Below are positions 1 to 64,000 of a stretch of 64,000 bases of DNA, piece after piece. Positions within the stretch are counted from its first letter, which is position 1, and each line of letters begins with the position of its first letter. Location: positions 224,001 through 288,000 of the forward strand of contig JBLWTJ010000001.1 of NCBI GenBank assembly GCA_048270185.1, given 5' to 3'. This DNA is from Bacteriovoracaceae bacterium (GTDB lineage: Bacteria; Bdellovibrionota; Bacteriovoracia; Bacteriovoracales; Bacteriovoracaceae). Both the position numbers and the translations under genes were made by a program. The notes under the pieces were generated by a model. That model did not search any database. It was not told where the DNA came from and was given only the letters and a program-made list of their open reading frames with translations.

Positions 1-409
1 TTAAAGTTAAAAGTGTTACCTTTAACCATTCAAGTGACTTATCTTCATTTAGAGACGTCTTAGGTGCAATTTTCTTGAGTTCTTCTATACTATTATCGAT
101 TATGTGTTTGATTGTCTTTTGTTCATAAGACTTGCTGTCAATATGAACTGGTGAATTTTGATATTCGAGATAGTCTTTATCGACTAATGTAAGGGTATTA
201 CTTTGATCATGATGGAGAATATATGAATTACTTCCTTCTTCAAGGTGGATGTAAATATCATGGCGATTGTCACGATTATCCATTAGGGGAGTACTCTCAA
301 AATTATTGTGAGCAAGACAAAGTTTTGAAACACTTGTGCTTTCAAGGAGCTTATCGATAAGGGACGTATAATGATCTTTCTTGGCATTACTCGCCAACTT
401 ATTTTTCAT
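1..409 (-). CDS. Hypothetical protein, 5' part only (runs off the window start)
   Basis: Manual translation from ATG at 409 gives MKNKLASNAKKDHYTSLIDKLLES... with no stop to position 1; absent from the ORF track because it is truncated. Confidence 0.7.
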   Translation of the reverse strand, partial: MKNKLASNAKKDHYTSLIDKLLESTSVSKLCLAHNNFESTPLMDNRDNRHDIYIHLEEGSNSYILHHDQSNTLTLVDKDYLEYQNSPVHIDSKSYEQKTIKHIIDNSIEELKKIAPKTSLNEDKSLEWLKVTLLTL

Positions 410-503
410 AAGCTTTTTGTTTAAAGATTTAAAAAATTCTAATACACTCATATAAGTTAAAATAACGACTTTTTTGTCGATGTCTAGTATTAAAGGCTAA
501 AAT

Positions 504-1274
504 TTGAAAATTGGTATTTTCGATTCAGGAATAGGTGGCTTAAGTGTCTTAAGAGAAGTCGCAAAAGTCATGCCTACCAGTGAGATTTACTATCACGCAG
601 ATCGTCTAAATGCTCCTTATGGAAATAAATCTCGCTTTGAAGTCTTTAATTTTTGTAAACTTATTGTGGATGACTTTGTCGCACTTGGTATCTCAAATAT
701 TTTAATAGCTTGTAATTCGGCCACGGCAATGGCCATCGATGAGTTAAGACAGGCCTACCCTAATATTCGCTTCTTTGGTATCGAACCTTTTATCAATGTT
801 ATTAATTTTAGAGAAGAATTAAAGGAAAAGAAAGGTGTTGTGCTGACAACCAAGCTAACGGGTGAATCTAAGCGCTTTAATGACTTGAAAGAGAAATACG
901 ACTCTAATGGAATCCTCGATTACAAAGTCTCATTATCATTAGCGAAATTAATTGAAGAAAGCTTTGACTGCGGTCGACTCGATGAAGAGGCCATGGTTTT
1001 TGAAATTAAAACATCATTAAAACAACTCGATTATCAATTCATTATTCTAGGCTGTACGCATTATCCATTTATTAACGATATCTTTACACGTCACTTTAAT
1101 TTTGAATGCATTTCTCCTTGTGTTCATGTGGCAAATTATATGGCAATGCAAATCAATAACTATGAGCATAGCGAGGAGTTAAACTATTTTAACTATCGTG
1201 AAAGACTCAATGGTGGCGCTATGCAATGGCGCAAAGTCAAAAAGAATAATTTAGAGGGATTCCCTTTTTTCTAA
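504..1274 (+). CDS. murI: Glutamate racemase
   Basis: IGIFDSGIGGLSV N-terminus, ACNSA and LGCTHYP catalytic Cys motifs; TTG start. Confidence 0.95.
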   Translation: MKIGIFDSGIGGLSVLREVAKVMPTSEIYYHADRLNAPYGNKSRFEVFNFCKLIVDDFVALGISNILIACNSATAMAIDELRQAYPNIRFFGIEPFINVINFREELKEKKGVVLTTKLTGESKRFNDLKEKYDSNGILDYKVSLSLAKLIEESFDCGRLDEEAMVFEIKTSLKQLDYQFIILGCTHYPFINDIFTRHFNFECISPCVHVANYMAMQINNYEHSEELNYFNYRERLNGGAMQWRKVKKNNLEGFPFF

Positions 1275-1354
1275 GTGACGTTTAAGTTCCGATAACGTTA
1301 GAATATAGCAACTTTTAATTTTCTATTTTTGAATCATTTTAAAAAGGATTTAAT

Positions 1355-2635
1355 ATGACAAGAATCAAGTCGATTACACCAAGACAAATTTTAGACTCAC
1401 GTGGAAACCCAACGGTTGAAGTTGATCTCGTAACTGAGAATGGTATTCTCGCACGTGCCGCTGTTCCTTCTGGCGCTTCAACTGGCTCTAAAGAGGCCCT
1501 GGAGTTAAGAGATGGAGACAAGTCTTACTATTTAGGAAAGTCTGTTCGTAAGGCAATCGCAAATATTAATGAATATATCACTCCGGCCATCGTGGGGATG
1601 GATGTTTTTGATCTTGAAAGTGTTGATAAGAAAATGCTTGAGATTGACGGAACTGAAAATAAAGAAAAACTTGGCGCAAATGCTATCCTTGCTGTTTCAA
1701 TGTGTGTGGCCCGTGCTGGTGCACTTGAAAAAGGAAAGTCACTGTATCAATACCTAAGAGAAGACCTTAAAGTGCCAGTTGCAACTGAAAAAGTTAGGCT
1801 TCCTACTCCTATGATGAATATCATCAATGGTGGTGAACACGCTTCAAATAATCTTGATATCCAGGAATTCATGATCATTCCTCATCTTGATAAACCGTTT
1901 AATGAAAACTTAAGAGCTGGAGTTGAAACTTTCCATGCTTTAAAGAGCGTTTTATCAGAGAAGAATTATTCAACAAATGTAGGGGACGAGGGTGGATTTG
2001 CTCCATCTCTAAAATCACATGAAGAGGCCCTGGATCTTATTTTAAGTGCTATTGAGAAGGCCGGGTATCGACCAGGTGAAGAGATCAGTATCTGTCTTGA
2101 TGCTGCAGCGTCTGAGTTCTACAAAGATGGTGCATACCATATGCAAGGAAAGACGTATTCAAGTGAAGATATGGTGGAATATTACTCAAATTTAGTGGCG
2201 AAATATCCGATATATTCAATAGAAGATGGACTTGATGAAGCTGACTATTCTGGTTGGGTAAAGCTAACAGAAAAGCTTGGAAGCAAGTGCTTACTTGTTG
2301 GAGATGACTTATTTGTAACGAATAAGAAAATACTTGCTGAAGGAATTGAAAAGAAGCAGGCCAATTCGATTCTTGTAAAAATTAATCAAATTGGATCTTT
2401 AAGTGAAACGTTTGAAACACTTAGACTAGCTTTCGACAATAACTTTAAAGCAATCATCTCTCACCGCTCTGGTGAAACAAGTGATGCCTTCATTGCTGAC
2501 CTTGCTGTTGCAACTTCAAGTGGTCTTATCAAGACTGGTTCTGCTAGCCGTAGTGACCGTCTTGCAAAGTACAATCAACTACTAAGAATTGAAGAGGCCC
2601 TTGGTAGTGACGCCAATTATGACGGATTAATCTAA
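1355..2635 (+). CDS. eno: Enolase
   Basis: [38 protein letters not shown] motifs. Confidence 0.99.
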
Positions 2636-2676
2636 TTCGATAAATTAGGCCTCTTTAAGAAATTAGAGAGGCCAAT

Positions 2677-3315
2677 ATGTCTAAGTCTAAAAAATTAAAT
2701 GATGCCCAATCAAATGAAGCACTCATGTTTCTACATGATCTACTCAATCATACTCATGGCCTAAAATTATTCCTAGAATCACAAACAGATTCAATCCAAA
2801 AGGCTCCGTTAGAATTAATTTACACAGAAGTTCAGGCCTTAGAGAATCAAATAGCATCTCAATTTAATCGTTTGGTGCAAGGTGATATTCACACTGTGGC
2901 CGAATTGATTGAATATTGCTGTTCACAATTTAAGCTGTATAAGCTTGGTTTTGACCTTCACAAGAACGATTGGCAATACCTTGCTGATGAGAAGATTGAG
3001 GTTGATGCTAGTCTTATTCAACGATTAGTAAAAAATATAATTAAAAATATCTATCTATGGGCAGATAAAAATGAAAGTATTCAAATGAAAATCTCTTGGA
3101 CAAATTCACAATTAGAATTATTCTTTGAGAATTCAATCGCCCAAGATAATCGTTTTGATCACGACTCTAATGGAGTTGGACTTAAGTCCATGGCCAAGCT
3201 TGCGGCCGAACAGGGAATTGATCTGGCCTATGGGCCCTCTAAGAACTCACAGAAATGGACAACAACAATGTTGATTAATTTAGTAGGTCAAAAACACTTG
3301 AAATTGGCCTGCTAG
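2677..3315 (+). CDS. Sensor-less histidine-kinase-like protein (HisKA/HATPase-like, divergent)
   Basis: H-box-like FLHDLLN, N-box-like LVKNIIKNI, G2-like SNGVGL; no TM or sensor domain. Confidence 0.55.
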   Translation: MSKSKKLNDAQSNEALMFLHDLLNHTHGLKLFLESQTDSIQKAPLELIYTEVQALENQIASQFNRLVQGDIHTVAELIEYCCSQFKLYKLGFDLHKNDWQYLADEKIEVDASLIQRLVKNIIKNIYLWADKNESIQMKISWTNSQLELFFENSIAQDNRFDHDSNGVGLKSMAKLAAEQGIDLAYGPSKNSQKWTTTMLINLVGQKHLKLAC

Positions 3316-3370
3316 GTAAAAGAATACTATTGCTATAAAAAACTCAAAAACGCGTTATTCTATATAACGT

Positions 3371-4549
3371 ATGGAATTTATAAAGAAATTAATATGTTTA
3401 TTTAGTATTCTTAGTGCAACTTCTGTAGTCGCTAATAATCGCCTCTATCAATCTGATGCTTCCATGTTGCGCAAAGGTGGCTCGCAAACTCGAGTCGAAG
3501 CCTATCTTTCTTCAACCATTTCGCAAGTCGATTCTGAAGGCACAGAGATTACAACAGTTGATGGCACGACTTATTCTCTCATGGATTTTAATATTGATTA
3601 CCGTTATGGAATTATGGATCGCTTCCAGCTCCTATCTGGTATTAAGGCGCGCTATATTTCAAGTGGAGATGCAAATACAACAATAACAAGTGCTGGCCTT
3701 GAGTCTTTCTATGTTGGTGCTATTTATGGTTTTGAAAAAAAACGTGGACGAGACTTCGCTCTTAGCGCTGTTTATCGCTTTAGGCCCTACTCTGTTGATA
3801 CCGGTGTAACAACGGCCTCAACTGGCGAAGTTATACTAGGTGATGGTGGTAACGATATTGAGTTTAATTTTCTTGCAAAATACGAGTCAACAAAATGGAC
3901 TAGTTATGAAATGCAGGTTGGTTATCGTTTACCTGGGGCCCCTATCTCAAGTGAAATCCCTTTTGATTTCCGATTAATTAAGCACTACGTGGATTGGGCC
4001 TTTTGGGTCTCTGCCAATGGTATTTATAGTCTTGGGGGAGACGAGTACACTGATAGTCCATCGTTAAAGCCAACAGTTTCAAGTGGTAACACTTCACGCT
4101 GGAACTCAGTAAATCGTCAGTGGCTTAACTTAGATATTACAGCTCAAACTCTAATTAAGAATAAATACAAACTCTACGCAATGGCCGGAACAAAAGTTAT
4201 GGCCACTTCAACTGATAAGGACTTTCACGGATCTGTAGGTCTTTCATGGGTTACTGGTGGAGTTAGTGCACAGAAGAAATTTGAAGAGAGTTTCAAGGAA
4301 TACACTGTCGAGGCAAATGTTATTAAAGTTTCTCCTCGTGGCGTCTTTATTAAAATTGATCATGGTTCACTGGATGATATCCAAGTAGGTGATGTTGTGG
4401 ATATTTATAAAACTGACTACTTTGGTGGCAATATTTTAGTTGCACAGGGGAAAGTCTTTGAAGTCAGTAGTAATGCCTCAATTGTTAAAGTGATCTCTCG
4501 TTATCGAAATGTGCCAATAACTAAAGGCTTTGCTGCTAGGATTAAGTAG
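3371..4549 (+). CDS. Exported outer-membrane beta-barrel-like protein with C-terminal FlgT_C-like domain
   Basis: Signal peptide, alternating aromatic beta strands; C-terminal IDHGSLDDIQVGDVVDIY...VAQGKVFEV resembles FlgT C-terminal domain. Confidence 0.55.
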   Translation: MEFIKKLICLFSILSATSVVANNRLYQSDASMLRKGGSQTRVEAYLSSTISQVDSEGTEITTVDGTTYSLMDFNIDYRYGIMDRFQLLSGIKARYISSGDANTTITSAGLESFYVGAIYGFEKKRGRDFALSAVYRFRPYSVDTGVTTASTGEVILGDGGNDIEFNFLAKYESTKWTSYEMQVGYRLPGAPISSEIPFDFRLIKHYVDWAFWVSANGIYSLGGDEYTDSPSLKPTVSSGNTSRWNSVNRQWLNLDITAQTLIKNKYKLYAMAGTKVMATSTDKDFHGSVGLSWVTGGVSAQKKFEESFKEYTVEANVIKVSPRGVFIKIDHGSLDDIQVGDVVDIYKTDYFGGNILVAQGKVFEVSSNASIVKVISRYRNVPITKGFAARIK

Positions 4550-4631
4550 CTGAAAAGAGGAAATATTTAGCATTTGATATAATTGTAAGTTAAGTTAAAA
4601 TATTGAATACAAACATAAAAAGGATTTATCG

Positions 4632-5399
4632 ATGATTAAGCAAATTTTAGTTGCTTTCTTTTTACTGGCCTCAGGGGCCGCTTTGGCCAAGCCTTACACT
4701 TCAAATTTCTTAGAATTCGAATTACCTAATGGTTGGGATTGCTCAATCGAAGGTAGTGAGTATGTTTGTCAGTCGACAAATGATCGTCGTAAGAAAGAAG
4801 CGATAATTATCTTTGCGGCCAAGCACCGCGGTAAGCAAGATGATTTAATTCAGTACAAGGCCTACCTTGAACAAGCTAAAACTTTTAAGCTTCCTGGTGG
4901 TAAGACTCAGATCTCAGAACCTTCTTATACGAGAATGAAGAAGATTCAAGGCCAGGGCCATAATTGGGTTGATTCACTACACTTATCAAGTGAGGTTCCA
5001 GGATTCTACACTCGCTACCTTGCAACAGTTAAAGGTGAGCTTGGTGTGGCCGTAACATTCTCTGTTGCTAAGGAACACTACCAAACTTATAAGCCTATTT
5101 TTGATAAAATTATTGAAACCATGCAAGTCTTTTCTCGAATTAAGAATAATGCAGATGGATTAAAGCTAGCAGGTAATCAAGCAGAAGCAGTTCCTGGAGC
5201 ATCAGGTGATTTCCTTGATTCAGAATCAGGCCTTAATGATATCGGTGTTAATAAACAACGAGGAAAGAAAGGCGGAGCTGGCGATGGTGATATGACTTTA
5301 TATATTATCTTAGCTCTTGTTGCTGGTGCAGCTATCTTTATTATGAAGAATAAGAAGAAGGGCAAAAAGAAAGGTAAGAAGAAAAAGAAAAAGTCATAG
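4632..5399 (+). CDS. Exported protein with C-terminal TM anchor and poly-Lys tail
   Basis: Signal peptide ending ALA; ends GGAGDG-TM-KNKKKGKKKGKKKKKKS. Confidence 0.75.
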   Translation: MIKQILVAFFLLASGAALAKPYTSNFLEFELPNGWDCSIEGSEYVCQSTNDRRKKEAIIIFAAKHRGKQDDLIQYKAYLEQAKTFKLPGGKTQISEPSYTRMKKIQGQGHNWVDSLHLSSEVPGFYTRYLATVKGELGVAVTFSVAKEHYQTYKPIFDKIIETMQVFSRIKNNADGLKLAGNQAEAVPGASGDFLDSESGLNDIGVNKQRGKKGGAGDGDMTLYIILALVAGAAIFIMKNKKKGKKKGKKKKKKS

Positions 5400-5411
5400 G
5401 ATATAGAAAAT

Positions 5412-5442
5412 AAAAAGCCTCTCGTAATGAGAGGCTTTTTTT
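5412..5442. terminator. Bidirectional intrinsic terminator
   Basis: AAAAAGCCTCTC-GTAAT-GAGAGGCTTTTTTT between convergent genes. Confidence 0.9.
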
Positions 5443-5473
5443 ATATTCAAATTTTAGATTAAAATTAGAAGAA

Positions 5474-6220
5474 TTAAAGATCTGAAGCTAGACAGCTTTC
5501 CACTGCTGCTTTGAACTCTGGGTGTAGTTGAAGAAATGTTCCAGCATTCTTACTGCTATCATTTGTATAACAACCACCGTGAGAGTGAACTCCAACGATT
5601 TCACTTGTCTCAAGGTTGATAATACTTGAACCTGAGTTTCCACCCATTGTATCTACTCTGTGCTCAAGTAGTGCTGGTCTAAATTGACCGTAGTAATCAC
5701 CACCAACAACCATCAGTGGACCGATATTATTTTGTTGAGCAAATTTTCTTTCAACTTCTGTATCACTCCCGTAACCAGTAATTGTTAGAATTGTTCCAAC
5801 TTCTGGAACTTCTTTAGCGATCTCATAGAACCCTTGAGCTTGACCTGGTAGAAGTCCAGTTTTTTCATTTGCTTTAATTTTAAAAACTGCCCAGTCGTCA
5901 CCTTGTCCGTTATCTTTAGACTTAATCGTTGAACGATCTGCTAGATAAATATCTTTTGGACCTGGGTGTCTGATTCCTCTTCTATCTGAAGTAGGAGTAT
6001 TGAATTCAATTACATTTAATGTACTTTTACAGTGTCCAACAGAGATAGCACATGAGTTAGAGATTAGAGTAACAGTACAACCTGCTCTTGCAGTTGCTGT
6101 CTCTAGTGAGCGTCCAACTTTAGGATCCGCTGAAGGAACTCTATCATCCATTCCACAAATTGACTTATCCGTGGCAAAAATCGTGAATGGTAATAAAGTG
6201 ATGAGTAGTAGTTTTTTCAC
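5474..6220 (-). CDS. Secreted trypsin-like (S1, V8-like) serine protease
   Basis: Signal peptide, SVGHC, DDWAVF, DTMGGNSGS, VGVHSHG; GTG start. Confidence 0.9.
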   Translation of the reverse strand: MKKLLLITLLPFTIFATDKSICGMDDRVPSADPKVGRSLETATARAGCTVTLISNSCAISVGHCKSTLNVIEFNTPTSDRRGIRHPGPKDIYLADRSTIKSKDNGQGDDWAVFKIKANEKTGLLPGQAQGFYEIAKEVPEVGTILTITGYGSDTEVERKFAQQNNIGPLMVVGGDYYGQFRPALLEHRVDTMGGNSGSSIINLETSEIVGVHSHGGCYTNDSSKNAGTFLQLHPEFKAAVESCLASDL

Positions 6221-6327
6221 TTTCTTTCTCCCTTTTTAATCGTGAAGATAAATATTAGGGAGGAAATTATCATCCGACAAATAAAGTATAGTTATAGTAA
6301 GAAGATGTTAGACAAAAATGATTTCTG

Positions 6328-8397
6328 TCACATATTGATAATATTTTTTAATATTTCCAAATATCTGTTTTTATTCATGAAATGAGTGTTGTGAGATGCG
6401 TTATCTACTGGATAAGAATGGTATTGGCGGCCAGTGTAGATATCTTTGTATTGTGAGTATTTTTTGTCATTTACACCATAGATATAGTGGTAACTAAGCC
6501 CTTTAGGAAGCTTGCTAAGGTCTCTCAGATCGTCTTGATTGGCCACTGAAACGATTCCACTTGCTACACGCCAGCTATCTTTCATCGAGTAAAACTGTTC
6601 AATCTTATCTTTTAAGAGAGCAGAATCAAAGCCAACAACTTCTTTAATCCCCTCAAAGACACTTTGATCATACCATTTATCAAAGAAGATATGAGCTTCA
6701 CTTTTATCCTCTAGGAGCTTTTCATCATGGGCGAGGCGTTTGTGTCGTGCTTCTTCTTCCAGAGTAAATCCAGGCGCACCTGACTCATTGATAAAGTGTC
6801 CAAAACATTTAAGATTTGATATTGAATCATTTCTTAAAAATTGATTAAAGAGTCTGGCCGACATTGAATAGGTGATAAAGTGAAGTTTACCCTCAAGTTT
6901 GTCGATATTTTTAATCAACTGACATAAGTCTTGTTCAAACTTTTCAATATTTAAATATTTGGCGTTTAGGCCATGGCCTACAATATCAACAAAGACAAGT
7001 AGGTGAGTCTCGCTAAAAGAATCTTTAAGATATTCAAACTCTGCACTATCTCCCATAAAGCCGTGACTAACGATAATTATATCGCCTGTCGGGTTTCCTA
7101 TTGCTCGTAGCTTGAAGTCCTTGCTGATGTTAACGTAGAGTTTTGACATGAACTCACTAAGTTTAGGGCGACTTATTTTAATTCCTGTTTGGAAGTTCGA
7201 AAGATGAGTCGTTTGTAGAATGAAGTTAGGTTTTTCAAACGACGTTAATGACTCATCGATTATCTTATCGACTTTGCGAATGCCTAATTGATTTGAAAAA
7301 CTCATTCCAATTAAGTTTTCATAACTCTTGTGCTTGATAGGAATAATAAAATTAGGGCCCAGGCCAAGGTTGCTAAGCTTTGTTTCAAGTATTTCAGGAT
7401 TAATATTTTCGGCCGCTTTTTGAAAAACAAAATCACGTCGGCCATGAATTTGATAATTGCCTCTTGAGTCAGCTTCTATATGATCACTAACTTGAAAGCG
7501 ACCTGCAAATGGCGCCTCGCCAAGATAGCCTAAACTAATACTTTCACCTACAAAAAATATTTTATCATCAACTTCAGAAACACTGCCTCTCATTGGTTTT
7601 CCACTTGTGGTAAGTGTTGATAGATCAGTTGTTAGCTGGGTTGCAAGAAATTGGGCACTCGTTTCAGTAGCGCCATATGAATTTGATATTTTAATGCCGA
7701 GATCAATTGCTTTCTTTATTAACGAAGAGTCTACCTTTGATCCACCAAGAACGATGCCACGTAGGCGTCTTAATTTATCTAGAACAGAGTCACAGTTTAG
7801 TAGCCTTTCTAATTGTAGTTGAACGAGAGATATTATCGATACCTGAGGATTTTTGCTGAGATCATCAGTAAGATTTGCTGGCGAGATAATTGTTAGGCTA
7901 CTACCTGTAGCGATAGTTCGCCATATGATCATGATCGCACCAATGTGAAAAAGAGGCAGGGATAGGGCCCAATTATCTTCTTTAGTGATATTGTAGAGAT
8001 CAACAGATGCCTTTGCACTTGCCATAAAATTCGACGTTGATAGGCAAACCCCTTTAGGTTTTCCCGTTGAGCCAGAAGTGAAGATAATACTTGCTGTGTC
8101 TTTGTGAATTTTGTCTTCTGTAATATCTTCCAAAGCATAATCTGCTGGAGAATGATGGAGCCTGCTCTTGTCTAATAAAACTGCAATGCCGCCGTTATTT
8201 ATTATTTTTAAATAATTGATGATAAATTCTTTTGAAGATGATGCTTCCCAAGGGAGGAGGGAGAGGCCGGGATCATCGCTTTGCTCACTTATTAAATTTC
8301 TAAGTTCATTATATGTTAGAGAAACACTTCCATTCTCATAAATAAAAGGAGCATCATAATCTTTAATAAGGTCTGTGATAAAACCTTTCTTATTCAT
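6328..8397 (-). CDS. menE: Fused o-succinylbenzoate-CoA ligase (MenE) / SHCHC synthase (MenH-like alpha/beta hydrolase)
   Basis: AMP-binding FTSGSTGKPKG, LPLFHIG, SYGATET; C-terminal HGFMGD, YSMSAR, FFDKWYDQSVF, GVNDKKY, ASHNTH. Confidence 0.8.
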   Translation of the reverse strand: MNKKGFITDLIKDYDAPFIYENGSVSLTYNELRNLISEQSDDPGLSLLPWEASSSKEFIINYLKIINNGGIAVLLDKSRLHHSPADYALEDITEDKIHKDTASIIFTSGSTGKPKGVCLSTSNFMASAKASVDLYNITKEDNWALSLPLFHIGAIMIIWRTIATGSSLTIISPANLTDDLSKNPQVSIISLVQLQLERLLNCDSVLDKLRRLRGIVLGGSKVDSSLIKKAIDLGIKISNSYGATETSAQFLATQLTTDLSTLTTSGKPMRGSVSEVDDKIFFVGESISLGYLGEAPFAGRFQVSDHIEADSRGNYQIHGRRDFVFQKAAENINPEILETKLSNLGLGPNFIIPIKHKSYENLIGMSFSNQLGIRKVDKIIDESLTSFEKPNFILQTTHLSNFQTGIKISRPKLSEFMSKLYVNISKDFKLRAIGNPTGDIIIVSHGFMGDSAEFEYLKDSFSETHLLVFVDIVGHGLNAKYLNIEKFEQDLCQLIKNIDKLEGKLHFITYSMSARLFNQFLRNDSISNLKCFGHFINESGAPGFTLEEEARHKRLAHDEKLLEDKSEAHIFFDKWYDQSVFEGIKEVVGFDSALLKDKIEQFYSMKDSWRVASGIVSVANQDDLRDLSKLPKGLSYHYIYGVNDKKYSQYKDIYTGRQYHSYPVDNASHNTHFMNKNRYLEILKNIINM

Positions 8398-9019
8398 AAC
8401 TTCTAAGAAGGCCTACAACGATTCCAGCAATACGAAAATCATTTTCACCTGTAATAACAAATGGAGAGAGTCGATCGTTTGCTGGGTGTAGTTCAATAAC
8501 ACTATTCTTTCGATAGAAGTTTTTAACTGTTGCCTCATTATCAACGAGAGCAATGACAGTCTGCCCTTGGTTAGCATTTTCTTGTGCACGACAAACAAGA
8601 GTATCGCCTTCAAAGATTCCATCATTAATCATCGAGTCACCTTGAACATTTAGTGCAAAATAGCGCCCTGGTCGTGCAACCATATGATTTGGTACTAAGG
8701 TGTGTTCACTTGGGTTTTCAATGGCCTCGATGGGATTACCTGCAGCGACGTCTCCAAGAAGAGGAATTTCACTAAAGTGTTGATTAACCAGAGGTGTTTC
8801 AACTTCTTCAACTTCTAATAACTTGATTCCACGGCGGGCATTCCAGTCGACTTCGATTTTTCCCGCATCCTGAAGATAGTGCATATACTTATTTACAGAT
8901 CCGAAGGATTTTAGTCCGAAGTGGTCTTTAATTTCCTTTTGAGTAGGTGCGAAGCCTTCTTTGAGGTAGTATTCTTTAATATAGAGATAAACTTGGTTTT
9001 GTTTCTTTGTTAATGCCAT
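8390..9019 (-). CDS. lexA: SOS repressor LexA
   Basis: LTKKQ...APTQKEI winged HTH, ARRGI, VAAG cleavage site, GDSM and ATVK catalytic Ser/Lys. Confidence 0.97.
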   Translation of the reverse strand: MALTKKQNQVYLYIKEYYLKEGFAPTQKEIKDHFGLKSFGSVNKYMHYLQDAGKIEVDWNARRGIKLLEVEEVETPLVNQHFSEIPLLGDVAAGNPIEAIENPSEHTLVPNHMVARPGRYFALNVQGDSMINDGIFEGDTLVCRAQENANQGQTVIALVDNEATVKNFYRKNSVIELHPANDRLSPFVITGENDFRIAGIVVGLLRSYE

Positions 9020-9025
9020 ATTATT

Positions 9026-9054
9026 ATATTATGCGTAAGTATTGCGTAAGTCAA
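9026..9054 (-). promoter_or_regulatory. sigma70 promoter of lexA with direct-repeat candidate LexA operator in the spacer
   Basis: Minus strand TTGACT-N17-TAATAT, 6 nt before ATG; TGCGTAAGT at 9032-9040 and 9043-9051. Confidence 0.7.
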
Positions 9055-9207
9055 CATTTCAATAACTTGCAATAATTCACATTTATTGTGAAAAATGTTC
9101 ACGGAATTTGTGAAATTTTCTTACAATCACAATTGTTTCATTGAATTCGTTGACGTGCCCCCCTGTCATTAGATACATATATGCCATCAATTCATACGGG
9201 AGGAGAA

Positions 9208-9969
9208 ATGAATTTTTTCACTAAGTTTAATAAGCTTGTTTTTATTACTGCATTATTACTATCTGCGAATGCATTCTCCATTCATGAGTCTGCGCTTTCG
9301 AGTTTAAATGAGAAGAAATTTGAGTCTTTAAACCCACAGGACAAAGAGCTTTATGCAACTATTGTTGATAAAGAAGTTGTTGAGGTTTACCCACGTTATG
9401 ACCTTGTTGAAGAAGCTCTTTTAGGTCAAGAGAAAGCTGCTGGTGGTGGAATCGGTGAAGTGATTATGATCGCTGATAAACTTCTAGCACTAGGACAAAA
9501 AATTTGGAAGATTGTTGAAGCAGGAAGACCTGTTAGTAACGCTAACTTCACAAAGCCAGTTAGTATTATTCCAAATATGAGTGATGTTAATGGTACTTTT
9601 ACATCGATGACAAATTGGAAGATGCCGATGGTAAAGTCTTTCAGAGTCGCATACAAGAATGGCTTTGGTAGTGAAGTTGTTTCATTTGTTTATACAGTTG
9701 TTTTTCAATACGGTGGAAAGTTTGAAGGGAAGGGTTCTTATATTACAGGACTTTTTGTAACAGCAAGTAACGTAAGTGTTTCTTGGGGATTTAACTTCAA
9801 TGCTTCAAGTGAGATCATGTCAATTACTAACCAAGGTAGTGCAGATGAGCCAATTGCTTCAGCAGTTGTGAATATCAAATACAAGGTTAGCTCTGTTCTT
9901 AAATCAATCGATGAAAGTGATATTTTCTTTGTTAATGGACAGGGAATGTTACAGAGAATGAATTACTAA
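9208..9969 (+). CDS. Exported hypothetical protein
   Basis: Start at 9208 preferred over 9181 because GGAGGAG precedes it and a signal peptide (..SANAFS) follows; beta-rich C-terminus. Confidence 0.75.
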   Translation: MNFFTKFNKLVFITALLLSANAFSIHESALSSLNEKKFESLNPQDKELYATIVDKEVVEVYPRYDLVEEALLGQEKAAGGGIGEVIMIADKLLALGQKIWKIVEAGRPVSNANFTKPVSIIPNMSDVNGTFTSMTNWKMPMVKSFRVAYKNGFGSEVVSFVYTVVFQYGGKFEGKGSYITGLFVTASNVSVSWGFNFNASSEIMSITNQGSADEPIASAVVNIKYKVSSVLKSIDESDIFFVNGQGMLQRMNY

Positions 9970-9993
9970 TTCTTTAATTAATATTCAATAATT

Positions 9994-10022
9994 AAAAAGG
10001 CCTGCTTTAGCGGGCCTTTTTT
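9994..10022. terminator. Bidirectional intrinsic terminator
   Basis: AAAAGGCCTGC-TTTA-GCGGGCCTTTTTT. Confidence 0.85.
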
Positions 10023-13000
10023 AATGATTTGCTTCTTTTAGAGCTTTGGTTAGTAGATCTTTAAAATAGGCCATATTCTGTTCAGAACGATTCTTATACT
10101 TCTTCTTTGTACTTGGTATGCTCTCAAGGTTAATACCCGCAATGGCCGGTGCCATAATTTGCTTGATCATAAATTCCCGTGCTTTTTTACCATTCTTGGT
10201 CTGAGTGATTTTCTCCCATTTAAAATCTTTCTTATCAATAATATCAAAGAGATCACCCATATTGATGGTAAACTCCCTAAAGAAACCTTTAAAGCCTCTT
10301 GAGCGGTTTCGCATTTTTGTCAGTTCTGTTTGCACAAGAGCGTAGGCCAATTGATCACCAAATGAGTCATCTCCTGTGTCGCTTGTTAGCATTTCCGATA
10401 AGAGGGCACGAAGCTGTAAATCCTCTGCGACATTTTCCATGTCACCTTCATCAACCTTCTTAAAAATATAGGCCTGTAGTTTCTTTCCGGCAGGGGTTTT
10501 AAGAAGTTTTGACAGCATGGCATTATTTGTAATCTTATCAACCTGTTTGAAAACTAAATTATCCTTTCCATTATAGTCTTTTAATTCTTGTTTAAATGTT
10601 TGATTGAGATTCATTCCAAGTTGCGATGCTACAAGGTTTCTTGCAATATCACTACTCATGAAAAATTTAATATTCTCACTTGTTTGAGCATCTGGATTAT
10701 TCTTTTTAAACTCTTTAAATGCGATGGCAGCACTATTAATGTCTTTTGAGCACACGCTTGCATTATTTGTACAAGAGTAGCTCATGGTTTCACCAACAAG
10801 CTCTAGTGTTGATAAAAGTTCAGCATTAGGCATCCCTTTAGCATTAGGATCTTTAAAATTATCTGATTTCTTTGTACTTGGAATTGTCAGAAGTAGATCC
10901 ATGACGTCACTTAATTCATTAGGAGAGTTCTTTCCATAGACTTTTACGAAACGATTCTTAAGCTCTGATTTTATATTGACTTCAAGGGCCTCTATACACT
11001 TTGTCATATTTTCATTTGTTTCATTTAATGTTTCAAATTTTTGATCCATACACTGCTCAAAAGTATAATACGATCTCGTTTCTAAGAATGGAGTCTGAAT
11101 GCCATCTTTGTTTGCGAATTTATTAAGATCTTTTATAAGGCTTGAAGCAATGGTCTTAGCAATAGGAGAGATCTGATCTTTTAGGCAAGTTTGCGCATTA
11201 TCCTGCGCATGGACATCATTTTCAATACTATCTAAGCATTTACTGACAAGATGAAGGGCCGAGTGACTAAGGGCCTCTGCCTTCTCTTTTTCTCCAGGGA
11301 ATAGACCGATAATTGTCTCTAAAACAATCTTTGGTGCAAGGTTCTTATAAGCATCTTTAACTGCAACTGACATGCAGACTTTTGTTTCATCACTTGCTTT
11401 AACCTCGCTATCAGCATCTTTTCTTGCGAGAATATCGTTAATACAACTTTGAATTTGTTGGTTGATTGTATTTGAATAATGGTCGAACTCTTCTTTTGTT
11501 AATTTATTCTTAAAATCATAAAGTGTTGTTTCAATTGCAATTGGAGCAATATCTTTTACGAGTATTGGTGTTAGCGTATCTATCTTGAAATCAATATTTT
11601 CTTTCGTCGAATTTTGAATATGACTATTGATAAGATTACTTAGACTTGATTTTTGAGAATCACTTAATTTGTAATCTTTTGTCTGATCATATGCTGTCTC
11701 TAGGGCGATGACATTAACGACATCCTTTTGAGTAATAAACGTACAATTTTGTATTTCCTTATTTAGATTATCTTGAAATGACTGCATACTCTCATATTTG
11801 CTTAAACTTTCATTTAAGCACTCTTTCATGACTCCTTTAAAAGTGGAAAGTCGCTTTTGTGTCATCGTCTTATCCACAATCTCTTTTTCAAGGCCTTTTT
11901 CAAGTGCTGCTTTCTCAATGCTCTTAGGTAATATTTTTGAAGAGAGTGAAATAATCGCCTGCTTCAGGCAATTATTAACTTCTTTCTCATTTGGTTCTTC
12001 TTTAAGGTTACGATAGAATTTATCTTTTGCTTGCTTCGCACAATGATCATAATCTGTAAGAATTTCTTTTTTGAATTTCTCGCTTTCTTGTTCTGATAGA
12101 TCAAGTGCAATAAATTGTTTATCAAATTCAATTTCAAGAATAGAGCTTGCTGCAGTTAAAGTCGCAATGGCCGTTACAAATTTTGCACATTTATTTCCAT
12201 CATTTGTGTTTTTTGCCTTAAGACATGCAGGTAGATGTACTTCTTTAATTTCATTAACTAGCTTATCTCTTTTTATTAGCGTTAGCGCACTACTGATTGT
12301 TGGATTTGTTGTGATAGCCAGTTCAACGACATCAAAAGTTGCATTCTTAGTCAGACTTGCTACACACTCTGAAATTGTTTGCGCAAATAACTCAGTATCC
12401 ATTTTTGCAAGCGCTAGGTATTCACCATCTGTATGCTTACTCTTGTTGATGACAGGGGAGAAACGGCAGTCATTTGATCGATCTAAGATTGATGTAACAA
12501 GTTTGCTATTATCATCTTTACCTGTATAGCCTTTAATAACATCATTAATTCTCTTCTTTCTTGTTTCTTGATAACTTAAAAGGATACCCTTATAAACACA
12601 TCCTTTAACAATCCCTGTTGTATCCAGGACTTTTTTAAATTTTCCAAGATTATTATCAATACACTTCATGTAAGTATGAGTTGAATGATTTGTTAAAAGA
12701 GAGATACCATCTTCTTGTGAGAAGTTCTTTGCTACTTGTCGCTTAAGTTCCTCTTCTCCAATTCCTATTGCAATATTATTCGTAAATATGGCCGCACACT
12801 CTTTAACCTGTGACGAGTTTACTGAGCGCTGAATACATGCTTTAAAATCTTTCTTATAACCATTGATGAAAGCTATCTTCTCTTGATCTTTATCACCAAA
12901 TGTACCCATCTCATCAAGGATTTTATTAACAATTGTTTCGGCATAGGCAATTGTTAACTCTTTGATTTTCTCAAGATTTCCAAGATCTTTTTTATTAACT

Positions 13001-14022
13001 TCATTAAAAATCTCAACAATTTTGTCATCAGAGAGATTATCTGCAATTGATTTAGTTTTTCTAAATTGACCTAACAAGAAATCTTCTTCATCAAGTGGGT
13101 TTATCGATTCAATGAAGCGTGCCACACTAATAGCACTCTTTTCTAAAACACCAGTTGCTGAATCACCGAAACCAGCTTCTTCAACTTGATCATAGCTTAT
13201 GCGCTCAATAATTCGTCCACGACGGCACTCTTTTTCAATATCTTTGAAGTCTTGAGCTAATTTCTCTCTTTCCTCTTTTAATTTCTGATCCTGGTAAACC
13301 TTAAGAATCTCTTCTAATTTGTCATTTAATTCTTTAACGGGTTTAATCAAATTGCTTACACAGTTAAGAGCATCTTCGCATACTGTTTGAATTGTCTCAT
13401 CAGCATAGTTACTATCATCAAAATCAACATTAAAATTTGAGTTTAATTGATATTTTTCTTTAAGATCGCTAATTGGAATAAATTCTTGTTTATTTGAAAC
13501 TACACCCATTAGGACTCTTCGGTCACTATTTCCATCATGACAGAAAACAGGTGCCGCACTAAGTGCGTTTTTTGATTTAGGTTTAGAAGTTCTAATCCTT
13601 GCGATATCAATGGTCAATTTATCAGAGCGAATAGGGTAGTCCTTATCGTGGCCCTTAACATAACAATTTCTAGTGTCTTCATCGGAGTAATGCTTTGTTG
13701 GGAAATACGGAAGTCGATTTCCAATATTGATGATTTCATGATTTGAATTTCTAGAAAAATCTCTCTTTATTGAAATATTAAAGATGCCATCTCCACAATT
13801 TAGGCTCAATCTTTTTTGACGACTTTGTCTACCATTGCCAAGGTAGCGACAAGATCTTTCCATTAAAATATTTGATTGATCAATGATAGTTGCTTGGCAT
13901 ATGGCCTTAGGATTAGCTGAATTTAAACTTAGATTGACGGTACAAGAAGATAATTCGTTACTTGCGTAACTAGCAAATTGCACTAGTGAATATAGTAAAA
14001 ATAATGTTAAGCCTCGCTTCAT
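10021..14022 (-). CDS. Large secreted Cys-rich helical-repeat protein with degenerate N-terminal trypsin-like domain
   Basis: Signal peptide; CQATIID..ILMERSC, DIARI, SAAPVFC..LMGVVS; at least 8 Cys-x(12-25)-Cys helical units. Confidence 0.7.
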   Translation of the reverse strand: MKRGLTLFLLYSLVQFASYASNELSSCTVNLSLNSANPKAICQATIIDQSNILMERSCRYLGNGRQSRQKRLSLNCGDGIFNISIKRDFSRNSNHEIINIGNRLPYFPTKHYSDEDTRNCYVKGHDKDYPIRSDKLTIDIARIRTSKPKSKNALSAAPVFCHDGNSDRRVLMGVVSNKQEFIPISDLKEKYQLNSNFNVDFDDSNYADETIQTVCEDALNCVSNLIKPVKELNDKLEEILKVYQDQKLKEEREKLAQDFKDIEKECRRGRIIERISYDQVEEAGFGDSATGVLEKSAISVARFIESINPLDEEDFLLGQFRKTKSIADNLSDDKIVEIFNEVNKKDLGNLEKIKELTIAYAETIVNKILDEMGTFGDKDQEKIAFINGYKKDFKACIQRSVNSSQVKECAAIFTNNIAIGIGEEELKRQVAKNFSQEDGISLLTNHSTHTYMKCIDNNLGKFKKVLDTTGIVKGCVYKGILLSYQETRKKRINDVIKGYTGKDDNSKLVTSILDRSNDCRFSPVINKSKHTDGEYLALAKMDTELFAQTISECVASLTKNATFDVVELAITTNPTISSALTLIKRDKLVNEIKEVHLPACLKAKNTNDGNKCAKFVTAIATLTAASSILEIEFDKQFIALDLSEQESEKFKKEILTDYDHCAKQAKDKFYRNLKEEPNEKEVNNCLKQAIISLSSKILPKSIEKAALEKGLEKEIVDKTMTQKRLSTFKGVMKECLNESLSKYESMQSFQDNLNKEIQNCTFITQKDVVNVIALETAYDQTKDYKLSDSQKSSLSNLINSHIQNSTKENIDFKIDTLTPILVKDIAPIAIETTLYDFKNKLTKEEFDHYSNTINQQIQSCINDILARKDADSEVKASDETKVCMSVAVKDAYKNLAPKIVLETIIGLFPGEKEKAEALSHSALHLVSKCLDSIENDVHAQDNAQTCLKDQISPIAKTIASSLIKDLNKFANKDGIQTPFLETRSYYTFEQCMDQKFETLNETNENMTKCIEALEVNIKSELKNRFVKVYGKNSPNELSDVMDLLLTIPSTKKSDNFKDPNAKGMPNAELLSTLELVGETMSYSCTNNASVCSKDINSAAIAFKEFKKNNPDAQTSENIKFFMSSDIARNLVASQLGMNLNQTFKQELKDYNGKDNLVFKQVDKITNNAMLSKLLKTPAGKKLQAYIFKKVDEGDMENVAEDLQLRALLSEMLTSDTGDDSFGDQLAYALVQTELTKMRNRSRGFKGFFREFTINMGDLFDIIDKKDFKWEKITQTKNGKKAREFMIKQIMAPAIAGINLESIPSTKKKYKNRSEQNMAYFKDLLTKALKEANH

Positions 14023-14032
14023 CTCAATTAAC

Positions 14033-14060
14033 TTTTCGGTGAGTTTAGCTTAATACTTGA
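14033..14060 (-). promoter_or_regulatory. Candidate sigma28 (FliA) promoter
   Basis: Minus strand TCAAG-N15-ACCGAAAA, 10 nt upstream of the 1333-aa gene start. Confidence 0.55.
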
Positions 14061-14077
14061 GTGTTATATTTGGTTTA

Positions 14078-14851
14078 TTAGAATAAATTAGGGCCACTTA
14101 TGGAGTCTAAGTAGCTGATTATTCCTGCTGCCGAGTATTTTGCGTAGAGATGGTGAAACCAATCGTTTAAAACGAGGTCCGCTTCGTGGGAATTTGTGAG
14201 AAATCCAGCTTCCAGTAAGATTGATGGCCTTTTTGAAAGGGCCAAGACATAGAAGAGACCTGGCTTTAATCCACGATCCTTCATCTTATAATTCTTAGTT
14301 AATAATTTACTTATTTGTGTGTGAACCTTTTCTCCAAGTTTTTTTGATTCTGGGGCCACTCTTTCGACAACTAAGTCAGTTAGAATATTATTGATGATGA
14401 CTTGCTTTCCTTCAATATCACGGTTTTCTACGGCTTCAATTTTTGCCACGGCCGCATCTTGGTGATTATCCAGAAAGTATGTCTCAAAACCATTTGAGCT
14501 CTTATCTGTGGCCGCATTTAAGTGGATTGAAATGAAAATATCGGCCTTAATACTATCGGCCATATCTGCTCTTTTTTGTAAAGAAACTGTCGTATCAATT
14601 GTTCTTGTCAGATAAGCACGATGGCGCTTTGTACTATTTATGAATTTTTTTAATTTAAGGGCTATTTTTAGAGCAACGTCTTTTTCACAGACGATACTTA
14701 GTTTTTTCTTCTTTGTTTTCTTGTTCTTTTGCCAGACCTTTGCTTTTGCACCACAGTCCTCGCCACCATGGCCTGGGTCGATCAAAACTGTTGCAGCTAA
14801 GGCTTGGCAGCTAATAATGATACTCAATAGTAATAGGAATCTTTTAATCAT
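14078..14851 (-). CDS. N-acetylmuramoyl-L-alanine amidase (Amidase_3)
   Basis: IDPGHGG, EKDVAL, FISIHLNA, ILLEAGF; signal peptide. Confidence 0.95.
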   Translation of the reverse strand: MIKRFLLLLSIIISCQALAATVLIDPGHGGEDCGAKAKVWQKNKKTKKKKLSIVCEKDVALKIALKLKKFINSTKRHRAYLTRTIDTTVSLQKRADMADSIKADIFISIHLNAATDKSSNGFETYFLDNHQDAAVAKIEAVENRDIEGKQVIINNILTDLVVERVAPESKKLGEKVHTQISKLLTKNYKMKDRGLKPGLFYVLALSKRPSILLEAGFLTNSHEADLVLNDWFHHLYAKYSAAGIISYLDSISGPNLF

Positions 14852-14859
14852 GTTCTACT

Positions 14860-14888
14860 ATTATAGGGAGAATGACCTATGGGCGCAA
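14860..14888 (-). promoter_or_regulatory. sigma70 promoter of the amidase gene (probably leaderless)
   Basis: Minus strand TTGCGC-N17-TATAAT, 8 nt before ATG, no SD. Confidence 0.6.
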
Positions 14889-15803
14889 ATGGATTTTATA
14901 AAGCCTATGTATCTTTGCATCATGAAAGTCTTGGGGGATACTCCAACGAGTCATATCTCTTATTTCAAACTCTTCTTGTAACCCTTCGTCGAGTTTAAAT
15001 GAACGTAAGTTATTTGAGAAGTAAAGCACTCCTTTAGGCTTTAAGAGTCCTGTGCATAACTTCACAAGTTCAATATGATCTCTTTGAACATCAAAGAGTT
15101 TTTCCATTTTCTTCGATTTAGACATAGTTGGTGGATCGAGAATGATCGTATCAAAGCGTTCATCATCTCTTTGCTTTTCCATAAGATACTTCATGGCATC
15201 TTCACGAATAAATTGGTGTTCATCCTTGTTAAGTTCATTTAACGCGAAATTCTCTTGTGCCCACATAATATAGGTATTTGACATATCAACGCTTGTCACT
15301 TTCGCTCCGGCAAAGGCGCTGGCAACCGACAGACTTCCTGTGTAACAAAAAAGGTTTAAGACATTCGTACCTTTGAAGTCTTCGCTAGCAAGCTTCTGCC
15401 TCAATGGCCTGTGATCAAGAAAGAGTCCTGTGTCGATATATTTGTTCAATAGTAGCTTGAATTTAAGTGGGCCTTCTTGAGAAATGAATTTAACTTCATC
15501 CTTTTCTTTTTGATACTGAAATTCGGAATCTTGAACTTTTCTTTCTTTAATAAAGATATTGTCTTGCTCGATTGAGCAAATCTCTTTAATAGCATCAATT
15601 AATAGGGGAAGATGATTCTTCTCTTCATCAATATGATCGATGCTTCTCTTATAGATAATACAGTAAGGTCCATGAAGGTCGACGATGAATGGAAAATCTG
15701 GAATGTCACGATCATAGAGGCGATAAGAATCAATACCAGCTTTTGTCGTCCATTTTTTCTTATGTCGATATAATTTTTTTATTCTACCTGCGATTGCGCT
15801 CAT
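14877..15803 (-). CDS. Stand-alone RlmK-like 23S rRNA SAM-dependent methyltransferase
   Basis: YRLYDRDIP, DTGLFLDHR, LNLFCYTG, VDMSNTY, ILDPPT as in the C-terminal half of RlmKL. Confidence 0.85.
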   Translation of the reverse strand: MSAIAGRIKKLYRHKKKWTTKAGIDSYRLYDRDIPDFPFIVDLHGPYCIIYKRSIDHIDEEKNHLPLLIDAIKEICSIEQDNIFIKERKVQDSEFQYQKEKDEVKFISQEGPLKFKLLLNKYIDTGLFLDHRPLRQKLASEDFKGTNVLNLFCYTGSLSVASAFAGAKVTSVDMSNTYIMWAQENFALNELNKDEHQFIREDAMKYLMEKQRDDERFDTIILDPPTMSKSKKMEKLFDVQRDHIELVKLCTGLLKPKGVLYFSNNLRSFKLDEGLQEEFEIRDMTRWSIPQDFHDAKIHRLYKIHLRP

Positions 15804-15977
15804 TTACTTCCTGAAATTTATTATTTGATTAAAGTTAAGTATCTACTTTTACGATGATTATGCTTTAAATTTCTTGAAATGCAAGTACTTGACTAAAGTT
15901 CGCGGTTAAAATGCCCGTAAAGAGATACGTTAAATTAAAAACTTAGCTTTAAATTGGTTAAGTGAGGAGAGTTATTA

Positions 15978-16910
15978 ATGAAGTTGATTGGTAGAGGCCT
16001 TACGGCCCTTTTCTTATGTGTCTTCTTAGCACATTCAGTAAGCGCCAGTGTTTTCTCTTTTGGAGAATTGTTATTAAGGCCAGTATTGATTAAGTCAAAG
16101 GTTATTAAAGAGGGGATCTCAGGGGCTTCAATTACAAGCTTAAAGAATTCAATTGAATATAGTGTTCGAACAATTGCGCAAGATCATTCTTCATTAAAAG
16201 AAGGTCTAGAAACAATTCTTTCAAAAGCTTCGAGAGAAGATAAAGACAAAGTTCAAAGAATCATTTCATCACTAGATGCACCAACAGATTCGATAAGCGG
16301 TGAGCGTTTTAAGGCCATCGCAAATGATCTTGCTTATCTTGCAAGTGCATATGGGACACATGCAGATGATATTTTAAGCTGTTCGATCTGTAAGACAGAT
16401 CAACTTGCTTCTCTTGGATATAAGTCAAAGATTGTTAAAGTATCTGATCCTAGTTTAAAGAGAATGATGGTTAGACTTCCAAAGGACCAAGATGCACTTA
16501 ATCGTTATATTGGTCAAAAGTCTAGATCTCTAAAAGTAAAAGATGTTACACGCTACCTTGATAAAGCAGACCGTAAAACACTTGCCTTATTTCTAAGTTT
16601 CAACAATAGAGGAGCGAAGAAAGAGTACGCTGAATTTTATCAAGCAGTAGCTAAGTATAGTTCTGATTCAAATGGTAGGGCGCTATTTGCAGGCCCTGGT
16701 TCTTCGAATCATTTATGGAAAGTTATCGATGGAAAGTTCTCTCCTGAAAAAGCTCAGAAATTAGCAACAGCTATTAATGAAGCTTCACGTGTTCCAGCAT
16801 CAAAGAGAGAAGATGCATTCTTTGATCAGCTTTATAAAGTGAGTGACAAAACTCCTGAGACTAAAGCTAAGATTGAAGAATTAAAAAAGAAGAAATGTCT
16901 GTTTAAATAA
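15978..16910 (+). CDS. Exported hypothetical protein
   Basis: GAGGAG SD, signal peptide (..SVSA), CSIC motif and a terminal Cys. Confidence 0.75.
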   Translation: MKLIGRGLTALFLCVFLAHSVSASVFSFGELLLRPVLIKSKVIKEGISGASITSLKNSIEYSVRTIAQDHSSLKEGLETILSKASREDKDKVQRIISSLDAPTDSISGERFKAIANDLAYLASAYGTHADDILSCSICKTDQLASLGYKSKIVKVSDPSLKRMMVRLPKDQDALNRYIGQKSRSLKVKDVTRYLDKADRKTLALFLSFNNRGAKKEYAEFYQAVAKYSSDSNGRALFAGPGSSNHLWKVIDGKFSPEKAQKLATAINEASRVPASKREDAFFDQLYKVSDKTPETKAKIEELKKKKCLFK

Positions 16911-16965
16911 TTTTAGAGCAGGATAAAGAATCAAAGAATAACTTTATGTAATAAAGGCTATATAT

Positions 16966-19900
16966 ATGGAAAACAAAAATAAAAGATTTAAAGATTATTA
17001 CTTGCCAGTTCTTGGTACTGTAGCAATCGGGACTGCTGCGGTTTTTGGAATCTCGCATCTTAAGAGTTATGACTTTCGTAACCCTTCATCGAATGGCGAT
17101 GGAGATTATAAAACTGCATATGAAGCTTGGGCCGACCTTCAATACTCTGGTTCTAGTTATAATGCAAAAGCGATCCTAGTGGGTGGAGAAGCATTACCTG
17201 GAATGACTGGTGGTCTTACATTCGGTGCAGAAAAAGAAGCATCATCAAGTCTTATCACACGTGTTATGTCTCCTTCTAATCAACTTATTAAAAAGAAGAT
17301 TGCAGCATTGTCACAAGAAGATCAAGAAAAGTTTTATCGAGATTTTCTTGAAAATTATGCAAAGGATGCCAATGGATATCGTACGTATCGTAATAAAGAA
17401 GGTTTAAAAGTTGATCTTGCACGCGATGTTGTTGATATTGACGGCAATCCAAAAGTTATCAATCTAGAAGAGCTTAAAGCGACAAATATTGCTGAGGCTG
17501 ACTACGATAAATTAAAGTTAGTATTTGAAAACCTAATTGATCAAATGGAAGACAGGGCAATGACTTTCATAAAGCCTCGTGTTCGTATGAAGTTCTTCGA
17601 TGGTTCACTACCTGGTTTAACTAAGAAATTCTTAGCATATCGATATGACTACAGTGATTGGAAGCCTAACTTTGGTAAGGCCGAAAGATTCCTCGTGGAC
17701 GCCCATGGACACAATGGTGGTGGCGGAGGTTGGGAAATCAACTTTAAGGCACAAAATACATATGGAGAGTTTGAGGAGCTTGTTGCATGGTTTAGAGATG
17801 AATTATCACAAGTCATTAAAGATCCTAAAACTCTTGAAAATAAAGTTAAGCTCTTTCAGGCTCCTGGGCACCAGCGAATGGTATTTGTTAAGCATCCTGA
17901 GCTTGATGAAAGTAAACTCTCAGAGTTCTATCGTACGATTCAATCATATATTGTTCTAAATGGTATTAATGGTGACTCAGGAATTGAGTTTGCGAATTAT
18001 AAGCAAGTACAACCTGAATCGGCGTTGAAAGATCTATATAGTGGGGGACGAGGGGTAATCAGGCCAGATGGAAAGTTTAAGCCTTGGATTGCCAACACAG
18101 GTGGACTTGGAATCGAGTTTAGAGCAGGGACAAAGAACTTAGCTCCTGCTAGATATTATCAAACAACTCTTGGTGCACGCATCGCTGCTAATGACTTTAG
18201 CGGAATTGCTAGTATCGACGATTATAATCTAAATAGTGCTAGCTTTCAGTCGAAGGAAAGTATTGTTGCTCGATTCGGCATTGAAGATGAAGTGGCCGAC
18301 AAGGCACTCAAGGTTCTTGATAAGGCCGGCATTAAACCTGGCTACCGTGTACAGTACTGGGGATGGACCGAAGAAGGTGTTGCTTTTATTGGTGATACAA
18401 AGAGAAAGCTTGTAAAAGATCTAGTAAGGCAATTTACTGAACAAGTTGCGGCCCTTGATATTGAACAGGACCAAGCAGTGCTTAAGCAACAAGTTCGTAA
18501 GATGAATAAGTCTTGGGTTTCAGCATCAAAGCTAATTGATGATCTTGAAAATTATATGAGACCTAAAATGGTTGATTATGATGCATTAACGATGGACTTC
18601 AAGGCCAATGTGGATGCTCCACATCGAATTAATAATCCAGTCGATGTTAATAAGATCGACCTAGGGATTGAGTATTCTGGTAAGTTCCCACTGAGACTTA
18701 AGTCCATAACATCACAAGAGCGAATGGAAGATGGGAAACGTGCATGGGTACAAACTACGGTTGACCTCTCAAGTGAGGATCGTGAAGCGATTATTAAAAA
18801 AGTAGCTCAAGATCTCTTTGAAGAAATTGGTGGCGAAAATGGCGAGGCTCCAGTTAAGCTCGATGTTGACGGCCACGGGCACGGACTTGATGTTGCCTAT
18901 TCTATTCGTGATGATAAGGGCCGTAAGTGGCAAGTCGAGTGGGATGGTATTGGCCGCTCTTATTCGCCGTCTGGTGAAATCATTGGTGAGTCTCCACGTG
19001 GTGGGACAATTGAGCTTATTACGCCTAAGTTTACGCCAACAATTGATGAAGTAGCTTCAGTTTATAAGGCTTTTGAAAAAAATAATGTTCTACCATCGCT
19101 AATGGCCGGTGGTGGTCACGTTAATATTGACCTTGCGGCCTTTGATGGAAAGCCAAAACAACTTGCTCGCTTCTTATCAATCTTTCATGAGCACCGTGGG
19201 ATCATTTCTCTCATGTTCCAACATATTAATCGTTCTCACACGTCTGAGCCTGTTGAAGTAAGTGATACTTTAAGAAATGCACTTAAGAACTTTAACGGAA
19301 GCGAAGAAGAGCTTAAAAAACTTCTCTACAATGAAAGGTATTTTAATACTCGTTTTGGACGTAAGACTCGTTATATTCAATTAGATGTTTCTGCTTATTT
19401 TCAAGATGTTATCCCTGAGCAATTTGTAACAGATGACTTTGATATTTCTAACCCAACAGTTGACTGGCGCCGTACTTTCCGAGTTGATCCAAAGATTAGA
19501 AAGGCCGAGTTTAGAATGTTTAATGCTCCAAGAGATGCCGCAGAGTCTGCTCTACAGATTAAACTAGTACGTGCAATGCTTGATAAAGCACTCAATAGCA
19601 CTGAAGAATTAAGTGGTAAGGTTGATTACACAAGTCATGTTGACTATGTTAAGAAACCTGCTTCTGTTGAAGCTGATCTCAAGAAACTTTGTGATGACTT
19701 AGGCCTTGATATTAATCAATATCGTACATCAGCAATGGAAGGACTATCTATTTCAGAACTTGAAAGTAAGAAGTTATTCTTTAGAAGTCTTGATGAAAAA
19801 ATGGCAATTCACCCACACCAGCCAGGTTGGGGGAATGCAGTTAATGCAAGAAGCAGCGAAGATGCTCTTAATTCAACTGGACGCCAATGGGTTCATGGTG

Positions 19901-20055
19901 CAGCTGATGAAACAAATACAATGGATAATGCTCACCGTGTTCGTGCGGCCCTTGCTGCACAAGAGATGCGTGAAAATACAATTCCTGCGCGAGAAATGCC
20001 GGGAGAATTTATTAGAACAAATAGTTGCCAGGAATTAATTAACGAAATTCTATAA
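16966..20055 (+). CDS. Membrane-anchored protein with two tandem COOH-NH2 ligase (Amidoligase_2-like) domains
   Basis: C-half LGIEY, WQVEWDG, IELITP, GGGHVNID, RYIQLD, AEFRMFN; N-half TFGAE, WEINF, PGHQRM, GIEFR; N-terminal TM. Confidence 0.7.
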   Translation: MENKNKRFKDYYLPVLGTVAIGTAAVFGISHLKSYDFRNPSSNGDGDYKTAYEAWADLQYSGSSYNAKAILVGGEALPGMTGGLTFGAEKEASSSLITRVMSPSNQLIKKKIAALSQEDQEKFYRDFLENYAKDANGYRTYRNKEGLKVDLARDVVDIDGNPKVINLEELKATNIAEADYDKLKLVFENLIDQMEDRAMTFIKPRVRMKFFDGSLPGLTKKFLAYRYDYSDWKPNFGKAERFLVDAHGHNGGGGGWEINFKAQNTYGEFEELVAWFRDELSQVIKDPKTLENKVKLFQAPGHQRMVFVKHPELDESKLSEFYRTIQSYIVLNGINGDSGIEFANYKQVQPESALKDLYSGGRGVIRPDGKFKPWIANTGGLGIEFRAGTKNLAPARYYQTTLGARIAANDFSGIASIDDYNLNSASFQSKESIVARFGIEDEVADKALKVLDKAGIKPGYRVQYWGWTEEGVAFIGDTKRKLVKDLVRQFTEQVAALDIEQDQAVLKQQVRKMNKSWVSASKLIDDLENYMRPKMVDYDALTMDFKANVDAPHRINNPVDVNKIDLGIEYSGKFPLRLKSITSQERMEDGKRAWVQTTVDLSSEDREAIIKKVAQDLFEEIGGENGEAPVKLDVDGHGHGLDVAYSIRDDKGRKWQVEWDGIGRSYSPSGEIIGESPRGGTIELITPKFTPTIDEVASVYKAFEKNNVLPSLMAGGGHVNIDLAAFDGKPKQLARFLSIFHEHRGIISLMFQHINRSHTSEPVEVSDTLRNALKNFNGSEEELKKLLYNERYFNTRFGRKTRYIQLDVSAYFQDVIPEQFVTDDFDISNPTVDWRRTFRVDPKIRKAEFRMFNAPRDAAESALQIKLVRAMLDKALNSTEELSGKVDYTSHVDYVKKPASVEADLKKLCDDLGLDINQYRTSAMEGLSISELESKKLFFRSLDEKMAIHPHQPGWGNAVNARSSEDALNSTGRQWVHGAADETNTMDNAHRVRAALAAQEMRENTIPAREMPGEFIRTNSCQELINEIL

Positions 20056-20058
20056 ATT

Positions 20059-20090
20059 AAAAGGGGCCCTACTTATTGGGCCCCTTTTTT
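20059..20090. terminator. Bidirectional intrinsic terminator
   Basis: AAAAGGGGCCC-TACTTATT-GGGCCCCTTTTTT. Confidence 0.9.
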
Positions 20091-20442
20091 ATGCTTGTAA
20101 ATCTTGAATATAATCCATGAAAACTTTATGCCTTATTGGCTTATAAAGTATATCGTGCCCACCCATTCTTTTTACCTCATCCAGAGATACCTCTTGGTGT
20201 GCAGTAACAAAGACAAATTTTTTGAAGTCGAGACCCTCATTAATTAGGTTTTTTAAAAATTCAATTCCATTCATCTTTGGCATACGAATATCTGAGAAAA
20301 TATAGTCAAATTGACTATGTTTTACTTTTTCTAAAGCTTCTTCACCGTTATAAGCTACCTCATAGTCTAAACCGATACGGTCAAACATGTATTGGTAGAG
20401 CTCAACTAATTCAACTTCGTCTTCAACAAATAAAAATCTCAA
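20089..20442 (-). CDS. Single-domain CheY-like response regulator
   Basis: FVEDE, SDIRMPKMNG, VTA, KP motifs; TTG start. Confidence 0.93.
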   Translation of the reverse strand: MRFLFVEDEVELVELYQYMFDRIGLDYEVAYNGEEALEKVKHSQFDYIFSDIRMPKMNGIEFLKNLINEGLDFKKFVFVTAHQEVSLDEVKRMGGHDILYKPIRHKVFMDYIQDLQA

Positions 20443-20545
20443 ATTGCGTATCCTGTTGTGTATGTAGCGTCTGCAACTGAGTTATCATAGATAATTTTTA
20501 TGTAATTATCAAGTAATTTAGTTTGATGATGTAAACAATTTATAA

Positions 20546-22138
20546 TTATTTGAAATCATTTGTCTTAAAGAATTCCACATCAGCATATTTTTCCGTGGCC
20601 AATTTTAGATCCCATTCTGTACGGTAAATAAAGCAAGGTCGATCTTTAATATCAAAGGCAATATTTGAACTATAACGCGAAATAAACTCGTCTTTGATCT
20701 TCTCATTTGGAAATTTAATCCATCGAATCCCGTTATAAGGAAAGCCCTCATAATCTCCTTTAACATTATATTCGTCTTCGAGACGACGCTGAACAACTTC
20801 AAACTGTAGTGCACCAACAGCACCTAAGATTTTCTCAGTCGAATTATGTCGTCTAAAAAGCTGAACGGAGCCTTCTTCTGAAAGTTGTTGTAACCCCTTA
20901 TCAAGTTGTTTTCCTTTCATCGGATCTTTTAAAAGAACACGTTTGAATAATTCTGGAGCAAAACTTGGTATTCCTGTAAATTGCATGATTTCACCATCTG
21001 TGAAGGTATCACCAATTTGTAACTTCCCTGAGTCGTGAATACCAATGATATCACCTGGAATTGCATACTCTGTTATTTCTCGATCTTGTGCTTGAAAGAT
21101 TAAAGGAGTGGCAATTTTTAATTCCTTTCCCGTTCTCGCTAGAGTTACTTTTTGTCCTCTTTCAAATCTTCCAGAACAAACGCGGATAAAGGCGACGCGG
21201 TCTCTGTGTTTCTTATCCATATTGGCCTGAATCTTAAAAACAAAACCACTGAACTTCTTTTCACTTGGATCGACCATGCGTGTCTCACCACTTTCAATTG
21301 GGGCCGTAATAACCTCACGCTTACCAGGGCCAGGAGCGTATTTTGAGAATGTATCAATTACTTCTTTTACACCAAAGTTATTAAGTGCAGAGCCAAAATA
21401 CATTGGCGTCATTATCCCAGCTAAGAATTCTTCTTCGTTAAATTCTGGCATAAGTTCTTCAATCATTAAGAGATCTTCTTCTAGTTTTTCTAGCAGGCTA
21501 GCTCCAACAAAATCTTTTACATGTGAAGCTGTTAAATCACTTGCATCAATGATTGTTGGACTAAATGGATCTTGAGCATCTTTAAAGCTCATAATTGTCT
21601 TATTTCTGAGGTCGTAAACACCTTTGAAGTCGACACCCGAGCCGATTGGCCAAGTCATAGGCACACATTGAATTGAACATGTCTTTTCAACGTCATCAAT
21701 TAGTTCAAATGGATCAAGAGCATCGCGATCAAATTTATTACAGAAGGAAACAATTGGCGTATCTCGCATACGACATACTTCCATAAGCTTCTTAGTCTGT
21801 GTTTCAACACCTTTTGCAGAGTCAATCATCATAAGAACACTTTCAACCGCTGTCAGTGTTCGGTAGGTATCTTCTGAGAAATCCTTGTGACCTGGTGTAT
21901 CTAAAAGGTGCATCGCTCGATTATTATATGGAAATGACATAACAGAAGAAGTAATCGAGATACCACGCTCTTTCTCCATCTCCATCCAGTCAGACTTAGC
22001 GTAGTTTCCTTGCTTACTTTTAACCATACCGACACTTCGCACAACTTGACCAAACCAAAGTAGTTTCTCCGTCATTGTTGTCTTACCAGCATCCGGGTGA
22101 GAGATAATTGCAAATGTTGCACGCTTTAAGTCTTCCAT
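20546..22138 (-). CDS. prfC: Peptide chain release factor 3
   Basis: FAIISHPDAGKTT, DTPGHKDFSEDTYR, FKIQANMD..HRDR. Confidence 0.98.
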   Translation of the reverse strand: MEDLKRATFAIISHPDAGKTTMTEKLLWFGQVVRSVGMVKSKQGNYAKSDWMEMEKERGISITSSVMSFPYNNRAMHLLDTPGHKDFSEDTYRTLTAVESVLMMIDSAKGVETQTKKLMEVCRMRDTPIVSFCNKFDRDALDPFELIDDVEKTCSIQCVPMTWPIGSGVDFKGVYDLRNKTIMSFKDAQDPFSPTIIDASDLTASHVKDFVGASLLEKLEEDLLMIEELMPEFNEEEFLAGIMTPMYFGSALNNFGVKEVIDTFSKYAPGPGKREVITAPIESGETRMVDPSEKKFSGFVFKIQANMDKKHRDRVAFIRVCSGRFERGQKVTLARTGKELKIATPLIFQAQDREITEYAIPGDIIGIHDSGKLQIGDTFTDGEIMQFTGIPSFAPELFKRVLLKDPMKGKQLDKGLQQLSEEGSVQLFRRHNSTEKILGAVGALQFEVVQRRLEDEYNVKGDYEGFPYNGIRWIKFPNEKIKDEFISRYSSNIAFDIKDRPCFIYRTEWDLKLATEKYADVEFFKTNDFK

Positions 22139-22331
22139 CTTTATTCCTAAATATAATTATTAACTGCAGCATATATAACACTTAATCAATTAATTGAATA
22201 GCTTACAACTAATCTTATTTATATTTTAATTTTAATCAAGTACTCAAGTTGTGCATAATCTCTGTAAACAATTTTATGTGAGATTAGTTAGCAATATTAA
22301 CTATTTAAGGAGTATTTATTAATTAATCAAA

Positions 22332-22357
22332 GGTAGCCTGAAACGGGGTCCAATCCA
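22332..22357. mobile_element. Solo IS3-family (IS2-like) terminal inverted repeat remnant
   Basis: Reverse complement TGGATTGGACCCCGTTTCAGGCTACC has the TG end and CCCC block typical of IS3-family ends and abuts a gene breakpoint. Confidence 0.5.
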
Positions 22358-23422
22358 CAGTGTCATACCCCTGAATATTCACAACCTTCTCATACACAAC
22401 ATAAGGCGAATGCTAATTTTAACTGTATGGATTGTCATATGCTTAAGAAAGCCTACATGGGAATCGATATGAGGGCCGACCATAAATTCGTTATTCCACG
22501 CCCTGATTATACTCTTAAGTATGGTGGTCCAAATAGTTGTACAAATTGTCATGGTGATAAGTCTAAGGTTGAAATGGATAAGCTCTTTAGAACTAAGTTT
22601 AATAATCTAAAAACGAAAGACTCTCTACTTGAAATTATTGGAGAAATTCAAAAAGGAAATTTTAAGAATAAAAATGAACTTCTAGGATTTATTAAAGATT
22701 CAAATAATGCGCAAATGAGAAGGGCCTATGCCATAAGTTTTCTACGTGAATTTCATAGTATGAAGGCCCAGGATTATAACTCGTTATTAAGCGATTCGTC
22801 TGTGCTTGTGGTTCAAGCGACTCTGGAGCTCTTAGCAAATTTTCCTGATATCAAACAACTCCAAGACAGTGTTTTAAAACTTACAAGTCATAAGTATAAA
22901 ACAATCTCATATAGTACTGATAGTATGCTAAAGCTCGCTTCTCTTTCTCGCTTCGGATATGTTGCAAAATCTCCCGCTAAATTTTACGAGGATTCAGTTA
23001 AACGCTTCCCATACTTTCTTCCAGCGTATGTGAATCTGGCCGATTTGCATCGTCAAGTTGGTAATGAGGCACAGTCTCTTCAAATATTAAAGGATGCTTT
23101 TTCTAAGAATCCACAAGATGCAAGCTTACTTGTGGCACTTGGAATGTATCATATAAGAATTAGAGATTATCATATGGCCATTGATCTCTTTGATTCGGCC
23201 AGCAAGTACGAGCCTGAAAATCCATACTTTCGCTATCTCTATATACTGACTTACAAAGAACTGTATGGTGCTAAGAAAGCATTTTCTCAAGCAAAGTTAT
23301 ATGAATCCAAATACGAGGGGAGTTTCCTCTTTAATCAATTACTATTCGCTCTTAGCGTTGAGCTACAAGATGTCGAAAATGTTAAATTTTATTCTTCAAA
23401 AATAAATAAATTTAGGCAGTAA
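22358..23422 (+). pseudogene. 5'-truncated multiheme cytochrome c / HEAT / TPR protein
   Basis: Frame extends upstream of the ATG as QCH...SHTQH...CMDCHM..YMGIDMRADH..PRPD..PNSCTNCH; first CxxCH is cut, no signal peptide, in-frame TAG at 22334. Confidence 0.75.
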
Positions 23423-23474
23423 TGGCATCTGTTAAATTTGCCTATGTAAATATTACAAAGGGCGTAGACGTAGG

Positions 23475-23503
23475 TTGTAAGTTCAAAATTAGCGTCGTAT
23501 AAA
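23475..23503 (+). promoter_or_regulatory. sigma70 promoter of candidate sRNA
   Basis: TTGTAA-N17-TATAAA. Confidence 0.6.
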
Positions 23504-23509
23504 ACGGGC

Positions 23510-23690
23510 ATAACTGTAGCAGGGATTGATGAATAAACATATTGTTAAAGTTGTGTTGTTGTTCTTTGTTCCCCAAATTCGTGTTAATTTTCGTGTTGTT
23601 GTTATTCTCGAATTATTCGTATGTTTTTCAATCTCTGCTACTTTCTATATATAAAAAACGCCAGTTTCATACTGGCGTTTTCTTTTTTTT
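23510..23690 (+). ncRNA. Candidate small RNA with long closing stem and GU-rich loop
   Basis: Own promoter and terminator; 14-bp stem 23516-23529/23628-23641 plus 7-bp stem 23535-23541/23620-23626; GTGTTGTTGTT twice in the loop. Confidence 0.6.
23653..23690. terminator. Bidirectional intrinsic terminator (candidate sRNA / gcvP)
   Basis: AAAAAACGCCAGT-TTCAT-ACTGGCGTTTTCTTTTTTTT. Confidence 0.9.
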
Positions 23691-23717
23691 CTTTATTTTA
23701 TTTATTTTTCGTCAATT

Positions 23718-26700
23718 TTATTTCGCTTGATGCTTTTCTCTAATCATTGCAATTACGTCATGAACATTTGTATGACGAAGTTTCTTTGGTGAGATTTCAT
23801 CTGTTGGAAGTTCCCATAACTTATTAAGTTCTGTGTAGAATTTTAGATTCTTATTGGCCCAAACTTCATCAACTTTTCCTACCGCAGTAAAATGAGGAGC
23901 TGTTTGTAATACTTCAGGTGAGTCTGATAGAACATTCTTAATTGCCACTAAAACTTCTGCAAAATCATCTAATTCTTTCTTTGTGAAAGATTCAGTTGGT
24001 TCAATCATTAGTCCGAATACTTCAGGGAAAGCAACAGTTGGGGCATGAAGACCAAAGTCTAAGAATAGTTTTCCTACTTTTGCTATAATCTGATTCTTAA
24101 GAGTTCCTGACTTTTCAATGTGTGAGAACATGTCATCACTAAGAGTAATGATGAACTCGTGCATTCTTGGTGTTTTATCTGCACCATGAGGTAGCATTGG
24201 ATATACATCTTTAAGTTTATTAAAGAGGTAGCGTGCACTAAGGACTGCTATTTCACTCATCGTTACAACACCATCTTGTCCTAAGGCCTTTAGGTAAGTA
24301 TAGGCGCGAACTTTGTGAGCTACGTTCCCATCATGGCGATGAAAATCTCCAATGCACTTAGATGCACGAACTTTTTTGAAGCTTCCATCAGCTAGTTTTT
24401 CTATTTGTGTACCAGGAATATAGTCGATAAGTTTATTACTTACTGCTACGATTGCATCACCTGGGCCTCCTCCACCGTGCGGAATTGTCCAAGTTTTGTG
24501 AAGGTTATTATGGCAAGCATCGACGCCAAGCTTTTCAAGTGAGACGATTCCCGCAATCGCATTCATATTAGCGCCGTCCATATAAACGAGTCCGTCAACA
24601 GAGTGAATTAGATCAGCAACTTCTTTGAAGTTTTCTTCAAAAACACCAGCTGTATTTGGATTGGTTACCATGATACCAGCGATTCTTTCACCATCAGTTT
24701 TAATGATCTCTTTTAGTTGTTCAAGATCGATTTGACCTCTTTCATCTGCATCTAGTGTAATGATTCCTACTTGTTTACCATCGACACGGCCTGGAACAAA
24801 TCCAGCAACAGCTGCTGTCGCAGGGTTGGTACCATGTGCTGAACGAGGAATTAGAATAGTATTTTTAACTTCTCCATTGCCTTTGTCTGCATGGTAGGCT
24901 TGAAACATCTTTATTCCGACAAGCTCTCCTTGGGCACCTGCAACTGCTTGAGTAACAACACCAGGTAGACCTGTGATGGCCTTGAAATCTTCTTGTATTT
25001 CATGAAGTAACTCAAGTGTACCTTGAGTGAATTTATCATCTAGGTCTGGGTGTGCCATTGTAAAGCCACTAAGACCTGCGGCCCAGTCGTTAACATATGG
25101 ATTATATTTCATTGTACATGAGCCAAGAGGGTAGATTGCATCATCTGGTGATACGTTTAAGCTTCCACATTTATCATAGAATGCTTTCACTTCTTCGAGA
25201 GGAAATTGTGCAATACCCGGAGCTTCTAATCGAAGATTATTAACAGGGATTTCAGGTAGGAAGATTTCTGCTTCTTCATTTTCGCTAAAATTCTTATTAA
25301 AGACTTCAATTAGTGCAGTAAGTTCTTCTTGTGATTGTATATCACCGAAAGATACTTTAAGAAGATTTCCTGCAAGTCCATGACGGCCAGAAATATTCTT
25401 TCCAATAACAATCTCACTACTTTTATTAATTAGTGAATCAAGATCACCTTCAATCTTTAATACAACTTCATTGTAGAATGGTGCTGCAAAAGCAAGCTCA
25501 ACACCATTTAGTCCTAGAACTTGAGAAGTGAAGTTAATTGCATTCTGCCTTGAAGTTTCAAGTTTTGCCGCAAGACCTTCGTCTCCAAGAGCTAGAAGTG
25601 AGGCACCTGCAATCGTTGCTACAAACGATTGATTTGAACAAATATTACTTGTCGCTTTCTCTCGGCGAATATGTTGCTCACGAGTTGAAAGAACCATGGC
25701 AAGACATTCATTATTATTCATGTCAACAGCGTTACCTACGTAGCGGCCTGCTGTTTGGCGAATTTCATTCTTATTCTTTTCATTAAAACGGATTCCAAAG
25801 ATTCCAAGCCCTGGGCCACCATAATTTGCATCGAGACAAAGGTGTTGTCCTTCACCAACGATCATTGTTGTCCCTTGTTTGTTTGTACCATAAACACTTG
25901 GCTTCTTCAGTCCACCTTTTGCAAGTAGCATCGGATCGATGATAGCAATAGAATAGACGTCGTGTTCTGTACACAGGTCTGTAAGTGCATCAACATCTTC
26001 TAGTAATCCTAGAGAGTTTACTTGGCCAAAGGCAAAGCAAGCAATGTCATTAGTTGATGTAATGATTTCGCGAGCTTTATCGATATCAATTAAACCGCTT
26101 TCTTTATTAATTGGAGCATAAATAATCTCAAGTCCTGTGTGGGCAGCATTTGTTTCTAATACACTTCTGTCTTGAGGATAAATGGCCTCACTAACTAAGA
26201 CTTTATTTTTCTTTTTAGCTAATCTAAGACCTGTCTTTAATGCTTCATATAGACAAGTTGATCTCTCATATAGAGACGAGTTGATAGCTTCAAAACCTGT
26301 TAGGGCAGTAAGGGCACTAGAGTAAATCCAAAGTGTGTTTAATGTACCTTGGCTTCTTTCTGGTTGGTATGGTGTATAGGCCGTTGTCAGTCCCCTAATA
26401 TTACAAACATAAGGAACAATGTCGTGAATTTTAAATTGTGGCAGCCCATCTCCCAAGAAATTTGTAGGGATGTTATTCTTCTTTGCAAGTTCATCAAGAC
26501 GCTCAACTAGTTGATCGTAAGATAGTCCAGCAGCTAGAGGAATCTTTTCACTGAACTTCACATCGTCTTTTATATGGTTGAATAATTCTTTGGTATTACT
26601 TAAGCCTAGGGTTGCTAGCATTTCTTTTATATCTTCGTCACTGGCGCTGATATAATTCTTTGCTAATTCGCGATTAATTTCGCCCTTTAAACTTCTTGGA

Positions 26701-26753
26701 TCAAAACCAAGAGTAGAAATTGTTTTTTCAGAAATCTCTTGTGAGTGTGACAT
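23718..26753 (-). CDS. gcvP: Glycine dehydrogenase (decarboxylating), single-chain fusion of GcvPA- and GcvPB-type subunits
   Basis: TAYTPYQPE, TREQHIRREKATSNIC, PLGSCTMKYNP, NLHKTW..PHGGGGPG, MIEPTES. Confidence 0.95.
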   Translation of the reverse strand: MSHSQEISEKTISTLGFDPRSLKGEINRELAKNYISASDEDIKEMLATLGLSNTKELFNHIKDDVKFSEKIPLAAGLSYDQLVERLDELAKKNNIPTNFLGDGLPQFKIHDIVPYVCNIRGLTTAYTPYQPERSQGTLNTLWIYSSALTALTGFEAINSSLYERSTCLYEALKTGLRLAKKKNKVLVSEAIYPQDRSVLETNAAHTGLEIIYAPINKESGLIDIDKAREIITSTNDIACFAFGQVNSLGLLEDVDALTDLCTEHDVYSIAIIDPMLLAKGGLKKPSVYGTNKQGTTMIVGEGQHLCLDANYGGPGLGIFGIRFNEKNKNEIRQTAGRYVGNAVDMNNNECLAMVLSTREQHIRREKATSNICSNQSFVATIAGASLLALGDEGLAAKLETSRQNAINFTSQVLGLNGVELAFAAPFYNEVVLKIEGDLDSLINKSSEIVIGKNISGRHGLAGNLLKVSFGDIQSQEELTALIEVFNKNFSENEEAEIFLPEIPVNNLRLEAPGIAQFPLEEVKAFYDKCGSLNVSPDDAIYPLGSCTMKYNPYVNDWAAGLSGFTMAHPDLDDKFTQGTLELLHEIQEDFKAITGLPGVVTQAVAGAQGELVGIKMFQAYHADKGNGEVKNTILIPRSAHGTNPATAAVAGFVPGRVDGKQVGIITLDADERGQIDLEQLKEIIKTDGERIAGIMVTNPNTAGVFEENFKEVADLIHSVDGLVYMDGANMNAIAGIVSLEKLGVDACHNNLHKTWTIPHGGGGPGDAIVAVSNKLIDYIPGTQIEKLADGSFKKVRASKCIGDFHRHDGNVAHKVRAYTYLKALGQDGVVTMSEIAVLSARYLFNKLKDVYPMLPHGADKTPRMHEFIITLSDDMFSHIEKSGTLKNQIIAKVGKLFLDFGLHAPTVAFPEVFGLMIEPTESFTKKELDDFAEVLVAIKNVLSDSPEVLQTAPHFTAVGKVDEVWANKNLKFYTELNKLWELPTDEISPKKLRHTNVHDVIAMIREKHQAK

Positions 26754-26839
26754 CTATTCTCCGTGTGTGTTATAAAGTAAGTGTCGTTTTAAGAGAAAGT
26801 TATAGCACGATTGGTACACTCCATCTATTTGATTTTTAT

Positions 26840-27667
26840 ATGAATACTGCATCAAAAGAAAATATTATTTTAGAGCTTATCCTGGCTCCTGGACATATTG
26901 ATTCAATAGAATCTCAGAACGATGCGTTGCATGGTTATTTGCTTCATTTAAAATCTCATAATATTGAGTTCAAAATAGTCAAAGAAGCGACAAACTCTCT
27001 TTACTTTAATTATGATGGTGAATTATCTCTTGTCGATCAAGATAAGGCCCACGTACTAAAACTTGATTGGGCCCGTGATCTCAAAACACACTTATCACGT
27101 AAGTATGCTCTAACAAAGGAGCCACTTTTTAAGGCCTTGAAGTTAAAAGGTGATGGTTTTGCTAGTAATTTTCTCGTTGACGCAAGTCTTGGCACAGGAA
27201 AGGATGCTTGCTTACTTTTAAGTTTCGGTTGTCACTTAATGTGTTTTGAGAGAAATCCACATGTCTTTGCCTTGGCCTTATGGGCCTATCAAAAGGCGGT
27301 TAATTATAAAGATTCGGCCATAGGTGATATTTTTAAGAATCATTTTTCATTACACTTTGGACAGGCCATTGATGCCGATGTAATTGATAATAGATTTAAT
27401 AAATGCTTCTTTGATCCAATGTATGAAATGCCTAGTAATAAGAAAGCAAAATCGGCCTTAAGCCGCAAAGAAATGGAAGTTTTTAAAAATCTCGTTGGTA
27501 AAGACGAGGATCAGGATCAATATCTTGCTTCTTTGTTGGAGCAATTTTCTCTTGTCTGCCTTAAGCGTCCAATTAAAGCTCGCACAATAGAGCTGACTCA
27601 GTCTAAATATCAGATGGTTAGTTTTAGTGGGAAATCAACGCGCTATGATCGTTATTTTCTGCCTTAA
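26840..27667 (+). CDS. rsmJ: RsmJ-like 16S rRNA m2G1516 methyltransferase
   Basis: DASLGTGKDA, FERNP, FDPMY, KRP, GKSTRYD; ATG at 26840 preferred over the 26720 start that overlaps gcvP. Confidence 0.75.
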   Translation: MNTASKENIILELILAPGHIDSIESQNDALHGYLLHLKSHNIEFKIVKEATNSLYFNYDGELSLVDQDKAHVLKLDWARDLKTHLSRKYALTKEPLFKALKLKGDGFASNFLVDASLGTGKDACLLLSFGCHLMCFERNPHVFALALWAYQKAVNYKDSAIGDIFKNHFSLHFGQAIDADVIDNRFNKCFFDPMYEMPSNKKAKSALSRKEMEVFKNLVGKDEDQDQYLASLLEQFSLVCLKRPIKARTIELTQSKYQMVSFSGKSTRYDRYFLP

Positions 27668-27755
27668 ATCACTCGCAAATTGATAATTAACTTGTTAATA
27701 TTTCAGGCGTTTAATACTAATTATTACTTGTAATATACAAAGAAGAAGGACATTC

Positions 27756-28526
27756 ATGGATATTGTCATCTCTCCTGCCAAAAAGCTTAATTTTGAACAT
27801 AATGAAATTGAAGCCAGCTTCGATCTAGAAACTCCAACCTTCATGGATGAGGCCCGCGAACTTGCAACAAAAATGGCCCGTTTAGAAAGCTCAGATCTAG
27901 AGAAAATGATGAAGCTCTCTAAAGCTCTTGCTGATCTTAATATCAATCGTTTCAAGAATTTTAAAAAGACTAATGATCTTGGTGCTGCAATCTTTAGTTT
28001 TGCTGGTGATACCTACCAAGGTTTAAATGCTAGTGAATTAACAAAGAGTGAATTAAAATATGCCAATAAGCATTTAAGAATTCTTTCCGGCCTCTATGGA
28101 GTACTCGCTCCATTTGATGAACTTCGTGCTTATCGCCTAGAGATGGGTACTCGTATTAATAGCGAGGGTCTCACTAATCTTTATAAATTTTGGGGTGATA
28201 AGATCGTCACAAAATTAAATGCCGATGCAAAGAAGAACAAATCAAAGTATCTTGTTAATCTTGCAAGTGAAGAATATTTTAAAAGTGTAAAAACACAATT
28301 ACTTGAGAGTGAGTTAGTAAATGTACGCTTTCTTGATTATAAGAATGGCCAATATAAGGTGATCTCTTTTAATGCAAAAAGAGCACGTGGAATGATGGCG
28401 CGCTTTATTATCAAGAATAAAGTAAAAGATATCGAAGGTCTTAAGGCCTTTGACTATGCCGGATACAAGTATACAGAATTTGATAAATCAAAGAATGAAT
28501 TGATATTTAAAAGAAAGGAAGAGTAA
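27756..28526 (+). CDS. yaaA: Peroxide stress protein YaaA
   Basis: ISPAK, LSGLYG, YRLEMGT, NLASEEYF, AKRARG. Confidence 0.95.
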   Translation: MDIVISPAKKLNFEHNEIEASFDLETPTFMDEARELATKMARLESSDLEKMMKLSKALADLNINRFKNFKKTNDLGAAIFSFAGDTYQGLNASELTKSELKYANKHLRILSGLYGVLAPFDELRAYRLEMGTRINSEGLTNLYKFWGDKIVTKLNADAKKNKSKYLVNLASEEYFKSVKTQLLESELVNVRFLDYKNGQYKVISFNAKRARGMMARFIIKNKVKDIEGLKAFDYAGYKYTEFDKSKNELIFKRKEE

Positions 28527-29525
28527 ATGAAGAAGTATGATGTTTACGGAATGGGAAATGCCCTAGTTGATATGGAGTTTAAAGTTAGTGATGAATTCCT
28601 AGCTGATCACGCAATTGAAAAGGGTTTGATGACACTTGTTGAAAGTGAGCGTCAAGAGCACCTACTTAAGGCCTTAAGCGGTAATAATGTAGGTCATTCA
28701 AGAGCTTGTGGAGGTTCAGCTGCTAATACAATTATTGGAGCTACACAACTTGGTGCAAAGACATTTTACTCTTGTAAAGTAGCTGATGATGAAACTGGTG
28801 ATTTCTACCGTAAAGATTTAGTTGCAAACGGTGTAAGTTCTAATATCGAAAATGGCCTATATGATGGTGATACTGGAAAGTGCCTTGTTATGATTTCTGA
28901 AGATGCTGAAAGAACTATGAATACATATCTTGGAACAACGGCAACTTATTCTGACCAACAACTTGATCTCGCTTCTTTAAGTGAGAGTAAGTGGCTTTAT
29001 ATCGAAGGCTATCTTGTTACTGGAGAAGCAGGAATTGCTGCTTGTCAAAAGGCACGTGATTTTGCTCGTAAGAACGATGTTAAAGTTGCGCTAACTTTTT
29101 CTGACCCTGGAATTGTCGGATTCTTTAAAGATGGTTTCAAACAAATGATTGGTGATCAAAAAATCGATCTACTGTTTTGTAATGATGCGGAGGCCATGTC
29201 ATTTACTGACACATCTTCTGTTGATGAAGCTTTTGAAGCGCTAAAAACTATTGCAAATACATTTGCTATTACTGTTGGTGCAAAAGGTGCGCTTATCTTT
29301 GATGGTCAAGAGCGTTTAGAAGTATCTGGAACGAAAGTTGAAGCAATTGATACAAATGGTGCAGGTGATTTATTTGCAGGTGCTTTCCTATATGGAATCA
29401 CTAATGGTTTAGGTTATAAGCAATCAGGTGAACTTGCTTGTGCATGTTCAGCTAAATTAGTTACTCAGTTTGGGCCACGTCTTGAAAAAGCTCAAGCTCA
29501 AGAGATTTTAAAATCTGTATTATAG
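28527..29525 (+). CDS. PfkB-family (adenosine/inosine-like) kinase
   Basis: GNALVD, GGSAANT, DTNGAGDLF. Confidence 0.92.
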   Translation: MKKYDVYGMGNALVDMEFKVSDEFLADHAIEKGLMTLVESERQEHLLKALSGNNVGHSRACGGSAANTIIGATQLGAKTFYSCKVADDETGDFYRKDLVANGVSSNIENGLYDGDTGKCLVMISEDAERTMNTYLGTTATYSDQQLDLASLSESKWLYIEGYLVTGEAGIAACQKARDFARKNDVKVALTFSDPGIVGFFKDGFKQMIGDQKIDLLFCNDAEAMSFTDTSSVDEAFEALKTIANTFAITVGAKGALIFDGQERLEVSGTKVEAIDTNGAGDLFAGAFLYGITNGLGYKQSGELACACSAKLVTQFGPRLEKAQAQEILKSVL

Positions 29526-29534
29526 GAATAATTA

Positions 29535-30938
29535 ATGAAAAGAATTGAATTAAAAACGCTATTTACACAGGCCCAAACATATATTGGTCAGGAAGTAATT
29601 GTTAAGGGTTGGGTTCGCTCTGTTCGTAAGTCTAAGAAGTTTTCTTTCATCGTTTTAAATGATGGATCATCTCAGGACTTATTGCAAATTGTTGCGGATG
29701 CAGAGATCGAAAATTATGAGGCACTGTCTTCAATGCTTACAGGTACTTGTGTTTCAATAACTGGAAAAGTTGTTGAATCTCAAGGTAAGAATCAAACGAT
29801 TGAGATGCAAGCGACAACGGGTGAAATTATTGGTGCTGTTGATGAGAGTTATCCTCTTCAGAAAAAGGGTACTTCACTCGAACACTTAAGAGATATTGCT
29901 CACCTAAGAGTAAGAACAAATCTTTTTGGGGCCGTTTTCCGTGTTCGTCATGCACTTGCAATGGCCACACATAATTTCTTTAATGAAAAAGGTTTCTTCT
30001 ATCTTAATTCGCCAATCATAACAGCTGTCGATGGTGAAGGTGCGGGTGAGATGTTTAACGTTTCAACGCTAGATAAGAATAACCCACCTAAGACAGATAA
30101 GGGTGAAGTCGATTTTTCACGTGATTACTTTGGTAAAGATGTATCATTATGTGTAACAGGTCAACTAGAAGGAGAGTGCCATGCTCTTGGTCTTGGAAAG
30201 GTTTATACTTTCGGGCCAACATTTAGATCTGAAAATTCGAATACAAAGCGTCACTTAGCTGAATTCTGGATGATTGAGCCAGAAGTAGCATTTGCTGACC
30301 TTGAAGATGTTGCAGAGCTTGCTGCTGATTACATCAAATATATGATTGATTATGCTTTCACTCATTGTAAGAAGGAACTTGATTTCCTTTACTCAATGCC
30401 ATTTACTGATGTTGATAAGACACACTTTGATACATTAACTTCGGTTCGTGATAGCGAGTTCAAAAAAATTACTTATACAGAAGCTATCGATATTCTTTCT
30501 TCTTCAGGGGCCAAGTTCGAATTTCCAACTAACTGGGGTGAAGAGCTTCAGACTGAACATGAAAAATATCTAACAGATGTACATTTTAAATCCCCTGTAA
30601 TCGTTACTGATTATCCAAAGAATTGTAAGGCCTTCTATATGAAGCAAAACGAAGATGGGAAAACAGTACGTGCTATGGATGTTCTTGTTCCAGGTATTGG
30701 TGAACTTATTGGTGGCTCCCAACGTGAGGAAGATCTTGATAAGTTAATTAAGAGAATGGATGAGATGGGTATGGAGAAGGAAGGATACTGGTGGTATCTC
30801 GAACTTCGTAAGTTCGGATCAGCTCCACACTCTGGTTTTGGCCTTGGATTTGAGCGTGCGATTATGTATATCACTGGTATGAGCAATATCCGTGATGTTA
30901 TCGCTTTTCCAAGAACACCTGGAAATTGTGACTTCTAA
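29535..30938 (+). CDS. asnS: Asparagine--tRNA ligase
   Basis: HLRVRTN, FGPTFRSENSNT..HLAEFWMIEPE, GELIGGSQRE, GFGLGFER. Confidence 0.98.
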   Translation: MKRIELKTLFTQAQTYIGQEVIVKGWVRSVRKSKKFSFIVLNDGSSQDLLQIVADAEIENYEALSSMLTGTCVSITGKVVESQGKNQTIEMQATTGEIIGAVDESYPLQKKGTSLEHLRDIAHLRVRTNLFGAVFRVRHALAMATHNFFNEKGFFYLNSPIITAVDGEGAGEMFNVSTLDKNNPPKTDKGEVDFSRDYFGKDVSLCVTGQLEGECHALGLGKVYTFGPTFRSENSNTKRHLAEFWMIEPEVAFADLEDVAELAADYIKYMIDYAFTHCKKELDFLYSMPFTDVDKTHFDTLTSVRDSEFKKITYTEAIDILSSSGAKFEFPTNWGEELQTEHEKYLTDVHFKSPVIVTDYPKNCKAFYMKQNEDGKTVRAMDVLVPGIGELIGGSQREEDLDKLIKRMDEMGMEKEGYWWYLELRKFGSAPHSGFGLGFERAIMYITGMSNIRDVIAFPRTPGNCDF

Positions 30939-31515
30939 GAAACGAAAAATACTTTTTATGCCGGGGCTTAATCAGGCCCCGGATTCTTTTCAATTTAATA
31001 ATCCAAATATTACAAAATCGACACTATCATTTAATCGCTTAGGCCCCATCTCTTTAAAAGAAGATTTAAAAACAATTAAGAATTTAATTAGTGTTAATAA
31101 TAATGGCCTTATTGTTGCGCACTCCCTTAGTGCACTCTTGATTGAATGGCTGCGACAAAATGAATTAATTGATTTTAAAGCACATGAGCTTATCTATGTT
31201 GCTCCTGCTTTCTATCCTTCACGCTACCATTCTAAAATGATCCGATATTTAACATCTAAGCTTCATATCCCATCTCTTGCTCGCGCTGATACGAGAGTGT
31301 CCGCTAGTGTTCAGGCCAGTGTCTACTTCGAGATACTTGATTTCAATAAGGCCATTGAGCTGGATAAGTGTTTCATTAAGACTTATGTAGATGAAGAGGA
31401 TGAGATGCTAAATTTGAATTACTTGAAGCAATTGAGTAGTTTAGAGATAGTGAGAGAAAATAAATTCCCTCACCATCGTTGTTTTGAAACTATAAAGAAA
31501 ATAATTGATAATTAA
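30892..31515 (+). CDS. Small alpha/beta-hydrolase-like protein (start uncertain; GTG 30928 possible)
   Basis: LFMPGLN, VAHSLSA nucleophile elbow, YVAPAF, DEM, PHH. Confidence 0.6.
   Translation: MMLSLFQEHLEIVTSKKRKILFMPGLNQAPDSFQFNNPNITKSTLSFNRLGPISLKEDLKTIKNLISVNNNGLIVAHSLSALLIEWLRQNELIDFKAHELIYVAPAFYPSRYHSKMIRYLTSKLHIPSLARADTRVSASVQASVYFEILDFNKAIELDKCFIKTYVDEEDEMLNLNYLKQLSSLEIVRENKFPHHRCFETIKKIIDN
30961..30991 (+). terminator. Terminator-like hairpin after asnS, inside the next ORF
   Basis: CCGGGGC-TTAATCAG-GCCCCGG followed by ATTCTTTTT. Confidence 0.5.
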
Positions 31516-32993
31516 GATTCAGATTTTTTGTTTTGATCACCTTGGGATTCGCCAGAAGGTTTTCTGAAATTGCGATTCTTGTTGCGATTTCTGTTTCTGT
31601 TACGGTTCTGACGAGGCTTCGCTTCACCGTCTTTTGCTTGAATATCACCTTGTGCATTGTCTCTATTTTTTGGACGATTACGGTTGAAATTCTTCTTATC
31701 ACCTTTATTTTGATCATTCTTATCTTGGCGATTTCTGTTGTTATTGCGTGGACGAGATTGTCTCTTCCCGTTTGAGCGATTTGATGACGAGTTGTCGTCA
31801 TCTTCTGTCGCATCAAGTGGAAGCTTTTCAATCTCTTCGTCAATATTATTTGATGAAGTAGTTTCCTCATCATCAGTTAACTCATGGCCTTCTTCTTCGA
31901 TATCATCGTTTGTATCGATGAGTGAGTTCTGTTGTTTTCTTAGCCTTAATTCTTCTTCGAGTTCTTCGATCCCGATAATTACAGAGTTTTCTTTAGTAAT
32001 AGACTTAAATTCAGTTGGAAAGCGCCAGTCCTTTGGTGGACGGCATTTGCGCTTATCAAATTGATTCTTGTAGTAGCGTCTGATGTACCCTTTATCTGTT
32101 AGCATTTCAAATTGCTCAAGAAGAATGTGCAGTTTTAATACTTTACCGATATCACCGTTCTTAGTGCGGATATATGAATGTTCACCAGGTAAGAATTCTC
32201 TCTTATTTGAGTAAACATCATCTTCATATTTTATACAACATTTTACTTGGCCACAGACACCGTTAATCTTTGCTGGAATAAGTGCAAGGTTTTGGTTCTT
32301 GGCCATTTTTATTGAAACATTTCCATAATTAGTTAGGAAGTATGAACAACAAGTTTGTAATCCACAAGCACCAGTTGCACCAAGGGCCGCAGCGCGATCC
32401 CTAACTGAGATTTGGCGTAACTCAATTCTCATCTTAATTTCAGCAACAAGGTCTTTAACTAAGTTTCTAAAGTCGACTCTTTCAGGGGCCGTGAAATAGA
32501 AGACGGCCTTTTTCCCAAATTGAATAAACTCAACGTGAGTTAAATTCATATTTAGATTGTATTTTTCAATGAGGCGAAGACATATAACTTCGGCTTCATT
32601 TTCTTTTTTCATGTAACTTTTTTGTTCGTCGATATCTTCTTGTGTGGCAACTTTTGAGATCGAGCGAATAGGGAGCATCGACTTATCAAATTCTACTTCA
32701 TAAGGAAAAGAGTTGATATAACCAACAGTCATCCCACGGTCACTCATGGCAATTACTTTTTGTCCGTAAGAAAACTTTCTCTTACCTAAGAGAAATGGCT
32801 GACTTTTAGCGTTTCCAGGAAAGCGTACTCTAACCATTGTAAGAATTTGGCCGTCTTCGTACTTTCCATCTTGGTCTTTTGCTAATTTATCATCGTGTTT
32901 TGTGAATTTATTTGCTTTCTTATCCGCATCAGACTTTCCTTGTGGATTCTCTGAACTAGGAGTTGAATTATTTACTTCTTCATTATTTGTCAT
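31512..32993 (-). CDS. ricT: RicT/PSP1 (YaaT) family protein with acidic and Arg/Asn-rich tail
   Basis: FYFTAPERVDFR, RIELRQI, GACGLQTCC, KINGVCGQVKCCIKYE. Confidence 0.9.
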   Translation of the reverse strand: MTNNEEVNNSTPSSENPQGKSDADKKANKFTKHDDKLAKDQDGKYEDGQILTMVRVRFPGNAKSQPFLLGKRKFSYGQKVIAMSDRGMTVGYINSFPYEVEFDKSMLPIRSISKVATQEDIDEQKSYMKKENEAEVICLRLIEKYNLNMNLTHVEFIQFGKKAVFYFTAPERVDFRNLVKDLVAEIKMRIELRQISVRDRAAALGATGACGLQTCCSYFLTNYGNVSIKMAKNQNLALIPAKINGVCGQVKCCIKYEDDVYSNKREFLPGEHSYIRTKNGDIGKVLKLHILLEQFEMLTDKGYIRRYYKNQFDKRKCRPPKDWRFPTEFKSITKENSVIIGIEELEEELRLRKQQNSLIDTNDDIEEEGHELTDDEETTSSNNIDEEIEKLPLDATEDDDNSSSNRSNGKRQSRPRNNNRNRQDKNDQNKGDKKNFNRNRPKNRDNAQGDIQAKDGEAKPRQNRNRNRNRNKNRNFRKPSGESQGDQNKKSES

Positions 32994-33063
32994 TAATTTA
33001 CCATTAAAATTTAATTAGCTTAGATTGTCGTCTTATTAACACTTTATGTCTAGTGCCAATGCA

Positions 33064-33891
33064 TTACATTATGATGCTTAAAAGTCGAGCTAATCTGGAT
33101 TTTGCCGCCCCGTTAAAGGGAATCTCATAGGTTGCCTTACTGATTGCATCAAGGCATTGTTGGGTCTTTCTCATATCAGGATTACTTATTTGAGAAAGAT
33201 AAGAGGCCACTGCTTGGTGTATTAATGCCTCGCGAGTTGGTTGTTCTTTGATGAGATCATGGAGATCATCAAGTTTTAATTGTTCACGACTTGCTGTGCT
33301 TAGGACCTCAACAAGTTCCTGGTCATCAATGAAGGCCGTGACAAACTGGTTAAAATTATCTGTTTTCTCTTGTTTTCTCGCAGCATCGATAGGGGTTATA
33401 TTGATTCTAATAGTTCTAGAATCAATTGTTTCTAAACTCTTTTCATCATTAGACTTTAAAAAAATAAAGATATGTCCTTCTGGTGGCTCTTCTAAGGTCT
33501 TTAATAGTTTATTGGCAAGAATTGTTGTGATTTTCTGAGATTGATCAAAAATAGAAAATGAGTACTTTAATTGCGACGGTTTGAATCGAATAAAGTTAAA
33601 GAAGCTCTCTATTGCTGGGTCAGCTACCTTATAGGTCTTCTCTTTAGTTTGGATAAAGAGTATATCTGAAACATTTCCGTCTTCCACAGATTTCTTGGCC
33701 AGCTCATTATTGTGCCCAAGTTCTTTTGAAACAATATTTACAAGGAAGTCTTTCGTCCAATTCTCAAGAATCTCTCTCTTTTGAGTAGGAGAGTATTGGC
33801 CACTTATTTCAAGTGTGTAGAAATGGGCCAGCGACTTATCATCATAGCGTTTTGATAATGCCTGAAAGGCTAAATCTCGACTCTTATCCAT
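33064..33891 (-). CDS. holB: Divergent DNA polymerase III delta-prime subunit
   Basis: ANKLLKTLEEPP and TIDSR motifs; tmk-holB-ricT gene order. Confidence 0.75.
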   Translation of the reverse strand: MDKSRDLAFQALSKRYDDKSLAHFYTLEISGQYSPTQKREILENWTKDFLVNIVSKELGHNNELAKKSVEDGNVSDILFIQTKEKTYKVADPAIESFFNFIRFKPSQLKYSFSIFDQSQKITTILANKLLKTLEEPPEGHIFIFLKSNDEKSLETIDSRTIRINITPIDAARKQEKTDNFNQFVTAFIDDQELVEVLSTASREQLKLDDLHDLIKEQPTREALIHQAVASYLSQISNPDMRKTQQCLDAISKATYEIPFNGAAKSRLARLLSIIM

Positions 33892-34567
33892 TAATAACTG
33901 TTTCTACTTCTTGAATTAGACGATTCGTTACACTTTCAAGGCTTCCTGCACCGTCAATTTTTACGATACGATTAGGAAAGATATCAGCGCAGTAGTCATA
34001 ACCTTCAATAAGAGACTGATGAAAACTATTATCTCTTGATTCAAAGTAATCTTTAGGCATATTTCTTAATTGTTGTCTCTCAAGAGATTTTTCTAGATCA
34101 ATTCTTAGGTAGAATGTCTTATGAGGAACAATATTTAGTGGAAATTGCGAGTGGATTTTTAGGATATACTCTGGCCCTAGTCGTCTTGCCACTCCCTGGT
34201 ACGCAATTGAGCTATCGATAAAGCGATCACAGATAACAATTGTATTTGGAGTTTCTAGTTCTTTTAAAATAAGATCATGGAGATTTTGTGCTCTAGCACT
34301 CGCAAATAAGTGCGCTTCGGCCGCTGGATGAAGATCTGTTTGCGAAGTTAGAATGGCCTGTCTTAGCTTCTCTCCAAATGGTGTCCCACCTGGTTCTCTA
34401 ATAACAATAACATTAAAGCCTTTATCTTCAAGATAGTTTTTTACTTTTACTATTTGTGTTGATTTTCCTGAGCCTTCAATCCCTTCAAAGCTAAAGAAGA
34501 ATGATCCAGGGAAGGCCGCTTGACGAAAGTACTTAGTCAATTCTGTGATAGTTGTTGTGTTTTCCAT
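33884..34567 (-). CDS. tmk: Thymidylate kinase
   Basis: FEGIEGSGKSTQ, REPGGT, CDRFIDSSIAYQG. Confidence 0.97.
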   Translation of the reverse strand: MENTTTITELTKYFRQAAFPGSFFFSFEGIEGSGKSTQIVKVKNYLEDKGFNVIVIREPGGTPFGEKLRQAILTSQTDLHPAAEAHLFASARAQNLHDLILKELETPNTIVICDRFIDSSIAYQGVARRLGPEYILKIHSQFPLNIVPHKTFYLRIDLEKSLERQQLRNMPKDYFESRDNSFHQSLIEGYDYCADIFPNRIVKIDGAGSLESVTNRLIQEVETVING

Positions 34568-34625
34568 ACCTTGAAAGTATCACAACAAGTTAATTGTTGA
34601 CTACAAATTCTTTAATCTTTGATGA

Positions 34626-35861
34626 CTAAAATTCATCACCTTCGACAACATCTTCTGGAGAGAATTCATCTTGTTGTAATCTGCCTTCAAGATCTCCTGC
34701 AGCAGGTGAGCGATCTAGGTAGTCATCAACAATTTCACGGGCCGCATCAAGTTCATCGTAATTCTCAAGCTGTTCGTCCTGTGGGTCAAATGTCTCTTTT
34801 GATACTCTTTGGCGAATTGGGTCAAGCTCTAGTGCCTCTGTATTATCATCAAAGATAACTTCTGGTGGGAGTTCGGCCGTTTCAATATGGCCATCATCCA
34901 TAAACCTTGCTTCATTTAAGAACTCTGCATCTTTAATTGGCTCCTGACTACGAGTAATCTTTCTTGGCGCTGGTGTTGGAGTTCTCTTTGGCCTTGGAGA
35001 GACTTTCTTAGGCTGACCTTGAAAATCCTCAGGTGTTTCTTGTTTTGCCATCTGTGTTGGGCGTGGTTTAGCTTTTGTTACTTTAGATCGCTTAGTGCTT
35101 GCTACACTTCGATCTTGTTTTCCTGAAAGCTTATTGTAAGTGAAGAAAACTCCAGCAATTAACATAAAGCTCATAGCAAAGGCTGTCATTTTAACAGTGA
35201 TAGCACTATCTGTTTTTTGACTTGGATTAAAATCATCAATTTGAGCTTTATTTGGGTTAAGCTTCTGATTTCCAATATAGGCCAAGTCATAAATAAATTC
35301 TTTATCTTGTGAATTTTTCTTTGATAGGGCCATTGCCTTATCTGCATCGAGTGTTGAATTTTGAAAGATATGTCCTTGAGGTGAGTCAGGTAATTGCTCA
35401 TTTGAGCGAGTACGGCGATCAAAGATTTCAAATTCATGAATTGATCCCCAGCTTTGACCTGCATCGATTGAGATAAAGTCAGTATAAATAACCTCAAGCT
35501 TATCAAGCTTGGCCATGATTTCTTGACTTGAATATGGCCCGTCTTTCTTATTATTTTTAAGAAGATAGAATTGATCATCTTCATCAATTTGGAATTCTTT
35601 TATAATTTCAGGCTTTCTTCTTTGAAAGAGTGGATGAGTTGTAATTTGTGTCCAATCGCCACCAGCTAGGCATTTTACAGAAACACCTTCTTTAAAAAGA
35701 GTGTAGTCTTCAATGAATTCTTTGAGATCTTCTTGCCAAAAAGGACCAAGTTCTTTGCTATTATCTTTAATATAATAGACTTCTTCTGGAGCATACATTC
35801 CCCCAGACACTTGTTCTTTTGTCAGTAAGTACTCTTTAATATTCTTTCTACTACCGGCCAT
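34626..35861 (-). CDS. Bitopic membrane protein with two GYF_2 (DUF4339)-like domains
   Basis: YYIK..KELGPF and FYLLK..KDGPYS...W repeats, one TM, Pro/Lys-rich then acidic tail. Confidence 0.65.
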   Translation of the reverse strand: MAGSRKNIKEYLLTKEQVSGGMYAPEEVYYIKDNSKELGPFWQEDLKEFIEDYTLFKEGVSVKCLAGGDWTQITTHPLFQRRKPEIIKEFQIDEDDQFYLLKNNKKDGPYSSQEIMAKLDKLEVIYTDFISIDAGQSWGSIHEFEIFDRRTRSNEQLPDSPQGHIFQNSTLDADKAMALSKKNSQDKEFIYDLAYIGNQKLNPNKAQIDDFNPSQKTDSAITVKMTAFAMSFMLIAGVFFTYNKLSGKQDRSVASTKRSKVTKAKPRPTQMAKQETPEDFQGQPKKVSPRPKRTPTPAPRKITRSQEPIKDAEFLNEARFMDDGHIETAELPPEVIFDDNTEALELDPIRQRVSKETFDPQDEQLENYDELDAAREIVDDYLDRSPAAGDLEGRLQQDEFSPEDVVEGDEF

Positions 35862-35903
35862 AATTCCCTAAACCCTGATTGAATTAATCACTTTCTATAG
35901 TAG

Positions 35904-35930
35904 TTATCGGAAATATTTGCCCTTAGTTTA
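35904..35930 (-). promoter_or_regulatory. Candidate sigma28 (FliA) promoter
   Basis: Minus strand TAAA-N15-TCCGATAA upstream of the GYF-domain gene. Confidence 0.7.
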
Positions 35931-35943
35931 ATAAAATATAAAC

Positions 35944-35971
35944 AAAAAAGCCGACTACTGGAGTCGGCTTT
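35944..35971 (-). terminator. Intrinsic terminator of the beta-barrel gene
   Basis: AAAAAAGCCGACT-ACTGG-AGTCGGCTTT. Confidence 0.85.
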
Positions 35972-35998
35972 GTAAGTATCTAAATATTGAGAATTTTA

Positions 35999-36862
35999 TT
36001 AGAAAATTGGGAAGAACGCTGAAACGATTAGTTGAGCATTCTTAAGTGTATCATTTGCAAAATCATCGTCATTGTCTCTGAAGTCAATTGGCTCAAGAGC
36101 AAGTGATGCTGAAAGAGAAACTGCTGAGAAAGAGTATCCGATCTCTGGAGAAACTGAAATTGATTCTGCTTCTGCATTACCTTTTCTTCTGTTTTGAGCA
36201 TAGTACTCGATAGTAAGCGCTGTATAGAGCTTATCGTTTACATAATATGTTGGAGCTACTGCTGCATAATAGTTTGAAAGAAATTTTGATGAACCTGTAT
36301 TTCTAATATAGTTTTCATAGAAAGCATAAGTTCCAATTTTAAACTTATCAGTAATTTTCTTACCACCAATTAGGTAAAGACGGTTTTTAGCGTCATATCC
36401 TGATCCATTTCTTGTATCAACTGGATAGTAGTAAAGACGGTTTTGTACATATAGGTCAAATCCGTGTTTCTCTTCTGTTAGGATATTCTTAACGTAAAGT
36501 CTTGCTTGTGTTGAAGCGTATTGTTGGTGAACTGTACGACTTCCGTCTTTGTTTTCTTGAGCGTCTGTGAAGTCAGTTTGCCAAGATGGTACAAGTTTTA
36601 CAGCAAAGTTTTTGTTGATATTGTAACCAATATATAAGTAGTTATAGAAACTATATCCATTGATCGACTTAGTAAAAGAGTTCGAACCCTCTGCAAGGTA
36701 TTGCATATTAAATGGTGAGTCTTTAAGTTGCTCATACCAAGACTTACTTACTGATGTCTCTGTTGTGTTAGTAGTTGATGAAGATGGCACTGAAGACGTT
36801 GAAGTCGCGGCCATTACACTTACTGTTGCGAATGCGAGCAAAGCTCCCTTAATAATTCCCAT
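35999..36862 (-). CDS. Outer-membrane beta-barrel protein
   Basis: Signal peptide, Ser/Thr linker, Tyr-rich alternating strands, C-terminal Phe. Confidence 0.75.
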   Translation of the reverse strand: MGIIKGALLAFATVSVMAATSTSSVPSSSTTNTTETSVSKSWYEQLKDSPFNMQYLAEGSNSFTKSINGYSFYNYLYIGYNINKNFAVKLVPSWQTDFTDAQENKDGSRTVHQQYASTQARLYVKNILTEEKHGFDLYVQNRLYYYPVDTRNGSGYDAKNRLYLIGGKKITDKFKIGTYAFYENYIRNTGSSKFLSNYYAAVAPTYYVNDKLYTALTIEYYAQNRRKGNAEAESISVSPEIGYSFSAVSLSASLALEPIDFRDNDDDFANDTLKNAQLIVSAFFPIF

Positions 36863-37073
36863 TTAAATTCTCCCTCTTTCTTTTTTATAGGAGATGATAT
36901 TCGAATTATTTTTATTGATTTGCAACATATGATTGTTTAAGGAGTTAATTTTATCTGCTAATGTAAGAAAAAGTCAGTTTATAACTGCGAAAATTAAGAT
37001 TTTGTTATATTTAGGTGTCATGTCGGCCTTATTTTGTCTTCTAATTAGGGCCAAAGCTATCTATAATGAATCT

Positions 37074-38417
37074 ATGTTATTGATTTTTCTTATTCAATCC
37101 ATTTTGAGAATTTGTCTTTATCCGTTCTTCGTATTGGCCTATATTGTAAGAATTCCGTTTTTTTACGAGCGAATAGCCTTTGAAAGAAGAAATTATCGAG
37201 AGGAAGGGGCCAGGCCATTTGCTCGCGTCGGAAAGAAGGCCGATTGTCTTTTTCACTTCTCAAGTGAGGGTGAGTTCGAACAGATTAGGCCTTTGGCCGA
37301 TGAAATGATCTCTCTTGGTAAGAATATTGAGTTTATCTTCACTTCACCAAGTGTTGAGACAAAAGTTTGTGAGTACTACAGATCAAATAAAGAAAGAGTC
37401 CGTTATTTAAGGCTTCCAATTCTTATCTACTTTCCACTTTTGTCACGCCAAAATGTTATCGCATGGTCTAGTGCTAATAAAATGATGATGGTTCGTTATG
37501 ACTTTTTTCCTGAGTTGATATATTTAGGAACAAAAATGAAGGAATTTATCCTATTTTCTGCGACAATTAAGAACTCTAAGTCTCAGAAGATATCAATTGC
37601 AAAGAAGTTTATCTACAATCAATTTAACCGTATTATTTGTGCTTCTAACAAGGATTTCGAGCAATTTAGTGCCCTTGCCTCACAAGGAGAATTTTCACTA
37701 GAACATACTCGATTTGATCCTCCAATAGAACTTAGAATGTTACAAATTAACTCTCGTCAAAATTCTTTTAGAAAACATAAATTCTATGAAGAATTTAATT
37801 CTCTCATTTCACTATATCGTTATGAGAAGAGAATCTGCCTTGCTCAGCTTTGGCCTATTGAACTTGATATCTTTAAGGATCAAGATTTAGTCAAACTTAT
37901 CACTGGCCGTGATCTCTTTGTCTTCGTGGCACCACATAAATTGAGTCAAGAAAGTGTCGACACGTTTATAAATTCTATTACAGAGAGTTGCCCACAGCTT
38001 GTCCTCTATCACTTAAGTCAAGAGACTCTCGATAATGGAGAGATGGACAAGCTTATTGAAGACTTTCAAATGTCTCCTGGGATTATTCTTTGTACTGTTA
38101 AAGGTGTACTGTGTGAACTCTATCCATACTTTGAGAAAGTCTTTGTGGGTGGCGGTCATGGTAAAGGTGTTCATTCTCTACTTGAGCCATATGTTGCTGG
38201 GGCAAGTATTTATTGTGGCCCAAATATTCACAGATCAACTGAGTATGATACAATCATAAATAACGGCCAAGAGGTCACAATTCTAAATAATTTTGAAAAT
38301 GTTATGGCCAAATTTATTAGTCCGGTTTCAAATAGAATTGATAATAAAGTACTAGCACAAATGCTTAAAGAGAGTGAGTTATCTAAGAAGAAACTCATTC
38401 AATCACTAACGAAGTAA
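37074..38417 (+). CDS. waaA: Divergent Kdo transferase (GT30)
   Basis: HFSSEGEFEQ, FTSPS, VAPH, VGGG..HSLLEP..GP; ATG 37074 preferred over TTG 36933. Confidence 0.8.
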   Translation: MLLIFLIQSILRICLYPFFVLAYIVRIPFFYERIAFERRNYREEGARPFARVGKKADCLFHFSSEGEFEQIRPLADEMISLGKNIEFIFTSPSVETKVCEYYRSNKERVRYLRLPILIYFPLLSRQNVIAWSSANKMMMVRYDFFPELIYLGTKMKEFILFSATIKNSKSQKISIAKKFIYNQFNRIICASNKDFEQFSALASQGEFSLEHTRFDPPIELRMLQINSRQNSFRKHKFYEEFNSLISLYRYEKRICLAQLWPIELDIFKDQDLVKLITGRDLFVFVAPHKLSQESVDTFINSITESCPQLVLYHLSQETLDNGEMDKLIEDFQMSPGIILCTVKGVLCELYPYFEKVFVGGGHGKGVHSLLEPYVAGASIYCGPNIHRSTEYDTIINNGQEVTILNNFENVMAKFISPVSNRIDNKVLAQMLKESELSKKKLIQSLTK

Positions 38418-38418
38418 T

Positions 38419-39768
38419 ATGAATAAAACAATCGATACATTAGTCATTGGAAATAATATAACAAGCTTTTTAACATCTTCTCAGATCTTAAAAAGTGGAC
38501 AGAAAGCGATCTATTTAAGAGATAAGCGAATCAAGTCAAGTGATCCTTACTTTATGTTCTTTGGCCCTTTAGACTTATCATTTATAAAAACATGGGTAAG
38601 TGATCTTGAAATGGCCGAGGATATATTTAACGAAGACTCATTCGTTCTATCTCCATTTAGTATTATAATAAATGGTAAGCGTACAATGTGTGCAGGGGCC
38701 AGTCCTTACTTGAACTTCATGCAAGTTTGTCGACATTATCCATCTTTACATAATAAATTTCTACAAATTCTAGCTTCTGAAGATGTTGATCATGCTAAGT
38801 TTGATTCAGATTTTCTTGCTTGTGCAAAAAGGCTAGGAGAGTCCTTTTGTCGTTATAAAACAATTCATCAAATATCTGTTTCTACTTTCAAGGCCGACCT
38901 GCCTAAGTATATTTATGATATTTATACGGTCTTTAAAGAAGAAGTTAAGAATAATCGCGAACTACATCAGTTTATCTGCACTCTAAGATGTGTTTATACT
39001 CATGGATTAGAGCTAACTCTTTCAGACCTTGAGCTCATGTACTACTTTATATCTGTCTTATCTCCACGCTATCACTTTCTTTGGAGTCCTGCTAAGGAAA
39101 CACAGGTTAATGAAACGATTAATTCTCTTGGTGGATCTACCTATGACGATATTATTGAAGAGTTTAGCTTTTCTAATAATAGACCTTGGGCAACACAATT
39201 ATCTTCATTTTCAGGTGTGATATCACCTGCAAAAATTGCTATTTTTAGTTCGAATGTAGCAAAACTTGGAATCTCACATAATCTTGAAAGCCTATATCGA
39301 TGTATAAAACTTCGTTTTAAATGCCAGGATGATCTTGTTTCTGGAATCTACTATATTTTTAATGATGATTCATTTGGTGGTGACATAGCTTTTATTAGAA
39401 AGGAAGTCATTGTCGTTGACTCTCTTGATGGAAAACAGACCCTTGCTAATATTAAAGTTTATAAAAAGTATAATGACTGTTTAAAGCTAGATTTTTGCCA
39501 AGATGAACTTGAAGCTATGTTAAAAGAGAGTCATATTATTGAGAAAGACGATCAATTAATGACTGGTGTAATGACTGATGAAGTCTGTGTTCTTAGAAAT
39601 CATGGTATGATAAACTCTGGAGCTAAGATTAACTTAAAGTTTCGAAATAGTGATGGACCTAAAGCTTCTTGTGTTAAAGGAGTATACTATCAAGGACCAC
39701 TTAAGAAGAATGAATTAGCAATTACTCAAACATTAATTGAAGCTCGTGAATTTAAAACCTTTATATAA
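38419..39768 (+). CDS. Hypothetical protein, possibly a degenerate FAD-dependent oxidoreductase fold
   Basis: N-terminal DTLVIGNNITSF resembles a Rossmann beta-alpha start lacking GxGxxG; C-terminal GVYYQG. Confidence 0.5.
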   Translation: MNKTIDTLVIGNNITSFLTSSQILKSGQKAIYLRDKRIKSSDPYFMFFGPLDLSFIKTWVSDLEMAEDIFNEDSFVLSPFSIIINGKRTMCAGASPYLNFMQVCRHYPSLHNKFLQILASEDVDHAKFDSDFLACAKRLGESFCRYKTIHQISVSTFKADLPKYIYDIYTVFKEEVKNNRELHQFICTLRCVYTHGLELTLSDLELMYYFISVLSPRYHFLWSPAKETQVNETINSLGGSTYDDIIEEFSFSNNRPWATQLSSFSGVISPAKIAIFSSNVAKLGISHNLESLYRCIKLRFKCQDDLVSGIYYIFNDDSFGGDIAFIRKEVIVVDSLDGKQTLANIKVYKKYNDCLKLDFCQDELEAMLKESHIIEKDDQLMTGVMTDEVCVLRNHGMINSGAKINLKFRNSDGPKASCVKGVYYQGPLKKNELAITQTLIEAREFKTFI

Positions 39769-39777
39769 GGATGGCCC

Positions 39778-40002
39778 ATGAAAGTTAGGGATTCTGGACA
39801 AGTTGTTGTTGAATATCTCCTGCTTATAGTAGCGGTCGTCTCAATCATGTTTGGGGTCTTTGAAATATTAAAAACTCGAATTTCCGCCGACCCAAATGCT
39901 TGCCGAAATGGAAGTATAAACCCTCTTTGTTACCTCCAGACTCTCGGTCTTGAGAGCAATACTGACGTCAGATCTAACAAGTTTCGCAATTATAAGCTAT
40001 AA
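39778..40002 (+). CDS. Flp/Tad-type pilin-like protein (class III signal peptide)
   Basis: SG/QVVVEYLLL prepilin cleavage with Glu+5, Tyr+6 and a hydrophobic helix. Confidence 0.8.
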   Translation: MKVRDSGQVVVEYLLLIVAVVSIMFGVFEILKTRISADPNACRNGSINPLCYLQTLGLESNTDVRSNKFRNYKL

Positions 40003-40154
40003 TTGACACTTGTAACTCATTAAATTTACTCATGTTTTCTTGGAAATCTGAAATTATTTCATCAGTGTTCGTTTTTGCAGAGAATAATCTCGCTACGTGT
40101 TATAAGAATTTGTAACTCTATTTAAATAAAATTAAAAGAGAAAGGGAGAACATC

Positions 40155-41186
40155 ATGAAAACAACAATGATTAACTCGGCCGTATTGGCAGCACTGCTTT
40201 TTTCAAGTGCAGCTGGTTATGCGCAACAGGAAGATCCGTTACTAAGTGAAACTGATCAAGTTGTTCATACAGATGAAATCAATATCGACGGCTTCTACAA
40301 GAAGAAAAAGAAAAAGTCACAGGCGGATAAGATTCAAGCACTACGTCGTCAGCTCGAAGAAAAACATGAGCAGATGATGAGAAAGAATGTTGAAGATATG
40401 CGTCTACAAGAAGAGAAGCGCATTGCTAATAAGATTCAAAAGGCCCTTGAAGGTCAACTTAAGGCAATGGATGAAATCAATACTCAACAAGCAGCTCCTG
40501 TTAAAACTGTAGCAGTTGCTCCGGCAGCACCGCTGGAAGCTGGGCTTGAGAATAAGATCTCTCTTGAAACTGGCTATACAAATATTACTGGTGCTCAAAA
40601 AGAGTGGACTGCTGGATTTAATTTCAAAGGTTCAATGGAGACAAAAGTGAGCGATCACTTCTCTGCTGGTATCAGTGTTGGTTATATGAGTATCAATATC
40701 AAAGGAAATGACCTTTACGGTTATGGAAATAGTTATGGGTACGGGTATGGATATTATGGTTATAATAACAACTATAATGCTTATAATAATCAATCAACTA
40801 ATGATGAAATCTCTTATGGAGAGTTCAATTTTGGTGCATTTGGTAAGTTTTATTTCTCACGTGCTTCAAAGATTAAGCCATTCTTAAGTTTTGGTACAGG
40901 TCTTCATTTTGGAAATTTCACAATTGAAAACCCAATCAATACTTATAATGAAACTGATTTAGGTTATAAGTATCTAAGTGGTAGTGCATCACTTGGTGCG
41001 GAAGTAAATTTCGCAAAAGAATTTAGTGCTTCGATTGCTCTTACTTATGAGAAGAATATCATGGCGCTAGGTGAAGAAGCTCAGTACGATGGTTCTTACA
41101 ATAGCCAGGTTCTTAATGACCAAGCTAAGAACCTTGAAGGTGCTAGCTCATTTGCAATTGGAGCAGGAGTTTCATTCCTATTCTAG
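40155..41186 (+). CDS. Outer-membrane OmpA-like beta-barrel with N-terminal coiled coil
   Basis: Signal peptide, coiled coil, about 8 amphipathic strands, terminal GVSFLF, YGYG-rich loop. Confidence 0.8.
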   Translation: MKTTMINSAVLAALLFSSAAGYAQQEDPLLSETDQVVHTDEINIDGFYKKKKKKSQADKIQALRRQLEEKHEQMMRKNVEDMRLQEEKRIANKIQKALEGQLKAMDEINTQQAAPVKTVAVAPAAPLEAGLENKISLETGYTNITGAQKEWTAGFNFKGSMETKVSDHFSAGISVGYMSINIKGNDLYGYGNSYGYGYGYYGYNNNYNAYNNQSTNDEISYGEFNFGAFGKFYFSRASKIKPFLSFGTGLHFGNFTIENPINTYNETDLGYKYLSGSASLGAEVNFAKEFSASIALTYEKNIMALGEEAQYDGSYNSQVLNDQAKNLEGASSFAIGAGVSFLF

Positions 41187-41223
41187 TTAAGAATTAATTA
41201 ATTATTTAAACAATGTTCTCATT

Positions 41224-41257
41224 AAAGGCCCGTCTCATCATTGGACGGGCCTTTTTT
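41224..41257 (+). terminator. Intrinsic terminator
   Basis: AAAGGCCCGTC-N9-GACGGGCCTTTTTT. Confidence 0.9.
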
Positions 41258-41329
41258 ACTTTTCATAATCCCTCAATATCCATACAATATTACCAAGTTA
41301 ATTTAATATCTAAAGAAAGGACTCAATAG

Positions 41330-42622
41330 ATGATGGAACCAGTCTACATTGTTGAGGGTGTCAGAACTCCTCACGCAAAATCCGGAACAATTATTAAAGA
41401 TATTCAAGCTCCATACCTTGGTGCTTATCTTGTTCGTCACTTAATGGATGGAACTAATATCGGCGATGATCAAGTTGATGAAGTAATTTTCGGAAATACG
41501 GGAACTCCTGCAAAATATCCAAATATAGGGCGTGTTATTGCTCTAGAAGCAGGTCTTCATAAGAAAACTTCTGGTTACTCTGTTCACCGCAATTGTGCTT
41601 CTGGCTTAGAAGCTGCTTCTCAAGCATTTTTAAAGGTTGCAAGCGGACGTTGTGACGTTGTTGTTGCTGGTGGTGTTGAGTCAATGTCAAATATGCCTCT
41701 AATTTATGGGAAGCAAATGACTGAGCTTTTTGCAAAGCTTATGAAGGCAAAGACAGCTGGTGACAAGCTAAAAGTACTATCAAGCTTTAAACCTGCATAT
41801 CTTTCTCCAATTATTGCAATTGAACAAGGTTTAACAGACCCTTTCTGTGGCCTTAATATGGGACAGACGGCCGAGCTTCTTGCTCGTGAGCTAGGTATCT
41901 CGAGACTAGAGCAAGATGAGTATGCAAATAACTCTCACCATAAAGCAATTAAGGCAATTGAAGAAGGTCGCTTTGCAGACGAAATTGTTCCACTGATCTA
42001 CGGTGATAAATTAGATAAGTTATTAATGAATGATAATGGGCCAAGAAAAGAGTCTTCAGTTGAAGGTCTTGGAAAAATGAAGCCTTACTTCGATCGTAAG
42101 TCTGGGACAGTTACTGTTGGTAATAGTTGTCCAATTACAGACGGTGGTTCAGCAATCCTTTTCTGTAGTGAATCGGCCGTAAAGAAATATAACCTTGAGC
42201 CAATGGCAAGAGTTGTTGATTATCACTTCCATGGTTTAGAGCCAGAGAGAATGGGGATGGGTCCTCTTCTTGCAATGGATGGTGTCTTTAGAAGATCAAA
42301 TATGACTCTTGATCAAATGGATCTTGTGGAAATTAATGAAGCGTTTGCTGCTCAAATCATTGCTGTGAAGAAAGCATTCACTGATCAAAAGGTTGCTGAC
42401 AAGTTTGGTATCGATAAGCTTTGGGGAGAAATTCCTGATGAGAAATTAAATGTTAATGGTGGAGCTATCGCTCTTGGACACCCGGTTGGATCGACTGGAT
42501 CACGCCTTATTGTAACTCTTGCTCATGAGCTTAAGAAGAGAAAGGCTGGATATGGTGTTGCTTCACTATGTATCGGTGGTGGCCAAGGTGGTGCCATGAT
42601 TATTGAGAACTTACAAAAGTAA
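41330..42622 (+). CDS. fadI: 3-ketoacyl-CoA thiolase
   Basis: NCASG, NEAFA, GHPVG, LCIGGGQG; upstream of fadJ-like gene. Confidence 0.9.
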   Translation: MMEPVYIVEGVRTPHAKSGTIIKDIQAPYLGAYLVRHLMDGTNIGDDQVDEVIFGNTGTPAKYPNIGRVIALEAGLHKKTSGYSVHRNCASGLEAASQAFLKVASGRCDVVVAGGVESMSNMPLIYGKQMTELFAKLMKAKTAGDKLKVLSSFKPAYLSPIIAIEQGLTDPFCGLNMGQTAELLARELGISRLEQDEYANNSHHKAIKAIEEGRFADEIVPLIYGDKLDKLLMNDNGPRKESSVEGLGKMKPYFDRKSGTVTVGNSCPITDGGSAILFCSESAVKKYNLEPMARVVDYHFHGLEPERMGMGPLLAMDGVFRRSNMTLDQMDLVEINEAFAAQIIAVKKAFTDQKVADKFGIDKLWGEIPDEKLNVNGGAIALGHPVGSTGSRLIVTLAHELKKRKAGYGVASLCIGGGQGGAMIIENLQK

Positions 42623-42640
42623 TTAGGATTAGGATAAACC

Positions 42641-44758
42641 ATGACATATAAAAGAATTAGTTTTGAAATTAAAGAAAAGAGAGCCTACATTGGTTTTGGT
42701 TATAATTGCCAGGCATCAATGACTGTTCTAGATGAAGAAACTCTAAGAGAACTTCAAGATATTGTTGAAGATCTTCATACAAAGGAAAAGGAATTAGATG
42801 GTGCCATCTTCTTTTCTCATAAGGATCGTTGTTTCCTTGCTGGTGCCGATATTAAATTATTCGATACAATGCATACTGCTGCCGATGGGCAAGCTGGTGC
42901 AGAAGCAGGACAAACAATCTTTAATCGTGTTGAAGATTTAAAAATGCCAACTGTTGTCTGTATCAGTGGAGTTTGTCTTGGTGGTGGACTTGAGTTTTCA
43001 CTTGCTTGTAAATCAAGAATTGTAAGTGATGATAAATCAACTGCTATTGGACTACCTGAAGTTAAGCTTGGACTTATTCCTGGTTTTGGTGGGACGTTCA
43101 GGCTTCCTAAAGCAGTAGGTCTTCCAACAGCACTTGATATGATTCTCTCTGGTAAATCTCTAAATGGTAAGAAGGCCAAGAAGGTTGGGCTTGCAGATGA
43201 AGTTTACGCTAAAGAGAGACTCCTTGATTTAGCACCAAATCATTTTAAGAAGAAAGTTGATAAGCGCGGATTCATGGATAAGATGCAAGACGCAGCAACA
43301 GATAATGTTTTTACTAAGAAAATTATTTTTCAAAAAGCTCGTGAGTCTGTTTTAAAGAAAACGAAAGGTTTCTACCAAGCTCCACTTAAAATCCTTGATG
43401 TAATGGAAGCAGGGGTTATGAAGGGACGTTCATCTTATTTAACAACAGAAGCGCAAGCTTTTGGAGAGTTATGTATCGGTGAACAATCAAAGAATCTTCG
43501 CCATATTTTCTTCCTAATGGAGGGATCAAAGAAGATGGACGATGCTAAAGGCGTTGGGCGCAAGCTTGGCCGTGGTGCTTGTCTAGGTGCTGGTACGATG
43601 GGGGGCGGTATCGCTTGGCTTATGGCAAAGAATGATATGTACCCAATTATGAAAGACCTTAATCAACATGGATTAGAACTTGGGCTTAAGCAAGCTTCAT
43701 CAAATTTTGCAGGAGCTGTTAAGCGTCGTCGTATGTCAAAGGACGATTTTGAGCGCAAGATGCGATCAATTAGCGCTCAAACTGACTACAGAGGTTTTGA
43801 GCATACTGATCTTGTTATTGAAGCAGTTATTGAGAATATGGATATTAAAAAGAAGGTATTTGCCGAGACTGAAACAAAAGTTCGTCCTGATACAATCTTA
43901 ACTTCAAATACTTCATCTCTATCAATCCAAGAGATGTCGACAGCACTACAAGATAGTTCTCGTTTTGCAGGTCTTCACTTCTTTAATCCAGTCCACATGA
44001 TGCCACTTGTAGAGATCATTACTCACGACGGAGTTTCAGATGAAACAGTTGAGTCTCTTTATAACTGGGTTGTAAAAGTTAAAAAGACACCAGTTGTTGT
44101 TAAAGATGGACCAGGTTTTCTAGTAAACAGAATTCTAATGCCATATATGAATGAAGCTGGATTCTTATTAGAAGAAGGTGTTTCGATTAAAGATATTGAT
44201 GATGCTTGCCTAAATTTTGGAATGCCAATGGGTCCATTTAGACTTCTTGATGAAGTAGGTATTGATGTCGGAGATAAAGTTTCAAAGATTATCTTTGATG
44301 GCCTAGGGCCACGTCTTGCTTCAAATGGTATTGGTAAGCAGATGCTTGAAAAAGAATTCTTTGGTAAGAAAAATGCTAAAGGATTCTACCTATATGATGA
44401 AAAAGGTAAAGTTACTGGGCCTAATCAAGAGGCCTGGAATATGCTACCAAAAGCAACAAAGAAAATGAGTGAGACAGAAATCCAGATGAGAATTTTCTTA
44501 CCAATGATTAACGAAGCTGCCACAACTCTTGAAGACAAGATTGTTTCTAAGGCTAAAGATGTTGATTTAGGTCTTATTTTTGGAATTGGTTTTCCTCCAT
44601 TTAGAGGTGGACTTCTGAAATATGCTGACACTCAAGGTATTTCTCGTCTTAGAGATGAAATGCTTAAGCTTGCAGAAAGTACAAATAAAGATCGCTACAC
44701 ACCTTGTGAACTTATTAATAAGCTTGCAAGTGACAACGCAAAGTTCTACGAACTTTAA
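42641..44758 (+). CDS. fadJ: Fatty-acid oxidation multifunctional enzyme (enoyl-CoA hydratase / 3-hydroxyacyl-CoA dehydrogenase)
   Basis: AGADI, GGGLE, PEVKLG, GAGTMGGG, HFFNP, GFPPFRGG. Confidence 0.92.
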   Translation: MTYKRISFEIKEKRAYIGFGYNCQASMTVLDEETLRELQDIVEDLHTKEKELDGAIFFSHKDRCFLAGADIKLFDTMHTAADGQAGAEAGQTIFNRVEDLKMPTVVCISGVCLGGGLEFSLACKSRIVSDDKSTAIGLPEVKLGLIPGFGGTFRLPKAVGLPTALDMILSGKSLNGKKAKKVGLADEVYAKERLLDLAPNHFKKKVDKRGFMDKMQDAATDNVFTKKIIFQKARESVLKKTKGFYQAPLKILDVMEAGVMKGRSSYLTTEAQAFGELCIGEQSKNLRHIFFLMEGSKKMDDAKGVGRKLGRGACLGAGTMGGGIAWLMAKNDMYPIMKDLNQHGLELGLKQASSNFAGAVKRRRMSKDDFERKMRSISAQTDYRGFEHTDLVIEAVIENMDIKKKVFAETETKVRPDTILTSNTSSLSIQEMSTALQDSSRFAGLHFFNPVHMMPLVEIITHDGVSDETVESLYNWVVKVKKTPVVVKDGPGFLVNRILMPYMNEAGFLLEEGVSIKDIDDACLNFGMPMGPFRLLDEVGIDVGDKVSKIIFDGLGPRLASNGIGKQMLEKEFFGKKNAKGFYLYDEKGKVTGPNQEAWNMLPKATKKMSETEIQMRIFLPMINEAATTLEDKIVSKAKDVDLGLIFGIGFPPFRGGLLKYADTQGISRLRDEMLKLAESTNKDRYTPCELINKLASDNAKFYEL

Positions 44759-44773
44759 TCTTGTCGATAGCAG

Positions 44774-45940
44774 ATGTTTGTAAGCTTCTTTAAATTTTTT
44801 TTAAGTTATTTATTTAAGGCAAAGACTCGTCAAAGGCTATTAATTATGGCCTTGGCGAGTCTTGTTATTTCAAGCTTCTGTTTGTTAAGTGTTCAGTCTG
44901 TTTTAAAAGGTCTCCAGTCTAATCGAATAGAAAGAGGGAAGTTAACGCTTGGACGCTTTATTATTGATTATGATCAAGGTGAGAAATCAGTAGAAGAGAC
45001 GCAAGAATTTTTAAACTCTAAAGATCTTGAATATGGATTTGAATATGAACTAGAAGGTTTGATTAGACTTGAAGGTTATTTGGCTCCAGTTATTTTTCAT
45101 GGTGTCCTAGATTCTGTAAGTAATAAGCTACCTAAGGGACTAAATCGCTGGCCTACTCGTAATGAGATTCTTCTCTCTCCATATCTTGCTCGTAAAATCT
45201 ATGCAGGCATTGATGATAAGATTATGCTAGTTTCGCCAGCTCATACTGATACTTTCTTTGGTGAGCTTCCTCGCTTTAAGACTCTAATGATCCAAGGCTT
45301 CACTGATTCAATGGATCCTGATATCGATGAAATTCATGCATGGGGACATGCTTATACTGCTTTCTCGATTGTAAAAACTCGTAAGTATAATAAGATAAGA
45401 ATTTATAGCGAATTGAGTCCGCTTTTATTAAATGAAGTTAAATCTTTCTTTGGTAGTGGTGTTTATTCATGGGAAGAGCTTAATCAAAATCTCGTCTATG
45501 CTCTCGCTCTTGAAAATAACGTTGTACTCTTTTTATTTCTTGCCACAATTCTCTTAGTCACTTTTTCTATTATATCAGGCCTAAGTATTTTCTATGCTCG
45601 TGTTAGAAATGATTTTGCATCATTTTGGATTTTAGGAATGAGCATGAATCAAATCAAAAAGTATGGTGGGCTCAATATTGCAATCATTACAATTATTGCA
45701 ATTATATTTGGAAACCTGCTAAGCTTTGTAACTCTTAAGCTCTTTGCGAGCTTTTCGCCAGTTATCATGCCGGCAATGTTTGTAGATCGTTCACTTCCTG
45801 TAAGATTTGAATTATCTTCGTTCTTTTTTTCATTCATTATCCCTACATTTATTACGGTGGTCTTCACACTATTTTCAAATTGGCGTTTCTTTAAAGATAA
45901 CGGCAGCTTTATTGGCTTTGTTAAAAAAGTTGGAATGTAG
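44774..45940 (+). CDS. LolC/E (FtsX-like) ABC transporter permease
   Basis: 1+3 TM topology, large periplasmic loop, SWEELNQNLVYALALE, LP near C-terminus. Confidence 0.8.
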   Translation: MFVSFFKFFLSYLFKAKTRQRLLIMALASLVISSFCLLSVQSVLKGLQSNRIERGKLTLGRFIIDYDQGEKSVEETQEFLNSKDLEYGFEYELEGLIRLEGYLAPVIFHGVLDSVSNKLPKGLNRWPTRNEILLSPYLARKIYAGIDDKIMLVSPAHTDTFFGELPRFKTLMIQGFTDSMDPDIDEIHAWGHAYTAFSIVKTRKYNKIRIYSELSPLLLNEVKSFFGSGVYSWEELNQNLVYALALENNVVLFLFLATILLVTFSIISGLSIFYARVRNDFASFWILGMSMNQIKKYGGLNIAIITIIAIIFGNLLSFVTLKLFASFSPVIMPAMFVDRSLPVRFELSSFFFSFIIPTFITVVFTLFSNWRFFKDNGSFIGFVKKVGM

Positions 45941-46057
45941 GCCAAAGCCTCTAATTCTTGGCTGAGCTATAAATTGTTGCTTTATGTAAGTTATTGATTT
46001 TATTTGCTTCAATATTAAATGTTTATGTAAAGTTCAATTGTTGACGATAATAGATAT

Positions 46058-49000
46058 ATGAGGGGATTTTATTGTCAATTATTTATAGTTACACTTGCTC
46101 TCTTGCCGTGGCCTACCCTGGCCTCTAGCAAATGTATGCCTTCAGTTGATAGTCCAATAAGTGACTATGCTGCAAACCCTGATAGTTTTCTTATCTCTCA
46201 ACGCTTTCTAGGTTGTCTTGATCCTAATGAACTTAGAAATCTTGGGATAAATTCTCCGACTCTTTTAACTAAGGATCAGGTTATTGAATACTATATGCCT
46301 CAATTTTCTTTCAATGATGATGATAAGAAGGCCCAGAACTATATTAGAACACGTACCTATATCAATGCTAAGAATACATCATTCTTTGAGCGAATGGGGG
46401 GAGCGAATTTTAAACTTGAAAACTTACTAGATACGTTAAATGGTGCATCGATAAATAAGACAGATTGTGGCTGTATGCCACAAAACGACCTTGATAGACT
46501 CTATTTTTCTGCAATTGATGAAAAATTAAAACATGTTAAAAGAAGGTTTCGAAGACATTCAAGGAGATTGGTATCTAAGCAGTATGAGCAGTTGGCCCAT
46601 GATTTTTTATCGATAAGTTCACTCGTGTCCCAAAAGCTTATTAAGCCCGAAACTGCACAAAACCTTTTTGCACAATGTACTATTAGTAAAATGACTGAAA
46701 GAATAAAAGAAAAGCAAGATATGTCAGATGAATTAAAGTCTTGTATGGATGAGCTTGGAGATGAGCCTTTAAAAACATTAATTGGCGATCGAATCTTAGG
46801 GCGGTTTCAGTCAGTAGTAGAAAATAAACCTATGGGCTCATGCATGCCATATCGAGCTTATCTTGATATTACTATGAGCTCTAGTATTGATGAGGCCATT
46901 CCATTTGTTTCAAACCATAAGGCAAATCGACAAAGACGTGCAATTCTAACAAATATATCAAATGGTGTTGTTGGCAATAATAATAACCTACAGAATGCTC
47001 AGCGCTATTCTAGGCAAGTTAACCAATCAATTTTCACTCGTTATCTTAGTAGTGATGACTATATTCATTATCAAATTGAACCGGCCATGGCCCATATTCA
47101 ACCTGTTGCAGCGACTTTAAATAAATTGCGCGAAAAAATTCCTGATCACTTAATTCAGAAAATGATTAGACTGCCCAAGGATTCCCATGCATTGAGCCCT
47201 GGTATGAGTGAGATGATTGATAAGGTTCTAGCACTTCCTGAGTTTCAGGAAGCGATTAAAGCTGGAGTTATTGATATTGGCGATCGAAGTCTACGTTATA
47301 TTGTCGCAGACAAGGTTAATGAAATTATTGCTAATCCTGATTCATGTAGTAGTACTTTTTGTGGTGCCAATATGTTATCTAGTTTAACTAATCTCGTTAG
47401 GGGGAACCCTCCACAAGATGATAGTATTACAAAGTATGTAGCAGAATTAAAATCAAGCTTTCTTAATAAAATTGTTCGTAGTGAAGATTTAATGGATAAG
47501 ATTGTGGCCGGGACAATTGAGAAGTGTGAGGCCCTTGCAGATCCTGAGGTATTTACACAGTTGGCCTGCCCATTTGCAGCTAATCGACCTGAAGTTTTTG
47601 TGACAAGTGGCCGTGAGGATTCAAGTCTACTTAAGATTGCTCGTGCTCCTGCGGGGTGTCTTGAGAAAGAAGAGAATGACCATAAAAGCTATGAAAATAA
47701 AAAGCTAGATTCCGATATCGTTAATAAATTAAGACATTTTGACACAAGGGCCGGCTTTGCTCCAAATATATGTAGTAATGATTTATTTGCAATCCCTAAA
47801 GAGTTTAATGAAGCATTTTGTCGTGATATAGACAATGTTTCTTGTGTTAAAGGTGAGGATTGCCAGGAAAAAACGCAAGATTTAATTTCTAAAAGCTTTA
47901 ATAGTGCTGTTTCTAATTCTAAAGAATTAATTTCTAATCTTAAAAACCAATTTAATGATTGTTCAAATGAGAATGTAAGAGGATGTTCTTATATTAAGCG
48001 TATGGAAAATATTTTAGCTAAAGAGCCAATTAACCTAGAGGATTTAAATGAAGAGGCAAGGAGCCTTTATGTTTCCTTGGCCGAAGATAATAGCTTCTTA
48101 AATCCACCTTCTGCAGATCTAATCGATATCTCATCAAACTTGTTAATGGTTACAGGTTCTTTGAGGAGATTGGAAGAGCATAAAACGATAAAAGAAAATG
48201 AACGTACTGAAATATATCGAAATCGTGACGAAGAAGATGATGAAGTAAAGGTTAGTCAGATTATGGTTTCTGGTAACGTACAAGAAGTCGATAAAATAAT
48301 TAAATCAATTTCAAAGAGTGGAGATATTAGTCGATCGATAAAAGAGTATGAAGCTCATGTTAGTAATGTTGTTGTGCCCGTCGTAGGTGATAATGTTGTT
48401 GAACCTCAGGTTGTAACACCAAATAATATTTCTTCAAAAAATTATGATGTTCAACAATCAAGTGACAAATTAAAGAATAATGCATTCACCCCACAAAAGG
48501 ATATTTTTAAGCACAATGAGAAAGACAGTCAATATTCGTCACATGGTGTTTCTCAACAAATTACGACATCTTCTTATGAAGATAAGAAATCAAATACAAT
48601 GAATCAAAAAAATAATACAAGATCAACTGGAGCGGGTTCAGTTGAAAATGGTGGATTCAATGTAGATTTGGCCGATTCTTTTGATCCTGAAATCGCACAA
48701 AGAATAAAAGAGGTTCATGATCTAAAGTCAACTCTTGATCAACTACAGAATGACTTTACAAAAAAACCAGTTAATCATGGAAATAACATAAATAAAATAA
48801 ATAAAAAGAAGAATGAAGTCGCATCCAACTCTCAATCAACATATAGTAATACTTCAAACTCTAATAATGCAATTAGACCTTCTTCAGGTCAGTATCGCAA
48901 AAGTTTAAATCGTCCAAATAAGTCACAAAATATTAATTCAAACAATACTGCGACAAGTTCCGGTGTTGAAAATACCTCATATAATCCAAGTTCCACTAGC

Positions 49001-49657
49001 GCTAGTGGCCGCTCAACAGTAGCTTCAGGCGCAGGTGTTTCAATGGGATCGGGGGACTCTAAAGCATCTGCTGGAGGCGGTTCTGCCCTTAAGGGAGGAA
49101 GAAAAGAGGGACGATCGATTGCTAGTGTTGAAGATAGTGAAGTTACAAATGAAGATAATATTGTATTTGCTAGTGGAGAATTGCCAATGCTCTTTAACGA
49201 AAGTGCCTTCCAAGCAAATTTTACTAATATACTAGGCTACCCTGGAGTTTTAGGTCATCGAATTAAGACTCTTGAAGTAAAAGTTAATACATCAGGAGAA
49301 AAGAGGTATCTCTTAAATACATATGATTTTAAACCCAGTGATTCTTTAAAAAAGTATCTATTAATAAGTGATGTGAATGCACAGAGAAGTGAAATCGCTA
49401 AAAACTTTAACAAATTATATGAGCTAAGAAGCGATAAAGAAAAGAAGATTCAATACCTTTACGATATTGGAGATGAGGATTCATTATCTCAGATACCACT
49501 TTATCGAAAGAAAATTTCAAATATTAATAATGTCCTCACAAGATCGATAAGTAGTGTGGAGTTAGTAAGCAGTGAAGAAATAAAAAACTCTAAGAATATT
49601 AGTTCCTATCTCAAGAATATGAAGTCCAATTCTGATATTATGAGTCTTTTCCGCTAG
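46058..49657 (+). CDS. Large secreted Cys-rich protein with Asn/Ser-rich low-complexity region
   Basis: Signal peptide, many Cys in the N-terminal two thirds, NS-rich region ending GRSIAS. Confidence 0.75.
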   Translation: MRGFYCQLFIVTLALLPWPTLASSKCMPSVDSPISDYAANPDSFLISQRFLGCLDPNELRNLGINSPTLLTKDQVIEYYMPQFSFNDDDKKAQNYIRTRTYINAKNTSFFERMGGANFKLENLLDTLNGASINKTDCGCMPQNDLDRLYFSAIDEKLKHVKRRFRRHSRRLVSKQYEQLAHDFLSISSLVSQKLIKPETAQNLFAQCTISKMTERIKEKQDMSDELKSCMDELGDEPLKTLIGDRILGRFQSVVENKPMGSCMPYRAYLDITMSSSIDEAIPFVSNHKANRQRRAILTNISNGVVGNNNNLQNAQRYSRQVNQSIFTRYLSSDDYIHYQIEPAMAHIQPVAATLNKLREKIPDHLIQKMIRLPKDSHALSPGMSEMIDKVLALPEFQEAIKAGVIDIGDRSLRYIVADKVNEIIANPDSCSSTFCGANMLSSLTNLVRGNPPQDDSITKYVAELKSSFLNKIVRSEDLMDKIVAGTIEKCEALADPEVFTQLACPFAANRPEVFVTSGREDSSLLKIARAPAGCLEKEENDHKSYENKKLDSDIVNKLRHFDTRAGFAPNICSNDLFAIPKEFNEAFCRDIDNVSCVKGEDCQEKTQDLISKSFNSAVSNSKELISNLKNQFNDCSNENVRGCSYIKRMENILAKEPINLEDLNEEARSLYVSLAEDNSFLNPPSADLIDISSNLLMVTGSLRRLEEHKTIKENERTEIYRNRDEEDDEVKVSQIMVSGNVQEVDKIIKSISKSGDISRSIKEYEAHVSNVVVPVVGDNVVEPQVVTPNNISSKNYDVQQSSDKLKNNAFTPQKDIFKHNEKDSQYSSHGVSQQITTSSYEDKKSNTMNQKNNTRSTGAGSVENGGFNVDLADSFDPEIAQRIKEVHDLKSTLDQLQNDFTKKPVNHGNNINKINKKKNEVASNSQSTYSNTSNSNNAIRPSSGQYRKSLNRPNKSQNINSNNTATSSGVENTSYNPSSTSASGRSTVASGAGVSMGSGDSKASAGGGSALKGGRKEGRSIASVEDSEVTNEDNIVFASGELPMLFNESAFQANFTNILGYPGVLGHRIKTLEVKVNTSGEKRYLLNTYDFKPSDSLKKYLLISDVNAQRSEIAKNFNKLYELRSDKEKKIQYLYDIGDEDSLSQIPLYRKKISNINNVLTRSISSVELVSSEEIKNSKNISSYLKNMKSNSDIMSLFR

Positions 49658-49660
49658 GTT

Positions 49661-50467
49661 ATGAAAGCAATATTAATGTCCCTGTTGATAGGGAGCGTTC
49701 TACAGCTAAGTTCTCATTCTCAAAGTATAGTTGGTATTAAATCCACCGATAAAATAAAAAGCATTCGTATAAAAGCTATTTTCAAAATTGATGTCTTTAA
49801 AGATAATGAAGTTATTTCACGAGGAACTGCTTTTGCTATTAATAAGAAAGGCCAATTAGTTACGGCCAAACATATTATCGAAGAATATTTAAAGCACCAT
49901 AAATCGATTGGCCCTTCATATCGTATTGAGGTAATGGCCTATAATGGTAGAAAGTTCAGTCTGAATGCTATTGATAAGAATTGTGATACAAGTAAACTCA
50001 ACTTAGATCTATGTATTCTTGAGTTAGGTGTTGAGGCAAAGTATTATATCCCAATTAATGAAGGTCGAGAACCTTTGCGAGGCATTTACATTGATCCTTT
50101 TTCGGATACAAATTCTCATCATCGCTTCTTTACATTTGGAAACCCTGCTGAAGGTTATTTTAGGTACCTCGAGTATCGTCTGATTCGTTATCATAATGAA
50201 CCCAAATTAACGATAAGAGGCAGCTATCAGAGTACAAGTTATAATCATATGACGCCATTGCTGGATTTAACAGAGTATCCTTATATGAAAAGCACCAAAG
50301 GATACAGCGGTGCTCCACTTATCGATTCCCGCGGCCGCCTCGTTGGTGTCTTATCTCAGTCATGGGAGAGGCTTGCATCTGATAAATATGTAGGTCAACA
50401 TAAGAGCTCTATAGCGATCCCGTTCAGTTATATTAGTAAGTTTTACTTGAAGTACACATCTCAGTAA
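49661..50467 (+). CDS. Secreted trypsin-like (S1) serine protease
   Basis: GTAF, VTAKH, DLCIL, GYSGAPL..LVGV. Confidence 0.88.
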   Translation: MKAILMSLLIGSVLQLSSHSQSIVGIKSTDKIKSIRIKAIFKIDVFKDNEVISRGTAFAINKKGQLVTAKHIIEEYLKHHKSIGPSYRIEVMAYNGRKFSLNAIDKNCDTSKLNLDLCILELGVEAKYYIPINEGREPLRGIYIDPFSDTNSHHRFFTFGNPAEGYFRYLEYRLIRYHNEPKLTIRGSYQSTSYNHMTPLLDLTEYPYMKSTKGYSGAPLIDSRGRLVGVLSQSWERLASDKYVGQHKSSIAIPFSYISKFYLKYTSQ

Positions 50468-50519
50468 TTGTTCTCATTTTGTATTTATTATCTTAAATCG
50501 TTTACGTTATAATTATTAG

Positions 50520-51641
50520 ATGAAAACCTTATTGATCTTTTTATTCTTATCCCTACTAACAGGTTGTAATGTTATGACAAATATATCTTCAGTTATTATG
50601 CCAACGCTTGGAAAATACCCAAGTGAAGAAGATCAGCAAAATTTTATTGAATCGAAACAGTTTAATTCAGTCAAGATGCGTTTTGAAAACCGTCGACCTG
50701 AAATTACAAATCAGATGCCAATTAAAAAGAAAGGCTTTGGAATAGGAAAAATGATTGAGTTCTTAGGCAAGGGTAATGGCCGCTATCCAAAGAAGCCTCT
50801 TCCAATAGTTAGGCCAGATTTAGCAAGTTTTATAGAGAAATCTGATATGATTAAGTCCATTTGGTTTGGTCATTCAACGATTATGCTAAATGTTGATGGA
50901 AAGATTGTTCTTATCGATCCTATCTTTTCAAGTTCATCATCACCTGTAACTTTTTTCGTAAAACGTTTTCAGTCTCCCGTTCTACAGTTGGATGAGTTAC
51001 CTGAGATTGATTATATTATCCTGTCCCACGACCACTATGATCATCTTGACATGGAAACAGTGAAATTCTTTGCGCAAAAGAAAAATGTTAAATTTGTTGC
51101 ACCACTTGGAGTCGGATCGCATTTGAAAAAATGGGGTGTACCACAAGAGCGTATTACAGAAAAAGATTGGTGGGAGAGTGCCCATTTTGAAGATATTACA
51201 TTTACTGCGACTCCTGCTCAACACTTCTCTGGACGCGACGGCGCACATGAGAATATGACTCTTTGGGCATCATGGGTTATAGAGTCAAAGAACCAAAAGG
51301 TCTACTTCAGTGGAGATACTGGTTACGATACTCACTTTAAAGAAATTGCTGATCGTCTCGGTCCATTTGATGTGGCCTTTATGGAGTCTGGTCAATACAA
51401 CCCAGACTGGTTTGCTGTTCACCTGTTACCTGATGAATGGCCAAAGGCCTATGCCGATATTAATGCCAAGTACTACTTTCCGATCCACTGGGGTGCGTTT
51501 TCACTGGCCTTTCATACTTGGGAAGATCCAATTGTAAGACTTCAAGAATTTGCAGAGCAAGGTAAGTTAAAACTTATGGCACCAAAGCTAGGGGAGATAA
51601 TTTCATTTGAAGAAGAATATGTAACAAAGAAATGGTGGTAA
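50520..51641 (+). CDS. MBL-fold metallo-hydrolase lipoprotein (RomA/NAPE-PLD-like)
   Basis: Lipobox LLTGC; WFGHS, SHDHYDHLD, QHFSGR, SGDTGY, PIHWG. Confidence 0.9.
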   Translation: MKTLLIFLFLSLLTGCNVMTNISSVIMPTLGKYPSEEDQQNFIESKQFNSVKMRFENRRPEITNQMPIKKKGFGIGKMIEFLGKGNGRYPKKPLPIVRPDLASFIEKSDMIKSIWFGHSTIMLNVDGKIVLIDPIFSSSSSPVTFFVKRFQSPVLQLDELPEIDYIILSHDHYDHLDMETVKFFAQKKNVKFVAPLGVGSHLKKWGVPQERITEKDWWESAHFEDITFTATPAQHFSGRDGAHENMTLWASWVIESKNQKVYFSGDTGYDTHFKEIADRLGPFDVAFMESGQYNPDWFAVHLLPDEWPKAYADINAKYYFPIHWGAFSLAFHTWEDPIVRLQEFAEQGKLKLMAPKLGEIISFEEEYVTKKWW

Positions 51642-51643
51642 AT

Positions 51644-51673
51644 AAAAAAGGACCTTTAAAAGGTCCTTTTTTT
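51644..51673. terminator. Bidirectional intrinsic terminator
   Basis: AAAAAAGGACCTTT-AA-AAGGTCCTTTTTTT. Confidence 0.88.
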
Positions 51674-51732
51674 ATTCATTGCATCCCGCCCTCGGCTCCG
51701 GCCGCTGCCTCTCGCCTAAAGTATCCAGGAAG

Positions 51733-54099
51733 TTATTTGACTTTAAATCCAGCAAGGGCCGCAAAAGCGTTGTTCTTTAAAGGTGCATCGTTTTGCTTTG
51801 GCATTTTTGGTTGACCGCCACGTGGTTTACTCTGGCGAGGGCCTCCTGTTGGACGCTCATAAGTTTTTGCTTCTTCTGCACCATCTGATTTAAGTGAAAG
51901 TGCAATACGCTTGCGGTCCATATCAACATCAAGAACTACTGCTGATACTTCTTGACCAACCTTTAAAACATCTAGCGCATTATCGACAAAGTGATCGGCC
52001 ATCTGACTGACGTGGACTAGACCATTTTCTTTGATACCAATATCAACAAAGGCTCCAAATTGAGTGATATTTTTTACAATACCTGGATAGCGCTCACCAA
52101 TCTTTACATCTTTTATTTCGCGAACATCTTTTCTAAACTCAGTTGTCTTAAATTCTGTACGTGGATCCTGAGATGGAGCAGTTAGTGATTTATAAATATC
52201 GTTAAGTGTGAACTCACCTAATTTTTCAATAAGTTCTTTGTCTGATTTAAGTTGATTTGCAACAGCATTATCTGTTGTTAGCTGCTCAAGAGTGTAACCC
52301 TTTGATTGTGCCCAGTTCTCTAGCATTTCGTAACTTTCTGGGTGGATAAATGTTGCATCTAGTGGATTGGTCCCATTATAGACTCTTAAGAAGCCCGCTG
52401 CTTGTTGGAAGATTTTATCTGTGAAGCGTGAAACCTTCAAAATATCTGCACGTTGCTTAAAGAGTCCGTTCTTATCTCTGTGTTTAACAATATTTCCTGC
52501 TACTGTTGGCCCAATACCTGAAATGAATGAAAGAAGTGGCGCTGAGGCAGTGTTTAAGTCTACACCTACAAAGTTAACACAACTTTCGACCACTCCATCA
52601 AGAGACTTCTTAAGTCTTACTTGATTTACATCGTGCTGGTATTGACCAACACCTATTGACTTAGGATCAATCTTTACTAGTTCTGCAAGTGGGTCTTGGA
52701 AACGACGGCCAATAGAGATTGCTCCTCTTACTGTTGCGTCTTTATCTGGGAATTCTTTCTTCGCAATTGGTGATGCCGAATAGATTGAAGCACCATCTTC
52801 TGAAATCATTGTTGCTTTAACTTTTCCATCTCTTACTGCAGTAATATTGTCTTCAACAAATTGAAGTGTCTCACGTCCGAAAGTACCGTTACCAATAGCA
52901 ATATACTCGACATTGAATTGTTCAATCATGGCATTAAGAATCGTTGCCGACTCGCGAACTTGATTTCTTGGTGGGTGAGGATAGACAACAGTATCAACGA
53001 CAAATTTACCTGTGTTGTCGACAACCACTGTCTTACAACCCGTCACAACACCTGGGTCAAGAGCAAGGACTGTCTTAGGGCCTAGATAAGGCTGAAGTAA
53101 TAAGTTTTTAAGGTTAACTCCAAAGACATCAATAGCTGATTCATCTGAAAGCTTCTTTAATTCTCCTTTGATCTCAAGATCAAGAGAAGAGTGAATATAA
53201 TTCTTATAAGCCTTTGAGGCACAGTCAACAAGGGCCTTGTAGCTTGTCACAGAAGTGTCTGAGAAGTGCTTAGAAAGAATCATATTATTTGCATAATCTT
53301 CATCAAAGACAATTTCAACTTTTAAGATTTTTTCTGTCTGAGCACGTCGGATTGCTAAGAATCTGTGAGCTGCTTTTGGGTCTCTGAGATCAGATACTTT
53401 TTGTTCATATTCAAAGTAGTCTTTGTATTTTTGCCAGTCTTTGATTTCTTCGTATCCTTTTCGCGGTGAAGATTTAATTTGAGCTTGTGCCCAGTAATCT
53501 TTACGAAGATTTTCTTTCAGTTCTGTATCATGAGCGATCTCTTCAATAATAATATCGCAGGCACCTTTTAAGACATCTTCAAACGTTGCTATCTTCTTGT
53601 CTTTGTTTATGAATTTAAGGGCCTCTTTTGCAAGCTCTGGCATTGGAAGCTTTGATTCCTTCATAAGGATTGCAAATGGTTCAAGCCCTGCTTCTTTTGC
53701 AATTTGGGCCTTCGTCTTTCTCTTTGACTTAAATGGCGCATAGATATCTTCTAGTTGGTTGATATTAGTTGCGGCCTTGATTTTCTTTTCAATTTCAGGA
53801 GTCATCATCTCTTGTTTCGTGATGGCCTCTAAAATAAAAGCACGACGTTTTTCACGCTCAATATATTCATCATATTTTTCTTGAATTAAACGAATTTGCT
53901 CTTCGTCCAATCCACCAGTTTTATCTTTACGGTAACGAGTGATGAAAGGAACAGTACAGTCTTCAACGAGAAGCATGGCAAGTACTGCCATAATTTGTTT
54001 TGCTGTGATGTCTGTGTTGTCTACACAGAATAGGACTGCGTTTTGATCAATGATATCCATTGGGTTCTTTGTGGCTTTTTCAGTCGTCTCTGATGACAT
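51733..54099 (-). CDS. tex: Tex family RNA-binding transcriptional accessory protein
   Basis: TVPFITRYRK, LDPG..TGCK, GASIYSAS, SIGVGQYQHD, C-terminal S1 domain. Confidence 0.96.
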   Translation of the reverse strand: MSSETTEKATKNPMDIIDQNAVLFCVDNTDITAKQIMAVLAMLLVEDCTVPFITRYRKDKTGGLDEEQIRLIQEKYDEYIEREKRRAFILEAITKQEMMTPEIEKKIKAATNINQLEDIYAPFKSKRKTKAQIAKEAGLEPFAILMKESKLPMPELAKEALKFINKDKKIATFEDVLKGACDIIIEEIAHDTELKENLRKDYWAQAQIKSSPRKGYEEIKDWQKYKDYFEYEQKVSDLRDPKAAHRFLAIRRAQTEKILKVEIVFDEDYANNMILSKHFSDTSVTSYKALVDCASKAYKNYIHSSLDLEIKGELKKLSDESAIDVFGVNLKNLLLQPYLGPKTVLALDPGVVTGCKTVVVDNTGKFVVDTVVYPHPPRNQVRESATILNAMIEQFNVEYIAIGNGTFGRETLQFVEDNITAVRDGKVKATMISEDGASIYSASPIAKKEFPDKDATVRGAISIGRRFQDPLAELVKIDPKSIGVGQYQHDVNQVRLKKSLDGVVESCVNFVGVDLNTASAPLLSFISGIGPTVAGNIVKHRDKNGLFKQRADILKVSRFTDKIFQQAAGFLRVYNGTNPLDATFIHPESYEMLENWAQSKGYTLEQLTTDNAVANQLKSDKELIEKLGEFTLNDIYKSLTAPSQDPRTEFKTTEFRKDVREIKDVKIGERYPGIVKNITQFGAFVDIGIKENGLVHVSQMADHFVDNALDVLKVGQEVSAVVLDVDMDRKRIALSLKSDGAEEAKTYERPTGGPRQSKPRGGQPKMPKQNDAPLKNNAFAALAGFKVK

Positions 54100-54219
54100 T
54101 ATAATTACTCCATTAACTAAATTTGAATTAAAATTGTAATGCGATTAAAATTGGTCTGACAATTAAAAGTTGAGTAAATCCGGCTGGTTAACTTAAAAAT
54201 ATTGATGTAAGAAGTTATT

Positions 54220-55188
54220 ATGAAAAGAAATTACGACTATATGATCGTTGGAGATGGAATAGCTGCTCGCAGCATTTGTTATTTTCTAACAAAGAAATAC
54301 CCAAAGGCCGCAATAGGTCAGATTGCAGATGATATTTCATATCCATCTTGCTCTCTTAAGACAACAAGTGTTGTTTCTCTGGGCCTCTTCGAGGAAGGCA
54401 TCTCAAAGCTTGGAGATATTCTCTTTAACGCTCATATCTTCTTTAATGACTTTGTTAAAAAAAATAATCCAAACGGTATCTATCCAGCTAAGCAGTACTA
54501 TCTGCCTCCTAATATCAAAGAAGATCCGCTAAAATTTAAGCAATTTGAGGCCAGGTATGGCAGTCATTTTGTTGATTTTAAAGGCAATCAATGTGTGGCC
54601 AAAGATGCTTTTCTTATCAACCCTTCTGATTTCATGGATTGGCTTAAATCCCATTACAGTAATGAGATTGAGTTTATGAATGGGAGAGTTTCAAATGTAT
54701 CTTGTGGGCTTTTACAAACAAGCTTAGGAGAGTTAAGAGCTAATAAGATCATCTTAGCAACCTCGGCCTACACTAGTTTATTTTTTAAAGATAAATCACT
54801 TCCAGAAGGCAAACCAGTTAAAGGTACATATTATTTTTGGGATAATATTGATTTTGATGAAGATTTCGTTCTAAGTCATGGCCACTATAATCTCATTTAC
54901 CGAAGAAATGATAAAAGACTTCTCTTTGGTGCTAACTCAATTGAGGGACTTAATCACTTGCATACAACAAATGAAGTGGAAGAGGAGTTTGAATTCTTTA
55001 AAACTTTAATTCCACAGCTTAAAAGTTTTGGTGTACCAAGTGTTGAGACTGGTATACGCCACAAAGGTAAGAGACGAACGCCATTTATGGGTGAGGTAAG
55101 TGAAGGCATTTATGCTCTAAACGCACTTTATAAGAACGGATGGAGCGCTGGGATTAGCTTAGCAAAAGATCTAGTGGAGTTGTTGTAA
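54220..55188 (+). CDS. FAD-dependent oxidoreductase (DAO family)
   Basis: IVGDGIAA, PVKG, TGIR, C-terminal ALYKNG. Confidence 0.8.
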   Translation: MKRNYDYMIVGDGIAARSICYFLTKKYPKAAIGQIADDISYPSCSLKTTSVVSLGLFEEGISKLGDILFNAHIFFNDFVKKNNPNGIYPAKQYYLPPNIKEDPLKFKQFEARYGSHFVDFKGNQCVAKDAFLINPSDFMDWLKSHYSNEIEFMNGRVSNVSCGLLQTSLGELRANKIILATSAYTSLFFKDKSLPEGKPVKGTYYFWDNIDFDEDFVLSHGHYNLIYRRNDKRLLFGANSIEGLNHLHTTNEVEEEFEFFKTLIPQLKSFGVPSVETGIRHKGKRRTPFMGEVSEGIYALNALYKNGWSAGISLAKDLVELL

Positions 55189-55923
55189 TTCTGGCTTTGC
55201 AGCTTTAATTTCTTCAAGAACAAAATCCCATAGCTTTGATCTTAGGGCAAGTGACTCAAGGGCCACATCGAGGGCCTCTTTGCTCTTTTGGTCATCGCTA
55301 CATAGTTGTTCCAGAAGCTTTCCTGCGAGATCTCCGTGTTCATCACCATCTAATTCGATATGTCTTTTAAGGTAATGCTTAAAGTATGGAGCATCGATTT
55401 GTTTTTCATCTAAGACTTTTACAAATGGTGTGAATAAATCAGGAATTAGATTTTCTCTTCCATAGAAGAAGGCTGAGGCCACTTGCCAAGGGCCAGTATT
55501 AGTGACTAGATTTAGATTAAAGGCCGTAAATGTTGAAACCTCATGTGGAAGGTTTTCAAATGAAAGATCCTTTAGAAAATTCTCCATAGGGCCAGTATCG
55601 GCACCTACTTCTTTCATTGCATTAAGATACATTGTGAAATGATCGATATGACCACCGTTGATATCTTCATCACTTTCTTCACCTAAGACAATCTCATTGA
55701 TAAATCGTACAGCGTTCTTGTCGTATTTTGAAGGCATCCAAGGAGTTGTCACACACGTTACTTCCCTTTGTAGTCCTTTTAGAAGAGACATGAAATCCCA
55801 AACGGCAAAGACATGCCATTTCATAAGAATTTTTACATCTTCAATATCGTTGATATTTGAATAAAGAGGGTGATTACATAGCTCATTATGAGCAGCTTGA
55901 ATTTGTGATGTTAGCGCCTTCAT
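55171..55923 (-). CDS. DUF3050 heme-oxygenase-like protein
   Basis: HPLY, HVFAVWDFMSLLK, NEIVLGEESD, YLKRHIELDGDEHG. Confidence 0.9.
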   Translation of the reverse strand: MKALTSQIQAAHNELCNHPLYSNINDIEDVKILMKWHVFAVWDFMSLLKGLQREVTCVTTPWMPSKYDKNAVRFINEIVLGEESDEDINGGHIDHFTMYLNAMKEVGADTGPMENFLKDLSFENLPHEVSTFTAFNLNLVTNTGPWQVASAFFYGRENLIPDLFTPFVKVLDEKQIDAPYFKHYLKRHIELDGDEHGDLAGKLLEQLCSDDQKSKEALDVALESLALRSKLWDFVLEEIKAAKPELQQLH

Positions 55924-55975
55924 AGGCGCTAACTATAGCGCAAAATTCACTTCTTAAAAAGCTGATTTCACCGAA

Positions 55976-57598
55976 TTATTTATGGAATAAATGGTGGAAA
56001 TCAGGTTTATATAGCTTTCTGCGCCGCCCGTTTCGATTTCTTCGGCCACCGCTATTAAGCTTTTGGTTATAGCGTCTATCTTCAATATATTTTGTATATA
56101 TTTTCGCATCACTCTCGCGATAATCTTCTAGGAGAGTGAACATTTCATTGAATGATAGAATTTTTTCATTTTCCTTCTCAGCTGCTGCTATTTTATCATA
56201 GAGCTTTTCTCCAACTTGATCGAGTACCACAAAGAGATCGATTTGTTTTGAGCCAAGATTCAATGGAAACTTATGTTCGAGATCGATTCCTGAAATGACT
56301 TCGACTATCGATCGCGTGACACTTGTTCTTCTGGCAAGCCAAGCAAAGTCATTTCCTAATTTTGTTCCAAGGCTTGGGTCAAACTCATATTTTTCTTTTT
56401 CCATCCATTCAAAAATCTTTGAAAGAATAGCGTCTTTATATCGAGTGTCTTTCAGTTTTGTTGGATTTCTCCATTCGGCCACTAGATCAAAGCGTGAATC
56501 GAACTGAATTTCTCCTGGTCCAAATGTTTTAAAAGTTGAGATATTCTTCTTAGTAACTTTTAGGCCAAAGTCTTGTAAGAATGAAAGTAGGGCAGGATTA
56601 AAGCTCGTCTTATATTCTGGAATATTCATCTGTCTGCCATTAATCTTTTTAGATGCTTCGTTGTAGCCATGATAGATTACTTCTGAACAAAAGATTTCAC
56701 TGTCATCTTGATAGTCCATTGCAAAGTCATATGGAATATTCTTCTTTTTCTTTGTCGTATGATTTTTAAATCTCTCATACATTTCTTTACCTGCAGCATG
56801 TGCTAGTTTTTCGTCTTTTAAACGAAAGACAACTGTACGGGCATTTTTTTGGTCAAGGTGAACTTGAAAAGGAGCTGCCACATTTCCAATTTCAATATGG
56901 GCCTCTGATGTAAAAAGCTCTCCCGTTTTCTCATTTTTGTAAACAAGTGTAAGGTGTGAAAATTGATGATCATCATCGCCAATTCTTGCGATGGCCGCAC
57001 TTGAGTAAGCATTGCCTCTTGAGAGAATGATGTCGCCTGACTTTAAGTCCTTTACACCATTAAAGTCATATTTTGGATTAACCATAAAGTGGATAGGGGT
57101 TGGCCCGTCAAAGTTTAGGGTCGTAAAATCTTTAGGTCTTGAATCTAAGCTTTGTGATTCATAGTAAGATTCAATAAAGTAATCCTCAAGGTAGCGAAGA
57201 GATCTAAAAATATCCTTAACGCCTTTTAAGCATTGTGCTTCAACGACAGATAATTCTTTCTCTGAACTATTTAAGCCTTTTAGCTGTTCTTTTAGATCAA
57301 GTCTTATATTGAAAGAAGCATTAACAAAATCTTGCATTTGATATTTAGAAAATTCAGCAAAATCAATATCATCTGATTTTATGGCAAAGAGTTCACGGTA
57401 GTATTTTTGAGTCTTTGAAACACATTCTTGGGGGGATTTTACTCCTTTAGAAACTTGCTCGTGCATTTCATGCATGAGGGCCTCAAAACCCGATTCCCTA
57501 AGAGAGCTTGGCATACGATATCGTTGTTCACTTTGACAGCTGGCCAATTGAGTTAATAATAGGAGTCCAGAAGTCCACGTAAGTACTTGTTTTTTCAT
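55976..57598 (-). CDS. Lipoprotein with permuted papain-like (YiiX/YebB, NlpC/P60) amidase domain
   Basis: Lipobox LASC; GDIILSRG, FSH, YDF, IFCSEVI with His before Cys. Confidence 0.88.
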   Translation of the reverse strand: MKKQVLTWTSGLLLLTQLASCQSEQRYRMPSSLRESGFEALMHEMHEQVSKGVKSPQECVSKTQKYYRELFAIKSDDIDFAEFSKYQMQDFVNASFNIRLDLKEQLKGLNSSEKELSVVEAQCLKGVKDIFRSLRYLEDYFIESYYESQSLDSRPKDFTTLNFDGPTPIHFMVNPKYDFNGVKDLKSGDIILSRGNAYSSAAIARIGDDDHQFSHLTLVYKNEKTGELFTSEAHIEIGNVAAPFQVHLDQKNARTVVFRLKDEKLAHAAGKEMYERFKNHTTKKKKNIPYDFAMDYQDDSEIFCSEVIYHGYNEASKKINGRQMNIPEYKTSFNPALLSFLQDFGLKVTKKNISTFKTFGPGEIQFDSRFDLVAEWRNPTKLKDTRYKDAILSKIFEWMEKEKYEFDPSLGTKLGNDFAWLARRTSVTRSIVEVISGIDLEHKFPLNLGSKQIDLFVVLDQVGEKLYDKIAAAEKENEKILSFNEMFTLLEDYRESDAKIYTKYIEDRRYNQKLNSGGRRNRNGRRRKLYKPDFHHLFHK

Positions 57599-57647
57599 CT
57601 ATCCCTCTAAAATACTAAATAAATTTCGCGTTTCACTCAATAAAATT

Positions 57648-57674
57648 TTATCGGATTTTACCTTTTAAAACTTA
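57648..57674 (-). promoter_or_regulatory. Candidate sigma28 (FliA) promoter
   Basis: Minus strand TAAG-N15-TCCGATAA upstream of the YiiX-like gene. Confidence 0.7.
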
Positions 57675-57706
57675 AGTATTATTATCGGGTTTACGAGATA
57701 GAATTT

Positions 57707-58234
57707 ATGACAAATAAGAGTGAAGAAGTACATTTTAGAATTTTAAATGCAGTGACTAAACTTGAAGTGGCCAAGGGGCATCTTAATTGGAAGATTGCTG
57801 AGGTTGCAAAAGAAGCCGACGTTACAAGATCGCTAATTTATTATTACTTAGGTAAAGAAAAAGACGTGATTTTAAAAGAGGCCGTAAAGTTTATGATTGC
57901 ACGAGTCTTTAACCTTTCGCAAGAGAGATCAGTTGGAATCAGAGAGCGAATAAAAATAGTTCGTAATCAAATTATCCAAATGCCTTATCTCTTGGCCCTC
58001 TATATGATTAATAAGGGTGCTGGAAATGAGATTTCAGATATTATTGTTGAAGCGGAGCAAGAGCTCTTTACACTTCTTGCAAAGAAATATCCTACTCTTG
58101 ATCCAAGAGAGCACCTAAGAATCTATTTGATGCAATTAGGGGTTTGTTTATACCGTGATATCGATGATGAAAGTCTCGACTATCTTTTTACTAAATATGA
58201 TGAAGACAATGTAATGCATAAAAAAAGCCTCTAA
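57707..58234 (+). CDS. TetR/AcrR family transcriptional regulator
   Basis: IAEVAKEADVTRSLIYYY HTH. Confidence 0.88.
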   Translation: MTNKSEEVHFRILNAVTKLEVAKGHLNWKIAEVAKEADVTRSLIYYYLGKEKDVILKEAVKFMIARVFNLSQERSVGIRERIKIVRNQIIQMPYLLALYMINKGAGNEISDIIVEAEQELFTLLAKKYPTLDPREHLRIYLMQLGVCLYRDIDDESLDYLFTKYDEDNVMHKKSL

Positions 58235-58250
58235 TTAAAGAGGCTTTTTT
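58220..58250. terminator. Bidirectional intrinsic terminator
   Basis: AAAAAAAGCCTCT-AATTAA-AGAGGCTTTTT. Confidence 0.88.
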
Positions 58251-58254
58251 ATTA

Positions 58255-61113
58255 TTAACAAAAGTCTACTGATGCGTGATTATACTCATCTGGTGGTAGT
58301 TCACAATCATCTTCAGAGAAGTTATGATCTCCACCGTTATTAATTGGATCAAATTTTTCAATCGTTCCAGGAATCGCCTGGTCATCAATTAAATCGTGGT
58401 TACTATCAAATGCTTCTTTATATGTTTTGTATGCTTCTAGCATATATACATCTGGTGATTGAGTTTTTCTCTCTTTCAGATTAAACATTGAACTTGAAGC
58501 CTTTGCTAGGAAGTCAGTGAACTTATAAAGTGTCTTTCTTCCTCTAAACATCATCGTATACTGGTTTTCAGTCATTCCAAGACGATCTCTTAGGATTGAG
58601 TTGAATTGGAATCCTTCTCCAGTGAAGTACCAAGTTTCTTCAAGTCTTTCTTTACCTTCTTTTGGCTTACAGATCTTGAAACGAACTGGATTATTTTCTG
58701 CAACATAAACAGTTACTGTCTGTGGCCCACCGTATGGGTTATATGTTGGTCTCTTTTCTTTTCTCCACTTTGAAGTTCCTTCAATCATGAAACATTGTTG
58801 AGTGATTGCTTCAAAGTTTAGAGTAATGGCCTCGGCATATAAGTCAATTGATTGACCTGAATCACTTCTGTTGTTTTCTCCATTTGAACGGTCTAGTGAC
58901 CATGTCGTAGACCAGTCGTAAGAAGCCGATACGCCAACTCCGCCACCAACTGGTGAAGCTTCACCAAATGGGATTTTAAAGTCTAGCTTTGCTCCAACTC
59001 CTGTTTTGTAACCATGAGAGAATCCAACTCTTCTATTCTCTGTAAAGTAAGTCCCAGTACCTGTCGACTTATTGATTCTAATTGTATTCGAATGGGCAAC
59101 TTTTGGAGCACTCGTAATATCGATGATATGACTTACTGGAGTGATCATCATGAAATCCCATGGGCGCTCAGTACACTTTTCCATATTGTAATCAGTGTAA
59201 GTTGTTCCAATTTTATACCATGGTGCTTTTTCTTCACTAAAGAAAGCAGCACATAGTTTTGCAAGTGTCGCTGCACCGTAATTATCTTCATATATTCCAG
59301 CAAATTCTTTTGCAGTTAGTTTGTTCTCATCACTTAATCTAAAGTTAAGTGCTTTGTCATCGTAGTTAATTGTTTCATCAAATGACTCGTGCTTGCTAAG
59401 TTCTTGCTCAAAAAGTTGCTTTGAATTCTTCTTGTAGCGTGGAGCAAGTTTTGCATCGATGATATCTTTCTTAGAAACTCCTTTAATATCTGCTGACATT
59501 TTCTCAAGGTAGTTTTCTAGCTGAACCATCTCAGTCATTTTTTCGTTAATCTTTGAATTCGTGTAATCAGTTTCATCAAAGTGATCTGTTACCTTCAGTT
59601 GTGTGTGAAGAACAGAACGGAATGATTTAGATGAAGCATGGAATGTACCAGCTGCCCATGCAGGTAGTGGTGCAGTTCTTGGATCATCTCCTTCTCTAAT
59701 GATTGGTGAAAGCTTAATGGCCGCATAAGTTCTTGTGTGAACATATGGAATGTCAACAAACTTAATAGGCATATCAATTCTTGCTTTAAGTAGGTTATTT
59801 TCAACTTCAACTTCACGAGAAGCGACTGAGATTAGCTTAAACTTGTGCTTATTCTCATTTGTTAAATCAATATCACCTTCAAGTGGAGCTAGGAAGTAAA
59901 CTTCAAGTTTTAGTTTACCTTGATAGAAAGGCTCTACTGGGTTTGTAGTATGTACATAGTTACCATAGTTAACTTTTGGATACATTTTGATAATGAATGA
60001 TTTCTCAATAACTAGATCAAGATTCTTGTTGATGTGAAAACCTTTTCTATTATCGTGACCTAGGAAGTTATAATCAACTTCGTCAACAAATAGACGAGCT
60101 CTTTGCTTGTTGTTATCTTCTTCACATTGACCTGTTCTTGAAACTTCAGCGAAGATCCAACCGTTATTTGACCATGGGTAGAGACAAAGTCCTCTTGTTA
60201 CCTTTGCATTCTTTAGTGTTTCATTTTGTACTTCAATTTCAAGGTTAAATGGAATACGACGAGTATTCGTATATCTTTCGTGTTCAAGATAGAATTTAAT
60301 TTCTGCACAACCTGATTCATCAAGTTGACCGTCTGTTGAGTCATACATTTCAGTTACGGCGTGCTCTTCTCCATTTCTTTGTTTTTCAAGGTTAATAAGT
60401 CTTGCTTTAACGAATTCATTTGATAGTGAACGTCCATCTGCCTTAAGGTTTAGACAACCATTAACAACAACTTTCTGGTCAATTACTAAATTATCATTTC
60501 TTGGATCAACAAGACCGAAACCTTTTGGTGTGATTTTTACATTTTTAACGTTAATCATTTCTTCACTTGAAAGCTTCTGAGCATTCAGTGAATTCTTTAG
60601 GTGGTAGTTATTTCCGTGGATAATGCTGTTTGCATATTGGTTAACAGCAAGCTTTAGGTCGTAGCTAATGCTTGGATTTGTTGCTAGTGACACTTTTCTT
60701 TCAAATGGTAGATATGTATTTGGAAGTGAGTAATCCATTGGCATTTGCTCATCCCAGAATATACAGCTATTTGCGTCAGCTCTTTTTTCTACAGTTTCAA
60801 AATTTGCACCTGTAACAAAGAAGCTATTATATTGTAGGCTTTTTCCAATTTTAGAATTTAGACATGCTTTAACATGGAAAGTCTTCTGATAAGCAATACG
60901 TGATTTCATTGTTGGCTTATCTTCACTAACACCTTCAACACTGAAACGTGAAACGCTGATAAGACCGTTTTCATTAGCAGAAGCCTTAAGCTGTCTTGCT
61001 AACATTTGCTTCTCATCATTAGATGTATCACTTCCACAACCAACAAGTGCTGTTAGTGTCAGTAGAATGATACTTAGACGTGATAGGTTTTTAGTGTTCT
61101 TACAAAATGTCAT
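58255..61113 (-). CDS. Large lipoprotein with aerolysin/ETX-like beta-hairpin near the C-terminus
   Basis: Lipobox LVGC; beta-sandwich-like N-terminal regions; FSHGYKTGVGAKLDFKIPF..GVGVSASYDWSTT. Confidence 0.65.
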   Translation of the reverse strand: MTFCKNTKNLSRLSIILLTLTALVGCGSDTSNDEKQMLARQLKASANENGLISVSRFSVEGVSEDKPTMKSRIAYQKTFHVKACLNSKIGKSLQYNSFFVTGANFETVEKRADANSCIFWDEQMPMDYSLPNTYLPFERKVSLATNPSISYDLKLAVNQYANSIIHGNNYHLKNSLNAQKLSSEEMINVKNVKITPKGFGLVDPRNDNLVIDQKVVVNGCLNLKADGRSLSNEFVKARLINLEKQRNGEEHAVTEMYDSTDGQLDESGCAEIKFYLEHERYTNTRRIPFNLEIEVQNETLKNAKVTRGLCLYPWSNNGWIFAEVSRTGQCEEDNNKQRARLFVDEVDYNFLGHDNRKGFHINKNLDLVIEKSFIIKMYPKVNYGNYVHTTNPVEPFYQGKLKLEVYFLAPLEGDIDLTNENKHKFKLISVASREVEVENNLLKARIDMPIKFVDIPYVHTRTYAAIKLSPIIREGDDPRTAPLPAWAAGTFHASSKSFRSVLHTQLKVTDHFDETDYTNSKINEKMTEMVQLENYLEKMSADIKGVSKKDIIDAKLAPRYKKNSKQLFEQELSKHESFDETINYDDKALNFRLSDENKLTAKEFAGIYEDNYGAATLAKLCAAFFSEEKAPWYKIGTTYTDYNMEKCTERPWDFMMITPVSHIIDITSAPKVAHSNTIRINKSTGTGTYFTENRRVGFSHGYKTGVGAKLDFKIPFGEASPVGGGVGVSASYDWSTTWSLDRSNGENNRSDSGQSIDLYAEAITLNFEAITQQCFMIEGTSKWRKEKRPTYNPYGGPQTVTVYVAENNPVRFKICKPKEGKERLEETWYFTGEGFQFNSILRDRLGMTENQYTMMFRGRKTLYKFTDFLAKASSSMFNLKERKTQSPDVYMLEAYKTYKEAFDSNHDLIDDQAIPGTIEKFDPINNGGDHNFSEDDCELPPDEYNHASVDFC

Positions 61114-62284
61114 ATTCTTTCCTTAATGAGATGCTGTAAACTTGCTCATCGCTGTAACCATTGATTAGGTAAACTGAGTCTTCGTTTCCTATAACTGTGC
61201 GATTTGTATATTTAATATCTGCTGAAAATCCACCAAGGCCTGTCATCGCTAGACTTGCTTGGTAACCTTCGTAGTCATTTGATAAAGCATTAGCGCGATA
61301 GAATGCTGGTGCTGTATCCGCTTCGTTTCTAAAAGCAAGTGCTTCAAGAGAGATCTTTGATCCAGCAATTTTTGTTTCATAATTTGCACCATAAAGGTAT
61401 CCAGTATTCTTTCCTGTTGGTGCATCTTGGTTATTTACATATGAACCAAATACTTTCATCTTATCTTCACCGACTCTAAAGAGCACTCCAGCATTGGCGT
61501 ACATTCCTGTGTAGTCATAGTAGTAAAGACTTTGATCTGCTGCTGCACCTTTACTTACTGAGTTCCCCCAGTAGTAGTCGTTATCTGCTACATCGGCCGA
61601 AAGCTTAAAGTAACGATAGCTTCCAACTGCTGAGTATAATTTCATTCCACTTGTTAGGTATGTTAGATCGATACTTTCATTAAAGAAGCTTGGGCTTCCT
61701 GAATCATCGACATTAAAAGTTTCTTTTAAAATTCTGTTTTCTGGCCTTGCTTGTGTTGCTTGTAATCTTACATAAAGATTTCCAAATTTTTGGATAGCAA
61801 CTTCTCTAGCTCCAATAAATGAGTTTCCACCATTAATAAACGGTGAAATAAATTGTTGTGAGCTTGAATTATTTAAGGCACCAAAATTGATTTTTGCGAA
61901 ATTTAAAATCTTGTAGTTAAAGTAACCGTAATTATAAGTGAATTTTGGCTTAAACTCGGCCGCTCTTCCTTGCTCTTGTGTTGAAGAGTTACCTGACTGA
62001 TATTTGAATCCACCATCAAAGTCAAAGTCGAGTCCACTAGCAATGTTGGCCTCAAGATCGATATTGATATTAGTCTCAAAGCGAGAGAACTTATCAGTAT
62101 CAGAAGACATTGAGCTATACGAAGAGTCGATATTTAGATCGAGGTTCTTAATTCCAGCTTCTTTAAGGCCTTGGCGTACCACAGATGTCTGTGATGTAGA
62201 CGCTTTGCTTTGCCCAAGAACTGGAGTGGCCAGTAGTAAGCTCAGTAAAATTAAATGTTTAGTCGTTACTTTTTCGTTTTGCAT
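61100..62284 (-). CDS. Outer-membrane beta-barrel (porin-like) protein
   Basis: Start MQNEK at 62284 after AGGAAAG; signal peptide; many amphipathic aromatic strands; overlaps the next gene by 14 bp. Confidence 0.75.
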   Translation of the reverse strand: MQNEKVTTKHLILLSLLLATPVLGQSKASTSQTSVVRQGLKEAGIKNLDLNIDSSYSSMSSDTDKFSRFETNINIDLEANIASGLDFDFDGGFKYQSGNSSTQEQGRAAEFKPKFTYNYGYFNYKILNFAKINFGALNNSSSQQFISPFINGGNSFIGAREVAIQKFGNLYVRLQATQARPENRILKETFNVDDSGSPSFFNESIDLTYLTSGMKLYSAVGSYRYFKLSADVADNDYYWGNSVSKGAAADQSLYYYDYTGMYANAGVLFRVGEDKMKVFGSYVNNQDAPTGKNTGYLYGANYETKIAGSKISLEALAFRNEADTAPAFYRANALSNDYEGYQASLAMTGLGGFSADIKYTNRTVIGNEDSVYLINGYSDEQVYSISLRKEYDIL

Positions 62285-62316
62285 ATCTTTCCTATTTGGT
62301 ACGATGTTATTAGAGA

Positions 62317-62332
62317 TGCAGGAATGATGCCA
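62317..62332 (-). promoter_or_regulatory. Candidate sigma54 (-24/-12) promoter
   Basis: Minus strand TGGCATC-ATTC-CTGCA, GG-N10-GC, 32 nt upstream of the 62284 start. Confidence 0.65.
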
Positions 62333-62421
62333 GTTGTCATGGACAATGTTCACGGTGTCTAAATTTTAACCTACCGAAATAACGTTCATCATTGAATATT
62401 ATTGATGTTTAGAGAATACTC

Positions 62422-62442
62422 AGTGTTCATAATGTGAACACT
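62422..62442. promoter_or_regulatory. Perfect inverted repeat, candidate enhancer or operator
   Basis: AGTGTTCA-TAATG-TGAACACT. Confidence 0.55.
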
Positions 62443-62455
62443 AAATAAAAAAGGA

Positions 62456-63022
62456 ATGAATAAAATGTCGACATTAGAAAGTCTAAAGAAGCGAAATTCG
62501 CAGTGTGAATTATGTGAAGGAACTCAGAATCTTGAAGCATATCAAGTTGAGGCCGCAAGTGGACTTGATCTTGAAGGAAATATTCTTATCTGTAGTGATT
62601 GTAAGAGTGCAATGGAAGATATTCAATCTTCAGCGAATCACTGGCGCTGCTTAAATGGTGCTATATGGAGTGAATATGCGGCCGTTAAGGTAGCAGCATA
62701 TCGAATCCTATGGGAAATCAAAGACTTAGGTTGGCCATCTGAATTATTAGACCAGATTTATCTAGAAGATAGTGAGCTAGCTATTGCTAAATCAACAATT
62801 AACGAAAGTGGAGTTGTCTGTCGTGATTCAAACGGAACTGAACTTATGGCCGGTGATAGTGTGACAATTATCAAGGACCTTAATGTTAAAGGTGGTGGAT
62901 TTACGGCCAAGCGTGGAACAACAGTTAAGAATATCGTTCTTACAGATGATCCTAAGTTAATTGAAGGACGTGTAAACGGAACAAAAATTGTTCTTGTTAG
63001 TGCTTATTTAAAGAAGTTGTAA
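62456..63022 (+). CDS. PhnA/YjdM-domain zinc-ribbon protein
   Basis: CELC, CSDC, HWRCL, RDSNG..GDSVTIIKDLNVKG. Confidence 0.9.
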   Translation: MNKMSTLESLKKRNSQCELCEGTQNLEAYQVEAASGLDLEGNILICSDCKSAMEDIQSSANHWRCLNGAIWSEYAAVKVAAYRILWEIKDLGWPSELLDQIYLEDSELAIAKSTINESGVVCRDSNGTELMAGDSVTIIKDLNVKGGGFTAKRGTTVKNIVLTDDPKLIEGRVNGTKIVLVSAYLKKL

Positions 63023-63038
63023 TTGAAGTGGATGAAAA

Positions 63039-63115
63039 TGGTGCGAAAGGGCAGATTTGAACTGCCGACCTACGGGATATGAATCCGTCGCTCTAACCAA
63101 CTGAGCTACATTCGC
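63039..63115 (-). tRNA. tRNA-Met (CAT), probably elongator
   Basis: 77-nt cloverleaf GCGAATG-TA-GCTC..GAGC-G-ACGGA-TTCATAT-CCCGT-AGGTC-GGCAG-TTCAAAT-CTGCC-CTTTCGC-A-CCA; G1-C72 paired so not initiator. Confidence 0.93.
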
Positions 63116-63133
63116 ACATTCAGAATAGATAGG

Positions 63134-63162
63134 ATATTAATGACTTGCGGGTTGCTTGTCAA
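63134..63162 (-). promoter_or_regulatory. sigma70 promoter of the tRNA
   Basis: Minus strand TTGACA-N17-TAATAT. Confidence 0.75.
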
Positions 63163-63202
63163 TATCATATTTAACCAAAAATTAAATTTTTTAAAAAGTT
63201 TT

Positions 63203-64000
63203 ATGGTGAACACAGTTATTAAACAAAAAAAATATCACAAGGCCCTATGGAAGATGCAAAAGCATTTTGCTCTCTTTAATGAGGAAATGGGCCTTGATAT
63301 GAATTCTCCAATGGTTATAGCCATTAGTGGAGGAGTTGATTCTGTCGTTCTTCTTGATCTTCTTATCAGTATTGGTGTTAAGAATCTTCGCCTGCTTCAT
63401 ATTGACCATGGGACGCGTTCACAGATTACTGACGAAATTGCGATGCTACGTGATTTGGCCAACTCAAAAAATATTGAATTTCAAAGTATTAAAATTACTT
63501 TAAATGCTAATGCAAATTTTGAGGCCCAGGCCCGAAAGCTGCGTTATCAAGCTCTACTTGGAAACCTAAGAGAAGGAGAGTTGCTCTTAACAGGTCATCA
63601 TCTCGATGATTGTTTTGAATGGTCCCTTATGCAGCAACTTAAGTCTTCGGCAAAGTTGATTGATCTTGGGATCCCATATCGCAATGGGCGAATTTATAGA
63701 CCTTTATTTGCATTTTCTAAAAAACAAATCCTATCTTATGCGCAAATGAATGACCTTCACTGGTTTGAGGACCATACGAATCATAATTTAAAGTACGAGA
63801 GAAATTTTGTGAGAAATCTCGTTACACAAAAAATAGCAAAGAGATTTCCACAATATCTGAAGCACTACTGTGCAAGAATGAATAAACTTAAGAATTTAAA
63901 AGATATTAAAAATAATGTGGATCATAAAATCACAAAGCGCTCTTGGGGTATTGTCGTTAAACACAAAGGCCAGCTCACTCAAGCTATTGAAGAAGCAATA
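63203..64000 (+). CDS. tilS: tRNA(Ile)-lysidine synthetase, truncated by the window end
   Basis: Manual translation gives IAISGGVDS, HIDHG, EAQARKLRY, TGHHLDD, RPL, WFEDHTN, ERNFVR. Confidence 0.92.
   Translation, partial: MVNTVIKQKKYHKALWKMQKHFALFNEEMGLDMNSPMVIAISGGVDSVVLLDLLISIGVKNLRLLHIDHGTRSQITDEIAMLRDLANSKNIEFQSIKITLNANANFEAQARKLRYQALLGNLREGELLLTGHHLDDCFEWSLMQQLKSSAKLIDLGIPYRNGRIYRPLFAFSKKQILSYAQMNDLHWFEDHTNHNLKYERNFVRNLVTQKIAKRFPQYLKHYCARMNKLKNLKDIKNNVDHKITKRSWGIVVKHKGQLTQAIEEAI

Follow-up and report, generated by a model that had tools for sequence, protein, structure and literature searches.

The 64,000-nucleotide stretch of DNA analysed here, the window, very probably carries on its plus strand a real gene for a structured small RNA, with a predicted length of ∼125-180 nt. 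The gene lies between prfC and gcvP, recurs at the same position in 15 genomes of two predatory genera, and combines a covarying closing helix with a conserved, largely unpaired loop rich in GU and C motifs. What could such an RNA do? We lean, by a modest degree, toward pairing in trans with CA-rich and Shine-Dalgarno segments of mRNA leaders, independently of Hfq. In the text below, G000 denotes the genome carrying the window copy, other labels of the G0xx type are single genomes, and g14 is the second genus.

The junction that houses the RNA is formed by two genes of the minus strand. One is prfC, for release factor 3 (20546-22138; NCBIfam NF001964), which is the divergent neighbour in most homologues; the other is gcvP, a convergent gene with fused GcvPA and GcvPB parts (23718-26753; over the cut-offs of NCBIfam NF003346 and NF001696). 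All 15 carriers have the RNA homologue between prfC and gcvP, in the order prfC, divergent RNA, convergent gcvP. The gene following the RNA is gcvP in 13 of the 15, genes being inserted in this gap in G012 and G025. On the opposite side, prfC starts 14-172 nt from an operator-like box in 10 homologues, and the five with intervening genes comprise G000, G004 and G011, where genes have been inserted, and G001 and G007, with other neighbours. In the window the inserted gene encodes a TPR protein (22427-23422, plus strand), a clade-specific insertion that lies outside the RNA unit and adjoins the RNA in 3/15 homologues. Conversely, gcvP abuts prfC with no RNA between them in G097 and G101. Since insertions are tolerated on both sides and the two genes can meet without the RNA, the latter is probably an independent unit placed in an older gene junction, and its nearness to gcvP is no evidence of a role in glycine metabolism.

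Some features of these genes are worth recording in their own right. The TPR frame of the window is shorter than a homologue bearing N-terminal paired CXXCH cytochrome domains and appears truncated at its 5' end. The gcvP product is a single-chain fusion that exceeds the GcvPA and GcvPB cut-offs while staying under the single-chain model TIGR00461, and its gene stands apart from folD-gcvT-gcvH (G000:C4:274537-276864). Its best relatives with titled records are from Bacteriovoracaceae/Bacteriovorax (54-57% identity), and close relatives (51-52% identity) are also held in records of Opitutales. Two further open reading frames of the window, 16966-20055 (1029 aa) and 15978-16910 (310 aa), have no NCBIfam match.

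The RNA unit begins with a promoter, which the preliminary description had read correctly as TTGTAA-N17-TATAAA. The -35-like hexamer TTGTAA (23475-23480, plus strand) is matched by a TTG-type hexamer in 10/15 homologues and by a weaker one in five; the -10-like hexamer TATAAA (23498-23503, plus strand) reads TATAA(A/G/C) in 14 and TAGATA in one. A simple promoter scan, which requires a T at the sixth position of the -10, does not list this promoter among its predictions, so the call rests on conservation: the spacer letters vary among the homologues while the -10 stays, and both the -10 and its distance from the upstream box are kept in 14/15. From the spacing, transcription is predicted to start at ∼23509-23511. 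The promoter is sigma70-like, unlike the majority at attack phase in Bdellovibrio, where two thirds of the promoters are described as FliA-type, TTAAG-N16-CCGATA, in the portion of the study bearing on them (PMC3627812). The hexamer CCGATA is itself the top 6-mer of the leader regions in both G000 and G025.

Upstream of this promoter is a palindromic operator-like box, TGTAA-N3-TTACA (23445-23457, readable on either strand), that the preliminary description overlooked. It is present in 15/15 homologues, some with a degenerate right half-site, and lies 40 nt from the -10 in 14 of them and 37 nt in one. The exact box also precedes the gene for saccharopine dehydrogenase in 10 of 12 genus orthologues and is degenerate in the other two (the enzyme is identified by a PDB match with E 1.7e-79; the G000 box is at C1:937532-937544). 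It precedes carD in G004 and G025, with a degenerate version in G000 (C1:759822, upstream). At most of the saccharopine dehydrogenase and carD promoters the box is 28-30 nt from the -10, as counted on the printed sequences; the RNA promoter exceeds this spacing by roughly one helical turn, a difference that would fit an activator.

How specific is this box? Genome-wide its exact form is barely commoner than the reversed control (112 vs 90 sites in 13 genomes). It was not found at 14 paralogue loci of saccharopine dehydrogenase, a weak control because the paralogue sits inside an operon, and among the high-scoring sites of G000 none lies before gcvP or folD-gcvT-gcvH. The literature search on TGTAA-N3-TTACA did not name a regulator. 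The RNA, saccharopine dehydrogenase, carD and secreted-protein genes can be proposed as a candidate regulon. The box precedes many genes for secreted proteins in G006 and G025. A second paralogue resembling saccharopine dehydrogenase (G000:C1:1531647-1532708) follows a membrane-protein gene and is common to 13/13 genomes of the genus. In G023, from a genus without the RNA, a variant palindrome, GGTAA-N3-TTACC, stands ∼64 nt ahead of the gene for saccharopine dehydrogenase; it possibly serves the same regulator with an altered specificity.

The ends of the RNA are joined by a long helix, whose 5' arm (23516-23544, plus strand) pairs with a 3' arm at 23611-23641. Its outer part is the 14-bp stem proposed earlier, 23516-23529 with 23628-23641, and it is followed by an irregular inner stem. 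The additional 7-bp inner stem of the preliminary description can be read as 23530-23536/23613-23619, but folding programs favour other registers. The same helix recurs in the relatives with compensatory changes: 13/20 consensus pairs are changed on both sides and 94% of the cells are paired, a result reached by 0/500 shuffles, whereas slid registers pair only 42-48% of cells. The covariation set consists of 10 distinct sequences, five of which are near-identical kin, so that the independent covariation events are fewer than these figures suggest. Stem positions have a mean identity of 0.65 and loop positions one of 0.86. A stem that varies but stays paired, around a conserved and largely unpaired loop, is the pattern of a seed region.

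Which strand is transcribed is not decided by folding energy, since both fold well (z -6.1 on the plus strand, with 0/200 shuffles, and z -7.9 on the minus strand). When the loop is constrained to stay open, 21-28 bp enclose 61-80 nt in 15/15 homologues, and in 15/15 this fold is stabler on the plus than on the minus strand; it has 0-5 G-U pairs on the plus vs 0-2 on the minus strand. Together, the promoter spacing fixed in 14/15, the stability of the constrained fold in 15/15 and the G-U bias favour the plus strand. As for the terminator (23655-23690), the hairpin at 23655-23681 has U-runs on both strands and, in the window, is likely shared with gcvP as had been suggested; the feature is not general, for 9/15 homologues have a terminator no more than 100 nt from the helix and 6/15 lack one.

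The loop contains the elements that had first drawn attention to the locus. GTGTTGTTGTT occurs twice, starting at 23553 and 23593, TCGTGTT also twice, starting at 23579 and 23591, and GTTGTGTTGTTGT occupies 23550-23562, all as originally reported. Two exact copies of an 11-mer are only modestly unusual, as 44/2000 shuffles also have them, and the duplication is confined to the close clade, with 2 of 10 homologues tested having it. The part that is invariant was overlooked: a C-rich core with an anti-Shine-Dalgarno character, GUUCUUUGUUCCCC (23561-23574, plus strand), which contains GUUCCC. This core is exact in 12/13 genus genomes and one U shorter in G003, and GUUCCC is retained in the second genus, although its 15/15 count follows by construction of the search pattern. 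Before it stands the first GU-rich motif (23550-23563, plus strand), resembling the R1 region of GcvB and matching the Escherichia coli RNA exactly; after it come two copies of UUCGUG(UU) and a second GU-rich run (23578-23610, plus strand), a run that ends with UGAUUCCC in distant homologues. Each homologue has 2-5 copies of GUUGU and 1-3 of UUCCC. The mean unpaired probability of the core is 0.73-0.93 in the genus and 0.32-0.46 in the second genus; that of the GU-rich seed is 0.47-0.83. These seeds are of low complexity. Close to its 3' end, flhA contains 18 nt that match the core in the sense direction (G000:C2:417599-417616); this match is unique to G000 among the 13 genus genomes and is dismissed as chance.

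The known distribution of the RNA is narrow. BLAST and a covariance model find one copy in each of the 13/13 genomes of the window's genus, and the 2/2 genomes of g14 have a homologue with the same motifs, box and position; these two copies emerged as weak hits in a filterless scan of 24 gcvP-flanking loci from other genera. A motif pattern run over 238 genomes of the class matched 21, namely the 13 of the genus, the two of g14 and six others; these six do not exceed what the reversed control yields (12 matches in 11 genomes), have no model R2 score at the motif and were rejected. A second model gave no further copies in 10 chosen genomes, and a phylum-wide model search of 150 genomes with strict filters returned true matches in the two genera only; as the covariance model is weak for remote copies, the RNA is to be described as not found, instead of absent, outside them. 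Genuine copies number 1/60 among metagenome loci, the single one belonging to the G012 type, and 0/1 among viral loci. Weak model hits in other genera (L057-L061, L318-L322, L509-L510) were inspected and dropped; L318 is the reverse complement of the CA-rich leader of a minus-strand gene.

Does the RNA belong to a family already described? Rfam offers none: nothing approaches a gathering score at the locus or at seven homologue loci. No paper on small RNAs of this predator family, and no prior description, was found in the open-access literature. For the predatory relative Bdellovibrio bacteriovorus, of the same phylum, the available account reports intergenic attack-phase sRNAs as having no significant homology outside that species, together with merRNA, which carries a c-di-GMP riboswitch (PMC3627812); these RNAs are set apart from ours by description only. 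6S RNA (RF00013) is similar in size and has its ends paired in a long helix, but the present RNA has no apical stem and its consensus loop is unpaired, and the 6S gene of this genome is elsewhere (G000:C5:25016-25188, 61.5 bits).

The comparison with GcvB deserves more space. The match given in the preliminary description is real: a 13-mer is found at position 72 of E. coli GcvB (NC_000913.3), reached by 1/1000 shuffles, a figure to be read as post hoc. Exact matches of 13-14 nt to GcvB positions 72-89 occur in 8/8 genus sequences tested (0-12 of 1000 shuffles) and are not significant in 2/2 sequences of the second genus (61 and 157 of 1000 shuffles). Both RNAs have an unstructured GU-rich seed, identical to R1 over 13-14 nt within the genus, and R1 is described as pairing with and silencing CA-rich (ACA) enhancers near ribosome-binding sites (PMC3879156). 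The GcvB model RF00022 gives six matches at E<=10 in G000, none above the 42-bit cut-off, and the locus is not one of them. One of these, G000:C1:659166-659327 (28 bits, below cut-off), has a short GU run before a terminator and no closing helix, and was rejected; its GTGTTGTTGTT run, which stands just ahead of a strong terminator in a 3' region, may be accidental or may belong to a 3'-derived RNA. In contrast to GcvB, the ends of the RNA are joined by a long helix, a C-rich core is added and the carriers have no Hfq hit. The likeness is likely to be convergent.

Two other RNAs share the C-rich element. Unpaired GUUCCC is motif M2 of AbcR1/AbcR2 from Rhizobiales, as that motif is defined in PMC5461406, a likeness limited to a 6-mer; the window copy has no M1 (CUCCCA), its fold is different, there is no Rfam match, and AbcR2 is under the control of the LysR-type regulator VtlR. 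RsaE, of Staphylococcus and Bacillaceae, also has a conserved unpaired UCCC and variable helices with conserved structure; its expression is reported to be Hfq-independent, the UCCC to block ribosome binding, and its targets to include FolD and Fhs of the folate pathway (PMC2790875). There is no sequence or model match to RsaE, which is from another phylum, and the present RNA differs in its single closing helix with a large loop and in its added GU-rich seeds. The RNA would work partly like GcvB, AbcR and RsaE, yet it is a member of none.

As to RNA-binding proteins, Hfq (PF17209) is over the cut-off in 0/13 genus genomes, nine of which are at least 90% complete, and neither ProQ nor a glycine riboswitch was found in G000. 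The genome encodes a KhpA-type KH protein and a CsrA-like gene beside a FliW-like gene, the latter pair recognised by eye.

The leaders with which such a loop would pair are CA-rich, and in G000 leaders CA-rich words are most frequent between -30 and -20. When 16,384 7-mers are ranked by their enrichment in leaders (-45 to -12), the first 20 include four CA-rich words that are complementary to the GU motif in at least one homologue. The top-ranked 7-mer, ACACACA, is complementary to no homologue tested, so that another factor may read it. CA-rich 6-mers are weakly enriched in G025, and their enrichment is unmeasurable in G015. The density of CA-leader patterns is higher in carriers (median 4.5 vs 2.7 per Mb), a level also reached by 16/140 non-carriers; it is given little weight because it is confounded by kinship and composition. 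The genes examined for CA-rich leaders, 20 taken from a longer list with one disregarded because of an offset range, include thyA, dnaE, gyrB, smc, tdk, a ParB-domain gene, a bamA-like gene and several unannotated or secreted proteins. Strongly ACAC-rich leaders are common to G000 genes for replication and DNA precursors, namely thyA (C1:395040), dnaE (C3:308967), gyrB (C4:173154), smc (C1:1706735), tdk (C2:131051) and the ParB-domain gene (C1:70143).

Of these, thyA is the lead target, with weak support. Its leader has ACACGG, which can pair with UUCGUGU if one G-U is allowed, in 10/13 genus genomes (G000 is not among them) and in G025, vs 0/17 other genomes; this result is post hoc and the carriers are kin. 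The background is 9/3148 leaders in G000, and ACACAC occurs in the thyA leaders of 4/17 genomes without the RNA. gcvP may also be a target in the close clade, its leader having ACACGG in 3 of 10 genus genomes read; the leaders of folD, gcvT, gcvH and glyA are not CA-rich. Duplex predictions add nothing: ranking with the whole loop places no gene above controls (gcvP comes 267th of 3159), and ranking by segments at a 1% threshold (∼32 genes) is no better than shuffled seeds, for which the numbers were 38-105 with segment A, 12-32 with B and 16-32 with C. In a screen of orthologue pairs that covered 800 kb of each relative, 6/362 (controls 3-9) and 2/284 (controls 2-7) had both members among the top 10% of their genomes. 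Targets among amino-acid transporters were not found in these screens, which matched shuffled controls, and 19 CA-rich-leader genes scanned in frame gave one ABC ATPase of unknown substrate. The gene calls are from a simple caller, so some start codons are wrong.

From these data, the following course of events may be envisaged. A stand-alone gene would be transcribed from a sigma70-type promoter, under a regulator bound at TGTAA-N3-TTACA, into a plus-strand RNA whose 21-28-bp closing helix holds a mostly unpaired loop of 61-80 nt. The helix may protect the ends and present the seeds in place of Hfq; GUUGU and UUCGUG would bind leaders rich in ACA, and UUCCC would bind the Shine-Dalgarno sequence. 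By pairing at the CA-rich enhancer and the Shine-Dalgarno of several mRNAs, the loop would repress their translation without Hfq. A bolder version is speculative, and we hold it to be doubtful: a chaperone-free, independently evolved counterpart of GcvB/AbcR in predators, with a GcvB-type GU seed and an AbcR/RsaE-type anti-Shine-Dalgarno seed on a helix-closed loop, might be switched by a new operator that carD and saccharopine dehydrogenase also have, and might gate the translation of CA-enhancer mRNAs from replication and DNA-precursor genes (thyA, tdk, dnaE, gyrB, smc) across the switch between attack and growth.

Could the RNA bind a protein instead? CsrB and CrcZ are RNAs that titrate RNA-binding proteins, and the main rival, which we consider unlikely but worth keeping in mind, is that the repeated GUUGU, UUCGUG and UUCCC sites sequester such a protein. 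Repeated, sequence-invariant, unpaired motifs on a rigid scaffold would suit this role, as would the failure of the screens to detect a target set, and the KhpA-type and CsrA-like proteins are conceivable partners. CsrA recognises GGA hairpins, which the loop lacks, so that CsrA itself is an unlikely ligand; moreover, the motifs are complementary to elements for which G000 leaders are enriched, and their copy number and spacing differ between homologues. Improbable, in our view, is a sponge for another RNA, or a precursor from which an RNase III-type cut in the long helix releases a shorter active RNA; the chemistry would be that of the favoured reading, with a different substrate or mature form. 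The irregular helix is kept in 15/15 homologues and the terminator is missing in six, so that processing may define the mature 3' end. Against this, the search for a partner RNA bearing the complement of the core found none, the only second exact core site of G000 being the unconserved sense match in flhA.

We give little credence to a cis-acting element of a neighbour, be it a 3'-end or antisense element of gcvP, a leader of prfC or a CA-rich RNA of the minus strand. The prfC-gcvP synteny is common to all carriers, in five genomes lacking the terminator only a short distance separates the end of the helix from the gcvP stop, and the minus strand folds well and reads like CA-rich leaders; nevertheless, genes are inserted on either side, the box and -10 travel with the RNA, the G-U bias favours the plus strand, and gcvP and prfC can abut without it. 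Very improbable is a true orthologue of GcvB, glycine-induced and aimed at amino-acid transporters. The R1 identity, the position beside gcvP and an operator common to the RNA and a lysine-pathway gene point that way; the silence of RF00022 at the locus, the different architecture, the absence of Hfq hits and the loss of significance in the second genus point away from it. GcvB is activated by GcvA and glycine, and E. coli gcvB adjoins gcvA, not gcvP, while here the divergent neighbour is prfC. With unrelated genes inserted, and with the box recurring at saccharopine dehydrogenase and carD but, among its high-scoring sites in G000, at none of the gcv genes, the proposed link to glycine and gcvP is not supported; the self-contained, conserved, structured plus-strand RNA gene with an unpaired GU motif matching R1 is. 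A small protein gene, from a 41-codon frame in the 5' arm or a 62-codon TTG frame at 23542, is hardly credible, for although an ATG with a G-rich stretch upstream opens 41-63 codons in the close clade, the frame differs in G002, the start is missing in distant homologues and the indels are not in threes.

What does this locus offer? It provides a concrete RNA gene that is open to experiment, a new operator conserved at two further, putatively co-regulated genes, and a first candidate target. Should the RNA indeed pair with mRNA leaders, the strategy of setting a GU seed against a CA enhancer would have arisen in a lineage with no hit for Hfq or ProQ, and the RNA would give a handle on the post-transcriptional control of the predator life cycle.

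Follow-up and report, generated by a model that had tools for sequence, protein, structure and literature searches.

The 64,000-nt window analysed here (positions 224,001 to 288,000 of contig JBLWTJ010000001.1, assembly GCA_048270185.1, Bacteriovoracaceae bacterium) contains on its minus strand a gene for a predicted outer-membrane beta-barrel followed by a gene for a large predicted lipoprotein (Table 1). As stated in the initial annotation, the two reading frames overlap; they share 14 bp (61100-61113), through which the lipoprotein gene is translationally coupled to the barrel gene. The most likely start of the barrel gene is the ATG at 62284, giving 394 aa, and it was preferred because the alternative GTG at 62353 sits upstream of the promoter motif. 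By synteny, the orthologues of the two genes in Bdellovibrio bacteriovorus HD100 are the uncharacterised Bd2381 and Bd2382.

Table 1. Features of the barrel-lipoprotein locus (coordinates in the window)
Feature	Position	Strand	Basis
Inverted repeat, 8-bp arms and 5-nt spacer, TGT-N11-ACA core	62422..62442	.	Core in close orthologues
Sigma54-type -24/-12 promoter motif	62317..62332	-	Motif match, close orthologues, rpoN in genome
Predicted outer-membrane beta-barrel, 394 aa, Bd2381 orthologue by synteny	61100..62284	-	Sequence and profile searches
Predicted lipoprotein, 952 aa, Bd2382 (Q6MKK6) orthologue	58255..61113	-	Synteny and family profile
Signal peptide; lipobox with Cys26, residue +2 not Asp	61036..61113	-	Alignment
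Domain D1 (~residues 48-165), Ig-like (CnaB-like) repeat, conserved Cys84/Cys117	60619..60972	-	Profile match
Domain D2 (~185-320), repeat of the D1 type (second copy), with Cys220/Cys269	60154..60561	-	hhalign
Domain D3 (~338-500), conserved, of unknown fold	59614..60102	-	Profile search
Domain D5 (612-872), stem-bearing, conserved Cys621/647/774/815, RG motif	58498..59280	-	Alignment, AlphaFold2
Predicted pore stem Ile680-Leu758: amphipathic hairpin with a Ser/Thr strand on either side	58840..59076	-	Composition, covariation, profile, Foldseek
Predicted membrane-spanning hairpin Tyr702-Trp734, turn near Phe716-Gly717	58912..59010	-	Alternation, covarying pairs
C-terminal hydrophobic-Pro-Gly motif, residues 914-916	58366..58374	-	Full-length alignments, nearly invariant

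The -24/-12 promoter proposed earlier corresponds to the motif TGGCATCATTCCTGCA at 62332-62317 on the minus strand, the end of which lies 32 nt upstream of the barrel ATG. At least one such match occurred in 27 of 100 shuffled sequences, so that the motif alone is weak evidence; it is kept in all five close orthologues, and rpoN is encoded in the same genome. Among distant barrel genes the motif is rare (2 of 26), and the putative sigma54 site is conserved in close relatives only, not generally across the family. Transcription is predicted to start near 62306. Located approximately 125 nt upstream of this position, the element at 62422-62442, formerly described as a perfect palindrome, is a perfect 8-bp inverted repeat (13-nt arms at 85% when extended), the arms of which are interrupted by a 5-nt spacer. 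Its TGT-N11-ACA core is retained in 5/5 close orthologues, and it is likely a binding site for a sigma54 activator. The combination of GG-N10-GC upstream of the gene, rpoN, and a predicted upstream activator site is consistent with a sigma54 promoter. Conservation was not observed for the second, weaker palindrome (62381-62400), which falls partly within an insertion missing from the five close orthologues.

The lipoprotein family is present in 94 of the 251 genomes of the phylum Bdellovibrionota, with 139 representatives at 50% identity. Its distribution is patchy and includes paralogue expansions of up to five copies (genome G040), and in the Bdellovibrio-like genus g86 there is one match per genome, in a syntenic position. 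Conservation of the gene pair, suggested as a check by the initial annotation, holds across the phylum: the barrel gene is directly upstream of 53 of the 74 family ORFs examined, and in 36 of the pairs the overlap is exactly 14 bp. Among the neighbourhoods of 68 loci, no third gene family occurs in more than 16; the commonest look like housekeeping genes, and neither a conserved immunity-type or cargo gene nor a linked gene for an enzymatic A-component was seen. The pair is a previously undescribed one that is widely carried by predatory bacteria.

Judged by its sequence, the barrel consists of some 16 alternating strands, which follow soon after the signal peptide (residue 47 onwards). No matching Pfam, NCBIfam, or PDB family was found (the Pfam scan took in 62 members), and its profile retrieved no PDB sequences. 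In Slam (type XI) systems, a protein with an N-terminal TPR domain and a 14-strand barrel is encoded next to its lipoprotein cargo. The pair studied here resembles Slam and other barrel-plus-lipoprotein pairs in that the barrel gene is directly upstream of the lipoprotein gene and co-inherited with it, but it differs from Slam in the number of strands, in the lack of an evident TPR-type N-terminal domain, and in the lack of a Pfam match.

The lipobox cysteine is kept in 125 of 126 aligned rows, and Asp at position +2 was seen in just 2 of the 62 lipoboxes found. The profile of D1 matches a collagen adhesion protein (E 0.014), and hhalign aligned D1 with D2 at a probability of 99.4, whereas the D3 profile had no match in PDB at E<=10. 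The AlphaFold2 model of D5 has a mean pLDDT of 82. In 48/74 ORFs, a loose version of the C-terminal hydrophobic-Pro-Gly pattern lies within the 45 residues at the C-terminus; weak covariation (854-912 and 855-918) links the C-terminal region with D5, and the motif may pack back on this domain. The N-terminal stalk is variable, full-length ORFs of the family ranging from 696 to 1803 aa.

Examination of D5 confirmed the hairpin peptide reported previously, which is found at residues 698-737 (59022-58903) with flanks rich in Ser, Thr, and Gly. These three amino acids constitute 34% of the stem versus 17% of the remaining D5, and the stem is the richer part in 71/71 rows. The median length of the stem is 77 residues. 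Hydrophobic residues alternate across positions 702-734, with aromatic residues at the ends of the hairpin tip. The covarying pairs 699-735, 701-733, and 687-749 support the hairpin; an antiparallel register with its centre near 717 follows from three of the four highest-ranking pairs, and the covariation supports a hairpin of more than 60 residues. In the AlphaFold2 model the hairpin forms long extended strands and is not buried in a globular core.

These observations bear on one possible interpretation, namely that the protein is an ordinary surface adhesin or nutrient-binding lipoprotein accompanied by a porin, its likeness to toxins resulting from Ser/Thr/Gly composition. D1 and D2 are indeed adhesin-like, no clear global fold match was obtained, and every sequence match lies above E 0.01 and is confined to the biased stretch. 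Nevertheless, the order and length of the stem are preserved at 11-39% identity, the covariation extends over more than 60 residues, and the predicted strands are extended, which makes this interpretation highly improbable.

The initial annotation compared the hairpin with the aerolysin/ETX family. The hairpin proved to be a family-wide feature, and three kinds of search match its stem to beta-pore-formers; as to formal membership, the ETX_MTX2 profile (PF03318) scored above its cut-off in none of the 251 genomes and was absent from Pfam scans of 30, 39, and 71 members (in one of these, from the first 25 of 32 families listed). When the D5 profile was compared with PDB, beta-pore-formers accounted for 24 of the 26 sequences at E<=10, or about eight distinct proteins, the best being lysenin (E 0.018); none was retrieved when D1, D3, or the barrel served as the control profile. 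The Foldseek matches listed at E<=0.001 comprise pores of the aerolysin or anthrax-PA type and one Bt crystal protein titled non-toxic, and the best of those listed is the epsilon-toxin pore (E 7.9e-5). The stem superposes on that of the lysenin pore at 2.3 A over 51 residues, and ESM features give aerolysin, monalysin, and ETX/MTX2 clusters at 0.91-0.92. The aerolysin family (lysenin, epsilon toxin/ETX-MTX2, monalysin, Cry51/Mpp, and aerolysin) supplies the top profile and Foldseek matches of D5 and shares with it an amphipathic alternating hairpin between Ser/Thr-rich strands, in a long stem of similar length. Similarly, the translocons of binary toxins (iota Ib, CDTb, anthrax PA, and Vip1/Vip4) have a long Ser/Thr-rich stem and a similar overall size, with weak E-values (profile matches over about 80 positions at 0.24-0.5, Foldseek 0.001-0.005). 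In contrast to these proteins, the matches are confined to the stem, the N-terminal domains are CnaB-like repeats, and a conserved enzymatic partner gene is lacking.

Below the toxins, Foldseek lists phage collar, phage upper-tail, and FlgH L-ring chains (E 0.013-0.03, FlgH at 0.013). They are in line with a structural role rather than a membrane pore: the hairpins would zip into a collar or stalk, after the manner of phage collars, tail tubes, and flagellar L-rings, perhaps within the invasion portal or the rose-like complex. Tomograms have revealed an envelope-spanning complex of unassigned identity with rings outside the cell, and a collar at the portal, and an Ig-like stalk would suit a surface appendage. 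We regard this role as very unlikely, since the hairpin tip alternates in the manner of a membrane segment with aromatics at its ends, the rose-like complexes belong to the attack phase, when the Bd2381 and Bd2382 transcripts are low, and an essential portal component should give a defect in Tn-seq.

According to published data, transcripts of both HD100 genes are low in the attack phase and in the 3-h growth phase. In agreement with a role in predation, for which stage-resolved expression had been proposed as a check, Bd2381 and Bd2382 belong to the 240-gene predatosome set, which is induced at 30 min of predation and not in prey-free growth; the induction on E. coli prey is modest (fold change 1.36-1.60). 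No predation defect was seen by Tn-seq in the interval syntenic to the two genes, and the pair is likely dispensable for predation in culture. One Bd2382 peptide is reported from prey killed without invasion. The literature searched yielded no paper on a pore-forming toxin-like protein in these predators and no main-text mention of Bd2381 or Bd2382.

The lack of a Tn-seq defect would be explained if the pore-former served against protist grazers, rival predators, or certain prey in nature, and was therefore irrelevant in laboratory predation on E. coli or Vibrio. The patchy distribution with multiple paralogues and the variable stalk are in line with such targets, as are the best structural matches, beta-pore-formers that mostly act on eukaryotic membranes. 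However, the predation-specific induction on E. coli and the single syntenic match per g86 genome, suggestive of a stable role in the life cycle, make this distinctly unlikely.

Another possibility concerns the predator's own outer membrane. CsgG and secretin-like lipoprotein channels oligomerise while anchored in the outer membrane of the cell that makes them, and the lipoprotein could similarly stay there and form, together with the barrel, a conduit for hydrolase export or for uptake of prey material after entry. The nearly invariant lipid anchor, the strict coupling with an outer-membrane barrel, the absence of immunity-type or cargo genes, the FlgH match, and the timing of induction, which suits the switch to feeding, all agree with this. 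Against it, the stem, with its 77 residues and its long, hydrophilic Ser/Thr strands, far exceeds the length required to cross the cell's own membrane and matches toxins that reach over a gap, and a permanent large self-pore would need gating, for which no part was identified. We consider a channel of this kind unlikely.

The pair is conserved and translationally coupled, and the lipoprotein combines a lipobox and Ig-like repeats with a stem of 77 residues. The reading we tentatively prefer, at somewhat less than an even chance, is that the lipoprotein is a lipid-tethered pore-former which the barrel delivers; oligomerising in membranes of the prey, it would assist early predation without being indispensable. 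After low expression in attack and growth and a modest rise at 30 min, the Lol system would sort the lipoprotein to the outer membrane, where it would become surface-exposed, either by passing through the barrel or by sitting on it; its release or its transfer to the prey might then involve proteolysis, vesicles, or direct contact. There it may assemble into a ring, the stem unfurling into a barrel roughly 9-10 nm long, for which lysenin, aerolysin, and binary-toxin pores serve as a model. The target would be the inner or outer membrane of the prey, and the pore could aid depolarisation, leakage, or hydrolase entry. Surface CDC-like/MACPF lipoproteins of Bacteroidota and CsgG are likewise lipid-anchored precursors of oligomeric beta-barrel pores. 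A bolder version, which we hold to be doubtful, sees a new two-gene membrane-breaching device, in which the undescribed barrel is a dedicated exporter or base for a long-stem pore-former with a scaffold neither of aerolysin nor of PA, opening a prey membrane or building a predator-to-prey conduit within the first 30 min.

As to the way in which predators of the Bdellovibrio type breach and depolarise the membranes of their prey, a 2026 review describes a chemical definition of invasion as elusive (PMC13689555), and secreted proteins are reported to kill prey even without invasion (PMC11003981). With this pair, two genes are named in a strain that is amenable to genetics, and both the hairpin and the time window are defined. 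On the bolder version, bd2381-bd2382 would be a concrete candidate for the cause of the early, as yet unexplained depolarisation and death of prey. The pair would also enlarge the known long-stem pores by a family directed at bacteria, and possibly furnish a new barrel for lipoprotein export. PopA (Bd0427), another envelope protein of Bdellovibrio for which an action on prey membranes has been proposed, is an outer-membrane protein that reportedly relocates to the inner membrane of the prey; it is abundant, pentameric, and porin-like with little solute permeability (PMC12228718), whereas the locus analysed here is a different gene pair, weakly expressed, and with a toxin-type stem.

The genes of a predicted outer-membrane beta-barrel and of a predicted lipoprotein overlap, as the initial annotation had read them, and the overlap measures 14 bp. 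By tblastn each gene occurs once in the genome, a count that the family profile also gives for the lipoprotein, and the nearest named relatives, Halobacteriovorax, share 80% identity. The barrel, with about 16 alternating strands predicted from its sequence, has no family match in Pfam, NCBIfam or PDB. The lipobox cysteine of the lipoprotein is Cys26. Two repeats, D1 and D2, each with paired cysteines, are homologous to each other (hhalign 99.4%); they are followed by a conserved domain D3 whose fold has no assigned match and, after a variable linker, by domain D5 (612-872). The stalk differs in length among members, which range from 696 to 1803 aa in total. The D1/D2 repeats resemble CnaB-type adhesin domains (profile match, E 0.014); that the protein is an ordinary adhesin seems very improbable to us.

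The alternating hairpin between Ser/Thr strands claimed initially is present in D5 as a stem (residues 680-758), in which a Gly-rich hairpin (702-734) separates the two strands. Among members the equivalent stretch has a median length of 77, and its Ser/Thr/Gly content exceeds that of the rest of the domain in 71/71 rows. In covariation over 200 rows the four highest-ranked pairs include 699-735, 701-733 and 687-749, in an antiparallel register centred near 717; lower-ranked pairs, dominated by invariant residues, were left out. The stem quite probably forms a membrane pore. In the mechanism that we propose from the coupled pair, anchor motif, stalk and stem, the lipoprotein would be sorted to the outer membrane, displayed on the surface with the assistance of the barrel and assembled into a ring, and the stem would insert into a membrane. 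It is proposed to work like aerolysin-family and binary-toxin pores, yet is not filed under either family; its likeness to Slam-type pairs, CsgG and Bacteroidota lipoprotein toxins is one of analogy, not of established kinship. Prey membranes would be the target of such a pore with a chance of a little over half, which leaves the combined claim somewhat short of even. The main rival, in which the channel would sit in the membrane of the predator itself, is favored by the fixed lipid anchor and appears unlikely. A role as a structural collar, for example in the rose-like complex or the portal described by tomography (bioRxiv 10.1101/2022.06.13.496000), is improbable.

Coordinates of the gene pair, its upstream elements, neighbors and second-class loci
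Feature	Position	Strand	Remarks
Barrel ORF, 394 aa	62284-61100	minus	ORF call
Lipoprotein ORF, 952 aa	61113-58255	minus	ORF call
-24/-12 motif, sigma54-type	62332-62317	minus	motif search
Inverted repeat, TGT-N11-ACA core	62422-62442		8-bp perfect arms, 5-nt spacer
YjdM/PhnA zinc-ribbon gene	62456-63022	plus	between tRNA-Met and promoter
tRNA-Met	63039-63115	minus	
TetR-like regulator	57707-58234	plus	ordinary neighbor
Permuted papain amidase (Peptidase_C92/YiiX), 540 aa	55976-57598	minus	lipoprotein-like
DUF3050 iron-redox-like gene	55171-55923	minus	ordinary neighbor
788-aa protein, presumably a Tex-like RNA-binding protein	51733-54099	minus	ordinary neighbor
Second paralogue class	L045:5297-15191, L046:4157-15155, L047:5134-11158		also L096, L098, L106, L109

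The -24/-12 motif, taken alone, is near chance (27/100 shuffles); it is kept together with the core of the inverted repeat in 5/5 close orthologues, and rpoN was found in the genome. The repeat had been called a perfect palindrome, which holds for its arms but not for the 5-nt spacer that splits them, and the weaker palindrome listed with it lacks conservation in the close orthologues. Only 2 of 26 distant barrel genes have the motif nearby, which marks the predicted sigma54 control as local rather than family-wide. Three same-genus orthologues (L033-L035) show no clear -24/-12 motif and retain a short ATGACA-containing element, which in others sits just upstream of that motif. Of the 27 matches to a strict sigma54 pattern in the whole genome G000, many directly precede apparent genes; the shuffle rate of the window predicts roughly 17 matches.

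A phmmer search finds 139 representatives of the lipoprotein family (E<=0.001); of 30 looked up, a single one has a taxon name, Oligoflexia. A 30-row profile matches in 94/251 genomes of the phylum, including 31/57 of the window's family, and in single-query searches barrel and lipoprotein co-occur in the identical 15 of 24 family genomes. Linkage was counted in 68 fetched loci with 74 family ORFs, one a fragment; three loci were chosen around barrel hits, a small bias. The barrel lies at most 200 nt upstream in 53/74 ORFs, 36 of these with exactly the 14-bp overlap; the pair is conserved across Bdellovibrionota. For ten other ORFs the barrel is near: two of them are tandem second copies, one is the fragment, and for seven the distance is 2.3-7 kb. 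In ten it is absent from the flank, and one ORF is at a contig edge. Any third gene family is present at 16 of the 68 loci at most; therefore, barrel and lipoprotein are the whole conserved unit.

In B. bacteriovorus HD100 the likely counterparts are Bd2381 and Bd2382 (Q6MKK6), with orthology based on synteny, length and mass. In locus L053 a chloride channel and two small genes come before the barrel (377 aa) and the lipoprotein (1098 aa, 122.17 kDa; Q6MKK6, 1098 aa, 122.14 kDa), which are followed by genes for proteins of 203 aa and 367 aa and for a metal-binding protein; the HD100 table gives the same order with mostly identical lengths, a 14-bp overlap of Bd2381 (1134 nt) and Bd2382 (3297 nt), and, for attack and 3-h growth phase, RPKM of 1.3/2.7 and 19.4/9.5, all below the threshold of 50 (PMC3627812). 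Both belong to a set of 240 genes that are up at 30 min of predation but not when the predator grows without prey; the two rise 1.36-1.60 fold, with p of 0.019 and 0.032 (PMC2797640). A list from prey killed without invasion holds one Bd2382 peptide (score 0, very weak) and not Bd2381 (PMC11003981). In 109J Tn-seq, each of the seven genes that lie between an ExbB-type and an Fe-siderophore gene scores a fitness of 1.05-2.08 under the four conditions (PMC6561027); by counting, the pair is probably EP01_RS08020/08025 within this interval. Predation in the laboratory thus probably does not depend on the pair, though effects on timing may escape a pooled screen at MOI 1. The Tn-seq result and the patchy distribution would fit a weapon aimed at grazers, at competitors or at other prey, a reading that is quite unlikely.

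The sequence feature is real. Open full texts (subscription papers and bioRxiv supplements excluded) searched for Halobacteriovorax or Bdellovibrio with aerolysin, for pore-forming terms and for Bd2379-Bd2384 gave no description of the pair among the matches listed, and the terms searched in a 2026 review (PMC13689555) and the PopA paper (PMC12228718) gave no such toxin. That the pair is a new membrane-breaching device of predators is a tentative and rather doubtful reading.

Apparent LPS-core genes adjoin the pair in several families besides the Bdellovibrio-like ones, where they do so too (L053-L055, L064-L066, L093, L094 and others); waaA-like genes occur at 15/68 loci and heptosyltransferase-like genes at 11/68. 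In HD100 the pair adjoins a gliding operon that ends at Bd2377 (PMC3627812). The 2.8-Mb genome G040 has three barrel loci (L048, L049, L050), two with tandem copies, and five lipoprotein genes; one further profile match is listed near L048. In the window, the YjdM/PhnA gene looks like a recent insertion, because in close relatives a tRNA end appears to lie directly upstream of the promoter region. In a second paralogue class a penicillin-amidase-family gene (PF01804; 7/68 loci) lies between barrel and lipoprotein, often with an acyltransferase gene nearby; its product may act as a deacylase and so free the lipoprotein. A gene similar to the Peptidase_C92/YiiX amidase is found near this class at L045:3715-5193 and probably L046:2043-3593.
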